This document shows, in pieces, positions 1 to 64,000 of a stretch of DNA of 64,000 nt; positions within the stretch are counted from its first letter, which is position 1; every line of letters begins with the position of its first letter. A model generated the notes under the pieces. That model made no database searches. It was not told the DNA's origin and saw nothing but the letters and a program-made list of their open reading frames with translations. The stretch lies in assembly GCA_963667035.1 (NCBI GenBank), contig OY762964.1:2720001-2784000 (forward strand). The letters run 5' to 3'. The translations under genes were made by a program, and so were the position numbers. The stretch comes from Candidatus Cloacimonadales bacterium (lineage in GTDB: Bacteria; Cloacimonadota; Cloacimonadia; Cloacimonadales; JAFGVF01).

Positions 1-497
1 TGATATATACTTTTATCTATTTGCATGCTGTTAAATTCGGTGATTCTGGAAATGGTAAGGCAGACTGGAAGAAACTTTTAAAGCTTCCTCCTTTATGGGG
101 ATTGATTATAGGATTCGGACTAAGTTTTGTCGGTATTGGATTACCTGAAGTATTAGTAAAGTATTGCTATGATATAGGTTCTCCGACTACTCCCTTGATA
201 ATGCTTTCTCTAGGCATTTATTTTCATCCTCAACCTGCAAGAATTCCTAAGGCTTTAGTCGCTGTTGCTATTAGAATGGGAGTAGGATTATTACTTGGAT
301 ATATAGCAGTTAACTTATTAAACATAAATGGAATTGCAAGACCGATAATAATAATAAGTTGCGGGGCACCGATTGGATTCAATACTATAGTCTTTGCCAA
401 TATGGAGGGGCTTGATAAAGAATTTGCTTCTACAATGGTCTCAATATCACTGATTTTAGGACTTGCTTTAGTACCTCTTTTTCTTTATCTTTTATAG
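1..497 (+). CDS. AEC (auxin efflux carrier) family transporter, 5' truncated by window edge
   Basis: Frame is open from position 3. Hydrophobic helices with the P-L-x-M-L-S-L-G and A-P-x-G-F-N pattern of AEC C-terminal halves. Confidence 0.75.
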   Translation, partial: IYTFIYLHAVKFGDSGNGKADWKKLLKLPPLWGLIIGFGLSFVGIGLPEVLVKYCYDIGSPTTPLIMLSLGIYFHPQPARIPKALVAVAIRMGVGLLLGYIAVNLLNINGIARPIIIISCGAPIGFNTIVFANMEGLDKEFASTMVSISLILGLALVPLFLYLL

Positions 498-543
498 ACT
501 GACTTAGTAATTAAGTAACATTTAAATTTTGTGAGGAGAAACA

Positions 544-1461
544 ATGAGACGACTAATATTTATTTTGCCTGTACTAGTTCTATTAGTAGCATGTAATAAA
601 ACTGAGAGTTCTAAAGAGAGTATTTTTGTAAGTATATTACCTCAAAAGTATTTTGCTGATAGAATTGTTGGAGATCTGTTTGATGTTGAAGTAATGGTAG
701 CTCCGGGAAGTAATCCTGCAACTTATGAACCTACCCCTCGTCAGATGAGTAAATTAGGTAGAAGTAAGCTCTTTTATGCTATTGGCGTGCCTTTCGAACA
801 AGCTTGGATTCCAAAAATACAGAAGAATTATCCGGAATTGTTTATTGAAGACACATCAGTTAGTATCAGAAAAAGACCAATGGATGAATCTGCTTCTATA
901 ACAGAAGAAGAGCATCATGATATTCACGAACAAGATGGACATCATGAGCATGGACATATCCATAAACCAGGGTCGAGAGATCCGCATGTATGGTTAGATC
1001 CTGAATATGCGAAAGTTATAAGTAGAACAATGTTCCAATCTCTTTCAAATAAGTATCCTGAACATAATGCAGAGTTTAAATCGAATTATGATTTGTTAGT
1101 TAAAGATCTTGATAGTTTATCGAATGACCTTGCTGAGGTGTTAGACGGAGTTGAGAGCAGAAATCTACTAGTATTCCATCCATCTTGGGGTTATTTAGCA
1201 GATAGATATGGGTTTCGACAGATTCCCATAGAGATTGACAACAGAAATCCAACAGCAAAAGAAACTGCTCAAACGGTTGAATTTGCTAAGCATAAAGAGA
1301 TTAAATATATTTTTATAAACAGCCAAGTCGATTCTTCTCAAGCAGAGAAAATTGCCGAAGAGATTGGTGCAAAAGTTATTTCTATAGATCCATTAGCTTA
1401 CGACTATATCGACAATCTAAAAAAAGTAGCTACAGTTATTTCAGGAAGAATTAGTGAGTAG
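544..1461 (+). CDS. znuA: Zn/Mn ABC transporter substrate-binding lipoprotein
   Basis: Lipobox LVAC, YEPTP, His-rich loop (HHDIHEQDGHHEHGHIH), DPHVWLDP, FHPSWGY; GAGGAG RBS. Confidence 0.92.
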   Translation: MRRLIFILPVLVLLVACNKTESSKESIFVSILPQKYFADRIVGDLFDVEVMVAPGSNPATYEPTPRQMSKLGRSKLFYAIGVPFEQAWIPKIQKNYPELFIEDTSVSIRKRPMDESASITEEEHHDIHEQDGHHEHGHIHKPGSRDPHVWLDPEYAKVISRTMFQSLSNKYPEHNAEFKSNYDLLVKDLDSLSNDLAEVLDGVESRNLLVFHPSWGYLADRYGFRQIPIEIDNRNPTAKETAQTVEFAKHKEIKYIFINSQVDSSQAEKIAEEIGAKVISIDPLAYDYIDNLKKVATVISGRISE

Positions 1462-2185
1462 GATTACTCCTGTTAGCTTCAAGAATGTTAGTTTTGCCTT
1501 CAAGAATAATCTGGTTCTCGAAGATGTCTCTTTCGAACTTGAAGAGAAAGACTTTGTAGCAATTGTTGGACCGAATGGTGGTGGTAAAACAACCTTAGTT
1601 AAGCTTATGCTTGGATTATTAGAAGTCGATAAGGGTGAAGTAAGAATATTAAATGAAAAGCCAACCAAAGTAAGTCAGAAGATTGGTTATGTTCCTCAGT
1701 TTTCATCATTTAACAAACAATATCCAATAACAGTTAAAGAGGTAGTATTGAGTGGTTCCTTGCATAGTAAGTCAATTCTACCGTATTACAGTAAGGATGA
1801 TAAAGAGAGAGCAAAGAGGCTTTTAGAGGAAATGAAAATTACTGCTTTAGGCAACAATCAGGTTAATGAGCTATCGGGAGGACAAATGCAAAGAATGCTT
1901 ATTGCACGAGCTATGATGACGAATCCTGATATTCTCATTCTTGATGAGCCCACAGCAAGTGTTGATATTGCCATGGAGATAGATATATTTGATCTATTGC
2001 ATAATCTAAACAAAGATAAAACTATATTAGTTGTATCTCATGACGTTAATTTTGTCAGTACTTTCGCCAACAAAGTCATTTGTCTAAACAGAAAACTTGT
2101 TATTCACTCTACTTCTGAATTAACTAAGTCTGATAGTAATACAGAACCAAGAACTACTGAAATATTTCATCATTGTCATTTGTAG
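1454..2185 (+). CDS. znuC: Metal ABC transporter ATP-binding protein
   Basis: Walker A GPNGGGKTT, LSGGQ signature, Walker B ILILDEP, H-loop SHD; overlaps znuA. Confidence 0.92.
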   Translation: MSRITPVSFKNVSFAFKNNLVLEDVSFELEEKDFVAIVGPNGGGKTTLVKLMLGLLEVDKGEVRILNEKPTKVSQKIGYVPQFSSFNKQYPITVKEVVLSGSLHSKSILPYYSKDDKERAKRLLEEMKITALGNNQVNELSGGQMQRMLIARAMMTNPDILILDEPTASVDIAMEIDIFDLLHNLNKDKTILVVSHDVNFVSTFANKVICLNRKLVIHSTSELTKSDSNTEPRTTEIFHHCHL

Positions 2186-2191
2186 GAATCT

Positions 2192-3025
2192 ATGGAACAA
2201 CTCTTTTATGATATAACTCATTATAAGTTCCTGATCAATGCTATTCTCGCAAGCATATTTGCAAGCATTATACTAGGTTTACTTGGTCCGTTGATAGTAG
2301 TGAAACGAATCTCATCAATATGTGGCGGGATTGCTCATTCAGCACTAGGCGGTATTGGATTAGCAGTGTTTCTTGGTCTCTCTCCTGTAGTTGGGGCATC
2401 AGTTGCCTCGGTTGTTTCAGCTTTGATAATTAGCTATACTAAGCTTAAAGGGGCTCAACATGAAGAGATTATTATAAGTGTTTTGTGGTCACTGGGAATG
2501 GCTATAGGTCTTATTTTCATTGCATTAACTCCTGGTTATAAAGCTAATCTCATGACCTATCTCTTTGGTAATATCCTTCTGGTTACAGATTCAGAAATTA
2601 TTACCGGATTTATACTTAGTCTTAGTGTTTTTGTTGCAATATTCCTCTTTTATAGGCAATTTATAACGCTTACTTTTGATGAAGAGTTTACTTCTGTCAG
2701 AAGATTAGGTAAAGATAGTTTCTTTACATTGCTACTTCTGTTAGTTTCAATTGCAGTTGTAACACTTATAAAGATTACAGGAATGATATTAGTTATTGCT
2801 TTAATGACTCTTCCTTCGGCAACATCCCTTTTACTTGCAAATAAAATGAGTATTGTTATGCTGTTATCAGTCATATTGAGTCTTATTTATTGTCTATTGG
2901 GAATTGTAATGGGATACTTGCTTAATCTTCCTATTGGGGCAACAATTATAGTGATAAGTAGTCTTAGCTATTTTATTGTTTTGATTGTAAAAAAGATTCC
3001 ATATTTACAGGGAAGTAGATTGTAA
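2192..3025 (+). CDS. znuB: Metal ABC transporter permease
   Basis: Multi-TM protein with IAHSALGG, YLFGNILLV and TFDEEF motifs; operon context. Confidence 0.92.
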   Translation: MEQLFYDITHYKFLINAILASIFASIILGLLGPLIVVKRISSICGGIAHSALGGIGLAVFLGLSPVVGASVASVVSALIISYTKLKGAQHEEIIISVLWSLGMAIGLIFIALTPGYKANLMTYLFGNILLVTDSEIITGFILSLSVFVAIFLFYRQFITLTFDEEFTSVRRLGKDSFFTLLLLLVSIAVVTLIKITGMILVIALMTLPSATSLLLANKMSIVMLLSVILSLIYCLLGIVMGYLLNLPIGATIIVISSLSYFIVLIVKKIPYLQGSRL

Positions 3026-4781
3026 ACTCTGAGCCTTTTCCTATTTCGCTTTTGACTTCTATTTTTCCGCCTGATTTTACAAGATAGTCATGGCTTAAGT
3101 ACAACCCAAGCCCTGCTCCTTTCTCAGCGTTTGTTCCATAAGTTGGCTTACTTTGTTCTAGTGTGAAAAGTTTACTGATTGCCTCTTGTGGCATACCAAT
3201 GCCATTATCCCTAATACTAATCTTTATAAAATCTTTTTCAGTCTTTTCTGTAATTGTAATATTTCCTTTATCGGGAGTAAACTTAATAGCATTTCTGAGA
3301 ATATTTCTTATGACAAGAGAAGGTACATTCTTATCTCCATATAAGAATAAATCCTTCTTAACAAGATTTTTAAGAGTTATATCTTTCTTCTCTATGAACG
3401 ACTTATTGAGTTCAACAATCGAATCAATAATCGGAAGTAGATTTATTTTCTCAATTGAAAACGAATCTTTCTGTAAGCTACTCTTACCCCATTGAAGAAG
3501 GTTATCAAGTAGAAACATTGTTGATTTTGTGTCATTGTAGAGTTCATCAATCAAAGTACTCATTTCCTTTGGAGTTGTTTCGTCTGTCATAAGCAACATC
3601 TCAAGAACTGAATACACGTTGTTGATTGGTCCTCTTAAATCATGAGCAATAACAGAATACAGTTTATCTCTAACAGCTATAGCATTAGCTAACTCTTCAT
3701 TTTTGATTTTATAAAGTTCTTTATCCATCTCATGTTCTTTAGTTTTATGCTTAACCTGTAATTCAGCTAACTTCTGCTGATGAAGTTTATTGTTATACTC
3801 ATCGTTAGCTATTTTTTGTTCTTTAAGATAGTGATATGCATTCTCATAGTCTTTTAGTTCTTCATAAGTTCTGGTAATAATCTCTAATGCTGTGTATATC
3901 AATTGAGTATAGGAAGAGGTTTTAGCCATCTCCAAACCACGGTTAGTTACTTCTAAGGTTTCTTTGTAGTTCTTTAACAGTAGATTACATTCTCCAAGGT
4001 TTACATAACTTCTAGCTAGAGACCTCATATCCTTAGAGTTCTTCTTAATCTCAATTGATTTTTCGAAATATTCCTTACTCATATGATAGTTGCCAAGTGA
4101 TGCTTCAATAATTCCCAGATTATTGTAAATATTGGCAATACCGCTATAGTCCTTTAATTCATTGAACTTTGATAATGCTTCAAGGTATAGTTGTTTGGCT
4201 TTATCATAATTATTAGTTCTGTTGTATATTGAACCAAGGTTTATGAGAATGTTGTTTATGAAGAGGGTTTTATTTTCATAGTCAATATCATTTATGTTTA
4301 AGAGGGTCTTCCCTTCATCAAAGCAAAGCTTGAACTGTTCTTCAGCATGTTTATAGTCATTTAAATAAAAATAGATTATCCCGAAATCATTCTTTATTAA
4401 TAGACTTATATATTTCTCTTTTGGAGGACACTTAGCTTGAGCTTTATAAAGGTTACTGAAAGAGTCTTCATAATTTGCTTGTTGGTATTCAACAACAGCC
4501 AGTTTCCTGTAAGACATAGCAATATGGGCATTCAATGTATCATCAATATCTTTTTGCTGTATTGCAAGATTCAGCAATTTATAAGCAAAATCGAATTTTG
4601 CATAAGATATCAACTCATCGGAGAAATCGTGTATAAGATACCAATATTCATTCTCGACGGCAATTTCTAATGCTTCGAGAATTTGTTTATATGCATCTTC
4701 AGGATGATCCACTAAGTTTTTTTTAGCAAAATCATAACAATTCTGAATAGCTTCATTGTCAAAGCTTCTTCTCATCCCCAT
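2973..4781 (-). CDS. Cytoplasmic TPR-containing sensor histidine kinase
   Basis: N-terminal TPRs (NNLGII, NLGEC), H-box IAHDLRGP, N-box RNILRNAIKFT, DNGIG and GAGLGL boxes; no obvious TM segment. Confidence 0.9.
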   Translation of the reverse strand: MGMRRSFDNEAIQNCYDFAKKNLVDHPEDAYKQILEALEIAVENEYWYLIHDFSDELISYAKFDFAYKLLNLAIQQKDIDDTLNAHIAMSYRKLAVVEYQQANYEDSFSNLYKAQAKCPPKEKYISLLIKNDFGIIYFYLNDYKHAEEQFKLCFDEGKTLLNINDIDYENKTLFINNILINLGSIYNRTNNYDKAKQLYLEALSKFNELKDYSGIANIYNNLGIIEASLGNYHMSKEYFEKSIEIKKNSKDMRSLARSYVNLGECNLLLKNYKETLEVTNRGLEMAKTSSYTQLIYTALEIITRTYEELKDYENAYHYLKEQKIANDEYNNKLHQQKLAELQVKHKTKEHEMDKELYKIKNEELANAIAVRDKLYSVIAHDLRGPINNVYSVLEMLLMTDETTPKEMSTLIDELYNDTKSTMFLLDNLLQWGKSSLQKDSFSIEKINLLPIIDSIVELNKSFIEKKDITLKNLVKKDLFLYGDKNVPSLVIRNILRNAIKFTPDKGNITITEKTEKDFIKISIRDNGIGMPQEAISKLFTLEQSKPTYGTNAEKGAGLGLYLSHDYLVKSGGKIEVKSEIGKGSEFTIYFPVNMESFLQSKQ

Positions 4782-4800
4782 ATTTCCTTCCTGAAACAGA

Positions 4801-6150
4801 TTATTTCTTCTTTTCCAACTCCCTTAAAAGTTTCTCCTTACTAATATCGGGATGTTCAAGCCAAATCTCACGAGCTTGTTTTAAAAACTCCCCTATAAGC
4901 TCGCCTTCACTGATTTCAAATGTATTCATTATATCATGTCCACTGAGAGGAAACGGAGTATCATTATATTCTTCTTTTATTTTATCTAAACGTTTCCTAA
5001 TGAATTCGACTTGCCTAGGCATATTAAAATCAGTTGCATGAGATACATTATCAGCATGAACTAAATCGAGTAACTTGTCAATTAAATCCCCGATATGGTA
5101 GTAGATTTTTCTTAATGTTTTATTTGTCAAGTTTTCTGCTAGATACCCACTATTTTTGAATTTCATGTGATTCTTTATCAAATTACATACATTTACAATA
5201 AACTGCTTTGAGTATCTTAAATTGGTTAGCATTTCAAAGGCAATTTCAGCACTATAACTTTCATGTTTGTAAAAATGAATTCCTTTGCTATCCTCGGTTC
5301 TACTTTTGTACTTACCAACATCGTGTAGTAGTGCCCCCATTCTCGTTTCAAGATCAATCGGAGTATTTTCTACAACGACAACAGTGTGATTCCACACATC
5401 TCCAAAATGGTATTTGTTTTGCTCAAGATTTCTTAAATTCACTAAATCAGGAAGTATATATTTCATAACACCAGTATCCTGTAGTAAGTTAAGACCATAA
5501 CCAACGTTATCACCTATTAGTATCTTCGTTAATTCATCTTTAATTCTTTCTTTGGATATATATTCCAGTTTATCAACATGTTCTTTCATTCCAAACTCAG
5601 TATTGCTCTCTATTTTGTAATTGAATCTTGCAGCAAATCTGATAGCTCTCAATATTCTCAAGGGATCTTCAACAAATATAATTCCAGGGTCAGAAGTTGA
5701 TCTGATAATTCCTTCTTCTATATCGGAATACCCATATCCGCTAATATCAATAATCTCTCCGCTGACAACTTCTTGTAGTAACGAGTTAATAGTAAAATCT
5801 CTTCTATAGATATCATCTTCAATTGTACCTGCTTCAACATCCGGTTTTCTGGATTTATCTCTATAAGACTCTTTTCTAGCCATAACAAATTCAATTGAAT
5901 AGCCATTGATTTGAATCATTGATGTGCCGAAACTCTCAAATATAACTGGCTCGGAGCTAACACCTTTTTCATAAAGGTATTGTGAAAGAAGTACTCCTCC
6001 ATTTGGAATAGCTACAACAATATCCATGTCATTGGAAAGGTGTCCTTTATCCATTACTAAGTCTCTTACGTAACCACCAACAAGATATGTTTTCCCATCA
6101 AACTCAGTTCCAAGTATACATTTTTTGATTAGTTCTCTAATCTTATCCAA
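4801..6150 (-). CDS. cca: CCA tRNA nucleotidyltransferase with HD domain
   Basis: VGGYVRD, DMD, RRDFTIN, EDPLRILRAIRF and LLHDVGK motifs. Start moved to TTG at 6150, which has an AGGTGG RBS. Confidence 0.88.
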   Translation of the reverse strand: MDKIRELIKKCILGTEFDGKTYLVGGYVRDLVMDKGHLSNDMDIVVAIPNGGVLLSQYLYEKGVSSEPVIFESFGTSMIQINGYSIEFVMARKESYRDKSRKPDVEAGTIEDDIYRRDFTINSLLQEVVSGEIIDISGYGYSDIEEGIIRSTSDPGIIFVEDPLRILRAIRFAARFNYKIESNTEFGMKEHVDKLEYISKERIKDELTKILIGDNVGYGLNLLQDTGVMKYILPDLVNLRNLEQNKYHFGDVWNHTVVVVENTPIDLETRMGALLHDVGKYKSRTEDSKGIHFYKHESYSAEIAFEMLTNLRYSKQFIVNVCNLIKNHMKFKNSGYLAENLTNKTLRKIYYHIGDLIDKLLDLVHADNVSHATDFNMPRQVEFIRKRLDKIKEEYNDTPFPLSGHDIMNTFEISEGELIGEFLKQAREIWLEHPDISKEKLLRELEKKK

Positions 6151-6288
6151 GATTCCACCTTTAAATAATTTATATTTATATAATAGGACAAGCTCAAATA
6201 AGTCAATGATAATTAACAAGAAAAGACTAGAATGAGAAAAGGAGTGAATGCAATTAGCAAGCACTCCTTAAAAAAATACACGGATTTA

Positions 6289-8583
6289 TTACTTCTCTGT
6301 TGGTACTACAATTCCCTTGATAATAATGTTCTGGAAGAATATAAACACCAAGAATGTTGGAATTGCAGCAATAACAAGAGCGGCAAACCCAACCCCTGGA
6401 GCTGCTCTTTGCATTAATTGGTAAATACTTACCATCATCGTCCACATAGATTTATCTTGGCAGACAATAAAAGCAAACATGAAGTTTCTGTATGCTGCAT
6501 TAAAAGCACTTAAGGCAATAACAGCCATTATTGGTTTTGAAAGTTGCATAGCTATCTGCCAGAAAAGTCTACTCTCACTAGCTCCGTCTACTGTGGCACT
6601 TTCAAATAATTCTTGTGGCAGAGAATCGAAAAATCCTTTTAAAAGAAAGATAAAATAGCCATCGGCTAGCCCGGGTAAAATAAGAGCCCAAAATGTGTTC
6701 AGCATACCCAGTCTTTTTAATATAAGGAAATTTGGTATTCCCATGACCATTGGAGGGAAAGCCATAGTTAACATCAAAACAAGAATAATCTTATATGCAG
6801 AAGGAAGTTTGAAGCGACTAAGGGCATAGGCTGCTAAAGGATTAACTATTAAAGCAGAAATGATAGCTAATGAAACATAGATAAATGTGTTAAACATTGC
6901 TCTTCCATTATAGAACATTTCATTTAGAACCATAGCATAATTTCTTATAAGATGTTCTCTAAAGATAGCGGGTTTAGTATCTTTGAAATTAAGATAATCT
7001 ATTGTTTGCCAATCAATATTAACATGAGTAAAATCAGAATATACCAGCTTATAAGTTTGATTAATAGTCTCAATGTCTCCGTATTTTTCCTTTAAGTAAC
7101 TAATCCAATTAACTTGCTCCCTGTCTACGTTAACCTCTAAGAATAGTTCAGGCATAGCATTTTTTATAAAGAAGAGCCATTCTCTTTTGTAACTCTCTTT
7201 AATCGGTACGATTTGACTTGGATATATATCATGCTCAGATTTATAACTTGTCCCAAACTCTTTATTCATTCGCTCCAAATCTATTGAATTCCCGTCTATA
7301 GGAAATCTCTTCTTTATATAGTTTATAAAGCTGATTTGAGCACGAGGATTAACGCTTATATTGTTAACATTTGCATAGTTTTTCACAAAATCTTCCCAGT
7401 CTGCAGATATGAATGTGTTTCCGTTAGGGAATTCAGAGCTTAACGCTATATCATTAAAGCTATTAAATCCCTTTTCATACCGTTGATTCAGTTGGGTAAT
7501 ATTGTCATATTTGTTCTTCAACCATTCACGATATCTGTATTCAATACCGATAATGTAAATATCATCAGGAGAGGCTATTGACTCAATAAAGAATGTCCAA
7601 TCTACAAGTAATGCTCCTGATGTAGGAAGCTTATCATGTATTGTTATCTCTGAGAATTTTGCATAATCAGATGAATACGTTCGATTAAGTAGTTCTATAT
7701 CATCATATTTTTCTTTAAGAAAGTTCTGATATTGAGAGATTGCAGAATCCTTAACTCTAAGGTGATGTACATTGAGTGATTTCTTAACAAAATGATCCCA
7801 ATACTTTTGGAGTTTTCCGCTTGGTCTATACATTGGAGTCACGAATTCACCCCATTCAGAAAGATTTAGTCCTAACTGAGCATTGGTGTGTTCAAGGTCA
7901 TTTTGGAAGGCTGGTATGAGTTCATTTGAAACGAAATAACCGTCTATATCAGCATATACTCTCTGCTCATAAGGAACTGCTTTACTGAATTCATTAAATC
8001 TTTGCGTAATGCCTCTAAAATCACCTGAAAAGCTTCTAGAAAGAATGTCTTTAATCTCAATATTGATTTCATCCCATGATTGAACGGAGGAATTATACTT
8101 CTTATTGTATTCCTCCAGAGAATTGTTATTCTCTTTTTTCACAGTTTGCCTAAATCTTCTGTTATTGTATGGTTCAATACTCCTTCCGAAGGATTCAGAC
8201 AAATAGTAATCAAATTGATCATGATTCTTTCCTTCAAGTTTTAGAAACTCATTCCAATCATCACGCTTAATATTGATTGGATCGCTAACTGTTTTAACAA
8301 ACTCAAAGGAAAGAAATCTGTGACCATATACTTCGTTCATGAGATTGGTCTCTTCGTTCATTCTGGACTCAATATGCTTCTTATAGAGCATTTCCTCATT
8401 ATAGAAGTATTTTGGGATTATACTGAAGTATTTAGAATCAACATTGCTTTTAAAAGAAGCAGAAACCATTATCAGAAACGGATATATCATAGTAATTGCT
8501 CCTAAAAGCAATATAAAATGTATAGTTCCGTTTAAAGCTCTAACTTTAAATGTTTTTCTGCCGACTCTTCCTATTATGGGCAT
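6289..8583 (-). CDS. Carbohydrate ABC permease (MalG-like) with very large extracytoplasmic insertion
   Basis: N-terminal TM plus YPFLIM; C-terminal AAYALSR and EAA loop ESATVDGAS; about 500 aa soluble insert. Confidence 0.85.
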   Translation of the reverse strand: MPIIGRVGRKTFKVRALNGTIHFILLLGAITMIYPFLIMVSASFKSNVDSKYFSIIPKYFYNEEMLYKKHIESRMNEETNLMNEVYGHRFLSFEFVKTVSDPINIKRDDWNEFLKLEGKNHDQFDYYLSESFGRSIEPYNNRRFRQTVKKENNNSLEEYNKKYNSSVQSWDEINIEIKDILSRSFSGDFRGITQRFNEFSKAVPYEQRVYADIDGYFVSNELIPAFQNDLEHTNAQLGLNLSEWGEFVTPMYRPSGKLQKYWDHFVKKSLNVHHLRVKDSAISQYQNFLKEKYDDIELLNRTYSSDYAKFSEITIHDKLPTSGALLVDWTFFIESIASPDDIYIIGIEYRYREWLKNKYDNITQLNQRYEKGFNSFNDIALSSEFPNGNTFISADWEDFVKNYANVNNISVNPRAQISFINYIKKRFPIDGNSIDLERMNKEFGTSYKSEHDIYPSQIVPIKESYKREWLFFIKNAMPELFLEVNVDREQVNWISYLKEKYGDIETINQTYKLVYSDFTHVNIDWQTIDYLNFKDTKPAIFREHLIRNYAMVLNEMFYNGRAMFNTFIYVSLAIISALIVNPLAAYALSRFKLPSAYKIILVLMLTMAFPPMVMGIPNFLILKRLGMLNTFWALILPGLADGYFIFLLKGFFDSLPQELFESATVDGASESRLFWQIAMQLSKPIMAVIALSAFNAAYRNFMFAFIVCQDKSMWTMMVSIYQLMQRAAPGVGFAALVIAAIPTFLVFIFFQNIIIKGIVVPTEK

Positions 8584-8592
8584 TATCCAACC

Positions 8593-9030
8593 TTAATCTC
8601 TATTTTCTTTGAAAGACTCCCTACCATCAGGTTCAAAGAATTGTGAATATTTAAATCTGTCTTCACTGTTAATAACATCGATGAATTTTCTCATTTCTTC
8701 TTTTGATAACTCTGATTTCTTACCTAATTCATCATATGCGGTGCTGTTAGGAACTGAATTCTTATAGAAATACAGATGTACTCTTGCATCACTATGAAAC
8801 TCATGTTTTTCCCTTCCGAATTTCTTCAATGTAGTCTGAGGGAATTCCTTCTCTCCATCATATTCAAAAACATAGATATACATTTCATCGCCAGGATAAT
8901 GATAATCACTCATTCCATGCACATAATAGACAGTATTAACAAAATCATCAGAGTAATAAACATCTTCTTTTTTACTGCATCCCACCAATAAAACCATTAC
9001 GACGAATACTAATAATAGTAATTTTTTCAT
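8593..9030 (-). CDS. Hypothetical lipoprotein
   Basis: AGGAGG RBS, MKK plus hydrophobic stretch plus LVGC lipobox. Confidence 0.75.
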   Translation of the reverse strand: MKKLLLLVFVVMVLLVGCSKKEDVYYSDDFVNTVYYVHGMSDYHYPGDEMYIYVFEYDGEKEFPQTTLKKFGREKHEFHSDARVHLYFYKNSVPNSTAYDELGKKSELSKEEMRKFIDVINSEDRFKYSQFFEPDGRESFKENRD

Positions 9031-9084
9031 AACCAAATCCTCCTGAATTGATTCAATTTATTTAATGAATCTGCCTGTATTAAA

Positions 9085-11550
9085 TTAATTTTTAGATGTA
9101 TCTACAGTCCTAAATTCCATATTCTTCAACTTCTTAAGTTGAATAATTGTGAATCCCATCAGCATCATTCCTAGCATCCAGGCCATTGTAGTAGCGATAC
9201 CGAATTTCAGATATAGATATGCTCTTTCGAAGATTAATAGATCTGCTACTTTTGTGGCTTCATTAGGTCCACCAAAAGTCATTACTAATATAAAACCACT
9301 TTGTTGAGCCGAAGCGATAAATGCAGCAATAAATTGCATTATTATCAATGCTTTTAAGCTAGGAACAACAATATGAGAAAGTTTCTGGAAAAAGTTTGCT
9401 CCATCAATATCAGCAGCATCATAAAGGTCATCAGGGATACCCTTTAAAGCTGCTAGATAAATAAGACATCCCGGTCCTACTCCTGCCCAGATTGACGGTA
9501 TTACCGTGCAAAGCATAGCTAAAGATTCATCTTTAATCCACTTACTTTTTTCAAGTCCAAGCCACATCAAAATCTGGTTAAGACCACCGGCATCGGAGGG
9601 ATCATAAAGCAATTTCCACAAATATATAACGATCACACCGCTTACAACAGCAGGCAGATAGTAAATAACTCTATAAACTATTTTCCCATGAGAGACTTCT
9701 TGAAGAAGAATAGCCAATATAATTGGAGGACAGAATCCCAATCCAAGAGATAAAGCCATATAATAGAGAGTTCTCCATAAAGAAGCCCACCAAACTGGAT
9801 CAAACAATACGTCCGCAAAGTTTTGTAATCCTATCCATTCGGATGCTCCGACAAGTTGATAATCTTGGAATGCCATCATAGAACCCATTAGAACAGGAAT
9901 ATATTTCCAAAGTATTATAGATACTAAAGCTGGCAATATCATTAAATACGGTAACCATCGCATGCGGTTTTTCTTTTTTACAGACCAAGTCTGATCTGGT
10001 GTAAAGTATCTCCAAATGTGGATTAAGGCAGCTATAAAGGCTGCGAAAATAATTATGGCAATGACAACTGCTATATTGTTTCTTTTCTTTCTTTCTTCCA
10101 GAGATATCTTACCGATCATCTCCTTATTAGTTCTCATTGCACCTTTATCGAGAAGCTCTTTTATCTTTTCTCTTTTTTCTTCTGTATTATTTCCAAGTTC
10201 ACCGTTTTCTTCCAAAGATATACACTTTTCAACAGGCACGGTCATGAATTCATATACTTTCTGAGTATTACGTCCATAAGGCTCAGGTTTACCGTTTTCA
10301 ATCGCTTCTTCAAATGTTTCAATCCAACCTTTCGGTACATACTTTAAGTATTCGTCATAGCCGTATCTCTTTAAATAGAGTGGATTTTGAAGTTTACCGT
10401 ATCCGGCTTCTATCATCACTTTGATTCTTATCTTTCTAGCTTCTTCACTATCAAAGAATTTTATGTATTTGAAAGCGGCATCTTTTACTTTGTAAGAATC
10501 TCTATCGCCTAGACCTGCATTATTACTTTCTCCTGCTCCTGCAAAAATACCCATCATTCTGCAATTTATTTCAGACCCTCTTACGCCTGTTGGACCTAAA
10601 GGGCATGGTGCAAGCCCATAAAGATTAGGGTCAAGATTTCCACCTAGGGATTGTTGATTCATATATCCCATCTTCATCCCTATTTTCCCTTCATCCCAAT
10701 TACGAGCCCAATCACCTTCTCTTATAACAAAGCCTTTTTGAGGATTGCCTGAAGAATCTGTCCATTTAGTAGTAAGAAGCTTTAAGTAATACTCCATTGC
10801 CATTACACCGGCATCTGAGTTAAAAGCAGCTAGCCATTCTCCTGAGTCAGGATCTTGAACAACGGCTTCTCCTCCTGCACTCCAAAGATATGTTATCCAG
10901 TCATAGGCTGCTTGAGGACCAGAAGCTAAATACATTCCGAAAATTCCCTCTTCGGGAATTGTCATTTGTCTGGAAAAACTAAGTAATTCATCCCAATCTT
11001 TGGGAGGATGATTAGGATCAAGACCTACACGCCCGAAAAGGTCTTTTCTATACATTAAAACTCTTACCAATGTCTCGTAAGGTAGACACCAGAAATGCTC
11101 TTCAGTTTCACCATATTTTTTACGTTTTACAACCGGCATTACAGGTTTCTCAATTCTTAGTTTAAGTTCTTCTTCCGTAAACTCGTCCATGAACTCGTCT
11201 AAGGGATAGAGAAAGTTACTTTCAATGTAAGTAGCTGATTGTCTAAAGTTAACGTATATGATATCCGGAGATACTCCTCCGGCAATAGCCATCAATGGTC
11301 CGGCATCCAGATCCATATTCTCGATTCTTATTCCTGAATATGAACGTAATTCTATCCAAGGATACTTTTTCTGAAAGGCTTTTACAACTTCTAGATTGGC
11401 TTTATTGTAAGGACTATTGTCTCGTGGGTCGGGAAGGTCAAAGACTTTTACAATAACTTTGTTCTGCGAACTGCCGGTTGTGGCTGAGAGAGTTGTAAAC
11501 AGTATTATTATTACAACCAGGGCAAGAACTGCCTTGGAAATCCTCATCAA
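9085..11550 (-). CDS. Fused sugar ABC substrate-binding protein and MalF-like permease
   Basis: Signal peptide, SBP-like region (AIAGGVSPDI, LMYRKDLF, PKDWDEL), then TM domain with WIGLQNF and DLYDAADIDGAN EAA loop. Confidence 0.87.
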   Translation of the reverse strand: MMRISKAVLALVVIIILFTTLSATTGSSQNKVIVKVFDLPDPRDNSPYNKANLEVVKAFQKKYPWIELRSYSGIRIENMDLDAGPLMAIAGGVSPDIIYVNFRQSATYIESNFLYPLDEFMDEFTEEELKLRIEKPVMPVVKRKKYGETEEHFWCLPYETLVRVLMYRKDLFGRVGLDPNHPPKDWDELLSFSRQMTIPEEGIFGMYLASGPQAAYDWITYLWSAGGEAVVQDPDSGEWLAAFNSDAGVMAMEYYLKLLTTKWTDSSGNPQKGFVIREGDWARNWDEGKIGMKMGYMNQQSLGGNLDPNLYGLAPCPLGPTGVRGSEINCRMMGIFAGAGESNNAGLGDRDSYKVKDAAFKYIKFFDSEEARKIRIKVMIEAGYGKLQNPLYLKRYGYDEYLKYVPKGWIETFEEAIENGKPEPYGRNTQKVYEFMTVPVEKCISLEENGELGNNTEEKREKIKELLDKGAMRTNKEMIGKISLEERKKRNNIAVVIAIIIFAAFIAALIHIWRYFTPDQTWSVKKKNRMRWLPYLMILPALVSIILWKYIPVLMGSMMAFQDYQLVGASEWIGLQNFADVLFDPVWWASLWRTLYYMALSLGLGFCPPIILAILLQEVSHGKIVYRVIYYLPAVVSGVIVIYLWKLLYDPSDAGGLNQILMWLGLEKSKWIKDESLAMLCTVIPSIWAGVGPGCLIYLAALKGIPDDLYDAADIDGANFFQKLSHIVVPSLKALIIMQFIAAFIASAQQSGFILVMTFGGPNEATKVADLLIFERAYLYLKFGIATTMAWMLGMMLMGFTIIQLKKLKNMEFRTVDTSKN

Positions 11551-11801
11551 TAAATCCTCATTTTAAAATATTTGACATGCAGAATATTAAGTTTATAGTA
11601 ATCAAGAGATTATGCTTATATTCTCCAAATTGCTCTAAATATGTTTATTGTTTTTATTTGTGTCAACTAATATCTGGGATTTTGTTCCAACTTATTGCAT
11701 GAATACTATAACATATTCCAAAATATACAATTAGAAGTTGATATTAATTAAAGAATCAGTTAGATATTGTAGTATAATTATTGAGATTAATTCAATATGA
11801 G

Positions 11802-12527
11802 TTAATCAACTACTTTTATAATCTCTATAGCTTTATCCAGATCATGTTGAGTATCAATACCAATGCCTTGGTAGTCGGTCTTCACCATACGGATTTTTAT
11901 ACCGTTCTCCAATAATCTTAATTGCTCTAGTTTTTCAATTAGTTCAAGTTTGCCTTGATTAAGCTTAACAAATAAGCCTAGAGTATCTTTTCTAAAAGCA
12001 TATACTCCAATATGTCTATACGAAGTAAACTCGACAGCATCCCTAGAATAAGGCAATGGTGAGCGACTAAAGTATAGTGCATTGTTATTGTTATCGCAAA
12101 CAACTTTCACACAATTTGGATTTGAGTAATCCGTTTCATTAGCAATTTGTGTCATTAAGGAAGCAACTTCAACTTCAGGGTCTTTAAAAGCTTCAAGTAG
12201 TTCCGAGAGAGTTTTATCATCTATAAATGGCTCATCACCTTGCACATTCACGATAACATCGCAATCTTTACTTCTTGATGCCTCAAACACTCTGTCTGTT
12301 CCGCTTTTACAATCGGAAGAAGTCATTACGCTTTGACCATGAAAAGAGCTTACTTCATTTGCAATTCTAGTGTCATCGGTAGCGACAATTATTTCATCAA
12401 AGAGCTTTGTTGATACTACAGCTTCATATACTCTATGAATCATAGTCTTACCACAAATATCCTTAAGGGGCTTACCCGGTAAACGAGTAGATTCATATCG
12501 AGCGGGAATAACAGCTATTGCTTTCAT
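11802..12527 (-). CDS. kdsB: 3-deoxy-manno-octulosonate cytidylyltransferase
   Basis: IPARYESTRLPGKPL, NVQGDEP, HIGVYAF, LEQLRLLENG. Confidence 0.97.
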   Translation of the reverse strand: MKAIAVIPARYESTRLPGKPLKDICGKTMIHRVYEAVVSTKLFDEIIVATDDTRIANEVSSFHGQSVMTSSDCKSGTDRVFEASRSKDCDVIVNVQGDEPFIDDKTLSELLEAFKDPEVEVASLMTQIANETDYSNPNCVKVVCDNNNNALYFSRSPLPYSRDAVEFTSYRHIGVYAFRKDTLGLFVKLNQGKLELIEKLEQLRLLENGIKIRMVKTDYQGIGIDTQHDLDKAIEIIKVVD

Positions 12528-12537
12528 TGCGACCTCA

Positions 12538-14379
12538 TTATTTCAAATGCTTTTTCTTTTTAAGATATATCATTAATGCAGACACATCTGTGAAATTAAC
12601 TCCTGAAATCCTCATCACTTGACCCATATTTCTCGGTTGTATCTTCATCATTTTCTCTCGTGCTTCATAGGAGATTGATTGTATTTCCATGAAATCCAAA
12701 TCAGGGGGGATATCCATGTTTTCCATTTTAGTGTATTTATCAATATCGGCTAATTGTCTTTTAAGATAGCCTTCATATTTACATTCCAATGAAAGTTTTC
12801 TTATGACTTCATCGGTTACATCATTAGGCTTTTTATAGCCGAATCTCTGTAAATCGTCAAAACTATAATCGGGACGTTTGAGTATTTGATATAGTTTTAC
12901 GGGCTCTGCTAATTCAGCTGATTTTGTAGACTTCCTGTTTCTTAGAAACTCCATTTCTCTATTCTTAACTTCCATCACTTTTTTGTATCTGTTCCATCTA
13001 GTATCTGAAACAAGTCCCAGTTTATAACCAGTTTGCATCAATCTTTCATCTGCATTGTCTTGTCTGAGGAAGAGTCTATATTCAGCTCTGGAAGTGAATA
13101 ATCTGTAAGGTTCGGTTGTTCCTTTAGTGACGAGGTCGTCAAGTAGAACTCCAATATAAGAGTTGGAACGGTCAAAAATCAAAGGATCTTTTTTATCTAG
13201 TGATAACACTGCATTTATACCGGCTGAAAAGCCTTGTGCCGCAGCTTCTTCGTAACCGGAAGTTCCGTTAATCTGCCCTGCGAGATATAGTCCTTCAATT
13301 TTCTTTGTTTCCATAGTAACTTTGATTTCTGAAGGAACAACATAGTCGTATTCTATTGCATAGCCATAACGCATAATAGTAGCTTTTTCCAATCCCGGTA
13401 TAGTTTGAAGCATTTTCTGCTGTATATAGGGAGGAAGACTGTTTGAGACTCCATTCACATAAGCCTCAAATGTGTTTACACCTTCCGGTTCAATAAACAC
13501 ATGATGACGGTCTTTTCCTGTAAACTTCACAATCTTATCTTCAATAGAGGGACAATATCTGGGTCCTGTTCCGGATATAAAGCCACCGTAGAGAGAGGAG
13601 TACTTAAGATTATCAGAAATCACTTTATGTGTTTCCGGATTGGTCCAACTTAAATAACAACTGATATCATTTCTTAATTTTAAATCTCTATAATATGAGA
13701 AGCCTTCCGGGTTTTCATCTCCCGGTTGCTCTTCCACTTTACTTAAATCAACGGTTCTCAAATCTACTCTAGGCGGAGTACCGGTTTTAAAACGCTCAAC
13801 CTGAAAACCTTCTTTTAATAGCCATTCAGATAAACCGTCAGAGGATGGTTCACCGGATCTGCCACCCGGTACATTAATTGATCCTACATGGATAGTTCCC
13901 CTAAGGAAAGTACCGTTTGCCAATATTACTTTAGAAGCATAATATCTTTCACCAATTGATGTAACAACGCCGGCAACTTTCTTGTTATCCAAAATCACTT
14001 CCATAACATCAGATTCAATCAGATGCAGGTTCTTTTGCTTTTCCAAGAATTCTCTCATAACAATAGAATACATTTGTCGGTCATTCTGACTTCTAGGAGC
14101 CCAAACTGCAGGTCCTTTACTTCTGTTCAACATTCTGAACTGGATACCTGTTAAATCGGCAACATGTCCTATCACTCCTCCAAGAGCATCAAGCTCTCTT
14201 GCCAGATGTCCTTTAGCAGGTCCTCCGACTGTCGGATTACAAGACATTCGACCTATGGATTCCATTTTTAGTACAAAGCAGGCAGTGTTTGCACCCATTT
14301 TGGCACTGGCAAGGGCTGCTTCACACCCTGCATGTCCGGCACCAACAACTATTACATCAAATTTATTGCTCATCATCAA
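12538..14379 (-). CDS. mnmG: tRNA uridine-5-carboxymethylaminomethyl modification enzyme GidA
   Basis: [49 protein letters not shown]. Confidence 0.98.
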
Positions 14380-14502
14380 GTTATCCTTAATAAATATATT
14401 TATTACCTATTTAATGATTCTCATTTTATGTCAAGCCGATAGTAAAATACTAGACATCGGTTTGTTACATACAATCTTTAAGGAACAGATACTAATTTGG
14501 TT

Positions 14503-14589
14503 TTAAATCCGATTTCTTATAATAGTTGTTTTGCTTAACTTTATGTCATAAGTTATATTCACAAACTTTGAGATAGCTTGCATGTTCAT
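14503..14589 (-). CDS. Possible 28-aa small ORF (MNMQAISKFVNITYDIKLSKTTIIRNRI)
   Basis: Perfect AAGGAGG 8 nt upstream of ATG; below the ORF track length cut-off; no recognisable homology. Confidence 0.35.
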   Translation of the reverse strand: MNMQAISKFVNITYDIKLSKTTIIRNRI

Positions 14590-14759
14590 GTGTGTAACCT
14601 CCTTTTTATGGTCTATAATATGCTATCATCAAAGAACGTAAAAATCGTGGCAATCCTATGTTTCAGATTACTATCGGAGATAACAAAACTGGATACTTTA
14701 AAGGGTTACCTCCCATATCTTTCTCTGGATATTATGAACATGCTACCCCCTCTTTCAAC

Positions 14760-14891
14760 ACTCGGGACTCACACGGGAATCTCGCGGGACTCACACGGGA
14801 ATCTCGCGGGACTCTCTCGGGAATCACTCGGGACTTTACCCGAGAAATTCCCGCGAAACTCTCAAACAAATCCCGAATAATTCCCGAGAGT
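14760..14891. repeat. 11-bp phased CGGGA/TCCCG repeat array with dyad symmetry
   Basis: CGGGA at 14763, 14774, 14785, 14796, 14807, 14818 and 14829, then inverted copies at 14838, 14849, 14871 and 14882; exact 22-bp tandem duplication CGGGACTCACACGGGAATCTCG. Confidence 0.9.
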
Positions 14892-15123
14892 TAAAAGGAG
14901 GCACAGAAAGTTCTGGGTAGATGAAACGAAAACGAAAGCTGCCTTCAGAATAATCATCTTTCTTTTATTCTTTAGATATGATCTGATGTTAAAACGGTTA
15001 AAGAGTTTATGGAAGAAGTATTAACGTCTATATCCTTAACCTCGAGCATTATGTTTTATAATAATCAGGTTGACATAAGTTAAGAGAGAATAATCTTAGA
15101 TTTAAGTTCTTTGAGAAAGCAAA

Positions 15124-15213
15124 CACGTATTTTGGGGTACTGCTGTTAATCAGTGGTTGAGATCAAACCCATCATACCTGATCCGGATAATGCCGGCGTA
15201 GGGAAAATATGTT
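15124..15213 (+). ncRNA. TPP riboswitch (THI box)
   Basis: GGGGT...TGAGA...ACCC...ACCTGATCCGGATAATGCCGGCGTAGGGA core; P1 CGTATTTT/AAAATATG; upstream of a TonB receptor and a ykoE-like gene. Confidence 0.93.
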
Positions 15214-15225
15214 CGAATAATATTT

Positions 15226-15259
15226 AAACCATATCGTCCACGGCGTTATGGTTTTTTTT
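15226..15259 (+). terminator. Riboswitch expression-platform terminator
   Basis: AAACCATATCGTC-CAC-GGCGTTATGGTTT hairpin followed by a T run, directly after the aptamer. Confidence 0.8.
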
Positions 15260-15310
15260 ATTCCGCATAATTTTCTCTTCAATTCTCAATGAGAAATTGA
15301 TGGAGGAAAA

Positions 15311-17755
15311 ATGAAAAAGAAACTCTTAACTCTCGCAATGCTGTTAATCGGAATAATTTCCGTTTGTTCAGCAAAACAACTCAGTGGAACCGTAACTGAT
15401 AAAACTACGGGTAATCCGATAGAAAACGCAATTGTTTCCACTGAACAATCAACAGTTACAACTGATACTAAAGGTCATTTCATAATTGAGACATCAGATA
15501 ATGAAATCAATGTTAAAAGAATGGGCTATGAAGAGCTTGAAGTTGCCGTTAATTCAGATTATCTTAAAATTAAACTGGAAAGAAAATCTGTCGAACTTTC
15601 AGGAGTGAAAGTCTCGACAACTCGTGTAAAGACAGAAACTTCACCTATTACTATCACTAATATTGACCAGGAAGAGATTCTCGAAGTTAGTTATGGACAA
15701 GACATTCCACTTCTTCTTGACGATGTACCAAACTTGCACACATACTCAGAGGCCGGTTCAGCTTTAGGTTACTCTCACATGAAAGTTCGAGGATTTGATG
15801 AGAGGAGAATCGGTATTATGGTTAATGGAATACCTTTCAATGATCCTGAAGACCATTCCGTATACTGGGTTGATATGCCGGACTTGGCAGAAAATGTTGA
15901 AAATATTCAGTTCCAAAAAGGTGTAGGTAATTCTCAATATGGTGTTTCAACTTTTGGTGGTTCACTTAATTTAATGACAAACAGCCTTAACAATCCTTAT
16001 CTTGCTGAGATTAGTTCCAATTACGGAAGTTTCAATACATGGAAGTATAGTGCAAAAATAGCAAAAGACCTTGGAAAAGGTTTTATCTCATCATTACGAT
16101 TCTCACAAATGGCATCTGACGGTTATAGAGATAATACTGCTTCCAAGATGTGGTCATACTTCTATAATCTTTCTTATATAGGTAAAAACTCGGTAACCGA
16201 GTTTAACACTTATGGAGGTAACGAAGTTACTCATGCGGCTTGGTATGCTTCTCCGATAGCTGAATTGAATGATAACCCTCAACATAATCCCAAAACTTAT
16301 GACAATGAAATAGATGATTTTTCTCAACCTCACTATGAGCTTCATAATCGTTGGAGAATAAATGATAAGTTGCTTTGGCAGAACTCAGCCTTTTACATCA
16401 GAGGTAAAGGTTTCTATGAACAGCTTAAGGATGAGGATGATTTATATTATTACTCACTTTCAAGCGATGATAACGACTCTGTTGCAGATGTTGTCAGACA
16501 GAAATGGGTTAAAAAACAGCACTATGGTTTAGTTTCAAACCTCACATGGTCACATCTGATGGGAGAGATTACATTCGGAACTTATCTTGCTAAGTTTGAT
16601 AGCGACCACTGGGGAGAAATTAAGAATGTATCCAATGCTGTAGATGCTGATGGAAATTCATTAGATGTAGATTATAGTGTAGGACAGAAGTATCACCAAT
16701 ACAAAGGTAATAAGGATTACATCACATTCTATGTAAATGAAAACTTTAATCTTAATGAATCCCTTTCTATGGTGGCTAACCTTCATTATCAGGGAATCAA
16801 ATACACATTTGAACAGGAAGAAGTAGGTAACTTCACTGGTGAAAACCTTCATAGTTATGATGTTGACTATGAATTCCTCAATCCGAGATTTGGTTTAAAC
16901 TATAGAGTATCTGAAGATATGAACTTGTATGGTAATGTTTCTTTTGCCGAGAGAGAGCCTGCTGATCAGGAACTCTATAACATCTGGGACGATGCTTCAG
17001 ACCTTGGAACAGCTCCTCTCTTTGAAACAAGCCATGAAGTTGTTGATAGTGAAGGAAATGTTGTGAGAATAGAATGGGAAGATCCTGTTGTAAAACCTGA
17101 AAAGGTTATTAACTATGAGATCGGACAAAGAGTTAATATTGAAGGTTGGAACATCGAAACCGCTATTTTCTGGATGGACTTTGATAAAGAAATCGTTCGT
17201 TACGGTGGTGTAGATTCCGATGGCTATCCTAACATGGGTAATGCCGATAAAACAATCCACAGAGGTGTTGAATTAGCTATTAAGAAAGAATTCTTTAATA
17301 ATTTAGGACTGTCGGCTAACGTAGCATATAATGATAACTATTTCAAGAATTTCAAAGCTTATGACACTAATTGGGATACTTACGAAACATTCGTTGTTGA
17401 CTATTCAGGAAACAAGATTGCTAACTTCCCTGATGTAATTGCCAATGCCAAGATAAGCTATAATTGGAGATGGTTAACCGCAACTTGTGAATATAAGTAT
17501 GTTGGCGAACAGTATCTTGATAATACTCAAAATCCTGATAGAACAATACCTGAATATAGTCTTGTTAATGCAGGGTTGAAATTTAAACTCACTAACATTG
17601 GTTTATTGAAGACAACAAGTATTACATTTAACGTTAATAACTTGTTTGATAAAACTTATTATACAGATGGTTATTATGATGCTTGGGATGGCGGAAATAA
17701 CTACTGGATAGGTTCAGAACGTAACTTTATGATAGGATTTAGAACCGGTATATAA
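15311..17755 (+). CDS. TonB-dependent receptor, probably for thiamine or a precursor
   Basis: Signal peptide, carboxypeptidase-regulatory-like N-domain, plug motif VRGFD..IGIMVNGIP, C-terminal NVNNLFDKTY..RNF; TPP riboswitch upstream. Confidence 0.9.
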   Translation: MKKKLLTLAMLLIGIISVCSAKQLSGTVTDKTTGNPIENAIVSTEQSTVTTDTKGHFIIETSDNEINVKRMGYEELEVAVNSDYLKIKLERKSVELSGVKVSTTRVKTETSPITITNIDQEEILEVSYGQDIPLLLDDVPNLHTYSEAGSALGYSHMKVRGFDERRIGIMVNGIPFNDPEDHSVYWVDMPDLAENVENIQFQKGVGNSQYGVSTFGGSLNLMTNSLNNPYLAEISSNYGSFNTWKYSAKIAKDLGKGFISSLRFSQMASDGYRDNTASKMWSYFYNLSYIGKNSVTEFNTYGGNEVTHAAWYASPIAELNDNPQHNPKTYDNEIDDFSQPHYELHNRWRINDKLLWQNSAFYIRGKGFYEQLKDEDDLYYYSLSSDDNDSVADVVRQKWVKKQHYGLVSNLTWSHLMGEITFGTYLAKFDSDHWGEIKNVSNAVDADGNSLDVDYSVGQKYHQYKGNKDYITFYVNENFNLNESLSMVANLHYQGIKYTFEQEEVGNFTGENLHSYDVDYEFLNPRFGLNYRVSEDMNLYGNVSFAEREPADQELYNIWDDASDLGTAPLFETSHEVVDSEGNVVRIEWEDPVVKPEKVINYEIGQRVNIEGWNIETAIFWMDFDKEIVRYGGVDSDGYPNMGNADKTIHRGVELAIKKEFFNNLGLSANVAYNDNYFKNFKAYDTNWDTYETFVVDYSGNKIANFPDVIANAKISYNWRWLTATCEYKYVGEQYLDNTQNPDRTIPEYSLVNAGLKFKLTNIGLLKTTSITFNVNNLFDKTYYTDGYYDAWDGGNNYWIGSERNFMIGFRTGI

Positions 17756-17767
17756 ATAATTAATAAT

Positions 17768-17795
17768 ACCTGTGCCACAATTAAGTGGCACAGGT
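17768..17795 (+). other. Strong intercistronic stem-loop
   Basis: Perfect 11-bp stem ACCTGTGCCAC-AATTAA-GTGGCACAGGT between the receptor and S-component genes; weak U tract. Confidence 0.7.
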
Positions 17796-17813
17796 TATTT
17801 AATAGAGGATACA

Positions 17814-18380
17814 ATGAAAAAACTTAAATTATCCGAGATAATCTTTATTACTGTAGTATCAACAGCTATGGGTGTATTCTGGTGGGGATATACCTTCTTG
17901 TACGATATTGTTTCACCTTTTTTAAAACCTCTGGGAATTGAAAATCTGATGTCCGGTGTTTGGTTAATGGGAGCAGTATTCTTTCCATTTATCATTAGAA
18001 AACCGGGAAGTGCTATTCTTGGAGAAACTGTTGCAGCATTTGTCCAAGGCTTCATTGCTAGATGGGGGATTACCTCAATTCTTTTCGGATTTGGTCAGAG
18101 CGTACTTGTTGAACTGTTTTTCCTCTCCTTAGGATATAAACGTTGGAACAGAGCGGTAATGATGATAGCTGCCATGCTCTCGGCAATAAGCTCATACCTT
18201 GTATCATTGTTTTACGAAAAGTGGTATACCTACTCGGTTGCTTTCAATATTAAACAAATAATATGTTACCTTATTGGGGGTGTTTTGTTTGCGGGAATTC
18301 TTAGTATCTTTGTTGCTAACAGATTAAAGAAGACAGGTATATTAAACCAGTTCGAAATTGTAATGGATGATTTGAAATAA
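17814..18380 (+). CDS. ykoE: ECF transporter S component, YkoE-like (thiamine/HMP)
   Basis: GVW..GAV...IIRKPGSAILGE motif, about 6 TM helices, TPP regulon context; ATG 17814 has a GAGG RBS. Confidence 0.82.
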   Translation: MKKLKLSEIIFITVVSTAMGVFWWGYTFLYDIVSPFLKPLGIENLMSGVWLMGAVFFPFIIRKPGSAILGETVAAFVQGFIARWGITSILFGFGQSVLVELFFLSLGYKRWNRAVMMIAAMLSAISSYLVSLFYEKWYTYSVAFNIKQIICYLIGGVLFAGILSIFVANRLKKTGILNQFEIVMDDLK

Positions 18381-18382
18381 GT

Positions 18383-19456
18383 TTATTTTAGAGCAGTATA
18401 TCTGCTTCCGGCTATTCTTCTAATCATCCCGTCCATCTCAAGCTCCAAGAGATTTGCGGATAACTCACCGAAGCTTTGACCGGTTAATTCAATCAAAGTA
18501 TCAATATCCAAAGGCTCGTTAGCTTCAGAAATAAACTTGTAAATTGGATTTGAAGAATCAGGTATATTTGTTTGTTTTAACCTCGTAGACTTTATCCCGA
18601 GTTCAACCATTAATTCATCAATATCAGTAATCGGGGTTGCACCCATATTGATAAGCTTGTTTGCACCTTTTGCCGTTTCTCTTGTAATATCACCGGGAAC
18701 GGCAAACAAGGCTCGATTCTGTTCAATGGCAAATCTTGCAGTAATCAGAGCTCCGCTTTTCTCTCCACCTTCTATTAGAATGACAGCTCTGGAAATACCG
18801 CTAATCAATCTGTTTCTTTCAGGGAAATGCCATCTTTCAACTTTCTCTCCCGGAAGGTATTCCGATAACAATAATCCTTTTTGTGCTATTGCTTCTGCCA
18901 TTTCTCTATGTCCAGGAGGATAAATGAGGTCGATGCTTCCCGGTAGTATAGCAATAGTGCTTCCATTTTTCTTGAGAGCTACCCGGTGGGCCTCGGCATC
19001 AACTCCATAGCTTAATCCGCTAACAATCGTTACACCCGCTTCTGCTAGTCTTTCGACAATTGAATTTGTAACTCTAACACCATAATTGCTAATCTTTCTG
19101 GTTCCAATGATAGCTATACAATCATTAGTGATAGAAAGATTACCTTTATAAAATAGAAATAGAGGAGGACAATACAAGGATTTGAGAATTTCAGGATACT
19201 CAGGATCAAGGATAGAGCAGAAGCTCATGTCCAATTCATCAAATATTCTATTCTGATGTTGGTCGAACTCAAGATCGGTTTTACTCCATATCTTTGAGAC
19301 ATTGTAAGGAATGATACTGTCTTCATGAATAGAGGAATGGGGTGTTCCTATATAATTATAAGGTTCACCCCATTTGTTAATAATCTTATATTTATCAATT
19401 AACCGGATTCCCTTCTGATTTCTGAGAGTAATCCAGGCTTTGATTCTTTTATTCAT
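18383..19456 (-). CDS. dprA: DNA-processing protein DprA
   Basis: IAIIGTR, VSGLSYGVDAEAH, FPERNRLISG, SGALITA, C-terminal winged helix. Confidence 0.95.
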   Translation of the reverse strand: MNKRIKAWITLRNQKGIRLIDKYKIINKWGEPYNYIGTPHSSIHEDSIIPYNVSKIWSKTDLEFDQHQNRIFDELDMSFCSILDPEYPEILKSLYCPPLFLFYKGNLSITNDCIAIIGTRKISNYGVRVTNSIVERLAEAGVTIVSGLSYGVDAEAHRVALKKNGSTIAILPGSIDLIYPPGHREMAEAIAQKGLLLSEYLPGEKVERWHFPERNRLISGISRAVILIEGGEKSGALITARFAIEQNRALFAVPGDITRETAKGANKLINMGATPITDIDELMVELGIKSTRLKQTNIPDSSNPIYKFISEANEPLDIDTLIELTGQSFGELSANLLELEMDGMIRRIAGSRYTALK

Positions 19457-20459
19457 GCTTCTCTGAAAGAGTAAACAGTTTTCGTTTTAAGATATTAATA
19501 TTCTTCCCGGATACGGATGATATTGCCATTATCTCTTCATGTACTTGTTCTGCAAACACTTCTTTAAGCTCTTTGAGTCTTTCGTCAATATCATCTGCAG
19601 GAATCGTATCAATCTTACTCATAACTATCAAGTGAGGTTTTCTATCTAAGAATTCATCATAGTTATGAAGTTCTGACTTTAAAATCTGATAATCATTAAG
19701 AGGATCAGAAGAGTTAATATCCAATAAGAAGAGCAATACCTTCGTTCTCTGTATATGCTGAAGGAATTGTATTCCAAGACCTTTGCCTAGATGTGCACCT
19801 TCAATAATTCCGGGTATATCAGCCATAACAAAGTTCTCATATTCACTAACAGAAATAACACCTAGTGATGGTTCAAGAGTAGTGAACTGATAATCGGCAA
19901 TCTTAGGTCTGGCGGCAGAAACAGTGCTAAGCAAAGTAGACTTACCGGCGTTAGGGAATCCTACCAAACCGACATCAGCCATAAGTTTGAGCACTAACTC
20001 AAGACTTTTGGATTGACCCGGTCTTCCATCTGTTGCGGTTCTAGGAGTTCTATGGGTAGCAGTTGCAAATCTTGTATTTCCTTTACCTCCCCGCCCACCT
20101 TTAGCAATGATTATCTCTTCATCAGAATCAATAATATCTGCAATCTTAATTCTCTCTCCGTCTATCATTTCCCATATCTCTGTGCCAATAGGAACTTCAA
20201 TGACCTCATTTTTCCCACTTCTACCAGTACGATTACCACCTCCTCCATTCTGACCGTTCTCCGCATTAATAGTTTGAACATGTCTAAAACTAAGTAGTGT
20301 ATTTATGTTACTGTTTCCTTTGAAAACAACATGACCACCATATCCACCGTCTCCCCCATCGGGCCCACCTTTGGGAATAAACTTTTCTCTTCTGAAACTA
20401 ATACAACCGTGTCCTCCGTTACCTGCACGTACTCTCACTTTCGCATGATCAATAAACAT
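19449..20459 (-). CDS. obgE: GTPase Obg/CgtA
   Basis: MFID..., FRREKFIPKGGPDGGDGG, VGFPNAGKST, DIPGIIEGA. Confidence 0.98.
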   Translation of the reverse strand: MFIDHAKVRVRAGNGGHGCISFRREKFIPKGGPDGGDGGYGGHVVFKGNSNINTLLSFRHVQTINAENGQNGGGGNRTGRSGKNEVIEVPIGTEIWEMIDGERIKIADIIDSDEEIIIAKGGRGGKGNTRFATATHRTPRTATDGRPGQSKSLELVLKLMADVGLVGFPNAGKSTLLSTVSAARPKIADYQFTTLEPSLGVISVSEYENFVMADIPGIIEGAHLGKGLGIQFLQHIQRTKVLLFLLDINSSDPLNDYQILKSELHNYDEFLDRKPHLIVMSKIDTIPADDIDERLKELKEVFAEQVHEEIMAISSVSGKNINILKRKLFTLSEKHE

Positions 20460-20601
20460 TCTATTTCCTTTATTTCTTATTCGTATTATTTTACTTCAAC
20501 ATAAAAATATCTCTGTCATGTAAAGTCAATTGTAAATTTTCATTGACGTATATTGTTAAGATTTAATACTCTTAGTAATAACAGTAGGTAATGGGAAATT
20601 C

Positions 20602-21210
20602 ATGAACTATAAATTATTTTTGGTGCTGATTAGTTTGGTCTTGCTATCAGCATGTTCGTTAAACAAAAGTCACAGTAAGCGGAGTAGTGATATGGAATTA
20701 AGATTTCCGCAAGATAAGATTGCATCTGAAGAAATTAATAAAAAAAAGAAACAACCTTATGCAGAAGAAAAGGGTCATTATATATTAGTAATCAAGCACC
20801 TCTTCAAACTCTATCATTACGAGAATGGTATTCCGGTTGCAGAATATTTTGTTGCTACCGGACTAAATTCAGGAGATAAACAATCAGTAGGTGATATGAG
20901 AACACCTGTTGGCAGATTTCCGATAGTAAGTATAGAGGATTCATCAACTTGGGAACATGATTTTAATGATGGGCATGGCTCAATAAAGGGAGCTTACGGA
21001 CCTTGGTTTATAAGACTTATGACTAATAGCGATACAACAGTAAGCAAGCAGACTTGGACCGGTATTGGTATACACGGTACTCATGCACCTGAATCTATTG
21101 GAAAAAGAGCAACAGAAGGTTGTATAAGATTAAAAAATAAGGACATCAGAGATTTAGTTAAATCTTTACCAGATAATGGGATTAATACAATCGTAGAGAT
21201 TATTGAGTAA
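20602..21210 (+). CDS. L,D-transpeptidase family (YkuD) lipoprotein
   Basis: Lipobox LSAC; GDMRTPVG; catalytic IGIHGT...GCIRL. Confidence 0.9.
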   Translation: MNYKLFLVLISLVLLSACSLNKSHSKRSSDMELRFPQDKIASEEINKKKKQPYAEEKGHYILVIKHLFKLYHYENGIPVAEYFVATGLNSGDKQSVGDMRTPVGRFPIVSIEDSSTWEHDFNDGHGSIKGAYGPWFIRLMTNSDTTVSKQTWTGIGIHGTHAPESIGKRATEGCIRLKNKDIRDLVKSLPDNGINTIVEIIE

Positions 21211-21216
21211 TTTTGT

Positions 21217-22056
21217 CTATATGTAGCTCTTTAATAAAGCTATTTCATTAGCCCAAATGTCCTCATTGGGAGTTTCCAAGATAAGAGGAATTTCATCGAA
21301 TCTACTATCTTGCATAATTAATCTGAAAGCTGTTAGACCAATCTTCCCTTCACCAAGATTCTCATGTCTATCTACATTTGAGGAAAGCTCTTTTTTAGAG
21401 TCATTCAAATGCATTCCTTTGAGCATGTTAAAACCTATAATACGATTAAACTCACTAAATACTTTATCAAAACCCTCTTCCGAGCTTAAATCATAACCTG
21501 CTGTATATGCATGACATGTATCAATACAGACACCTACCCTTGAAACGTCAATCACACCATCAATAATCGTTGCAATCTGCTCAAACGTATAACCCAGATT
21601 AGACCCTTGTCCAGCCGTGTTCTCTATTACAGTTATAACATTACTGCATCTTCTATGGGCTCTATTTATTGATTCAGAGATTAATTGAAGTGCACTATCT
21701 TCTTCAATTAACTTAAGATGACTTCCGGAATGAAAGTTAAGTAGCTTTAAACCTAACTGATTACATCTTTGCATTTCATCAATGAATGCTTGTAAAGATT
21801 TCTCCCTTAATTCACTATCAGGATGTCCTAAGTTTATTAAATAGCTATCATGAGGTAGAATTTTGTCCAAATTAAATTCGTTTGTAATACAGTTCTGCTT
21901 AAAATTTACAATAGACTCGGTAGTTAATGGTTTACTAACCCATCTTCTTTGATTCTTAACAAACAAGGCAAAAGTATCTGCCCCTATCTTTTTTGCATTT
22001 AGTGGAGCCTTATCCACTCCTCCCGATGCACTTACGTGAGCACCAATATACTTCAT
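21217..22056 (-). CDS. nfo: Endonuclease IV
   Basis: [42 protein letters not shown]. Confidence 0.97.
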
Positions 22057-22277
22057 TGAAAACTCCAGAATGAATTTATGAGCATTCTATGAAGCAACTG
22101 ATAATGTGCAAGTTTTTTAACATAAGTTCGTATTAAACAAACAAAAGGAAATGAGATGACCTTGGAAAATAAAGCTTAAGTTATATATAATAACAATATC
22201 AAACAAAAAAAGAATTGCAGAAAAACCCGATTTAGGATTAAAATGAACCAAATCTAATATCTTGAGGTTAAGAAAGA

Positions 22278-22913
22278 GTGAGTGAATCATATACATCTAA
22301 CACTATTATTTCATATATAAACTCATTTTTGAGTTATCCCAATCCCGTTTTACCGGAAATGGAAAGGAAGCATCAGACAAGAATAAACATTCAACCTAAT
22401 ATGAGTTTACAGGGAGCTACATTATTACAGTGTCTTTTAATAATGAACAATGCAAAACATGTAATCGAGATAGGTGCATGTATAGGTTACTCGGCAATAT
22501 TCATTGGTGAAGTAATGAAAAAGAACGGTGGTAAGTTGTACACTATAGAGATTGATGAAAGATTTATCCCTGAAATCTATGAAAACATCTTATCTGCTGA
22601 TTTATACAAACAGATTGAAGTAATTAACGGAGATGCCGAGGAAAAACTTGATACAATATCCGGAGAAGCCGACTGTATCGTGTTGGATGCTAATAAACCT
22701 TTGTATCCGAGAATACTTACAAAATGTATTGATAAACTTAGGGTTGGCGGTTTTATTTTTGCAGATGATACCCTCTTTAAGCCTATGGGATTAGCAAAAA
22801 GACTCAGTGAGCCCATGGACGAATACAATAAGCTGGTTTTTAATCAAAGCAATCTGATTAGTACAATATTGCCTATAGGTGATGGAATTACTCTAAGTAT
22901 AAAAACAAGTTAA
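22278..22913 (+). CDS. SAM-dependent O-methyltransferase (CCoAOMT/TrmR-like)
   Basis: IEIGACIGYS, LDANK, ADDTLF, PIGDGI motifs. Confidence 0.85.
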   Translation: MSESYTSNTIISYINSFLSYPNPVLPEMERKHQTRINIQPNMSLQGATLLQCLLIMNNAKHVIEIGACIGYSAIFIGEVMKKNGGKLYTIEIDERFIPEIYENILSADLYKQIEVINGDAEEKLDTISGEADCIVLDANKPLYPRILTKCIDKLRVGGFIFADDTLFKPMGLAKRLSEPMDEYNKLVFNQSNLISTILPIGDGITLSIKTS

Positions 22914-22923
22914 GGAGAACTAA

Positions 22924-23478
22924 ATGATAAAAAAGAGTATTTACATAATTGTTGTTATAGCTTTAGCTATTGTAATGATGGCAGCAGACAGTGATAACGA
23001 AGTTAAGAAGCTATTTAGAAAATCAAGAATTAAACAGTGTGGCGGCACTCTGATACAAAAAGAAGACGGATGGTATTTAAAAGCAGATAATAATCAGGAA
23101 CCAATGCTTTATATTGACTCTGCTGATATTGAGAACAACGAGAAAGTGAATTGGGTTAATGGGGCTACAGTAAAATTAGTAGGTCTTGCTCATCAGGAAA
23201 AGCTCTTAGTTACTACTGTCATTACTGAAACTGATACAATATTTGTAAGGGACTCTAAAGGTGATAAATATACGGAAGAAGGTCTTGCTTCAAAGTGGAG
23301 TGTCATTCCTGAAAAATGTATAGGTTGTGGACTCTGTGTAAGATTATGTCCTGTTGATGCAATAACTATGGTTAAAGGCAAAGCTTTGATTGATCAATCA
23401 AAGTGCATTAATTGCGGTAATTGTGCTCATGGTGGAATCAGAGGAAGAGGTTGTCCTACAAGTGCAATTAAGAAATGA
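22924..23478 (+). CDS. Exported protein with C-terminal 2x[4Fe-4S] ferredoxin domain
   Basis: N-terminal signal-like stretch; CIGCGLCVRLCP and CINCGNC-x8-CP motifs. Confidence 0.8.
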   Translation: MIKKSIYIIVVIALAIVMMAADSDNEVKKLFRKSRIKQCGGTLIQKEDGWYLKADNNQEPMLYIDSADIENNEKVNWVNGATVKLVGLAHQEKLLVTTVITETDTIFVRDSKGDKYTEEGLASKWSVIPEKCIGCGLCVRLCPVDAITMVKGKALIDQSKCINCGNCAHGGIRGRGCPTSAIKK

Positions 23479-24466
23479 AATTATCCTATTCATATTAGTA
23501 ACTGTTTTTTTACTATTAGTCGGATGCAACGATTCCATATCCAAACTTTCTGTTGCAAGCAATATTGCACCCGACCCAATATCCGGACTTACAACACTTA
23601 AAGTAAATGACAATTATATTCAAGTTATTTGGGATATACCTATTAGTGATTACTTGGACCATTACATGGTTTATATATGTGAGAATAGCGATGTATTGAC
23701 TTTAACTGATAACTTATATACTGATAAGCTCCTCGGATTTGCAGGAAAGAATAGACAGGGTATCACTATTAGAAATCTGCAAGCATCTACAGAGTATAAA
23801 CTTGGTGTTATTTCTGTTAACAAGTATGGAGCAAATAATGGACTTCAAGATTCAATTGTAGTTACAACTACCGACTTGCATATAAATGATACTGAAGTGC
23901 CACAAACACCGGAGTTAGTTAATATCTCAGCCCATTTAACAAAAGGTATTGATTCCGCAGCTAATACTGAGATTGAAATAGAGTTTACCCCTGGGAATGG
24001 AGAAGAGTTAATTACACCTGATATTAGGTTTTCTCCTATGCCTGCTTTTGCGAACTGGGATTCAGCTTTTCCAATCACTAATTCGGAATTATTTGTTCCT
24101 GAGGTTTTAAATGGAGAGACAGGTGTTATAAGATTTAATTTTCAAGATGCAGCTTGGCCTATACCGTTCCAAATGAATGATTTTGAGTTTATGATATTAC
24201 TTAAAAGCAAAGATGCAGAAAACAACGTATCAGAAAACTCCATAAATACTATGGGTATATTCAAAGTTGAAGTTCAATCAGGCTGTATAAAATGCTGGAA
24301 CTGCATAAATATTTGTCCTGAAAACGCTATTTCTAAATCAAGTTCAAAGGCCGTAATTGATATAACAAAATGCACCAGATGTGGCGATTGTGTGTTGAAA
24401 TGTGCAGATAAAGGTTCTGAAGTAATCTTCTTCAAGACTGAAGAAACCGGAGGCTCCAAATGGTAA
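23462..24466 (+). CDS. Lipoprotein with FN3-like domain and C-terminal 2x[4Fe-4S] domain
   Basis: Probable GTG start 23462; lipobox LLVGC; FN3-like W..Y..L...TEY pattern; CIKCWNCINICP and CTRCGDCVLKC. Confidence 0.78.
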   Translation: MQLRNEIILFILVTVFLLLVGCNDSISKLSVASNIAPDPISGLTTLKVNDNYIQVIWDIPISDYLDHYMVYICENSDVLTLTDNLYTDKLLGFAGKNRQGITIRNLQASTEYKLGVISVNKYGANNGLQDSIVVTTTDLHINDTEVPQTPELVNISAHLTKGIDSAANTEIEIEFTPGNGEELITPDIRFSPMPAFANWDSAFPITNSELFVPEVLNGETGVIRFNFQDAAWPIPFQMNDFEFMILLKSKDAENNVSENSINTMGIFKVEVQSGCIKCWNCINICPENAISKSSSKAVIDITKCTRCGDCVLKCADKGSEVIFFKTEETGGSKW

Positions 24467-24711
24467 AGAAACTGGTATTGCTTGGCTTAATACTTATAAC
24501 GATTCTTCTTGCAGTAACTATTGAAGACAAGCGTAGCCCACTGGTTCTCAAGAATAAATGCGTAGGATGTGGAGACTGTATTGAGGCATGTCCGGTTGAA
24601 GCTATTGAGCTTAAAAAAGGTAAAGCTACTATAGACAACCAAATATGTATAAATTGCGGAATATGCTTCAAAACTTGTACATACAGTGCCATCAGGAGTG
24701 AGAATGAATAA
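24460..24711 (+). CDS. Small 2x[4Fe-4S] ferredoxin with N-terminal signal or anchor
   Basis: MVKK plus 15 hydrophobic residues; CVGCGDCIEACP and CINCGICFKTC; GGAGG RBS. Confidence 0.85.
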   Translation: MVKKLVLLGLILITILLAVTIEDKRSPLVLKNKCVGCGDCIEACPVEAIELKKGKATIDNQICINCGICFKTCTYSAIRSENE

Positions 24712-24946
24712 GATAGTTATCGTTCTTGTCATAATGGTTGTTGCACTTGCTATCGGTTGTGATAAAGTTACAAAGCCCGAATATAACGTTGAGAATTCAA
24801 CATGTAATGCTTGTGGTAACTGCATTGATGTATGTCCTAACGATGCTATAGAGTTTGATAAAAATGGAAAAGCAATTATAGACCAAACTAAATGTATTCA
24901 ATGTGCCAAGTGCATTCCGGTTTGCCCTCAAGGAGCGATATACTAA
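24704..24946 (+). CDS. Lipoprotein 2x[4Fe-4S] ferredoxin
   Basis: ATG 24704 with AGGAG RBS; lipobox LAIGC; CNACGNCIDVCP and CIQCAKCIPVCP. Confidence 0.87.
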   Translation: MNKIVIVLVIMVVALAIGCDKVTKPEYNVENSTCNACGNCIDVCPNDAIEFDKNGKAIIDQTKCIQCAKCIPVCPQGAIY

Positions 24947-26154
24947 TGAAATACTTAACTATAATTATACTTTTGTTTGTCATTAGTTCCGCTTTTTCTT
25001 TTGACCTTAAAAATCTCAATGATTTCTCGATAGGATACTATAGTGTTGATGGAAAGAACTTAATGAATTCTAGGGAGAAGCTCTTCACGGACATATCTTT
25101 TAATAGCTATTTCGCCGGTGGTATTGAGCTTGACCTTTTGATCTCAGAAAATGAATATAAACAAAAGAATTTCTATGTTTATGATAGATTTAAATCATAT
25201 CTAACTTGGAACTATGAGAGCACAACTCTCTCTACTTCTTTCAGTAACACTCTTTTTGATAATGCTAAAACCAATGAGATAATTTTAACAGGTTTGTTCG
25301 ATCCGGTAATAAAACCTGTTTCAAAAAACAGTCTTACTTTTGCAGCTACACATAATCAGTGGAATTTTAACATTGATGGAGCAATCAGGTATAGGAACCT
25401 TAATTATGATTATCATCTATCTGAGGAAACAGAGCATGAGAACGACCTATTTATCGATTTAACGCTTTCAAGAGATATTATTGAGGGATTAGGAGCCTTT
25501 ACAACAATATATTATAAGAATGATTTGAATGATATACCTAATTCGGAGATTCCGGATAACTTCGAGATTAACGACCCGAGTAAATATTATAATGAACTTA
25601 CACTAGGGGGAGGAGTATACTGGAAAAAACGTTTTAGTAATAATCAAGTGATTAAAGTATCAACAGCATATCTACATAGAGACGGTGAAACAATTCCTGA
25701 TTATCTAACTCACTATTTTATAACGGATGTACGCTACCCATATTCATTATCACCACTTCTATATGGTTATATCTCAGGTATTAGCAGAGGATGTTATAAT
25801 GAACAGGACGATAAGTTTTACAGAGTTTCCAATCTTATTAGAGCTCAATTAAAGTATTCACTTAATCCTTTTGATTCTCGGGCTTATATTTGTGCCGGTT
25901 TTAAATACAATCCGGAGAACAAAACAGATAGATATTACGGGGAAGTTTCGTATCCGATTGATAGATTCTTAACTCTAAGGGTTGCCGATTATATCTCTCC
26001 TAAATATTACAATAACGTTGTTACCGGAATAGAATACTCTTTTGCAAAATACAATTCGATATATTTGGAGAACACTTATTCTATCGTCAAAAGTGATGTA
26101 CTCGCATTAGCTGATAACAATGAGTTAAGATTAGGTACAAGGATAGCATTTTAA
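24946..26154 (+). CDS. Putative outer-membrane beta-barrel protein
   Basis: TAATG coupling to previous gene; signal peptide ending AFS; Tyr/Phe-rich alternating strands; C-terminal LRLGTRIAF beta-signal. Confidence 0.65.
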   Translation: MKYLTIIILLFVISSAFSFDLKNLNDFSIGYYSVDGKNLMNSREKLFTDISFNSYFAGGIELDLLISENEYKQKNFYVYDRFKSYLTWNYESTTLSTSFSNTLFDNAKTNEIILTGLFDPVIKPVSKNSLTFAATHNQWNFNIDGAIRYRNLNYDYHLSEETEHENDLFIDLTLSRDIIEGLGAFTTIYYKNDLNDIPNSEIPDNFEINDPSKYYNELTLGGGVYWKKRFSNNQVIKVSTAYLHRDGETIPDYLTHYFITDVRYPYSLSPLLYGYISGISRGCYNEQDDKFYRVSNLIRAQLKYSLNPFDSRAYICAGFKYNPENKTDRYYGEVSYPIDRFLTLRVADYISPKYYNNVVTGIEYSFAKYNSIYLENTYSIVKSDVLALADNNELRLGTRIAF

Positions 26155-27125
26155 TGTTTAAAACTTTCACGGAAGGATTTATTCTGGGACTAACAACCGG
26201 TACTGTGTGCTTGGTTAGCTGCACTCCCATATATCTACCTTTTATAATTTCAGAAAAACGTTCTATCAGTAAAAACTTTCTGAAAGTAATGGAAATCTCT
26301 GCAGGTAGATTCTTTTCTTACTTGTCATTTGGTGCCTTAGCAGGATGGTTAGGTGGAAATATTGCTACGATAGATAGAAATCTGTTCACGGGAATCGCCT
26401 ATATTCTTTTAACGGTTTTTATGCTTCTATCGTTCTTTAGATTAACTAGAAAAGAGAAGAGTTGCCATATACCCAAATTTGTTAATGTAACTAGAAGTGC
26501 ATTTTTATTAGGCATATTTACCGGGATTAACTTTTGTCCTTCCTTTTTAATTGCATTATCGAAAGCAATTGACTTGGCAGGTCCTTTGAGTGGAATCTTG
26601 TTATTCTTTGGTTTCTTTGTCGGCACTTCACTTTTCCTAATTCCTTTAGCATTTACCGGATTTCTTTCAAAGATGAAGCTTATGAAAGTAATTGCAAGAT
26701 ATGCTTCAATTGCAATAGCTCTCTACTTCTTATACTCAGGTATCCATAAGATAAAGGATTTTATTGTTTCATCTCAAGCCAGAATTGTAGATCCGATATC
26801 AGTTGAATACAAGTTAACTTTGTTTACTGATGATCCTAATTCTGAATTTTATAAAGTACTTTCAGATTCATTAATAGCAATTAAATCTAATCAGTTCACA
26901 TTTGTAAGTACTGATAAACTAGGAATATCAACTTTAGCATCTGTTCAGAAAGGGACAATTCTATTGATAGCTCCGAATTTGGTAAACGATACAAACATCA
27001 AAGCTATTAAAAATACTGACCATTATATCATGAATCCACAGCATTCACCAGCCGGCGTGATTAATTTCATGAGGAATTATAGTATTAAGGTTGGAAAGAA
27101 CCAATTCTTAGAATGGGAATTTTAA
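26154..27125 (+). CDS. DsbD_2 / TauE-SafE-like membrane protein with soluble C-terminal domain
   Basis: GTVCLVSCTP and GINFCP membrane Cys motifs, GRFFSY, FFVGT; about 6 TM helices. Confidence 0.7.
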   Translation: MFKTFTEGFILGLTTGTVCLVSCTPIYLPFIISEKRSISKNFLKVMEISAGRFFSYLSFGALAGWLGGNIATIDRNLFTGIAYILLTVFMLLSFFRLTRKEKSCHIPKFVNVTRSAFLLGIFTGINFCPSFLIALSKAIDLAGPLSGILLFFGFFVGTSLFLIPLAFTGFLSKMKLMKVIARYASIAIALYFLYSGIHKIKDFIVSSQARIVDPISVEYKLTLFTDDPNSEFYKVLSDSLIAIKSNQFTFVSTDKLGISTLASVQKGTILLIAPNLVNDTNIKAIKNTDHYIMNPQHSPAGVINFMRNYSIKVGKNQFLEWEF

Positions 27126-27332
27126 ATACTGCCGAACTATAATGTAATGACTGTTAATTTAGACAGCCATTCATGTTTTATAATAGAGATTGAATACCAA
27201 AACTGTTTATCCTATACTGAGATTATTGAGTTTCAGATTATCCAAAAATGGGTAAATACTCAAAAAAATGGGGCAATAAATAAAAAAACTTGATTGATTT
27301 AGGTGTTATCAGAATATGATTTAAAGAAGAAT

Positions 27333-27348
27333 TGGTGGAAAACTTGCA
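27333..27348 (+). promoter_or_regulatory. Putative sigma54 (-24/-12) promoter
   Basis: TGGTGGAAAACTTGCA fits TGG-N8-TTGCA, about 55 nt before the dsbD start. Confidence 0.5.
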
Positions 27349-27403
27349 TAACTGTATTTACATTTTATAATTAATATAATAGTTAAATAAATCTACGGAG
27401 GAT

Positions 27404-29008
27404 TTGATGCGCAAGAGCTTACTAATTGCCGTAACTCTCTTAATGCTACTTATTAGTAGCCTGTTAGCTCAGGCTAGCCCTGAAGTTGAGTTCGAGTTCC
27501 AAAGGGGAGATGGAACCGGAACACTGTTAATGAAATTCACTATTCCTGAACACTATTATCAATCATATGTTGTTGGCGATGATATGCCAATGTTCTATAT
27601 GGAGGCAAGTGCTGAAGGTTTTGAGTTTGAACCAGCTAACTATCCTAATCCTGACAATGTTAAAATCGGAGAGACAGTTAAGTATAAACATGAAGCAGTA
27701 TTATCTCAAACTTTCACTTATAATCCAGAGACAAAAGATGGTAAGATAAAAATTGCTTACGGTTATCAGTTATGTGAAGCAGGAGCTGCTTGCGAGTTAC
27801 CTATAGATGACGAAGTAACTCTTTCTTTTGCAACCGGAAAACCTATACAAAACGAAGAAGTTGTAATGGAAGAAACTATCTCTGAAGGAGATGCCGAAGA
27901 AAATCAAAAAATCATTGAAGCTTTCACAAAACTAAATGATAGATATGTTGTAAAAGGCTCAAAAACAGGATTTATTAAAGCGGAAAAGTTTATTGCTTTC
28001 CTCGAAAATCCAAGTGCAATCGGTGATTCAGGCTCAGAAGTTTCTGATAAGAAAGAAGGATTCGAAGGCAAAAGCATCTGGCTTATACTAATATCCATTT
28101 TGATCGGTGGACTTTTAATGAATCTTACACCATGTGTACTGCCAATGATACCGATAACAGTTGCTATAATCGGAGCAGGTTCACAAGGGCAATCAAAAGG
28201 CAAAGGCATAATGCTGGGGACTAGTTACGGACTCGGAATGGCAATCGCCTATGGAGCTTTAGGATTAATAGCAGCGTTAACCGGTTCTGCTTTTGGACAA
28301 CTTAACTCTTCATGGATCTTTAATGCAGTTATTGCATTAATCTTTATATTGTTAGCTCTAGCCATGTTTGATGTATTTGCAATAGACTTTTCAAAATATC
28401 AGAATCCTAACAAGAGGGCTCAACAGCGTGGTAAAGTAGCAGGAGTTTTTGTAATGGGTATCTTTGCTGCTCTATTAGCAGGAGCATGTGTTGCCCCAAT
28501 CCTCATTGCTGTTATTATTTATGCCGGGAATTTATACAGTCAGGGTAATGTTCTCGGATTGGCTCTTCCTTTCCTTCTTGGTATTGGAATGGCACTACCT
28601 TGGCCATTCTTAGGTGGAGGTATGTCTATTCTTCCGAAACCAGGTAACTGGATGAAGTGGGTAAAGATTATATTTGGTGTTTTCATACTATTTATGGCAT
28701 ATAAATATAGCTCTAATGCTTACCATATCCTCAAGCCCAAACCGGTTGTTGGAACAATATCTCAAATTGAGACAGCTATAAAAGAAAAGAAACCCATATT
28801 CTTAGATTTTACAGCGTCCTGGTGTAGTTCATGTAAAGAAATGGATAGGTCAACATTCAAAGATGATGGTGTTATTGAGACTCTTAAAAAATATGAGTTT
28901 ATTAAATACTATGCCGAAAAGCCAAGTAACTCACCAGCAAAGGAAGTTATGAATTTATTTAGTGTTAAAGGTCTTCCAACCTATATTATTTTAGAGCCTA
29001 GGGAATAG
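27404..29008 (+). CDS. dsbD: Thiol:disulfide interchange protein DsbD
   Basis: N-domain CEAGAAC, TM LTPCVLPMIP and GACVAP, PKPGNWM, C-terminal thioredoxin FTASWCSSC. Confidence 0.9.
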   Translation: MMRKSLLIAVTLLMLLISSLLAQASPEVEFEFQRGDGTGTLLMKFTIPEHYYQSYVVGDDMPMFYMEASAEGFEFEPANYPNPDNVKIGETVKYKHEAVLSQTFTYNPETKDGKIKIAYGYQLCEAGAACELPIDDEVTLSFATGKPIQNEEVVMEETISEGDAEENQKIIEAFTKLNDRYVVKGSKTGFIKAEKFIAFLENPSAIGDSGSEVSDKKEGFEGKSIWLILISILIGGLLMNLTPCVLPMIPITVAIIGAGSQGQSKGKGIMLGTSYGLGMAIAYGALGLIAALTGSAFGQLNSSWIFNAVIALIFILLALAMFDVFAIDFSKYQNPNKRAQQRGKVAGVFVMGIFAALLAGACVAPILIAVIIYAGNLYSQGNVLGLALPFLLGIGMALPWPFLGGGMSILPKPGNWMKWVKIIFGVFILFMAYKYSSNAYHILKPKPVVGTISQIETAIKEKKPIFLDFTASWCSSCKEMDRSTFKDDGVIETLKKYEFIKYYAEKPSNSPAKEVMNLFSVKGLPTYIILEPRE

Positions 29009-29010
29009 AT

Positions 29011-30402
29011 ATGAAGAGATTTTCAATTATAATTGCTTTATTACTTACAATTAGTGCTTGCGAGAGATTTACAAAACCGGAACCGGAACCTACAATAACT
29101 GAAAAGGTTACCGATTACTTTGATAATTACGTTGAATCAGCTTTAAATGATATGACAGTTGACGATGTAGGTAGTATTATGGCTCTATACAGCGATGATT
29201 ACCTTAATAATGGTCTTGAAAAAACAGATATTAAACAATCATTCTTGGATTATGCTAGTCAGAATAACATTAATAACTTAACCATTTCATTTACTATTGA
29301 GAATGAAGATTCACTAAAAGTTAGCTGGTCTTTCAATAATAGTAAAAACATACCCCAGATAGATTACTTAATTCCTGATTCAACAAGTAAGTACAAGTTC
29401 TATGGAAATCAAGTATCCTCGATGCAAGATATGATATATACTTTCTTTGAAGAGGAAATCTTACCTGCAATAGAACAAATTTCAGAGTCTGATGTAAGTA
29501 GTATAATGGCATTTTATTGTGATGACTACTTAAACAATGGATCTGTAAAATCAGATGTTGAGCAAGAATATATTGATTTTTTGAGTAATGGTAATGTAGT
29601 CCAATTCTCAATGCATGTAACAATTGTTAATGAAGAGCAGATGAAAGTTAGCTGGTCTTTTTGCCAAACCGAAACGATGAAGAGAATTGACTACCTGATG
29701 GAGAATGGTGATAGTTTCTTATTCTATGGGGACCAACAACAACTTCCACCAACAGAAACAACTAAAGCTTTCATTGAAGTTCTCACAGCAACTTGGTGCC
29801 CTAACTGTCCCGAGTTAGAGCACAAGATAGAAGAAATGAAAGAAACTTATGGAAATGATTTGTTCTACGTTGAATATCACTATAACGATAACCTTAGTGG
29901 TGATTTTAGTGACATCCAAAGCTGGTATAACATATATAGTGCTCCTACCGGAGTATTGCAAGGAACCAACATATTTGTTGGCTCGGAAAGTACTACGCTT
30001 AACCAGTACAATAATATTATCAGTAGCATAACCGCAACAAATGCTGATATTGTACTTAATAATTTAGAATACACTCATGAAGGTGATAAATATAGTTTCA
30101 GCATAGATATTGATAATCCCGGTATGGTTGATACAGAAGATTTGTATTTAAGATATCTTATTGTTGAAGATACATCTTCATCACTTAACAATGCAGGGAA
30201 TCCATGCAAAAATGTAATGTTGGAACAGAATAAAATAGCATTATCCGATGTTGATTTTTATGGAACTTATGAGTTTGATCATACATTGTTAAATACTTTA
30301 CCGGAAGATGCTAAGATAATTATATTTGTTCAGACTATGCCTGAAACATTTAATGAATCAACATGTAAAATCCATAACGTAATGGAAGCAGACCTAAACT
30401 AA
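29011..30402 (+). CDS. Lipoprotein with duplicated N-terminal module and Omp28/thioredoxin-like domain
   Basis: Lipobox ISAC; two copies of DV.SIMA.Y.DDYLNNG..K.D; EVLTATWCPNCP. Confidence 0.72.
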   Translation: MKRFSIIIALLLTISACERFTKPEPEPTITEKVTDYFDNYVESALNDMTVDDVGSIMALYSDDYLNNGLEKTDIKQSFLDYASQNNINNLTISFTIENEDSLKVSWSFNNSKNIPQIDYLIPDSTSKYKFYGNQVSSMQDMIYTFFEEEILPAIEQISESDVSSIMAFYCDDYLNNGSVKSDVEQEYIDFLSNGNVVQFSMHVTIVNEEQMKVSWSFCQTETMKRIDYLMENGDSFLFYGDQQQLPPTETTKAFIEVLTATWCPNCPELEHKIEEMKETYGNDLFYVEYHYNDNLSGDFSDIQSWYNIYSAPTGVLQGTNIFVGSESTTLNQYNNIISSITATNADIVLNNLEYTHEGDKYSFSIDIDNPGMVDTEDLYLRYLIVEDTSSSLNNAGNPCKNVMLEQNKIALSDVDFYGTYEFDHTLLNTLPEDAKIIIFVQTMPETFNESTCKIHNVMEADLN

Positions 30403-30413
30403 TAGGAGTAATA

Positions 30414-30935
30414 ATGAAACATAGACTTATATTAATAGCAATCGTACTTTTACTTGCCGGTTCTCTTTTTGCAGAGAAGAAGTTTGCAGATTTCAAGCTC
30501 GAAGATGTTAAAGGTAATAAAGTGTCATTAGACACTTTACTCAAAGATGGTCCTATCGTAGTTGATTTTTGGGCAAGTTGGTGTGATCCATGTAAAAAAG
30601 CTCTTCCGCATCTTGATGAGATTGATAAGAAATATGACGGTATAAAAGTTGTAGCAATCTCAATAGACTCTCCAAGAAAAATGACCCGAGCAAAAGCCTT
30701 TGTTAAAAAGAATAAATATGACTTTATTACTCTGTTTGATAGTGATCAGATGATTTCAAAAAACATGGGTGTAAAGAATATACCACATACATTTATAGTT
30801 GATAAAGATGGTACTGTTGTGTTTGAGTTTATGTCAGGTAAACCCGGAGGGGAGAAGATACTTGAAGCTGAAATCCAGAAACTTTTAGGTATTGAGACTT
30901 CTACCGAAGAAGTAGAAGAAGAAGTGGTTGAATAG
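30414..30935 (+). CDS. TlpA family disulfide reductase
   Basis: Signal peptide; VDFWASWCDPCKK; IPHTFIVDKDG. Confidence 0.9.
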   Translation: MKHRLILIAIVLLLAGSLFAEKKFADFKLEDVKGNKVSLDTLLKDGPIVVDFWASWCDPCKKALPHLDEIDKKYDGIKVVAISIDSPRKMTRAKAFVKKNKYDFITLFDSDQMISKNMGVKNIPHTFIVDKDGTVVFEFMSGKPGGEKILEAEIQKLLGIETSTEEVEEEVVE

Positions 30936-30944
30936 GAGTTGTTA

Positions 30945-32369
30945 ATGAAAAAAGTTTTTACAGCTCTACTTCTTCTCATATCATTATCGATTATTCTAGC
31001 TGATGAATTTGAGTTAAGCGGAACAAATGAGATGGAAGTCATTTACAAAACGGTTGATGACTCTCTGAATACCTACTTCTACAATGAGTTAAGTCTTTTA
31101 GCTAATTACAAAGACATAGTATTCGGAATGAAATTCCTAGCTTCAATGCCTAAATATGAAAGCGATGCTCCTATTGATGAGTTAGACACAAAAGATGTAG
31201 AGGTAGAATGGGACGAAAGATACCTAACTTTTGAGAAAGATAACCTAGCACTTCATGTAGGAACAACGGAAGACTTTGTTGGTTCAGGTATGCTGTTTAG
31301 AGCTTATCGAGATGATGATGTGGATGTAGATACAAGATTAGAAGCTGCTCTTGTAAAAGCTTCAACAGATTATTTTGAGGTGAAAGGTTTATATGGTGCA
31401 ATGCCAAGCGAGGATTATGAAGGTAAAAAAGAACTTGCAGGTCTTTTTGACATACAAAGCAGTTATTTCTCTCATACGAAAATTGGAGCTTCTTATTTCG
31501 AAAATCAAAGACTTGCAACTAGTACTGAATACTCTCTTACTCAAGCTTACGGATTCCGTATGACACAGGAATGGGATTTCTTAGATTTCTACGGTGAATA
31601 CGCAAGAACCTTGAACGACGATAGCGGAATCAATGGGGAAGGTTATTATGCTAATCTAAACACATATTTCGGAGATTTTAGCATTGTCGGTACATATAAA
31701 AACTTTTGGAATATGAATTATGACCTTAATGATACTCCAACTGCCAACTACCATGAAGAAACTCTATCAGATGATTTAGCCAGTGGTGCAGATGAAGAAG
31801 GTTTCATGGGAGAGTTTGGATGGGACCCGGAAGGCTATCATCTCCTTCTAAGCTATGCAGAAGCCTGGGATTCAGATAATGAAAGAAAAATGAACGATTT
31901 CTTCGGAGCAGTTGGTAAGATGATTGGTGAAAAAGAGATTACTGCAGAATTGGGTTATTGGGAAAAAGTTAATGATGAGGCAATCTCTTGGAAAAGAGAG
32001 ATAACTCCAGCTTTAGTTTTTGATATACCAACAGAAACTTTAGGTTTCCATATAAAAACAGAAATGCAGAGAATTGAAAAAGAAAACCAGGGAATTGAAG
32101 CTAATCACTGGGAACCACTAATTCAGACTGATGTTAGTTACGGTAATCATTCTATTTCAGTTATTGCAGAAACAAATGTTGAGGAATTTGAGGATGCTAC
32201 CGATAGCAGATATTTCCTTAATGCTGAGTTTAGAACAACAATCTATAATAATACTGATGTAGTGCTTTTCGCCGGTAGTGAAAAAGGTGGTAAAGTATGT
32301 AGAAATGGTGTCTGCAAGACTAATAAACCTTTTGATGGTGTTAGACTAGAGTTGACAACCAGATTTTAA
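30945..32369 (+). CDS. Putative outer-membrane beta-barrel (DUF6029-like)
   Basis: Signal peptide, GSGMLFRAY, C-terminal GGKVCRNGVC and terminal Phe; follows TlpA as in Bacteroidota clusters. Confidence 0.65.
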   Translation: MKKVFTALLLLISLSIILADEFELSGTNEMEVIYKTVDDSLNTYFYNELSLLANYKDIVFGMKFLASMPKYESDAPIDELDTKDVEVEWDERYLTFEKDNLALHVGTTEDFVGSGMLFRAYRDDDVDVDTRLEAALVKASTDYFEVKGLYGAMPSEDYEGKKELAGLFDIQSSYFSHTKIGASYFENQRLATSTEYSLTQAYGFRMTQEWDFLDFYGEYARTLNDDSGINGEGYYANLNTYFGDFSIVGTYKNFWNMNYDLNDTPTANYHEETLSDDLASGADEEGFMGEFGWDPEGYHLLLSYAEAWDSDNERKMNDFFGAVGKMIGEKEITAELGYWEKVNDEAISWKREITPALVFDIPTETLGFHIKTEMQRIEKENQGIEANHWEPLIQTDVSYGNHSISVIAETNVEEFEDATDSRYFLNAEFRTTIYNNTDVVLFAGSEKGGKVCRNGVCKTNKPFDGVRLELTTRF

Positions 32370-32380
32370 AGGAGCTTATA

Positions 32381-33133
32381 ATGAAAAAAACGATATTGTT
32401 ACTTGTTTTTATTGCTGTATTTGCAATGCTTGCAGCAGAACTTGTGGTTGATATCCCATTCTCAACTGAACTTGTTGGGCCGGAACCACATGGCACCACT
32501 AATTGGACTTCTGAATACTTTTCTATTACCAATACCGGTGGAGAAGGGATTTATCAGATAGATTTGGTACCGATTAATTTACCAACCGGTTGGGCAGCAA
32601 TGTGGTGTAATGAAGGATTATCACCTTTAGTTGCTGATGGATGCCATCATTATGCTTCTCCAGCTTGGGAGTTCACATTCCCTGCCGGAGCAACTCTCAA
32701 TCTTGATTTTCAAGCTAGTTATGATAGGACAGGATATTTCTATTTAAACTATGTTATTACTTCTAGCGAGCTAAATGAACCAATGAACTTACCATTCTTG
32801 TTTAGAACAGAAGATGCTGTCGCTAATGATGAAGATACTCAACCTATTTTAAAACCAAGTCTGATTAACAATTATCCGAATCCATTCAATCCAACTACTA
32901 CTATTAGCTATAATCTTACTAAAGACCAAGCTAGGAATGCTAAAATTGAGATATTCAATATTAGAGGTGAACTTGTACAAGTTTTTACTGGCCTAAAAGT
33001 TAATGAAAACAATGGTTCAGTAGTTTGGAATGGGGAAAATTTAAATGGAAGAATCTCTTCAACCGGAGTTTATTACTATAAACTATCAAGTGGTAAATAT
33101 ACCGAAACAAAGAAAATGTTGATGGTAAAATAA
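32381..33133 (+). CDS. Secreted protein with T9SS-type/FlgD-Ig C-terminal domain
   Basis: Signal peptide; NYPNPFNPTTTISY...IFNIRGELV...WNG...TGVYYY...KKMLMVK. Confidence 0.85.
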   Translation: MKKTILLLVFIAVFAMLAAELVVDIPFSTELVGPEPHGTTNWTSEYFSITNTGGEGIYQIDLVPINLPTGWAAMWCNEGLSPLVADGCHHYASPAWEFTFPAGATLNLDFQASYDRTGYFYLNYVITSSELNEPMNLPFLFRTEDAVANDEDTQPILKPSLINNYPNPFNPTTTISYNLTKDQARNAKIEIFNIRGELVQVFTGLKVNENNGSVVWNGENLNGRISSTGVYYYKLSSGKYTETKKMLMVK

Positions 33134-33150
33134 CAGATATTTTTAAGGTT

Positions 33151-33179
33151 AAGGGTTGAGTTATACTCAACCCTTTTTT
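33151..33179 (+). terminator. Rho-independent terminator
   Basis: AAGGGTTGAGT-TAT-ACTCAACCCTT followed by a T run. Confidence 0.85.
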
Positions 33180-33281
33180 ATTTTGATTCCAGGCATAACT
33201 ACAAGATATCATTATATTCATTGCTTGACTATAAAACCATTAGATTAATGCTATGATTTAAGTGAGGAATGGAGTCGTATT

Positions 33282-34628
33282 TTGGTAATAGAACCCGAAG
33301 AAATATTCACAGTAAGTGAAATTAATAAGCATGTAAAAAATATTATAGAAGGTAATATCTCGAGCCTTTTTATTGAAGGAGAGATAGCAAACTATGTTCA
33401 TCATAGTTCAGGACATATCTATTTTAGCGTTAAAGATACAAGTAGCACACTAAAATGCGTATTCTTTCGTAATGCAAATCGATATCTCGATTTTTCCCCT
33501 AAAAACGGAGATAAAGTAATATTATCTGGAAAATTAACCGTGTATGAACCAAGTGGTCAATATCAATTCAATGTAATGAAAATGTTCTCATCAGGAACAG
33601 GGCTACTTCAATTGGAGTTTGAGAAACTAAAAGTAAAACTTATGACCGAAGGTTTATTTCAAGAAGAGCATAAAAAAGCGATTCCTAAGTATCCTGAAAA
33701 AATTGGAGTGGTAACTTCTCCTTCCGGAGCTGCCTTTCAAGATATATGCAATGTTCTTAAGCGTAGATTTCCCATAGAATTGTTTCTTTATCCTGCTTTA
33801 ACACAAGGAGAAATTGCTCCAGAGACATTGATAAAAGGAATAAGATACTTTAATGAATCTAAATCCGTAGATTTAATACTATTAGGGAGAGGTGGGGGTT
33901 CTCAAGAAGACTTATACTGCTTCAATGATGAAAGGCTTGCTAGGGAAATATATAAATCCAATATACCGATTATTGCAGGTATAGGTCATGAAATTGATTT
34001 TACAATTGCAGATTTTGTTTCTGATTTAAGAGCACCAACACCATCAGCAGCTGCCGAGTTAGCAGTTCCGGATAAAGAATCTCTAATTAGAAACCTTAAA
34101 GATCAGCAATCTAGAATTGATACTGTAATGAAGCGAGAAATCATGAAACTGAGAGTGCTTATAAGTGATTTAAGCCGAAGAACTGAAACACAAAGCCCTG
34201 CCAGAAGGCTCCAAACGCAGCAACAGAGATTAGATGAAGCAGTGCTAAAGCTTTCATATTTTGGAAAAAGAGTTACAAGTAAAAAGGAAAATATTGAATC
34301 AATTGGAAAGCACTTCAAATTGCTAGGATTAAAGGTAGTTGATGCTAGTCTAAAGAAACATGCTTATAGTCTATCAAATCTAAAACAAAGAATTATAAGA
34401 GAAAAGAATGAGATTGTTAAGAATAATCGTATAAAGTTATCCAAACTTGATTCTGAATTACTGTCTCTTTCTCCTCAAAAGGCTTTTGATAGAGGCTTTG
34501 CTATGATTCGTAGCAAGAATAAATTGATGAAATCAATAGATGAAATAAATGTTGGGGAGTCTGTGAGAGTTACATTAAGTGATGGAGAATTAAGTTGTAC
34601 TGTAGATAGTAAGAGTGAGAGGCAATGA
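33282..34628 (+). CDS. xseA: Exodeoxyribonuclease VII large subunit
   Basis: SGHIYFS, GVVTSPSGAA, GRGGGS, GIGHEIDFTIADFVSDLRAPTPSAAAE. Confidence 0.96.
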   Translation: MVIEPEEIFTVSEINKHVKNIIEGNISSLFIEGEIANYVHHSSGHIYFSVKDTSSTLKCVFFRNANRYLDFSPKNGDKVILSGKLTVYEPSGQYQFNVMKMFSSGTGLLQLEFEKLKVKLMTEGLFQEEHKKAIPKYPEKIGVVTSPSGAAFQDICNVLKRRFPIELFLYPALTQGEIAPETLIKGIRYFNESKSVDLILLGRGGGSQEDLYCFNDERLAREIYKSNIPIIAGIGHEIDFTIADFVSDLRAPTPSAAAELAVPDKESLIRNLKDQQSRIDTVMKREIMKLRVLISDLSRRTETQSPARRLQTQQQRLDEAVLKLSYFGKRVTSKKENIESIGKHFKLLGLKVVDASLKKHAYSLSNLKQRIIREKNEIVKNNRIKLSKLDSELLSLSPQKAFDRGFAMIRSKNKLMKSIDEINVGESVRVTLSDGELSCTVDSKSERQ

Positions 34629-36106
34629 GATTTATTGTACAGATTGTATTTATTCTACTAAGTGTAATGGCAAGCTTAAATCTATATTGTCATGAAATTC
34701 GAGCAGTATGGGCAACTTCATGGGAAATTGATACTCCCGGCAAGATTGATAAATTAGTAGAAGATATGGTATCTAATAATCAGAATACTATTCTTGCTGA
34801 AATACGCTATAGAGCTGATGCTTTATATATACCTAATAAGTCCAATTGCGAATATACAAATCCTGATCCCAGAAGTTATATTCTTGATAATCTAACATTT
34901 GATGCACTGCAATACTTAATTGACTCTGTATCTGGTAAAGATATCTCACTACACGCTTGGCTTCCTGCATATGTAGCTGCACCTGTTGATTTAAGTCGAT
35001 TACCACAATCCCATATCTACTTCACTCATCCTGAATTGTTTACATGTAAGCAGAAAAAAGATTCTGACAATTGTATTAATGATGAAGGATACTTCTTAGA
35101 CCCGGGAAATCCGGAAGTGCTTGAATATCTTAAGAATGTTATTATGGATATTGTTTCAAACTATCCTCAGATTGATGGTGTACACTTAGATTACTTTAGA
35201 TATCCAGGCATAGATTTTGGTTATAATGAAGAAGCATACAAGGGCTGGTTAGATTATAATGAAAGGAAACCAAGCTCCAGTTTTTCAGAATGGAAACGAC
35301 TTCAATTAAACAAATCTTTGAAAGAAATACATAATCAATTATCCATAGTGGATTCTAACAAGGTTTTATCAGTTGCTGTTGTTTCGGATTATCAGAGAGC
35401 AATCACTGATTATTCACAAGATTGGCTTTATTGGCTTGAGAATGATTATATTGACTACGTTTACCCAATGGTTTACTCAACTAATACTATCATAGTATCA
35501 TCATTTTTAAGTAATAAGAATTATCTCGAATACAAAGACAAAGTGGTAATTGGTTTAAGAGCTTTTAACTCATATCCTAAACAAGATTATCCTCTGTTCA
35601 AAATCAAACAAAATATTAATGAAGTTAGGACTAACGGATATGTCGGCATCTCTTTATTTTCATATAGTGAGCTTTTACAGAAGTACTTTACTGACCTGAA
35701 AGAATCATACTATCAACAGGGAGCAATACAACCTATAATTCAACCTCATTCCAAAGATGAAGCAACAACCCAAGAGGTTGAAACAATACTTAAAACCAAA
35801 GAATTAACTCAAATCGATTCAACTGAAGTTGTTTGTGAAGATTTCACTATAAAACTTCAACAGAAAAACAACAAATTTGTTGTTATAATTGAAACAGATA
35901 CAAGTTGTCATATTGAGTGGAAAATAAAGTCAAAGAATGGCTTTACCTTATTCAACAGATTTAGATGGTATTCAAAAGGTAAGACCATTGAGAAATGGGA
36001 TGGACAACTTGATAACTCAGATTATTTGCAATCAGGAGATTACATTCTGACTGCATTTTCTGAATTACATCATAAATCAGTTATCAAAAGAATACGAGTT
36101 AAGTGA
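34625..36106 (+). CDS. Glycoside hydrolase-like 10 (GHL10/DUF187) exported protein
   Basis: EIRAVW, FLDPGNPEV, IDGVHLDYFRYP, QDWLYWL..YIDYVYPMVY; FlgD-like tail (WDG...SGDY). Confidence 0.8.
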   Translation: MRFIVQIVFILLSVMASLNLYCHEIRAVWATSWEIDTPGKIDKLVEDMVSNNQNTILAEIRYRADALYIPNKSNCEYTNPDPRSYILDNLTFDALQYLIDSVSGKDISLHAWLPAYVAAPVDLSRLPQSHIYFTHPELFTCKQKKDSDNCINDEGYFLDPGNPEVLEYLKNVIMDIVSNYPQIDGVHLDYFRYPGIDFGYNEEAYKGWLDYNERKPSSSFSEWKRLQLNKSLKEIHNQLSIVDSNKVLSVAVVSDYQRAITDYSQDWLYWLENDYIDYVYPMVYSTNTIIVSSFLSNKNYLEYKDKVVIGLRAFNSYPKQDYPLFKIKQNINEVRTNGYVGISLFSYSELLQKYFTDLKESYYQQGAIQPIIQPHSKDEATTQEVETILKTKELTQIDSTEVVCEDFTIKLQQKNNKFVVIIETDTSCHIEWKIKSKNGFTLFNRFRWYSKGKTIEKWDGQLDNSDYLQSGDYILTAFSELHHKSVIKRIRVK

Positions 36107-37298
36107 AGAAAGGTGCAATAACTCTATCTAAAACTCCATGCAACTTAGATATTGCAATCCCATAGTTTGTGATATTAACTCCTCTTCTTTCACACTCAAG
36201 TATTCGCCTTTTAACTTCCATTCGATTAGTCATACATGCTCCACAATGCATGACAAGGGCATAAGATTCTAAGTCCTCTGGGAAGTCATGACCGGCTGCT
36301 ATGTCGAATTGTATATCTTTACCTGTATATTGTCTAATCCATCTGGGAATTTTAACTCTACCGATATCGTCAGGCTGAACGTGATGTGAGCAGGATTCAG
36401 CAATCAAAACTTTATCACCATCTTTCAAATCGTCAATCTTCTTAGCTCCATCGATTAAGGTCTCGAAATTGCCTTTATATCTAGCAAAAAGAGTTGAAAA
36501 AGTAGTAAGTTTGACATCGCTTTCTAAATCACCTACCACCTTTAATACAACTTGTGAATCAGTAATTACAAGGTCAGGTTTAGCTTTTAAGGCTTGGATT
36601 GATTTTTCAAGCTCACGTTCTTTTACAATTAACCCCATAGCGTCACTATCAAGAACTTCTCTAAGTACTTGAACTTGAGGAAGAATAAGTCTTCCTTTAG
36701 GAGCTGCCAGATCAATTGGAACCACAAGCAGTACTGTTTGTCCGGGACGAATCAAATCACTAACAAGGACTTGTTCATTAAGCATATCAGAAGGAGCAAG
36801 AAACATAAGTTTTTCCTTAAGCATCCTTATTCCACTAACAGTACTACTGGACACAGAGATATGATTGATTTTGTTATCTTTACAGTATTCCTTTGTTTGA
36901 TTAGGTAAAGTATGAATATCAGACTTGTTAAAAACTACAATATAGGGTATTTTTAACTCGGTTATGTCATTAATAATCTTTTGTAAGTCTTTATCAACTT
37001 CCTGTGATTCAGTAACAATGATTGCAATATCTGTTCGAAACAAGATTCTCCTAGTTCTCTTAACCCTTTCTTCTCCAAGCTTTCCTTCATCATCAATACC
37101 TGCTGTATCATAAATCGTCACAGGACCCAATGGAAGTAATTCGTATGATTTTGCAACAGGATCTGTAGTTGTTCCCGGAGTATCTGAGACTATTGAAATG
37201 TCCTGTCCAACCAGTGCATTGATTAAAGAGGACTTGCCTGCATTTCTTTTCCCTATTAATGTGATAACAATACGCTCACCACGTGGTATCTTAGCCAT
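36099..37298 (-). CDS. hydF: [FeFe]-hydrogenase H-cluster maturation GTPase
   Basis: GKRNAGKSS, GTTTDPV, DTAG, PKGRLILPQVQ, ESCSHH and HCGAC cluster ligands. Confidence 0.96.
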   Translation of the reverse strand: MAKIPRGERIVITLIGKRNAGKSSLINALVGQDISIVSDTPGTTTDPVAKSYELLPLGPVTIYDTAGIDDEGKLGEERVKRTRRILFRTDIAIIVTESQEVDKDLQKIINDITELKIPYIVVFNKSDIHTLPNQTKEYCKDNKINHISVSSSTVSGIRMLKEKLMFLAPSDMLNEQVLVSDLIRPGQTVLLVVPIDLAAPKGRLILPQVQVLREVLDSDAMGLIVKERELEKSIQALKAKPDLVITDSQVVLKVVGDLESDVKLTTFSTLFARYKGNFETLIDGAKKIDDLKDGDKVLIAESCSHHVQPDDIGRVKIPRWIRQYTGKDIQFDIAAGHDFPEDLESYALVMHCGACMTNRMEVKRRILECERRGVNITNYGIAISKLHGVLDRVIAPFFT

Positions 37299-37308
37299 TA
37301 TTTATCCT

Positions 37309-38691
37309 TTAAAAACCTAATTTGTACATTCTACCCGGTTCAAACAACTTATCAAGTTCATCTTGAGTGAGTATATTCTTCTCAATTATCAACTCTGTGA
37401 AATCAATACTTCTTTTCTTTGACTCAATAAGTAATTCTTCTACTTTTTTGTATCCCAATTCCGGTACTAATATCGTTGCCATAATTGATCCATTTCGTAA
37501 ATGATTCTCACAATTGATAGCATTTGCTTTAATACCACTAATACAATAATCAGAGAAGATGTTACAACAATTATTAAGAATCTCTGCCGATTCAAGAATC
37601 GAATAGGTTATAAGTGGCAATAGATGATTTAACTCTAAGTTTCCAAGGGCAGCAGCTGTAGATATTATGGAATCATTGCCCATAACTTTTAAAGAAACTT
37701 GTACTACCATTTCAGGAATTACAGGATTTACTTTAGTTGGCATTATTGATGATCCAGCTTGTCTAGGAGGTAACTCAAGCTCTCCCAGACCTCCTTTCGG
37801 ACCCGAAGCCATTATCCTAAGGTCATTAGCAATTTTCATAAGATTTACCGCTAATGCTTTTAACATACCTGAAACTTCTACAAAAGCATCAAGATTCTGC
37901 GTAGTTTCAATCGGGTTTTCACTTCTTGCAATAGTTAACCCGGTTATTTCTTTAAGAGTCTCAACTACTTTAAAAATGTATTCTCTCGGAGCTCCCAAAC
38001 CTGTTCCGATAGCGGTTCCTCCGAGATTTAAAACTTTAATCCTTTCTCTACATTTAAAGACTCTCCATCTGTCTCTAGCCAAGGCTTCAGAATATGCACT
38101 GAATTCTTGCCCCAAAGTCATTGGTACAGCATCTTGAAGTTGAGTTCTTCCAAGCTTCACAATATGATGGAACTCTTGTTCTTTTTCCTGTAAGACTTCT
38201 TGAAGTTTACCGGTAGATAGCTCAAGCTCTTTAAGCATATAAAGCAGTGCTATTTTAGTAGCAGTTGGGAATACATCGTTAGTTGATTGATGCATGTTTA
38301 CATCATGTAATGGATTAACTATTGAATAATCACCTTGCTTTTCTGAAAGGTACTTAATAGCTAAATTTGCTATTACTTCATTCATATTCATATTTAATGA
38401 AGTTCCTGCCCCCCCTTGTAAAGCATCAAGAGTGAACTGTTCTTTATACCTACCTTCGATAATCTCCAAACATGCATAGGAAATTGCTTCATACTTTTCT
38501 TCATCCAGAAAGCCTAATCTATAATTAGTCATAGCTGAAGCCAGTTTAACTTCTGCCATAGACTTATAAAATACTCCAGGAAATCTAAGATTAGAAACTG
38601 CAAAATTCTCAATCGCTCTTTCTGTATTTATTCCCCAAAAACTACCTTTTGATATATATTTCTCACCTAAGGTATCTTCTTCTTTACGCAT
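37309..38691 (-). CDS. aspA: Aspartate ammonia-lyase (fumarase/aspartase family)
   Basis: QGGAGTSLNMN.NEVIAN, QSTND, GRTQLQDA, GSSIMPTKVNP; ATG 38691 preferred. Confidence 0.88.
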   Translation of the reverse strand: MRKEEDTLGEKYISKGSFWGINTERAIENFAVSNLRFPGVFYKSMAEVKLASAMTNYRLGFLDEEKYEAISYACLEIIEGRYKEQFTLDALQGGAGTSLNMNMNEVIANLAIKYLSEKQGDYSIVNPLHDVNMHQSTNDVFPTATKIALLYMLKELELSTGKLQEVLQEKEQEFHHIVKLGRTQLQDAVPMTLGQEFSAYSEALARDRWRVFKCRERIKVLNLGGTAIGTGLGAPREYIFKVVETLKEITGLTIARSENPIETTQNLDAFVEVSGMLKALAVNLMKIANDLRIMASGPKGGLGELELPPRQAGSSIMPTKVNPVIPEMVVQVSLKVMGNDSIISTAAALGNLELNHLLPLITYSILESAEILNNCCNIFSDYCISGIKANAINCENHLRNGSIMATILVPELGYKKVEELLIESKKRSIDFTELIIEKNILTQDELDKLFEPGRMYKLGF

Positions 38692-38811
38692 ATTTATAAC
38701 CTTTATCATTGATAATTACATTTTATTTGCTAATCAATCTCTAACAATATTTTTCTGCTATTTTTTAACTATAAAAGTATCATGATGAATAGATAGTCCC
38801 ACAATGATAAT

Positions 38812-41800
38812 CTATGGTGAAATCACGACTCTTTTAATCAGATAGAATTTTCTATTGTTGATAATAGGATTAACTATATAGTTATCAGTAGTATATTGAT
38901 AGAAGTTAAACTCTTCATAAGGGTTATCACTTGAGTATATTAAGTAATAATCACAAGCAGGATTGCCATTCCAATTCAATTGTAAATTATTAGAATCGAT
39001 TGTAATTAACGGATTATCTATATAATCAAGTTCATTATCAGTAACAACAATATAGTCGAGTAAAGTAAGGGTGTCGCTCCAAGCATCCTTCTCTAAACGC
39101 AGAATCACATCATAACTCCCAGCCACTAAATAAGTATATTCCGGATTGTTTCCTTCTGCATCCCAAATATTGTCACCATCAAAATCCCATTGTATTCGAT
39201 CTGGAACTCCTCCTGATTCATTTATAAATGGAATCCTTAATGGTGCATCCCCAGTAAGATATTGAGCAGAGAAGCTTATGGGATGATGATAATATATAGC
39301 ACCCATATCAGGTATCGTATCATCCGGATCAAGATTATCGTAAACATATCCTGCATCAATACAAGGAGAACCTTCACTCAGAGAATAATTATACTCATTC
39401 GGATTAACAAACATAGGATTAACATCTATGTTCCCATTTCCCGAGTATCCTCCTTGAACATTACTATATTCAATTGTAATATTTGATCCACTACTACTTA
39501 TAGTTCCATTCAATTCTCTTATTATACTGTTTCTAATAAAAAGCTCGGAATTGATTACATTGAAGTTTGCCAAACCATTTCCGTAAAAAGTAAGGTTATC
39601 AATTATCGAGTTAACACCTTCCATGTATAAACCTTCATCGGCAGTTGATGAGCTATTATAAGCAATAACCACTCTATCAATGTCCTGTTCACCGTAATAA
39701 CTATTCAATCCATTATCAGGGCAATTGATAATCATACAGTTAGAGATAGACACAACTGCTGTAGAATCAATCCATATCCCTGAATTCGAGTTTTCTAATA
39801 TACAATATGAGAGTATGTTCCCAATTATCGCTGAATCTCTATAGAAAGTAATATCAACCCAGTCTCCCTCACTATCTGAATCAGTATTATATCCACTGAA
39901 TACTATTGGATTATCTTCAGATCCCTCAGCAGATAAGTTACCATTATCATGAATAAATATTCCTACGTCATCATTTATTCTAATCTCAACACCGGGTTCA
40001 ATATTCAAAGAATTGTTAACAAAAAGATATTTATAGATGTAATAAGGACTATTGGCTACTGTCCAAGTTTCATTTGTAATGACACTTAGCTCTCTGATAT
40101 TTGATAGCATCGAGATAGTTCTTACTAAAGTTCCACTAACACCTGTAATGTTTGAGATTTCTATTGAATATGGAATCCCGTTAGGAATATCTTCCGACAG
40201 AGTAAGAATAATGTCATTTCCAAGAACATTGATTGCTGACACAGGAATCGAGGACGTGTCATTATCCCTTTGACGTACTGTATAGGAACCTGAATATGCT
40301 GAATTATCAGGATTAAAATCTTCAAGATGCAAAGTTATCTCATTATCAAATGTCTGTTCGGCTTTCAATGTTGCTACATTCTTATGAAGAGAAAGAATGG
40401 GGTCTCCTAAAAGGATAAGTTCAAAGTATGTCTGACGCATTGTTCCTACAGTACTAACAAGATCAAGAATGTCTTCCTTTGAATCTGTGTTTGCTCTACC
40501 AATCTCTTCAATACCTTCATAAACTACAGCATCAAAAAACTCTCTGTTGTAAAACTGACTCGGTCCTTGATTGTAAAAGCTACTATAGAATCCGTAGTTA
40601 GTATTTCCAATATAGGCGAAAGCCCCATGAGGATACTTAATCAGAACTTCTCCTATAGCACTAACACCAGCAATATTGGCAGTCCCACAAGCCTGTGTGT
40701 AGATGAAGCAATAATTATCATTTATTAATAGGGTATCAACATCAGATTCGTATATATCCATAACATAAGCACTTCTTCCATGGCCAATATGTGATATTAT
40801 ATTCACACCATTATTGATTAGATTAGTCACCGTTGCTTTACTAAAATTACTCTCTCTTTCATATAGTTTTGTAATGTAAAAATCGTCCAGATAAGTTCCA
40901 ATCTCATTTTGATGACTACTACCCCATATACCGCTTCCGAGATATTCTCCAACTAATCCTACACGTTTTAGATAATTAGCTTCAATAAGACTATTCTCAT
41001 AGTCAATAGTTTTGGAAATCCAATTCTGAAGATAGGTAATACTATCGCAAGAAGCTCTTCCAATAGATAGTTCAGATAGATAATCAGCTTCATCTCCTGC
41101 CATCCCTCCGGCTTCATTATGGATAGAATAATCTCCTTCTCCGAACAGATTGTCTTGATCATTATCCCAATCACCATCAAGTGAAGAATAATAGTGATCA
41201 CTTATCACAGAATTATTATACCATGATGAGTTGTAATATGCTGTAACTTTCATATATCTTTCAGGAATTTGCACTCTATCACCTCCTAATAGTACATATT
41301 GAAGAGGTTCATCTGTACTGGACCAAGTACTGTAAGCGTCGATAATGAAATTTCTTAACTTTTCAGCATTATCCCTACCTGAATAGTTGGAATAAATATC
41401 CGTAGTTACAAACAATCCTACATTTACTCCCATTCCGGTTTTATGGTTGATAAACTCGGTCCATTCATTGCTATAACCTAACGATGATATAATTATGTAC
41501 TCATAAGGGTTTGAGGGGGAGACCAACGAAGTTCTTGGGTTATAAGAAATATTGTCGCGATTAAAATAACTACGTATAACTTCCGGATTAGCCAAGTCCA
41601 TTGAAGCTATGATATTCTGAAGGAAGTTTGGCTTTAATAGCTTCATGCTTTGTTTATTTGCTAATTCTTCATCATAGTTTGTAATAACATTTAGCGATAA
41701 TGATTTATTGATTATTACTTTGTTTTCAATAGGACTATATTGAAATGGGAATAATCTAACAATTGCAATATCTACACCATTTTTCCTATGAACTCCTACT

Positions 41801-42162
41801 ATTTCATAAGGTTTTGCAGGATAGATCTTGTTACTAGAATAGATTTCATTGTTAATTGTATAAGAAATCTGTCCATCGGTGTAAGGGATGTTAGGTTGTA
41901 TAGAGGGAATTTTAAAGGGGATACTAATAGAATCACTAGTCGCTGTATAATCACATTTGCTTATCATGTTACCATAAGGGATTACAATCATTCTGGAGAC
42001 AAAAGGAAGAGCCGGGCTACCAATATCTTCTCGATATTTACAATTCTCTTGAATATCCCTTAAGTCATTTACAGAAAAGTGATTTAAATCAATATCCAAT
42101 TGTATGCCGGAAAGTAAAAGAGTAAGAGAGATTAGACAATGGATTAATATCAGCTTTTTCAT
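38812..42162 (-). CDS. C25 (gingipain-like) cysteine peptidase with propeptide, beta-helix region and PKD domain
   Basis: YVLLGGD, SDHYYS.LDG, IGR, catalytic GHG and QAC, LLGDP; SPCIDAG..DPD..DMGA; WDFDGD PKD motif. Confidence 0.85.
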   Translation of the reverse strand: MKKLILIHCLISLTLLLSGIQLDIDLNHFSVNDLRDIQENCKYREDIGSPALPFVSRMIVIPYGNMISKCDYTATSDSISIPFKIPSIQPNIPYTDGQISYTINNEIYSSNKIYPAKPYEIVGVHRKNGVDIAIVRLFPFQYSPIENKVIINKSLSLNVITNYDEELANKQSMKLLKPNFLQNIIASMDLANPEVIRSYFNRDNISYNPRTSLVSPSNPYEYIIISSLGYSNEWTEFINHKTGMGVNVGLFVTTDIYSNYSGRDNAEKLRNFIIDAYSTWSSTDEPLQYVLLGGDRVQIPERYMKVTAYYNSSWYNNSVISDHYYSSLDGDWDNDQDNLFGEGDYSIHNEAGGMAGDEADYLSELSIGRASCDSITYLQNWISKTIDYENSLIEANYLKRVGLVGEYLGSGIWGSSHQNEIGTYLDDFYITKLYERESNFSKATVTNLINNGVNIISHIGHGRSAYVMDIYESDVDTLLINDNYCFIYTQACGTANIAGVSAIGEVLIKYPHGAFAYIGNTNYGFYSSFYNQGPSQFYNREFFDAVVYEGIEEIGRANTDSKEDILDLVSTVGTMRQTYFELILLGDPILSLHKNVATLKAEQTFDNEITLHLEDFNPDNSAYSGSYTVRQRDNDTSSIPVSAINVLGNDIILTLSEDIPNGIPYSIEISNITGVSGTLVRTISMLSNIRELSVITNETWTVANSPYYIYKYLFVNNSLNIEPGVEIRINDDVGIFIHDNGNLSAEGSEDNPIVFSGYNTDSDSEGDWVDITFYRDSAIIGNILSYCILENSNSGIWIDSTAVVSISNCMIINCPDNGLNSYYGEQDIDRVVIAYNSSSTADEGLYMEGVNSIIDNLTFYGNGLANFNVINSELFIRNSIIRELNGTISSSGSNITIEYSNVQGGYSGNGNIDVNPMFVNPNEYNYSLSEGSPCIDAGYVYDNLDPDDTIPDMGAIYYHHPISFSAQYLTGDAPLRIPFINESGGVPDRIQWDFDGDNIWDAEGNNPEYTYLVAGSYDVILRLEKDAWSDTLTLLDYIVVTDNELDYIDNPLITIDSNNLQLNWNGNPACDYYLIYSSDNPYEEFNFYQYTTDNYIVNPIINNRKFYLIKRVVISP

Positions 42163-42233
42163 ACTACCATCCTTTTGGATATAACAATATGATAGAGAAT
42201 ATTATGCGTCAAGAAAAAGAGGGATAAATAATA

Positions 42234-42268
42234 AAATCCTCACCCCCGGGGATGGAGATGAGGACTTT
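42234..42268 (-). terminator. Probable terminator
   Basis: GC-rich hairpin closed by TCCTCA/TGAGGA, followed on the minus strand by TTTTATTATTT. Confidence 0.6.
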
Positions 42269-42674
42269 AGGAAAGAAAGAACAGCCAGAATGACTGTTAC
42301 AAGGAGGGAAGCGGGTATTTTGGGGTAAAATTTGCGAGGATTACCCTAAATTTATTTTGAAACTTAAAAAACTTAAATCGAAAAGCAATAATGCCTCCTC
42401 TAGTTTCCGGACAATAGAAGGACATTACGCCAAAAAACGAATCATCACCCTTAATTTGTTTTTCCGATAGGGTAAATCGGTACACGATATCATCACTTAT
42501 GCACATTAATTCTGAGGTATAGGGAACCTCATCTATATGGTTTCGTAAAAAACTTTGGTAGCTAATAAGGAATAAACACTTATAATCAATGTATTACATC
42601 TCTAAAGATAATACATCTTTAAAGCACACAAAAAAACAGGGTGCTTAAATCAACACTGAGACCTTAAAGAAATC

Positions 42675-42845
42675 TTACAGAAGTACAAGAGTACAACTAT
42701 CTGAGATAGCTGATGGGAAAAAATCTATTTCGTCGGCATTTAAACGATCGTCTCTAACAAAAAGCAGTTGATTATCCTGCTTACTCCCACAGTCAGATTC
42801 GGTCCAGAATTCAGTATTAAGTTTTTTTACTTCTGCATTTCTCAT
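42675..42845 (-). CDS. Putative 56-aa small protein (MRNAEVKKLNTEFWTESDCG...DSCTLVLL)
   Basis: AAGGAAG RBS 6 nt upstream of ATG; open for 57 codons; not in the ORF track. Confidence 0.45.
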   Translation of the reverse strand: MRNAEVKKLNTEFWTESDCGSKQDNQLLFVRDDRLNADEIDFFPSAISDSCTLVLL

Positions 42846-42920
42846 TTTACACTTCCTTTAGCTTAAAAATCTTGATTTACGAAACTTCATAAGATGTGCT
42901 ATTTAAGTGATTCTATGGAA

Positions 42921-43154
42921 TTATTTTTCTACTACGTAAATGATTCCATCAACCTCTATGTATTCAACGTCGCCTTCTTCAACTTCGGCTTTGTAGATTA
43001 CTACTTTGTGATCTAAATTTGCGATATCAGCGGTAGTAATTATTGGTGTTGTTTCAACTGCTGCTACTTTTCCGCTAACTGTAGTAAATGTTTGACAAAA
43101 AATTCCACTTACTAAGACTACGACCATTAGGAAAGAAAGAACTAACTTTTTCAT
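42921..43154 (-). CDS. Small secreted hypothetical protein (77 aa)
   Basis: GAGG RBS, MKKLVLSFLMVVVLVSGIFC signal peptide, acidic beta-rich tail. Confidence 0.7.
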   Translation of the reverse strand: MKKLVLSFLMVVVLVSGIFCQTFTTVSGKVAAVETTPIITTADIANLDHKVVIYKAEVEEGDVEYIEVDGIIYVVEK

Positions 43155-43224
43155 TTTAAACCTCGCTTTTCGATTAAGTTTCATAAAGTAAGACTGAGTT
43201 TTTTTAAAACGGGGACGCAAAGTA

Positions 43225-44211
43225 ATGAATAAAATTGATTTTACTACTGTTCAGAATGTAGCTTTTCGTATAGCTTACAAGAAGTTAGGAACAAAAGAAG
43301 ACGCCGAGGACATAGCTCAAATTGTTTTAATGAAACTCTATTTGAACATAGAGAAGGTTAAACCTGAAGCTATCAAGTCCTGGGTTACCAGAGTAGCCAA
43401 CAACGAAATTGCTGATTTTTGTAAGAATAATAATATTGCTCTTACAGGTCAGGATTTCGATGTGATTCCTGATGCCTATCTTCCTGAGATACATGATCAA
43501 AAGAAAAAACAGGATCCCATTCTGAATGATATTATTGATACATTACCTCCTGAGCAAAAGCGATTAATAAATATATACTTCTCGACAGGCGAAAAAATAA
43601 GAACGATTGCAGAGCGAGAAGGCATTGGATATGACAAATTAAAGAAATTATTGTATCGTGTCAAAAAAGATATTTTTGCTGAGTACCATATTAGGACTGG
43701 TTATAACTGCTCTAAAGAGATTGTTAGTTCCAAATTGAATGAGAATATCCAACGCTTTATGAAGAAGTTCAAGAAATGTGTAGAAACGGACTCTTTAGAA
43801 AAAATGAGGATATATTTCGGCAAAAAAATTTCTTCCGAGGAGATTCCAAAACTCAATATCAGATCAATTCACGACTACACAATCAGACTTCTTGAGAAAG
43901 ACTTGTATAGATTAACAATGATTTTCTTTGAAAAGGACAAACCAAGTCCCAGCTTTCTTTTCATGGAGTTTGAGATAACGGATTCAGGGAACATCAAAGT
44001 AGTAAAACTTCCTTTTGTCCCTTCCAGAGTTACCGCCTGTAATCCTGAAAAACTACCTAACAACGTTGCCGATCTGGTTACTAAGAGAGAGAAGGGTAGA
44101 CCGGTGATTACCGATGCCCAATTCAGCGATATTGCTAAAACCTACGGTACCCCTGTACCCCCGACTGCAGCAACAGAGATTAATAAAGAAGAAGATAAGA
44201 ATAAAAAATAA
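43225..44211 (+). CDS. ECF sigma factor with long C-terminal extension
   Basis: Region 2 (EDAEDIAQ..., SWVTRVANN), region 4 (LPPEQK...IAEREGI), about 170 aa extension containing NPEKL. Confidence 0.82.
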   Translation: MNKIDFTTVQNVAFRIAYKKLGTKEDAEDIAQIVLMKLYLNIEKVKPEAIKSWVTRVANNEIADFCKNNNIALTGQDFDVIPDAYLPEIHDQKKKQDPILNDIIDTLPPEQKRLINIYFSTGEKIRTIAEREGIGYDKLKKLLYRVKKDIFAEYHIRTGYNCSKEIVSSKLNENIQRFMKKFKKCVETDSLEKMRIYFGKKISSEEIPKLNIRSIHDYTIRLLEKDLYRLTMIFFEKDKPSPSFLFMEFEITDSGNIKVVKLPFVPSRVTACNPEKLPNNVADLVTKREKGRPVITDAQFSDIAKTYGTPVPPTAATEINKEEDKNKK

Positions 44212-44212
44212 T

Positions 44213-44240
44213 AAAAAGGGACAGCTTTACACTATCCCTT
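44213..44240. terminator. Terminator between convergent genes
   Basis: AAAAAGGGACAG...CTATCCCTT imperfect hairpin with an A tract on the left. Confidence 0.55.
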
Positions 44241-44261
44241 GTATATAATACTTATGTTTAT

Positions 44262-45188
44262 TTACTTGTTAACTTGGAAGGTTGTATCACCTCTTTCGAA
44301 ATAAGCAATTATCTGTTTAATTGCAGCCATTCCGGCATTGAAATTAGCCTCGCTTGTTTGAGCACCCATTTTCTTAGGAGTAAACAGTACTCTATCAGCA
44401 AATTTAGCTTCAATCTCTTCTTTGCATGCAGGTGCAATGTCAGATAAATATTTGAAATCGTTTCTTTCTTCCATAACCCTTAAGAGGTCTTCTTCATGAA
44501 TAACTTCTTTACGAGCAGTATTTACTAAAACAGCATTCTTTGGCATAGAATTAAGAAGAGTGTAATTAATAGATTCTTTAGTCTTCGCATTTGCCGGTAA
44601 ATGAAGAGAAATATACTGACAAGTTGAATAAAGTTCTTCAACAGAACTTACCGGAATAACATTATCCTCTTTCATTATACAGTCGCATACAAATGGGTCG
44701 TATGCATAAACTTTCATACCGAATCCATGTGCTATTTGAGCAATCAAGCGTCCGATATTACCATAAGCGTGAATACCTAGAGTTTTTTCTCTAAGCTCTG
44801 TTCCTGCTTTTGGAGTAAGCTTATTACGGGCCATAAACAGCATCATACCGAAAGCAAGCTCTGCTACAGCATTTGAGTTTTGTCCCGGAGTATTCATAAC
44901 AACAATACCCTTCTCATTAGCTGCATCAAGGTTCACATTGTCATATCCTGCACCGCCACGAACAACTATCTTCAGATTTTCTGCTTTTGCAATAACTTCA
45001 GGGGTAACCTTATCCGATCTGATGATTAAAGCATCAACATCTTTCACTGCATCCAAAAACTGGGCATTGTCTTCATATTTCTCTAACAATACAAGCTCAT
45101 AACCTGCTTCTTGGCATTCTTTCTCAATAGCAACTACCGTGTCTTTTGAGAAAGGCTTTTCTGTCGCAACAAGTACTTTTTTAGACAT
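44262..45188 (-). CDS. serA: D-3-phosphoglycerate dehydrogenase-like (D-2-hydroxyacid dehydrogenase, short form)
   Basis: LIIRSD, GAGYDNV, VMNTPGQNSNAVAEL, ISLHLP, VNTAR, TPKKMGAQT. Confidence 0.8.
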   Translation of the reverse strand: MSKKVLVATEKPFSKDTVVAIEKECQEAGYELVLLEKYEDNAQFLDAVKDVDALIIRSDKVTPEVIAKAENLKIVVRGGAGYDNVNLDAANEKGIVVMNTPGQNSNAVAELAFGMMLFMARNKLTPKAGTELREKTLGIHAYGNIGRLIAQIAHGFGMKVYAYDPFVCDCIMKEDNVIPVSSVEELYSTCQYISLHLPANAKTKESINYTLLNSMPKNAVLVNTARKEVIHEEDLLRVMEERNDFKYLSDIAPACKEEIEAKFADRVLFTPKKMGAQTSEANFNAGMAAIKQIIAYFERGDTTFQVNK

Positions 45189-45333
45189 AACGTCCTCCTG
45201 TTTCTATTTTATAATTTATGTGTTTGAAATAAGCAAATTGTTCTTTCATGTCAAACAATTTAGTGAGGAGATATTCTTTTATTTGTTTATAATATCCTTA
45301 ATAGGTTAATATCAGTAACCGGAAAGTATTGGA

Positions 45334-47067
45334 TTACATATCTTCAAAGAATGGATTCATCTGATCAATTTCTTCATTCTGAAGAATTTCAAAGACTTCT
45401 TCGGCACTCTTGGATTCTATAATCTGGTTTTTAATCTGTTGATTGTGTCCAAATATCCTTGATATTGTAGCCAAGGCTTTAAGATGGTATTTATAATGCT
45501 TCTGAGGAGTTGCAATTAGAATGATGATATGAACGGGTTTATCGTCCAATGATTCGAAATCAATTCCTTTTCGAGAGACACCGATAACGCCCTGAATTGT
45601 GGGGCCTCCCTCAATAATTGCATGAGGAATAGCAATGTTATTACCTATACCGGTAGACATTTCACTCTCTCTTTTCTTAACTCCCTCTTTAAGTTTCTGG
45701 AGGGAAATAGATCTTATATGGTGAGTTTTATGCATCAATTCGGTTAACTTATCCAATGTCTCCCACTTATTCATATTCTCAAGATCAAGCATAATGTACT
45801 CTTCTTGCAGGAAATCTAGAAGTCTTAATCGGTCTTTATTAACTTCACCTGTTTTCTTAAGTATCCATGAAGTACATAAAGGTCCTAAGAAATCAAATAC
45901 TATGATTGCAGTAAGAGTTATTGAGTTAATCTCCTTAGCATATTGATGGAACGACGGTTCATTTTGAGTGAGTGTAACAAGACCTAGAGACAAAGCAGCC
46001 ATGGGAAAAAGAGCATATCCGATGTTATTCTTAATTGTATTAGCCGATCCGGCAATTACAGCCCCTAATCTAGCTCCGGTAAATTTACCTATCAGCCTTA
46101 CCAAGATTACTACAATTCCTATTAGTCCGGTAATTTTAAATATTTCAATATCAAAATGCACACCTGCAATAACAAAGAACACATAGAAAATCTCTTTTTC
46201 TATCTCTGATAAAGCATTAAAAATCTCATTCTTATAACGTGATTTATTAGTGAGTATAACACCTAATATCAGTGTTGAAAGAATACTTGAAAAGTGGAAT
46301 GTCTCAGAAATTCCAACAGTTATGAGAATAGCAATAAGTACCATTCCTGTAAAAGAGGAAGGTTTAATCTTTCTTTTATTAAGCTTTATAAGAAGATATC
46401 CGGTCACTCCTCCTATTAAGACGGATTCAAGTATCATCAGCACCGGTTTTATCAATTGGTGAAGTAAATCTGTTTCCTGATTCAAGTGACTAACAATATA
46501 ACTATAGGCGAAATAAAAGATAGTTATAATGACAACATTGTTAAGAGCTATACTTGATAACACAGTCTTCGTTAGAATGCCTTTAGCTCTTTCTTTTCTA
46601 ACCTCATGGATGATCGATTCAGGAGACGTTGCACTTATTATCACAGACACAATTAAAGAGATTTCGACCGGTTGTTTCAATATCCAGTGCATTACGGTAA
46701 AAGTCAAGCCGCTTACAATGAATATATCGGAAAAAGTAATCCAGAAGATTCGTTTACCGGCATTGTGTAATCTATTATAATCCAAATGACTACCTATAAT
46801 AAGACCAAACAGTCCAATTGCAAAGTTAGTTATGGGATTAATTGCTTCAAAGTATTCTTCGGAAAAGATGTTTAAAATGTATTTACCAATAGCTATTCCA
46901 CCAAGAATCAAAGCAATTTCGGTTGGTACCTTAATTTTCTTCGCCACCCATGAGAAGACTATTCCTGTTATTAGAATAATTGACAGAACCAACAAGCTAT
47001 TGGGATGCTCAACTAGCGGTCTCTGATGCTTGATATAGTTCATGGCTGTATAAAGAAATCCATCCAT
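45334..47067 (-). CDS. Cation:proton antiporter fused to PTS EIIA (Ntr/Fru-type) domain
   Basis: About 12 TM CPA-like region (SATSP, FFVIAG, RLIGK) plus RE..MSTGIGNNIAIPHA phospho-His motif. Confidence 0.87.
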   Translation of the reverse strand: MDGFLYTAMNYIKHQRPLVEHPNSLLVLSIILITGIVFSWVAKKIKVPTEIALILGGIAIGKYILNIFSEEYFEAINPITNFAIGLFGLIIGSHLDYNRLHNAGKRIFWITFSDIFIVSGLTFTVMHWILKQPVEISLIVSVIISATSPESIIHEVRKERAKGILTKTVLSSIALNNVVIITIFYFAYSYIVSHLNQETDLLHQLIKPVLMILESVLIGGVTGYLLIKLNKRKIKPSSFTGMVLIAILITVGISETFHFSSILSTLILGVILTNKSRYKNEIFNALSEIEKEIFYVFFVIAGVHFDIEIFKITGLIGIVVILVRLIGKFTGARLGAVIAGSANTIKNNIGYALFPMAALSLGLVTLTQNEPSFHQYAKEINSITLTAIIVFDFLGPLCTSWILKKTGEVNKDRLRLLDFLQEEYIMLDLENMNKWETLDKLTELMHKTHHIRSISLQKLKEGVKKRESEMSTGIGNNIAIPHAIIEGGPTIQGVIGVSRKGIDFESLDDKPVHIIILIATPQKHYKYHLKALATISRIFGHNQQIKNQIIESKSAEEVFEILQNEEIDQMNPFFEDM

Positions 47068-47224
47068 TACTTGTTACTCCTTTGATTATGGGATTTATTA
47101 TAAAAACTATTGGTATTAATATGTACTGATTAATTTTACGGTTCAAGATTTATGTTGTCAATATATAAATCTGCAGTAGCGAAACTGCTTAGTCTAATTT
47201 CTCGGTAAACTTCTCTATTCATTC

Positions 47225-47521
47225 TGTAGTGTCCTGAATAAGTTTACCATAGTTTTAGTTACTCAGTTTACTTCATTTGATTGAAATAATTCTATCTTTT
47301 CTAAATTGATTAACTACGAAGCATATACACTTTCCGGAGTGTTGTAGTCAAGTGAAGAATGATATCTTTTGTTATTATATATATCTATTGCTTCTTCTGT
47401 TGCTTGTAAAGCAACTTTCTTGTTTGGGAATTTCAATATCATTCCCGGATCATGCTTCAATGTTCTATTTACTCATCATTTCTCCTGTTCCTTTTTAGGG
47501 TAACCTATCCAGGACAGTACA
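47225..47521 (-). mobile_element. Internally deleted IS3-family element (MITE-like, 297 bp)
   Basis: Imperfect terminal IRs TGTACTGTCCTGGATAGGTTACCC and TGTAGTGTCCTGAATAAGTTTACC (TG...CA ends); residual integrase tail VNRTLK...AIDIYNNKRYHSSLDYNTP. Confidence 0.85.
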
Positions 47522-47544
47522 ACCTCTTTTTGCTCGGTTAATCA

Positions 47545-47805
47545 ACGCACTGCGTTCGCACTGTGTCTGCAGTGTGAATGCATTGTCAACCCACTGATTC
47601 ACCGGGTTCATAGTGCGGGTACAGTGGAAAAACAGTGGGATGATTATGCTTTGATGGAGTTTGCCATGAAACCTTCACGTTATTATCTCCCGTTTTGCCC
47701 GTGATTAACAAGCACAAAATCGAGGCATGCATGTCACAAAAAACTCGCATCGTTCTTGCATAGTTATGCAAGATTTATGCAAGGGTTATGCAAGAGTCTC
47801 GTAAG
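47545..47805. repeat. Two degenerate 11-bp phased repeat arrays
   Basis: (G/C)CA(C/G/T)TG at 47547, 47558, 47569, 47580, 47591 and A(T/C)AGTG at 47610, 47621, 47632; TTATGCAAG at 47764, 47775, 47786. Confidence 0.7.
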
Positions 47806-48053
47806 TTGGATGTGGTTATTTGTCATGAGAGAATCTGGAGATTGGAGGGTTACCTCCCATGTAATACTCCCAATGGGAGTAAAAAGAAAAGCAAGAGCAT
47901 AGTTTTAAGAGCTGTGTGAGTAAAAAATGTAATGCTTATGATAGTTATTGGATTAACTCTTCAGAATAGTATAATTGTTAACTACCTGAAAAAACTTGCC
48001 AAGAATTTGAAAGCGATAATAGCTTGGCTCAACTATTTGAAAGAGGTAAAAGT

Positions 48054-48758
48054 ATGAAAAAAATCATAATTATTATGATACTAGTATCTGTTGGATTATT
48101 ACTTGCAGAAGGATTCTCAATAAACACACCCGGTGGTTCAATTTCAATGACTGTCACTGATGATGCTTCCGGCACCAGTATCTCATCAAAAACCGTCTCG
48201 GTTGAATCATTAATTTCAGAGATTGTGAAAGAACTCGAAAGCCTTGAAAGAATACACTCAAAACTAAACAAGTTTGATCAGAGAAAAGCCCAAAACATAA
48301 TCAACGACATATATGAAAAACTTGCTATGTTACCGGATGATGGAGCAATCACTATCAATGCTAAAGTTACAGATTCTCCTCAAGCTTCAGATGCAAATGT
48401 AAGCATAAATGTTAATGTCACTGGTGACGTTAATGAAACTGTAACTCCCAGACCAGAACCGGTTGAAGATAGGCACGTACCGATGAATAGAATCGATTTT
48501 AACAGTTGGAAAAAGAAAATTGCTAATGAGAGTTTTGCCGATGATCAGTTACGCATAGTTAAAATGGGTGCTAAAAATGGTTGGTTTGACTGTGGACAAG
48601 TAAAAGAAATTCTTAGTCTTTTCAACTTTGCAGACGATAAATTGAGTGCCTTAAGAATTATGTGGCCTAGAGTTACAGACAAAGAGAATAGTTATTCTGT
48701 TATAGATAGCTTTGAGTTCTCAGACGATAAGGAAGATGCTGAGACAATCATGCAATAA
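48054..48758 (+). CDS. Exported protein with DUF4476-like C-terminal domain
   Basis: Signal peptide; ESFADD.L...F.F.DDKL..L...DKEN...I...F.F..DK pattern; sigma70-like TTGCCA-17-GATAAT upstream. Confidence 0.7.
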   Translation: MKKIIIIMILVSVGLLLAEGFSINTPGGSISMTVTDDASGTSISSKTVSVESLISEIVKELESLERIHSKLNKFDQRKAQNIINDIYEKLAMLPDDGAITINAKVTDSPQASDANVSINVNVTGDVNETVTPRPEPVEDRHVPMNRIDFNSWKKKIANESFADDQLRIVKMGAKNGWFDCGQVKEILSLFNFADDKLSALRIMWPRVTDKENSYSVIDSFEFSDDKEDAETIMQ

Positions 48759-48776
48759 ATAAAACACTTGATTTTA

Positions 48777-48810
48777 AAAGACTGTTGACTAGCTCAGCAG
48801 TCTTTCTTTT
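48777..48810 (+). terminator. Rho-independent terminator
   Basis: AAAGACTGTTGA-CTAGC-TCAGCAGTCTTT followed by a T-rich tail. Confidence 0.7.
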
Positions 48811-48820
48811 TATAGGTTTT

Positions 48821-49852
48821 ATGAAGATAAACGGAATAGAAACCAGAACAGTTTATTGCAAAGACAATAAGTTGGTAATTATTAATCAGAATAAACTTCC
48901 TTTTGAAGTAGAATTTCTGGAGTTAGAGAAGATTGAAGAAGTTTTGCATGCCATTAGTACAATGCAAGTTCGCGGTGCACCTGCAATAGGAGCAACCGGA
49001 GCATTTGGTCTACTTATAGCACTCAATAATATTGATAAAAGCAATTGGAAAATTGAACTGCAAAAGGCCTATAACTCCTTATTGGCAACTAGACCTACCG
49101 CTATAGATTTAAAAAACTGTATGGACATAGCAATGGACTCTGTCAAAGAAATTTCTGACTATGATACAGCAATGGAGATACTAAACTTAACGTCTAATCA
49201 TATTGCTGACAGTAGCGTTGCAGCATGCAGAAAGATAGGTATGTTTGGCAATTATCTTATAAAAGACGGAGAAAGAATATTAACTCATTGTAATGCCGGA
49301 GCATTGGCGACAGTTGATTATGGTACTGCTTTAGCTCCTATTAGGCAAGCTTTTTATGAAGATAAGAATATCTTTGTCTATGTTGATGAGACAAGACCAA
49401 GATTACAGGGTGCCAGATTAACTGCTTTTGAATTAAGTCAGGAAGGTATAGATTATAATCTAATCGCTGATAATGCTGCAGGTTATTTCATGCAGAAAGG
49501 TAAAATATCAATGGTAATAACAGGAGCCGATAGGATTGCTTTAAACGGTGATGCTGCGAATAAAATCGGAACTTATACCAAAGCCGTTCTTGCAAAGGAA
49601 AACGGAATTCCCTTCTATATAGCCGCTCCCTTAACAACATTTGATTTATCATTAGAAAGCGGAAAGGATATTCCAATCGAAGAGAGAGATGGAAAAGAAC
49701 TTATTGAAGTAGGAAATGCAAAGCTGACCTTTGATAATGCAAAGACGGCTAATCCCGCTTTCGATGTCACACCTGCACAATATATAACAGGTTATATCAC
49801 TGAGATAGGAGTTATTCCATCCGGTGAGATAGTAAATATTAAAAAGAGTTAG
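48821..49852 (+). CDS. mtnA: S-methyl-5-thioribose-1-phosphate isomerase
   Basis: MQVRGAPAIG, TRPTA, LTHCNAGALAT..YGTAL, DETRPRLQGARLT, GADRI, NKIGTY. Confidence 0.96.
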   Translation: MKINGIETRTVYCKDNKLVIINQNKLPFEVEFLELEKIEEVLHAISTMQVRGAPAIGATGAFGLLIALNNIDKSNWKIELQKAYNSLLATRPTAIDLKNCMDIAMDSVKEISDYDTAMEILNLTSNHIADSSVAACRKIGMFGNYLIKDGERILTHCNAGALATVDYGTALAPIRQAFYEDKNIFVYVDETRPRLQGARLTAFELSQEGIDYNLIADNAAGYFMQKGKISMVITGADRIALNGDAANKIGTYTKAVLAKENGIPFYIAAPLTTFDLSLESGKDIPIEERDGKELIEVGNAKLTFDNAKTANPAFDVTPAQYITGYITEIGVIPSGEIVNIKKS

Positions 49853-50253
49853 CGAGCTTTAAAATCTGCTAAAACCTCTGAAATAGCTTTAAACAATTGT
49901 TCTTTGTAAAATGGTTTGGTTAGATAATAATCCATACCTACGTCAAAACATTTATCTTGGTCGTATTTCTCTGCTTGAGCTGTAAGGGCAATAATAGGAG
50001 TATAGACATTCAATTCTTTCTCCAATTCACGAATCTTTATGGTTGCCATAATGCCGTCCATAATAGGCATTTGCAAGTCCATGAAAATAATATCATACTT
50101 ATCTTGTTGATATTTCTCACAGCCTTCAAGACCATTCTTAGCCCAATCAATGAACGCTGCATATTCATTTAGATAGCTTTTAGTAAGCTTCATATTGATT
50201 TTATTGTCTTCGACGATCAGTATTTTCAAAGTAGACGTATCAAAACTCCCCAT
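49849..50253 (-). CDS. Single-domain response regulator
   Basis: ILIVEDN, IFMDLQMPIMDG, PIIALTA, YLTKP. Confidence 0.92.
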   Translation of the reverse strand: MGSFDTSTLKILIVEDNKINMKLTKSYLNEYAAFIDWAKNGLEGCEKYQQDKYDIIFMDLQMPIMDGIMATIKIRELEKELNVYTPIIALTAQAEKYDQDKCFDVGMDYYLTKPFYKEQLFKAISEVLADFKAR

Positions 50254-50499
50254 GATTATTCTTCTTATTATCAGTCTCCCTGAATAATGTGAATATTTAT
50301 GCAGATATGAAATAATCTGTCAATCTAAAATTGTAAAAGAAGTATTCATGGCATTCTAATTAGTATTCTTAGTATAATATTGTGAATAAGTTAGTAAAAA
50401 TTCTAACAGATAATTGATTTGGAATTAATTCAAAGCTTTTAAACATTGCCAAAAATAACCGAAATATCAATATGTGATTATCTTTGATACTGGAGATTT

Positions 50500-53124
50500 A
50501 TGATGAAAAAAACTTCTTTATTGATTGTTTTAACAATCTTTCTTATGTCGCTGAATGCAGTTTCCTCAGATACTATTAAACGTATTGAACAATACTCAGG
50601 AAAGAATGCATTAGAGCTTATTGAATACGCAAACAGTCTTTCCGGTGATAAGGAAAAGTATTGTGATTTCTTGTTAGAGAATAGTTCTGACGGAGATTTA
50701 GCCGCTATTACTCCCGGATTTCTTGATGAAAATCTGGAATATGCTATACTTGCTAAGGATTTGCCATTTAACGAAAATGTATCGGAAGAACTATTTTTGC
50801 ATTATGTGTTACCTCCACGTATAAGCCAAGAACCCTTTGAACAGTGGAGAAAGCAATTTTATGAGACATTATATCCCAGAATAAAAGATTGCGAAACAAT
50901 CAGAGAAGCTATTTTAGAAGTAGATTTGTGGTATAATGAAGGAATCTATTTTAAACAAACAAGCGGCAGAGATATGCCACCATTATCATGTATAAAATGG
51001 AGTTGGGGCAGATGTGAAGAGATGATGATTCTCTTTATGGCTGCTGCACGATCTGTAGGTATACCGGTAAGATCCGTATCAGCTCCATATTGGAGTTTCA
51101 CAGATAGCAACCATGCCTGGGTTGAAGTATGGACAGAAGATGGCTGGAGAGTTACGGAAGAAGGTTATCCTCTTGAATATGGACAAACAAACTGGGTTAC
51201 GGACACGGCTTTAAGAGCTCCAATAGTAACATCAAGATGCTTTGGTGATCTTGAGCATGAACAAACTATTAGTATTAATGAACATGCAACAAAGCTTAAC
51301 ATAACTTCAAATTACGGTCAAACTTCAAAGGTAACAATTACTTTACATGATGAATCGGGTAATCCTGTTGATGATGCTACTATTAGTCTTTATGCGACGA
51401 CATTTGGCGGATTGTTTAGTTTCTATCAGGATGATTCTGATGAACAAGGTAAGGTTGAAGTTGAATTAGGCAGAACTACTGTATGGGTAACAGCCAGAAA
51501 AGATTCATTATTCGGAACAGGACTTGTCTCAACTGTAAAAGGTGAAAGTGAGTTAGTTATAACAATGAAGAACAACTATTATCTGGATGAATCATTTGTT
51601 AACTATTTCCCTTTAGCAGGTCATAAAGAGCGTAATTTTAAGAAAGATGAAGCCATGATAAAAAGACTTCAAGAAAGAAGAGAATTAGCAAACTTAAGAC
51701 GTCAAAAACGTTATCTTGAGAACGGTAAAACCGATAGCTTTATAAAGTATTATCCTTTACCTGAAGAGGGTGAAGATATTGAGAAATATAATCTACGTCG
51801 GGACAAGTATATAGAAAACAGTAGTGATATTTGTGATAATGCATCTGCATTTCTATATGTGTATGATAAGATTAAGTCCGAAGAGGACGGTGACGTAAAA
51901 CAAAATGTGCTGACAGCAATGATTACGTTATGGAATTCAAAGGACTTAGCCGAGATGCCTGATACTACTTCAATCATAGAAACGGTTAACGCTTTTTCCG
52001 AGCGTAAAATAGCTTTTGAATCCGCTGTGTCAGATTCTATATGGAGAAGACATGTGGTACAGCCTTGCTTCGGTAGTAAAATAGTTCCTGAAAATGGATG
52101 GGAAGGTGAGCTTTATGAAATGCTTAAGCCTATACTTGCAGACGACATTGAAACTACTTATCAAAATGTAACCGATTGGCTTAATAAAGTTATTGTGATA
52201 GACGATTCAACTTCAATGAGCTACTTCTCAGGTTCTTTAAATCCTGTGCAAATACTCAATAAACGCAATATAAACGGTTATCATAAAACCGTTCTGTATG
52301 ATTCGGTTTATCGATTAGCAGGTATTCCTCTTTCATGGAAAGGATTTATGGAATATTACGATGGTGAAAAATGGAATCAAATAAAAATAAATGTTGATGA
52401 AGACGAAGAAGAAAGCACTACTCCAATTGAGATGGAAATAACTCTGGAAATCATACAAGATGGTTCTCAAGTTAAAGCAGACCCATATAAAAACTTCTTA
52501 CTGGCATCAATGCGTGAAAACGGAGACATTGATAATTGTTACTTTGATAGCACACCGGATGGTAATAAAGCTAGTATTAAATGGTTTAAATCTAATCCCG
52601 ATATTCCTTACTATCTGGTAAGCTTTATTAGGAATGAGAATGGTGATGCGGATGTACGAGTGAAAAGCGTTACTGATGACATAAATGATTATGTGTTGGA
52701 ACTGAATACTCCTAATCCTCTTTTTGACTTGAGTGCTGCTTGGAGTAAGAAAACTAAGAAAGAGCTGAAGAAGCTAATCAAGGATTCTGACTCTAATGAT
52801 AGATACACTCTTGTTTTTGTAAGAGGCAAACTAGGTACTGAACCACAGGAGAGAATGGTTGAACAACTGTTCAACAGAAAGAATAATTTCTTTAAGAAAA
52901 AAGCTAATATAATAATTGCTACCGAGTATAGAGATAACAAAGATCTGGATCTTTATGAAAAAGAAGGTGTCAAGATAATAGAAGCTAAGAAGATTATTCA
53001 CGAAGATTTCCAAGCTGCTGATTATCCATGCATATTCCTTGTTAATAAGAAAGGAAAGATTGTTAGTTCTAGTAAAGGTTATAACCTGAGCATTATCGAG
53101 TATATGCCTAAATTAATTAAATAG
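50500..53124 (+). CDS. Exported transglutaminase-like domain protein
   Basis: Signal peptide; YVLPPRI..EP...WR; catalytic GRCEE and NHAWVEVW. Confidence 0.82.
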   Translation: MMKKTSLLIVLTIFLMSLNAVSSDTIKRIEQYSGKNALELIEYANSLSGDKEKYCDFLLENSSDGDLAAITPGFLDENLEYAILAKDLPFNENVSEELFLHYVLPPRISQEPFEQWRKQFYETLYPRIKDCETIREAILEVDLWYNEGIYFKQTSGRDMPPLSCIKWSWGRCEEMMILFMAAARSVGIPVRSVSAPYWSFTDSNHAWVEVWTEDGWRVTEEGYPLEYGQTNWVTDTALRAPIVTSRCFGDLEHEQTISINEHATKLNITSNYGQTSKVTITLHDESGNPVDDATISLYATTFGGLFSFYQDDSDEQGKVEVELGRTTVWVTARKDSLFGTGLVSTVKGESELVITMKNNYYLDESFVNYFPLAGHKERNFKKDEAMIKRLQERRELANLRRQKRYLENGKTDSFIKYYPLPEEGEDIEKYNLRRDKYIENSSDICDNASAFLYVYDKIKSEEDGDVKQNVLTAMITLWNSKDLAEMPDTTSIIETVNAFSERKIAFESAVSDSIWRRHVVQPCFGSKIVPENGWEGELYEMLKPILADDIETTYQNVTDWLNKVIVIDDSTSMSYFSGSLNPVQILNKRNINGYHKTVLYDSVYRLAGIPLSWKGFMEYYDGEKWNQIKINVDEDEEESTTPIEMEITLEIIQDGSQVKADPYKNFLLASMRENGDIDNCYFDSTPDGNKASIKWFKSNPDIPYYLVSFIRNENGDADVRVKSVTDDINDYVLELNTPNPLFDLSAAWSKKTKKELKKLIKDSDSNDRYTLVFVRGKLGTEPQERMVEQLFNRKNNFFKKKANIIIATEYRDNKDLDLYEKEGVKIIEAKKIIHEDFQAADYPCIFLVNKKGKIVSSSKGYNLSIIEYMPKLIK

Positions 53125-53131
53125 AAATTAC

Positions 53132-53160
53132 AAGGGAAGCAATCGCTTCCCTTCCTTTTT
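53132..53160 (+). terminator. Rho-independent terminator
   Basis: AAGGGAAGC-AATC-GCTTCCCTT followed by a T run. Confidence 0.75.
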
Positions 53161-53163
53161 ATC

Positions 53164-53733
53164 ATGAATAAAATACTTCTGGTAGACAACTACGATTCTT
53201 TCACTTATAATCTTTTACACTTGGTCCAAGAAGAGTATGATGGAATTGTTGACGTGATTCGAAATGATTCAATTGATAGATATAACTTATATAAGTATGA
53301 AGCTGTAGTTATTTCACCCGGACCTGGAAGACCTGAAACAACACCTTATACAATGGGAATAATACATGAGTGCTATGGAAAAATCCCTATTCTTGGAGAG
53401 TGTTTAGGAATGCAATGCCTGAATGAGTATAAAGGTGGCAAAACGGTTCCCGCTCCATATCCTGTACACGGTAAACGATGTAAGATAGACGTTGTTTCAA
53501 AGAATAGCATTTTATTTGATAAACTACCTACATCATTCTATGTTGGAAGATATCATTCTTTACAGTGCTCAGATATTCCTACTTGCTTTTCAGTTATAAG
53601 TATCACTAAAGATAATATTCCTATGGCAATTGAGGATAAGGATAATAAAGTCTTTGCAGTACAGTTTCATCCCGAGTCATTTCTCTCGGATAATGGTGCC
53701 ATAATAGTTAGGAATTTTCTGGAGCAGTTGTGA
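53164..53733 (+). CDS. pabA: Aminodeoxychorismate/anthranilate synthase glutamine amidotransferase
   Basis: DNYDSFTYNL, SPGPG, CLGMQ, RYHSL, QFHPES; next to pabB and pabC. Confidence 0.9.
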   Translation: MNKILLVDNYDSFTYNLLHLVQEEYDGIVDVIRNDSIDRYNLYKYEAVVISPGPGRPETTPYTMGIIHECYGKIPILGECLGMQCLNEYKGGKTVPAPYPVHGKRCKIDVVSKNSILFDKLPTSFYVGRYHSLQCSDIPTCFSVISITKDNIPMAIEDKDNKVFAVQFHPESFLSDNGAIIVRNFLEQL

Positions 53734-55088
53734 TGAAGATACTTTCGGTTAACATAGTTCCTATTGCATATTGCGAGCCTATTGATTACTATAAGAATCA
53801 AATTACATCAGTCCCATCAATATTATATACCGGCAAAGGAGAGAAAGATTTATCCGAGTTTTCTCTGATAGGATGTACTCCAGTAGCAATTATTGAGCTA
53901 TCTCCGGGCAGAAGCTGTCTGAAAACACAGAGCTATGAGAAAAGTATTGAATTTAGACCTTGGGACGAGTTGTCGAAACTTATTACAGACTTAAAATTCG
54001 ATAAATATGAATATCCAGCTAACAAATGTGGTGTTTGTGGATTTTGGAGCTATGAGTTAAGGCACACTTTAGAATCGCTTCCAAAACTTAATAAGAATAG
54101 CTACTCCTTGCCTGATGCAATTTATACCTTATTCTCTAACTTCTATTACTTTGACCACGACAGTAAGCGATCTTGGAAAATAGATTTTGAATACAACTTA
54201 TCTCCTATACATGGTATTCAACAATGTAACGATAACCATTATAACATCACTAATCTCAGAGCAAATTTCAGTAAAGAAGAATACTGTGATAAAGTAAATA
54301 GGGTAAGAGATTATATTTACTCCGGAGAAGTGTACGAAGTTAATTTATCACAACAGTTTGAAGCAGATTTTGAAGGTAACTCTCTCCAGTACTTTTTAGA
54401 TTTATATCATAGGAATCCTGCACCTTTTTCTGCTTTTATGAATTATAGTGATTACCAAATTCTATCTCTTTCTCCGGAACAATTTATTAAATGTGAAGGG
54501 GATAGAGTTGAAACAAGACCAATTAAGGGTACTGCTCCTAGGTATGCCGATAAATTAAAGGATAAACAATCTAAAGAAAACCTGATCAACTCAGAAAAAG
54601 ATAAAGCAGAGTTGCATATGATAGTTGATCTTCTTAGAAATGACCTTTCGAAGAGTTGCAGAGTAGGATCCGTAGATGTTGTAAATCCCCATAGGCTTGA
54701 AAAGTATGAGAATGTATGGCATCTTGTTGCAATTATAAAAGGACTACTTGATACAGATTCAAGCTATATAGATATTGTTAAAGGAGCTTTTCCGGGAGGT
54801 TCAATAACCGGATGCCCAAAGATTCGCTCTATGGAGATTATTGAAGAGTTGGAAGTGAGCCAACGAAATCTATACACGGGTTCCATTTTCATCGTCAATA
54901 AAGCATTTCTACAATCTAGTATTGTAATAAGAACAGGTATTATCACAGAAAGTTTGACAACAAATAACAGAAAGCTATTTTTTAATAGTGGAGGAGCGGT
55001 AACTATTGATTCTGTTCCTGAATCTGAATACGATGAGATTATTCAAAAAGTAACTCACTTTATTGCAAGTGAGAAGGAGGACAAATGA
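53730..55088 (+). CDS. pabB: Aminodeoxychorismate synthase component I
   Basis: NPAPFSA, SPE, TRPIKGT, MIVDLLRNDL, FPGGSITGCPKIRSM. Confidence 0.9.
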   Translation: MMKILSVNIVPIAYCEPIDYYKNQITSVPSILYTGKGEKDLSEFSLIGCTPVAIIELSPGRSCLKTQSYEKSIEFRPWDELSKLITDLKFDKYEYPANKCGVCGFWSYELRHTLESLPKLNKNSYSLPDAIYTLFSNFYYFDHDSKRSWKIDFEYNLSPIHGIQQCNDNHYNITNLRANFSKEEYCDKVNRVRDYIYSGEVYEVNLSQQFEADFEGNSLQYFLDLYHRNPAPFSAFMNYSDYQILSLSPEQFIKCEGDRVETRPIKGTAPRYADKLKDKQSKENLINSEKDKAELHMIVDLLRNDLSKSCRVGSVDVVNPHRLEKYENVWHLVAIIKGLLDTDSSYIDIVKGAFPGGSITGCPKIRSMEIIEELEVSQRNLYTGSIFIVNKAFLQSSIVIRTGIITESLTTNNRKLFFNSGGAVTIDSVPESEYDEIIQKVTHFIASEKEDK

Positions 55089-55843
55089 TCTGGTTCATAG
55101 ACGGCATGTATGCTAGTCCCGAGAATGCTGGATATAACCTCAACAATAGCGGATTCTTGCATGGTTATGGTGTCTTTACTACTTTACTTTATTCAAATAG
55201 TTGCAGAATACCATTCTATTATCATCTTGAAAGATTGAGAAATGCTTGTAAAAAGTTTAATCTACTATTCCCTGAAATAGACTATCGAATGATAATGAGA
55301 AAACTATTGGAATACAATAAAGTAAACTTGTTACGAATTAGAATCATCTTACAAAAATCTGAAGATAGAACTACGAAGGTGATAGTAACTGCCGATAATT
55401 TTAGTCCCCAGAAGAAGAGATTCAAGCTGGTTTCATGTAGCGAACCGAGACATTGTAGTGTTCTTAATAAATATAAAACGACTAACTACATGTTACCAAT
55501 GTATTATAAGCAAGTTGCAATGGAAAATGGATTTGATGAAATGCTGTTTCATGATTGTGAGGGAAATGTATTGGAAACTTGTTTTGCAAATGTTTTCTTT
55601 GTTAGAAACAGACATATCTACACTCCTCCGGTAACAAACGAAATATTAGCAGGTACTGCAAGAAGAACCATTCTTGAGAAAGGTGAAATCGAAGGTTTTC
55701 AAGTTACTGAAGCAAACATTTCAATGAAAGAGATTGGAGATTTTGAATCTGTTTTTCTGACAAATGCAGTTCATGGAGTAATGCAAGTAGATTCAATTGA
55801 TAATATTAAGTACACTCCGATAAGTTTTACAGTTAAGTTATAG
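55085..55843 (+). CDS. pabC: Class IV aminotransferase, probable aminodeoxychorismate lyase
   Basis: GYGVFTT, HLERL, YKTTNY, E...ANVFF, LAGTAR, FLTNA; operon context. Confidence 0.8.
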   Translation: MIWFIDGMYASPENAGYNLNNSGFLHGYGVFTTLLYSNSCRIPFYYHLERLRNACKKFNLLFPEIDYRMIMRKLLEYNKVNLLRIRIILQKSEDRTTKVIVTADNFSPQKKRFKLVSCSEPRHCSVLNKYKTTNYMLPMYYKQVAMENGFDEMLFHDCEGNVLETCFANVFFVRNRHIYTPPVTNEILAGTARRTILEKGEIEGFQVTEANISMKEIGDFESVFLTNAVHGVMQVDSIDNIKYTPISFTVKL

Positions 55844-55874
55844 AAAAAGGCAGTTGGATTAACCAACTGCCTTT
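55844..55874. terminator. Bidirectional terminator between pabC and purB
   Basis: Perfect 12-bp stem AAAGGCAGTTGG-ATTAA-CCAACTGCCTTT. Confidence 0.85.
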
Positions 55875-55879
55875 AATAA

Positions 55880-57175
55880 TTAAATTATCCCGCATCTTTT
55901 CATGATAAAATCGACATTTTTCAAGTAGCGTTCATAAGAAAAAATCTCATCAATTTCATTTCTTTCCAATATGTTGCAAATATCTTCATCAGCAAGAATG
56001 AGCTCTTTGAATGGCTGTTTAGTCTGCCAGCATGTCAATGCATTTTTCTGCACCATTGCATAAGCCTGTTCTCTTGATATTCCTTTATTTGCTAGATGTA
56101 GTAGAATAACTTGAGAGAATACTAACCCATTCGTTAGTTCAAGATTTCGTTCAATATTTTCAGGATATACAGTCAGATTATCAATAAGACGCGTCATCTT
56201 CTTAAGCATATAATGCATAAGAATGCTAGAGTCAGGAAGAATAATTCTTTCAACGGAACTGTGACTAATATCTCTTTCATGCCAAAGAGCATTATTCTCG
56301 CAAGCAGCCAATGCATTAGTTCTCAATAATCTGGCAAGTCCGCTCATCTGTTCACTAACAATAGGATTCTTTTTGTGGGGCATTGCGGAAGATCCTTTCT
56401 GACCTTTAGAGAAGTTCTCTTCGGCCTCTAAGACTTCAGTTCGTTGTAAATGCCTAATCTCAATAGCAACCTTCTCAATTGTTGCACCTGTCAAAGCAAT
56501 AACGTTCATATATTCTGCATGTCTATCTCTTTGAATTACTTGAGTAGCAATATTAACAGGTTTAAGACCTAAGAAACCACATGCCAATTCTTCGATTTGA
56601 GGAGATAAATGAGCGTAGTTACCAACAGCTCCTGATATCTGTCCGACACTTACAGTATTTAAAGCTGCTTCCATCCTTTTGATGTTTCTATTCATCTCAT
56701 CATACCATAGGGCAAACTTTAAACCGAATGATGTAGGTTCTGCATGTATCCCATGTGATCTACCAATGCAAAGTGTATCTTTATACTGTTTAGCTTTATC
56801 TTTTAAGACCACACTGAACTCTTTCATCTCTTGGAGAATTAACTCAGCAGCTTGTTTCATTTGTAAAGCTGAGGCCGTATCCAGTACATCAGAAGAAGTC
56901 ATTCCATAATGAATCCAACGAGAAGATGGTCCAACATATTCAGCAACATTCGTTAAGAAAGCAATAATATCGTGTTTTGTAACGAGTTCAATCTCATCAA
57001 CACGTTGAGCATCAAAATCTGCTTTCGCAACTATATTTTTAAGGTCTTCATCCGGAATTATACCAAGCTTATTCATTGCTTTACAAGCAGCTATTTCAAC
57101 ATCAAGCCAACATTGATAACGGTTTTGTTGACTCCAAATATCACCCATTTCCTTGAGAGTATAACGACTAATCAT
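55880..57175 (-). CDS. purB: Adenylosuccinate lyase
   Basis: MISRY, HYGMTSSD, GRSHGIHAEP, GSSAMPHKKNP, LWHERDISHSS. Confidence 0.98.
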   Translation of the reverse strand: MISRYTLKEMGDIWSQQNRYQCWLDVEIAACKAMNKLGIIPDEDLKNIVAKADFDAQRVDEIELVTKHDIIAFLTNVAEYVGPSSRWIHYGMTSSDVLDTASALQMKQAAELILQEMKEFSVVLKDKAKQYKDTLCIGRSHGIHAEPTSFGLKFALWYDEMNRNIKRMEAALNTVSVGQISGAVGNYAHLSPQIEELACGFLGLKPVNIATQVIQRDRHAEYMNVIALTGATIEKVAIEIRHLQRTEVLEAEENFSKGQKGSSAMPHKKNPIVSEQMSGLARLLRTNALAACENNALWHERDISHSSVERIILPDSSILMHYMLKKMTRLIDNLTVYPENIERNLELTNGLVFSQVILLHLANKGISREQAYAMVQKNALTCWQTKQPFKELILADEDICNILERNEIDEIFSYERYLKNVDFIMKRCGII

Positions 57176-57186
57176 ATTTCTTACCT

Positions 57187-57798
57187 TTATCTCTTTTTAT
57201 AATTATCTATATCTATTACCAAAAACTCTGTATTATCAATTACAAGAGTAATCTTTTGAGGCTCTCCATTAAGTTTATATTCAAATAGGACTTTGTTTTC
57301 ATCAGTATTACTAATTGAAGCCAATTGCATTTTATCGTTAAAGGCAAAGTCCAAACCAAGTTTGTTAACTGATCTGTTCATAAATATTTCTTCCGAGTGA
57401 GGAAGCAAATATTTCGAAAGTGAGAGATCATATTGTATATCATCCAGAAGCATATTAGATGGGATTAAACTGTCTGCACCGGCAAAACCACTAGCATCAA
57501 CAGTTAGTGAGTCATCATAACTAATTGAGACCAGAGGCTTTGGGTTCAAACCCATTAATCCGGAATTAAGGACTTTAAAGTTAAATCGGTTACCGTCCTT
57601 ATGCATAACGAAATTCTTTCTAAAGCTAAAAGCTTTATAATGAATTTCAACAATACCTTGCATATTGAAATTATCCCATAATGATAAATTTGATTCAAGA
57701 GCTTTATAGCTGGCTTTGTTCCCTGTTGAAAATACTGAACAACCGTTTACTATAACTAATACAAGGATTACAATTGCTATAAATATATTTCTTTTCAT
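57187..57798 (-). CDS. Hypothetical lipoprotein
   Basis: GAGGAG RBS; signal with VNGC lipobox; beta-rich. Confidence 0.7.
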   Translation of the reverse strand: MKRNIFIAIVILVLVIVNGCSVFSTGNKASYKALESNLSLWDNFNMQGIVEIHYKAFSFRKNFVMHKDGNRFNFKVLNSGLMGLNPKPLVSISYDDSLTVDASGFAGADSLIPSNMLLDDIQYDLSLSKYLLPHSEEIFMNRSVNKLGLDFAFNDKMQLASISNTDENKVLFEYKLNGEPQKITLVIDNTEFLVIDIDNYKKR

Positions 57799-57850
57799 AA
57801 TCTCTCCTCAAATCTACAATTTAACGAAACTGATAATTGTAAACTGATTT

Positions 57851-60193
57851 TTATAAGTTGAATTTCTGCAATCTTCTAGTCATTGCACTAGGCGTTATTC
57901 CAAGCATTGCTGCGGCTTTACTCTTCTTATTCCCAGAAAGCTCAAGAGCTTTCTTTATTGCCATCAACTCCAAATCCTCCAAGTTTAGTTTATCAGTTGA
58001 AATCAATGCTGATTCATTTATTTGTACTTTAGCATATTCATTGTCTGACTTTAATCCTGAGTTTGAAAGTGCATTTAGAAGATTCAATCCATTTCTTAGG
58101 AATAAAGTAGCTCTTTCAATTATGTTTCTTAATTCTCTTACATTTCCCGGATACGAATATGACTTGATCATCTCCATAGCTTCTTCCGATATGTCAGGTT
58201 TAATAATACCCATTCTAGTGCAATACTTATCCAGATAGTATTCTGCAATTACTGCAATATCTGAATGACGTTCACGTAAAGGTGGAATTTCTATGATAAA
58301 TGTATTAATTCTGTTGTAGAAATCTAATCTGAAATCACCTGAACTAATTAACTCTTCAAGGTTACGGTGTGTTGCACATATTACTCTGAAGTCTGTTGTC
58401 TCAGGTTTGTTAGAACCAAGAGGAGTAAAATTCTTATTCTCAAGAACTTTTAGAAGCTTTGCTTGAAGAGAAACAGGCATATCTCCGATTTCATCTAAGA
58501 AAAGTGTACCTGAATCAGCTTCTTTAAGAAATCCCGGATTATCTTTTACCGCTCCGGTAAAAGCACCTTTTTTATATCCGAAAAACTCACTTTCAGCCAT
58601 ACCTTCCGGGATCGCAGAACAATTAACCTCACATAAAGTGCCATCTTTTCTTTTGCTGTTTTTATGAATCATATCAGCAATGATTTGCTTACCGGTTCCG
58701 CTCTCGCCTAGAATCAAAACATTTATATCAGAATGTTGTGCAGCCATTTCAACTTTACTCAGTACAGCTTTTATTTTTCGGCTAACACCTATAAATCCTG
58801 ATTCTGTACTACTCTCTAGTTTTCTATTTATTGAAGATATTCTGCGGTCCCTTTCAACAAGTTTTCGTTTATCATTAGCAATTTCTTGCTCTAGTGTTTT
58901 GACTTTTTTCTCTAATTCGGATTTTTGGATAATTGATTCAAGCTCTCTAATCTTTTCAGCAATATCTAAGGCTTCTTTATACCTCTCTTGGCTTTTAAGA
59001 ATCTTATAATAAAAACTGTATGTCTTAGTAATATAGAAATATGAAGTATCATCTTTAAACAACTCTATGTTATGTAAGAGAATCTCTTCGGCAATATCTA
59101 TCTTCTCCAGACTCATGAAGAAATCTGCAACTTCATCTGTTAGAGCTATGATCTGTTCTTTAGTTCCATGTTCTCTTATATGATTCAAAGCTTCGAGATA
59201 TGATTTTTCAGCTCCCTCCTGATTGCCTGTCAACTGCAAGTAGTTTGCTCTTCGCTTTAAATACAATGAAGTGATATAGGGATTTTTTTGATGAGTACTA
59301 ACTAATTTTAAGATTTTGAGATATTTATCCATTGTAGAATCATCTCTATCGTATAAGGCATAAATTATCAAAGTAGATAATGATGTTACAAAACAGCTAA
59401 TACCGAATTTATCAAGTTGTTTCCATTCTTTCAAACTAGCATTTTCTTGTAGGAATTTAACAGCTTTTTCTCTATTCCCAATCTCTGAATACATTTTCCC
59501 AATATTCATATTTACAACTATTAGTCCTGAATAATCAGGTTTGATTGTAAACTCTTTTGATTGGAAGTAGCAATCAAGAGCTTTATCTATTTTGCCCTGT
59601 TTACTGTATAAATTTCCAAGGTGCAGTAGGAGCTTACCTTCTACAACCAAATCAACTTTATTGTTAATAGATAATCCCATTAACAAAAATCTTTCTGCTT
59701 CTTCAAATTGATTTGACCTCTCTAAAGCAAGACCTAGGTTAGAATAAAGGAATTTCATACTATCAGGTAAGTCATTTTCTTCAATGTGCTCTATTGCTCT
59801 CAGACCTGCCTGAGCTGCATTGCTATTCTGTCCAATGGAAGTGTATAGTACAGTTAACAAGTACTCCATGTAAGCTTGGGTCATTTTTTTCCCATTTCTG
59901 TTAACAAAAGAACGGTAATCATTAAGTGCATCAAAATCAATTTGTTTAACATCATGCATCATGATTTGAATCTTACTACAATAGCATTTAGCAATGGCAT
60001 CCTTTATTTCTTCCTTAGGATTGGATTCGTAGTTAAGATATTCGTTATAATACCCAATGGCTATATCTATATAGTTTGATGCTTTCTTACGTTCATTAAG
60101 TCCCATTTTAGACACTTCATCTACAATAATGATTATTCTATCAAGTTTAGACAGATTCTGTAGATGCTTGTCCAGTTTTGTAAAATTATACAT
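57851..60193 (-). CDS. TPR-containing sigma54-dependent enhancer-binding protein
   Basis: N-terminal TPRs; GESGTGK, GAFTGA, LFLDEIG, FRLDFYNRI, YPGNVREL; Fis-type HTH. Confidence 0.93.
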   Translation of the reverse strand: MYNFTKLDKHLQNLSKLDRIIIIVDEVSKMGLNERKKASNYIDIAIGYYNEYLNYESNPKEEIKDAIAKCYCSKIQIMMHDVKQIDFDALNDYRSFVNRNGKKMTQAYMEYLLTVLYTSIGQNSNAAQAGLRAIEHIEENDLPDSMKFLYSNLGLALERSNQFEEAERFLLMGLSINNKVDLVVEGKLLLHLGNLYSKQGKIDKALDCYFQSKEFTIKPDYSGLIVVNMNIGKMYSEIGNREKAVKFLQENASLKEWKQLDKFGISCFVTSLSTLIIYALYDRDDSTMDKYLKILKLVSTHQKNPYITSLYLKRRANYLQLTGNQEGAEKSYLEALNHIREHGTKEQIIALTDEVADFFMSLEKIDIAEEILLHNIELFKDDTSYFYITKTYSFYYKILKSQERYKEALDIAEKIRELESIIQKSELEKKVKTLEQEIANDKRKLVERDRRISSINRKLESSTESGFIGVSRKIKAVLSKVEMAAQHSDINVLILGESGTGKQIIADMIHKNSKRKDGTLCEVNCSAIPEGMAESEFFGYKKGAFTGAVKDNPGFLKEADSGTLFLDEIGDMPVSLQAKLLKVLENKNFTPLGSNKPETTDFRVICATHRNLEELISSGDFRLDFYNRINTFIIEIPPLRERHSDIAVIAEYYLDKYCTRMGIIKPDISEEAMEMIKSYSYPGNVRELRNIIERATLFLRNGLNLLNALSNSGLKSDNEYAKVQINESALISTDKLNLEDLELMAIKKALELSGNKKSKAAAMLGITPSAMTRRLQKFNL

Positions 60194-60458
60194 TTGTATC
60201 TCCTCAATAAGCTAAGACCAAAAAAGAACTAATAGTCATCTATTTCAAGTTAATTCTTTGCGAAAACGCAATTTTATTCTCAAAATTAGTATCAACTTCG
60301 CAAATACGTTTTGTTGAAATCTCATAATTGGAAATAAATCCAACCCGTATTCGGCTGTATAACAATGTTTTAGCATTATCTTATGAATATCTAATCATGT
60401 GGAACACAAAATGGTAATAATAGATAATAGATTTCGAAAATATGTTTATGGAGAATTG

Positions 60459-61838
60459 ATGAAGAGACTGTTATTTGTTGTTACATTTTTGATGCTTATA
60501 GGTTTGCTTTCTTCAGCACCTATAAAGGGACTATTAAATTCAGGGAAAGCTTCCAATAGTGGAAGTTACTTTGATCAATCTAAGTTAAAACAAATTAGTA
60601 ATACAACTGAAGTTGGGAAAGTTCCTAACTCATCACCGTTAAAACAAGCTAAAAACTGGATTTTAATAAAAGAAGAATCCTTCGAAGGAGTCTGGCCAAA
60701 TCAATGGAATTGTTACTCTAAGACAGATGTTGATGCATATTGGTCTGACAACAATGATATGGCTTATGAAGGGAATTGGAGTGGTCACTGTTGCGATGGT
60801 GGAGAGGACTCTATTGAGAATGGTTATCAGAATAACATGGAAACATGGATGGTTTACGGTCCTTTTAGCCTTGCAGACTGTGCTGATGCCGAGTTAAACT
60901 ACAACGTTTGGTATCATACCGAGTCTGATTACGATTACTTTAAAGTCTACGCATCTATTAATGGTTCATCATATTGGGGTTATCGCTATGACGGTCAAAG
61001 TAATGGTTGGGAGTCAAAATCTTTTGATTTAACAGATGTTTACGAGATTGGTAACGTAACAGGAAAGAATAACGTTTGGATTGCTTTTGTATTTACAAGC
61101 GATTTGTCTAACACATACGAGGGAGCTTATATTGATAATATAAACCTTACCAGAAACTATGTTGCTCCTGATGCATATGTTTCTCCGGTAATGTTTAACT
61201 CCTACATAGCTGATGAAATAGATAGTAATCAAGACGGATATTACGAATCCCTTAACTTGCTTGTTGATGTTGATGCACAAAGTCCGAGTTTGAAAGATGT
61301 AATAAGAGCTCAAGACTGCACTATCAATGTATACAACCATGCTACCGATGAAATGATTTGTTCAGGAGGACCATTTCACTTCACAGGTTCTTCAACGGAA
61401 GACAATGCAATAGTTGGTCCAATCACTATGCAGGAATGGGATGATAATGACGAGTTTGTTCTTAGAGTGGAAGTTAGTAACGAGTTTGGTTCTGACACAA
61501 AAACGCAAGTTGTGTCTTTACAGGGACTCTATACTCCAAATGCTGATAATGTAAATCAAGTTATCAAAACTGATTTAAACAACTACCCTAATCCATTCAA
61601 TCCTGAGACAACTATCTCTTTTACATTAAAAAAGAGAGAAAGAGCTACACTAGAAATCTTCAATATGAGAGGGCAATCGATAAATAGACTTATATCTGAA
61701 GAACTAAGTGTAGGCTCCCATCATGTTGTTTGGGACGGAAATGATAGTAATGGAAAATCCGTTGCTACAGGTGTGTATTTCTATAGGCTAATTACACCGA
61801 CAATGTCTCAAGCAAAAAGAATGCTCCTAATGAAGTAG
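60459..61838 (+). CDS. Secreted beta-sandwich protein with T9SS-type/FlgD-Ig C-terminal domain
   Basis: Signal peptide; ESFEG..., TESDYD, FTSD...GAYIDNI (MAM/cleaved-adhesin-like); NYPNPFNPETTISF tail. Confidence 0.82.
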   Translation: MKRLLFVVTFLMLIGLLSSAPIKGLLNSGKASNSGSYFDQSKLKQISNTTEVGKVPNSSPLKQAKNWILIKEESFEGVWPNQWNCYSKTDVDAYWSDNNDMAYEGNWSGHCCDGGEDSIENGYQNNMETWMVYGPFSLADCADAELNYNVWYHTESDYDYFKVYASINGSSYWGYRYDGQSNGWESKSFDLTDVYEIGNVTGKNNVWIAFVFTSDLSNTYEGAYIDNINLTRNYVAPDAYVSPVMFNSYIADEIDSNQDGYYESLNLLVDVDAQSPSLKDVIRAQDCTINVYNHATDEMICSGGPFHFTGSSTEDNAIVGPITMQEWDDNDEFVLRVEVSNEFGSDTKTQVVSLQGLYTPNADNVNQVIKTDLNNYPNPFNPETTISFTLKKRERATLEIFNMRGQSINRLISEELSVGSHHVVWDGNDSNGKSVATGVYFYRLITPTMSQAKRMLLMK

Positions 61839-61869
61839 TTACCCAAAACTACTCACCAATAAGCTCATC

Positions 61870-61901
61870 GCCCGATTAAGATAAATCGGGCTTTGTTTTT
61901 T
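61870..61901 (+). terminator. Rho-independent terminator
   Basis: GCCCGATT-AAGATA-AATCGGGC followed by TTTGTTTTTT. Confidence 0.8.
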
Positions 61902-62006
61902 GTTAGCAATTAGTAATTATATCTATTAAAAGGCTTACCTCTCTAAAATATTTGACTATTTGAGAGCTGACTTTTAATTTGTATCAAAAATCTTAAGGAG
62001 TTTTCA

Positions 62007-62330
62007 ATGTTCCAAGGTGGACCAAATATGAAAGATCTGATGCGTAAAGCTCAGAAAATGCAACAGGATTTGTTAAAGGCTCAAGAAGATCTAGCTAACC
62101 AGGTTGTTGAAACACAAGCAGGTGGCGGAATGGTTAAAGTAGAAATGAATGGACGTTATGAGATTAAATCACTTAAGATTGATCCGGAAGTAGTAGATTC
62201 TGATGACGTTGAGATGCTTGAAGACCTTATTATTGCCGCTTTTAAAGAAGCACTTGAGAAGATTGGTAAGAATAGCGAAGAAAGTATGAGTAGCCTTACA
62301 GGCGGAATGAAAATTCCAGGTCTATTTTAA
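62007..62330 (+). CDS. ybaB: YbaB/EbfC nucleoid-associated protein
   Basis: AQKMQ, AGGGMVKV, DVEMLEDLIIAA; upstream of recR. Confidence 0.95.
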   Translation: MFQGGPNMKDLMRKAQKMQQDLLKAQEDLANQVVETQAGGGMVKVEMNGRYEIKSLKIDPEVVDSDDVEMLEDLIIAAFKEALEKIGKNSEESMSSLTGGMKIPGLF

Positions 62331-62335
62331 ACTGA

Positions 62336-62929
62336 ATGCTCAGTCCTAAATTTAAAAAACTGGAAGAAAATCTATCTACTTTACCGGGTATAGGTAAAAA
62401 GACTGCATCAAGACTTGCTATGCATCTCATTACACAGAATAGAGCTAACTCCATTGAGCTTTCTGAGTCTATCGTTGACGCTGTGAGTTCAATTAGATCT
62501 TGCTCAATTTGCAACATGTTATCAGAGGAAGATCCTTGTCCTGTATGTCTAGATAGTGGTAGAGATAATCATATTCTATGTGTTGTTGAGAATACGCAAG
62601 ATGTCTTTATCTTTGAGGAGTTACACTCTTTTAAAGGTAGGTACTTTGTACTTGGACATCTGCTTTCTCCAATGCACGGGATTGGGCCTGATGAGATTAA
62701 TTATAATCTTTTACTGGATTTTCTTAGTGAATATCCTGTACAAGAAGTTATCCTTGCTCTCAGCCCTTCAGTTGAAGGGGAAACAACTATCAGTTTTCTT
62801 GCTGAGCAGCTTGAGGACAGAGGATTAAAGATATCAAGACTTTCGACAGGATTACCTTTCGGAACCAATCTCGAGTATGCCAACAATATCACCCTTGCCA
62901 ATGCTTTTAAAAACAGGACTAATATCTAA
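62336..62929 (+). CDS. recR: Recombination mediator RecR
   Basis: LPGIGKKTA.RLA, C4 zinc finger, CVVE, EGETT TOPRIM motif. Confidence 0.96.
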   Translation: MLSPKFKKLEENLSTLPGIGKKTASRLAMHLITQNRANSIELSESIVDAVSSIRSCSICNMLSEEDPCPVCLDSGRDNHILCVVENTQDVFIFEELHSFKGRYFVLGHLLSPMHGIGPDEINYNLLLDFLSEYPVQEVILALSPSVEGETTISFLAEQLEDRGLKISRLSTGLPFGTNLEYANNITLANAFKNRTNI

Positions 62930-64000
62930 TGAGATTCTTTAAAGCTCTATTTGTTTCAACGACACTTCTTTTTATCTTTGCTTGTGGAAGCAAGGATACC
63001 CTTACAGGAGGTCCTGAGGATACTGTAAAACCTGAAATAGTTTCGGTATATCCTGAGGAGAAAGAGAATATAAGCAACGGTGAAATAGAGTTAGTATTCA
63101 ATAAGAATCTTGATAAGGCTAGTGTAGAGAGAAGTATCTATTTCTATCCTGCAGTTGAAGACTTAAGAATTAAGACATCCAAATCTGTAGTAAGCATTAC
63201 TTTTAATCCCGATACACTGGAAGACACCAATTATTTTCTTACGATAAACAAAAGTCTTAAAGACATTCGTAATAATAATATGTTGGAGAATCAGACTTTA
63301 ATCTATAGTAAAGGTATTCTAAATAAATACAAGATACGGGGAGTAATTGAATATGAAGATGATGTTGAAAAAGGACACAATACATATCTCACTGTTCTTA
63401 CTGCAGATTCACTCTATATTTTCTCTAAGAAACTTACAAGAGATAGATTCGAGGTATCCAATCTCAATCCCTCTGATTATTTTTTGAGAGCATATTCCGA
63501 TATAAATGACAACGATAAGTATGATTTTGGTAAGGATCCATACTTTGAAGGACCATTTACTCAAAAAATGAGATCCGTTAAACTTGAAATGGCTGTTGCT
63601 GATTCAACTCTGCCAAAACTAAGAAGTGGGAGATTTAAATATGATAACCAACTTAGTTTAAACATGAGTGAAGAGCTTAAGCGTTTTGAGAGTATTTCAA
63701 TAATAGCTGTTGAGGATAGCACAGAAGTTCCCTATACGTATTTTGATATAGATGGCAGTAATGTTAACCTGATTACAGAGTCAGTAGATACACTTACTTA
63801 TAAGGTTATCATTGAGAACATGGAGGACCTTAAGGGTAATATAAGAGAAAGGATGGCGGTAGAAGTTCAAGGAATAGTTAAACCTGACACACTTGCTCCC
63901 ATAGTAGTAGAGACTATTCCACAAGATGGTCGTACAATCAAGACATTGAATCCTGAGATTGAGATTACTTTCTCTGAGATAATTCCTAAATCATATTTGG
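62929..64000 (+). CDS. Ig-like (Big_5) domain lipoprotein, 3' truncated by window edge
   Basis: Not in the ORF track. TAATG coupling to recR; MRFFKALFVSTTLLFIFAC lipobox; GGPEDTVKPEIVSVYP and DTLAPIVVETIP repeats; frame appears open to the window end. Confidence 0.8.
   Translation, partial: MRFFKALFVSTTLLFIFACGSKDTLTGGPEDTVKPEIVSVYPEEKENISNGEIELVFNKNLDKASVERSIYFYPAVEDLRIKTSKSVVSITFNPDTLEDTNYFLTINKSLKDIRNNNMLENQTLIYSKGILNKYKIRGVIEYEDDVEKGHNTYLTVLTADSLYIFSKKLTRDRFEVSNLNPSDYFLRAYSDINDNDKYDFGKDPYFEGPFTQKMRSVKLEMAVADSTLPKLRSGRFKYDNQLSLNMSEELKRFESISIIAVEDSTEVPYTYFDIDGSNVNLITESVDTLTYKVIIENMEDLKGNIRERMAVEVQGIVKPDTLAPIVVETIPQDGRTIKTLNPEIEITFSEIIPKSYL

Follow-up and report, generated by a model that had tools for sequence, protein, structure and literature searches.

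A Cloacimonadota gene cluster that appears to export ferredoxins beside its own outer-membrane pore

The window, a 64,000-nucleotide stretch of a Candidatus Cloacimonadales genome (G000; one contig, 98.2% complete), contains an operon at positions 22924 to 27125 that encodes four ferredoxins with export signals, a predicted outer-membrane barrel, and a membrane protein, raising the question of what ferredoxins would do outside the cytoplasm and how they would obtain their clusters there. In the accepted view, Fe-S proteins that work outside the cytoplasm receive their clusters inside it and are then exported by Tat. The gene cluster of this anaerobe, judged from its sequence, appears to export ferredoxins beside its own outer-membrane pore and looks like an undescribed, putative haem-free route for electrons through the cell envelope.

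Organization of the locus and its ferredoxins

All six open reading frames (ORFs) proposed in a sequence-only reading of the window lie on the + strand where that reading had placed them. F1 (22924..23478) has a Sec-type signal, a ∼95-aa beta-rich domain, and a C-terminal 2x[4Fe-4S] ferredoxin domain; F2 (23462..24466) is a lipoprotein with a GTG start, the lipobox LLVGC, an FN3 domain (fn3 match, E 3e-6), and a C-terminal 2x[4Fe-4S] domain; F3 (24460..24711) is a bare 2x[4Fe-4S] ferredoxin behind a Sec-type signal; and F4 (24704..24946) is a lipoprotein 2x[4Fe-4S] ferredoxin with the lipobox LAIGC. The barrel gene (24946..26154) and the DsbD_2 gene (26154..27125) complete the array. Coupling through TAATG holds at the F4/barrel and barrel/DsbD_2 junctions, and the remaining junctions are instead overlaps of 17, 7, and 8 nt. 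The start of F2 is most likely GTG 23462 rather than TTG 23390, and a one-base frameshift at this point is ruled out, as the sister genome (G001) retains the same GTG start and the contigs contain no indel. Logan contigs of three runs span the stretch with 0 differences, although these represent one sample that is possibly the source of the assembly. Promoter and terminator scanning gave 18 sites where 25.3 were expected, which is not above chance. Downstream of the operon is a DsbD-TlpA-Omp28-like-DUF6029 cluster (27404-33133).

F1, F2, F3, and F4 carry two CxxCxxC...C motifs apiece, eight in all; both lipoboxes are present, and none of the four has a twin-arginine motif, all as first read. 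The second motif of F1 has nine residues ahead of its last Cys. Among 34 listed G000 ORFs with ferredoxin-type motifs, a signal-like N-terminus is present only in F1 to F4 and in a fifth ORF at C1:491164-491976; RnfB has a 30-residue uncharged anchor in its place. By the criteria of hydropathy, charge, and lipobox pattern, the export signals are conserved: the N-terminal net charge is at least +1 in 56/56 aligned F1, F3, and F4 signals, with mean h-regions of 17 to 18 aa. A Tat consensus occurs in none of 87 operon ferredoxin ORFs and a bare RR in two, a count made after removing ORFs whose hydropathy was below 2.5 and seven others (six NapH-like and an F3 with a wrong start).

The cluster ligands are similarly well kept. 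All eight Cys of F3 are present in 50/50 aligned sequences, and F4 retains its lipobox Cys and seven cluster Cys in 54/54 and the other cluster Cys in 49/54, the only recurring substitution being Cys67 to Asp, a known Fe-S ligand swap. Ligands (all eight), Cys-Pro, and motif spacing are conserved across two phyla, and the closest solved sequences to these domains are polyferredoxins and RnfB. F2 is a short form of a family of FN3-stalk lipoproteins (321 to 1720 aa) whose long relatives have a ferredoxin at each end of the stalk; because the two domains are ∼500 to 1600 residues apart, these proteins are tethered carriers and cannot be continuous wires. The N-terminal domain of F1 has no convincing Pfam or PDB match, with a weak MamS-like match (NF040991, best E 0.0087) in 2/19 homologues. 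A tree built from 51 alignment columns of 59 ferredoxin domains leaves 42 of 56 inner branches open, too many to decide on a single origin of the exported domains.

The barrel, its partners, and their distribution

The AlphaFold2 model of the barrel protein agrees with the initial prediction, consisting of 20 strands and ending in Phe (pLDDT 87.8, pTM 0.78), without a plug domain. The strands are amphipathic, the periplasmic turns are short, and the conserved residues on the lumen side are D167, K191, G223, R263, R281, R299, G318, and K320. The barrel matches no Pfam or NCBIfam family and its fold matches are generic only, with MtrB 49th among the best 50 (Z 12.5, rmsd 6.1, 320 aligned). Homology to DUF3570 (PF12094) was considered, but the window barrel gave no match, and neither did 16 homologues at E up to 1. 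A flavinylation-type motif is present in loop 1 of 6/114 barrel matches (three with GA and three with SA), compared with three matches in 849,670 aa of genome ORFs; it is absent from the barrel of G000, which codes for an ApbE unlinked to the operon. The sequence DAVSGAT in three large G000 proteins was dropped as a flavinylation site, as it sits in W-x-A-V-x-G-A-x-x-Y, which we take to be an FN3-type motif.

The DsbD_2 assignment stands (PF13386, E 1e-19), but the protein has four invariant Cys (C19, C23, C104, and C128) and not three. It is an inner-membrane protein of six transmembrane (TM) helices, with C19 and C23 in TM1 and C128 in TM4, and a C-terminal alpha/beta domain that is predicted to be periplasmic. 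Its match to DsbD_TM (E 0.0015) is weaker than the cut-off, and its fold matches are at noise level (best Z 8.6), including RnfA (Z 7.8, rmsd 6.1, 150 aligned) and NqrE (Z 7.5, rmsd 6.6, 152 aligned); CcdA is not among the fold and sequence matches listed, themselves at noise level. The DsbD_2 gene is a frequent partner of the F3-F4-barrel core but can be separated from it: among 20 loci picked by the barrel, 10 (four of them chosen because split) do not have it adjacent to the barrel. G030 has a barrel and no DsbD_2 protein was found there with this query, and G020 codes for a DsbD_2 protein and exported ferredoxins with no barrel.

The fixed unit is F3-F4-barrel; the other members (F1, F2, and the DsbD_2 protein) vary or can be separated from it. 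F3 and F4 are directly upstream of the barrel in 75/77 loci with enough upstream DNA (18/95 were too short and left out, and the loci are partly redundant) and in 20/20 barrel-picked loci. Of the two misses, L053 has F4 inside a longer ORF removed by the length filter, and L103 is probably a false barrel match. Among 177 genomes of the phylum, a strong barrel match occurs in 91 and an orthologue of F4 also in 91, with 89 genomes having the two together and 84 having neither one, after 8/99 matches at signal-peptide level were dropped; barrel and F4 therefore occur together in 89/93 genomes carrying either, and about half of the phylum is without the system. Single-sequence searches are insensitive, giving four barrel matches in one case and three loci in another.

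The fifth ferredoxin ORF in G000 is far from the operon and, judged by its sequence, has a type IX secretion system (T9SS) tail. With its signal peptide and C-terminal sorting domain, and with PorV and SprA present in G000, it is a predicted T9SS cargo; its homologue in L033 matches Por_Secre_tail (E 1.3e-7), and at least 12 loci have a T9SS-tailed ferredoxin inside the operon. NapH-like genes occur in 25/129 loci, the one in G000 being far from the operon. In the Fibrobacterota-type contigs L125 and L126, the operon continues into rnfG-C-D-E-A; RnfB is missing from these loci, and RnfA/E retain one of four cluster Cys. Rnf in G000 is complete, RnfB included. The operon is linked to no terminal enzyme that would accept or donate electrons outside the cell.

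The check for tat genes found neither TatA nor TatC in G000 (search controls matched in 11 of 14 cases). TatC is present in 2/61 genomes searched, neither with a DsbD_2 protein, and Tat was not found in the other 59. UbiA and SufBD were not found in G000, and none of its ORFs of at least 100 aa has more than one CxxCH. A single NifU, lacking a signal peptide, was the one Fe-S scaffold found.

A candidate electron relay and its alternatives

On balance, we favor a haem-free porin-ferredoxin electron relay whose clusters would be loaded outside the cytoplasm. The apo-ferredoxins would leave the cytoplasm unfolded via Sec, a route we infer because the signals are present in the sequence and Tat was not found, with some lipidated and one passing onward through the T9SS. 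Their [4Fe-4S] clusters would then be loaded from ambient Fe(II) and sulfide, with the four-Cys DsbD_2 protein probably helping, either by supplying Fe/S or by maintaining the ligands in reduced form. The strictness of the gene linkage, together with the geometry, suggests that F3 and/or F4 (a lipoprotein) would be lodged inside the plug-less barrel or on it, bridging the outer membrane, and F1 may be a periplasmic carrier, with the FN3-stalk lipoproteins and the T9SS ferredoxin carrying electrons to or from the surface. The inner-membrane link would be the NapH-like protein or an RnfG-D-C branch, not quinone; this follows an observed gene neighbourhood, from which electron flow and its direction are presumed.

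The core linkage, export signals, T9SS ferredoxin, FN3-stalk lipoproteins with two ferredoxins, NapH-like and Rnf links, and flavin motif lend support to such a relay, as do the failure to find Tat and the lack of UbiA and of multihaem proteins. The original proposal of a porin-ferredoxin wire is upheld in part: export signals, barrel fold, and synteny agree with it. Syntrophy gains no direct support, and F1, F2, and the DsbD_2 protein are not fixed members. Counting against the relay are the single signal-less NifU and the failure to find SufBD, the long FN3 stalks, the G000 barrel without a flavin motif, the distant NapH-like and T9SS-ferredoxin genes, the complete G000 Rnf, the DsbD_2 gene often being apart from the barrel, the half of the phylum without the system, and the lack of a linked terminal enzyme. 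Our literature search gave no precedent for cluster assembly outside the cytoplasm and no description of this ferredoxin-barrel system, and PMC10924467 describes periplasmic Fe-S proteins as obligately Tat-dependent, which weighs on the same side. We put forward only tentatively the most specific version, a haem- and quinone-free conduit in which Sec- and T9SS-exported ferredoxins are threaded through the 20-stranded barrel, with clusters assembled outside the cytoplasm with the help of the four-Cys DsbD_2 protein and wiring to NAD(H) or cytoplasmic ferredoxin via NapH-like or truncated Rnf modules. If true, this would give about half of the Cloacimonadota and some Fibrobacterota a means of low-potential electron exchange with partner cells or with minerals.

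The barrel could instead be a dedicated translocon or anchor with a Slam-like role, placing ferredoxin lipoproteins on the surface with F3 and F4 as chaperone or plug, for a local redox job such as re-reducing surface thiol or selenol enzymes and with no wire through the barrel. The FN3-stalk lipoproteins do resemble surface projections, the plug-less barrel has conserved lumen glycines, and a thiol cluster comes after the operon; however, that cluster is seen adjoining the operon only in G000 and L151, nine of the 20 barrel-picked loci (L147-L151 and L157-L160) have F3-F4-barrel alone, with or without DsbD_2 and with no large cargo nearby, and one ferredoxin is already predicted to leave by the T9SS, making this reading unlikely. 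It is similarly doubtful that the system acquires iron or Fe-S, with FeS clusters, or Fe(II) and sulfide, being trapped by exported apo-ferredoxin domains and passed inward by the barrel, and the metal being reduced or imported by the NapH-like and DsbD_2 proteins. Although this would account directly for Sec export of apo-proteins, the barrel has no TonB plug, several distinct ferredoxin families retain full electron-transfer motifs, and the RnfB-less Rnf link better suits electron flow. A FeoB-like gene, recognized from its N-terminal sequence, follows the barrel in L146, but a transporter neighbour is seen in only one of the 20 barrel-picked loci. Two further points speak for iron acquisition: DsbD_2 homologues carry the source name 'sulfite exporter TauE/SafE', and flavinylated systems are tied to iron uptake in PMC8238504.

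Reuse of the ferredoxin fold outside the cell without Fe-S, as a binder of Zn or another metal or as a disulfide/thiol-redox module fed by the DsbD-like protein, is improbable. It would agree with the failure to find an extracytoplasmic Fe-S assembly route and with the thiol chemistry that DsbD-type proteins normally feed (PMC8238504), but it sits poorly with the retained ligands, Cys-Pro, and spacing, with the kinship to polyferredoxins and RnfB, and with the ligand swap in F4. Finally, the hydrophobic N-termini could act as membrane anchors that keep the ferredoxins on the cytoplasmic side, like RnfB, and the barrel could be an unrelated neighbour. This would obey the rule of cytoplasmic cluster making, but the positive n-regions and short h-regions resemble those of exported controls (TlpA and T9SS cargo), unlike RnfB, and the invariant lipobox Cys, the T9SS tails, and the co-occurrence with the barrel leave it very little room.

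Relation to known redox systems

Porin-cytochrome conduits are exemplified by Shewanella MtrCAB (PDB 6R2Q), PioAB, and Geobacter Pcc. The Cloacimonadota operon is organized similarly, encoding a plug-less outer-membrane barrel together with two exported redox proteins, one soluble and the other a lipoprotein, but it has 2x[4Fe-4S] domains, no haem proteins, and no quinone pool, and its barrel shows no relationship by sequence, matching no Pfam family. Should the barrel complex act as a conduit, it would be an Fe-S type of extracellular electron transfer overlooked by multihaem-cytochrome screens and a concrete candidate for electron exchange by cytochrome-free anaerobes of digesters and sediments; its core of three small genes is amenable to in vitro work.

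The ApbE-flavinylation extracytosolic systems (PMC8238504 and PMC11334425) likewise connect carriers outside the cytosol to membrane modules of the NapH-like, DsbD-type, and partial Rnf kinds, and a one-way Rnf half is common to both; an [S/T]GA[S/T]-like motif is present in some of our barrels but absent from that of G000. In contrast to these systems (NapH-like, DsbD/DUF3570, and Nqr/Rnf-like), the carriers here are ferredoxins, there is no DUF3570 match, and the DsbD-type protein has four Cys and belongs to PF13386. Tat-exported periplasmic Fe-S proteins of the NapG/MauM and HybA type (PMC10924467) also provide extracytoplasmic [4Fe-4S] carriers with NapH-like or other membrane partners, but those are cytoplasm-loaded and require Tat, whereas Sec, lipoprotein, or T9SS signals are present here and no Tat was found. 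Such a ferredoxin family in Tat-less genomes would require a new extracytoplasmic cluster-assembly route, whatever its physiological role. Clostridial-type 2x[4Fe-4S] ferredoxins and polyferredoxins (MvhB, FwdF, and RnfB) are alike in domain sequence and in all eight ligands, but differ from the family described here, which adds export signals, FN3 stalks, T9SS tails, and a barrel partner.

The six-gene operon and its surroundings

The six open reading frames that the sequence-only reading grouped into an operon lie together on the + strand, and each of its four proposed ferredoxins, F1 to F4, contains one 2x[4Fe-4S] domain. In F1 (22924-23478, 184 aa) it accompanies a beta-rich domain without assignment, which gave a weak MamS match in 2/19 homologues; in F2 (23462-24466, 334 aa counted from GTG 23462) it accompanies an FN3 domain; F3 (24460-24711) has 83 aa and F4 (24704-24946) has 80 aa. 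Then follow a 402-aa protein (24946-26154), for which no Pfam or NCBIfam family was found, and a 323-aa protein (26154-27125) matching family DsbD_2, as had been proposed. The closest named relatives are Cloacimonadales/Cloacimonadota.

An O-methyltransferase gene (22278-22913, +) ends 10 nt before F1, a placement otherwise seen only in the sister genome G001, and it is thus probably outside the system. Directly 3' of the operon, 27404-33133 (+) encodes DsbD, an Omp28-like thioredoxin lipoprotein, TlpA, DUF6029, and T9SS cargo; part of a similar DsbD/TlpA-type cluster adjoins the operon, in convergent orientation, at locus L151. On inspection of the sequence, 15311-18380 (+) holds a TonB-dependent-receptor-like ORF and then an ECF-transporter-like membrane protein.

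Predicted export, barrel, and membrane protein

Export was judged by hydropathy and motif analysis, and the N-terminal signals proposed for the ferredoxins were recovered, with a positive or neutral n-region and an h-region of 16-17 residues; the n-region carries a charge of +1 or more throughout the aligned sets (21 F4, 20 F3, and 15 F1 proteins). The F4 lipobox cysteine is present in 54/54 sequences, and, in agreement with the reported lack of a twin-arginine motif, the Tat consensus occurs in 0/87 ferredoxin ORFs taken from the operons at 33 genome loci. TatA and TatC were searched for in the host genome and not found; TatC is present in 2/61 genomes, neither of which has the DsbD_2 protein (found in 36/61). 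The ferredoxins are predicted to leave the cytoplasm. A fifth ferredoxin of the host, encoded outside the window (C1:491164-491976, -), has a signal peptide, a 2x[4Fe-4S] domain, a beta-sandwich domain, and a T9SS-type tail; at least 12 loci have shorter homologues of it within the operon. The host encodes PorV and SprA, and PMC11285876 indicates that Cloacimonadota and Fibrobacterota may possess T9SS.

The 402-aa protein is, as suspected, a predicted beta-barrel: the AlphaFold2 model (25 sequences, pLDDT 87.8) has 20 strands and no plug, the strands being amphipathic, with periplasmic turns of 2-8 residues and longer outer loops. The textbook barrel formula gives a C-alpha diameter of ~36 Å, which we take to leave room for one small ferredoxin, and the conserved residues that face the lumen are clustered on strands 8-16. 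Fold searches with the barrel returned generic barrels only, the best being BtuB (Z 18.0, rmsd 4.6, 338 residues). A barrel profile matched 115 proteins among 1.84 billion representatives, and the sole match with a non-Cloacimonadota name, Chitinispirillaceae, is weak. A flavinylation-type motif occurs in outer loop 1 of 6/114 barrel matches, versus 3 matches in 849,670 residues of host ORFs; it is absent from the host barrel, whose loop 1 has 2 residues. The L132 barrel carries such motifs, as do secreted proteins near the operon, including secreted or lipoprotein genes in or beside it with the ApbE-site-like pattern D-A/V-x-[ST]-[SAT]-A-[ST] (L125:8262-8975, L125:14319-15056, L126:8318-8962, and L132:2252-4402).

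The DsbD_2 protein has six helices and a receiver- or flavodoxin-like C-terminal domain, predicted to be periplasmic by the positive-inside pattern. C19, C23, C104, and C128 are kept in 119/119 sequences. The protein might shuttle reductant in the manner of CcdA, or it might provide a metal or Fe-S site in the membrane; its weak fold matches, RnfA and NqrE, do not rise above noise.

Conservation and a second phylum

Among 177 phylum genomes, which include kin and are hence not independent, the barrel has a strong match in 91, F4 in 91, both in 89, and neither in 84; presence varies within genera, the two genes tracking each other. Synteny was conserved when checked, F3 and F4 lying directly 5' of the barrel in 75/77 informative barrel loci and in 20/20 barrel-picked loci (chosen from the 91 by their contig context and so as to span the families, four of them for being split), with the DsbD_2 gene adjoining the barrel in 10 of these 20. 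Upstream slots are variable and hold F1, tandem signal-Fd-linker-Fd proteins, the T9SS ferredoxin, or FN3 lipoproteins. The upstream lipoproteins range from 321 to 1720 aa and have 1-12 counted FN3-type repeats, flanked by ferredoxins on one side or on both; two giants, L154:3490-8652 (1720 aa) and L043:2341-5502 (1053 aa), have a ferredoxin domain at either end of a long FN3 stalk. A NapH-like membrane protein occurs in 25/129 loci, where it flanks the operon; the host homologue, encoded outside the window (C1:1992789-1993562, -), is an orphan unlinked to the operon. Some loci (L054, L087, L106, L108, and L110, with L110 and L054 on equally long contigs) combine NapH-like, tandem exported ferredoxin, and DsbD_2 proteins without a barrel, which ties the DsbD_2 protein more to exported ferredoxins than to the barrel.

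The arrangement is real and conserved across two phyla. Loci L125, L126, L130, and L132 have identical gene order with diverged genes, and the L126 DsbD_2 cluster includes a member named Chitinivibrionales. On the Fibrobacterota-type contigs L125 and L126 the operon runs on into a degenerate Rnf made up of rnfG, rnfC, rnfD, rnfE, and rnfA (L125:10024-14197 and L126:10008-14226); no RnfB is present within these 16- to 19-kb loci, although it may be elsewhere in those genomes, and only one of four RnfA/E Fe-S cysteines is kept (RnfA 0/2, RnfE 1/2), so that the NAD(H)-to-periplasmic-FMN half remains. This half resembles the one-way Nqr/Rnf-like complexes proposed in PMC11334425. In L130, a NapH/NapG-like fusion lies 3' of the operon. 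In the ESM Atlas, a ferredoxin cluster of 76 aa that occurs most often in Fermentibacterota scores 0.87 to F4, a lead that a third phylum may have the system.

Candidate functions

From the established features (sequences, signals, Tat components not found, barrel fold model, gene linkage, and redox neighbors) we lean modestly toward a porin-ferredoxin relay whose clusters would be loaded outside the cytoplasm; such loading, ferredoxin binding to the barrel, and electron flow would be its working steps. The barrel might instead be a surface-display translocon, or the system might take up iron or FeS, each of which we consider unlikely. Somewhat more doubtful still is a ferredoxin fold put to non-Fe-S use. 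SufBD was looked for in the host and not found, and its one NifU, beside a NifS-like gene, is without a signal peptide. That the hydrophobic N-termini are anchors, the ferredoxins facing the cytoplasm, seems very improbable: by hydropathy and motif analysis the signals resemble exported TlpA and T9SS controls, and the RnfB anchor differs.

By the features tested, the putative relay falls outside the porin-cytochrome, Tat-Fe-S (PMC10924467), and DUF3570 (PMC8238504) families. A literature search that covered few subscription papers found no description of the system. Some of the loci might appear among the gene clusters tabulated for PMC8238504; no exported ferredoxin was found in the accessible part of PMC8542988. 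UbiA and multihaem proteins were looked for in the host genome and not found, so usual parts of haem- or quinone-based extracellular electron transfer seem to be missing. PMC7382037 links Cloacimonadota to DIET through putative conductive pili. The host encodes a complete Rnf and ApbE.
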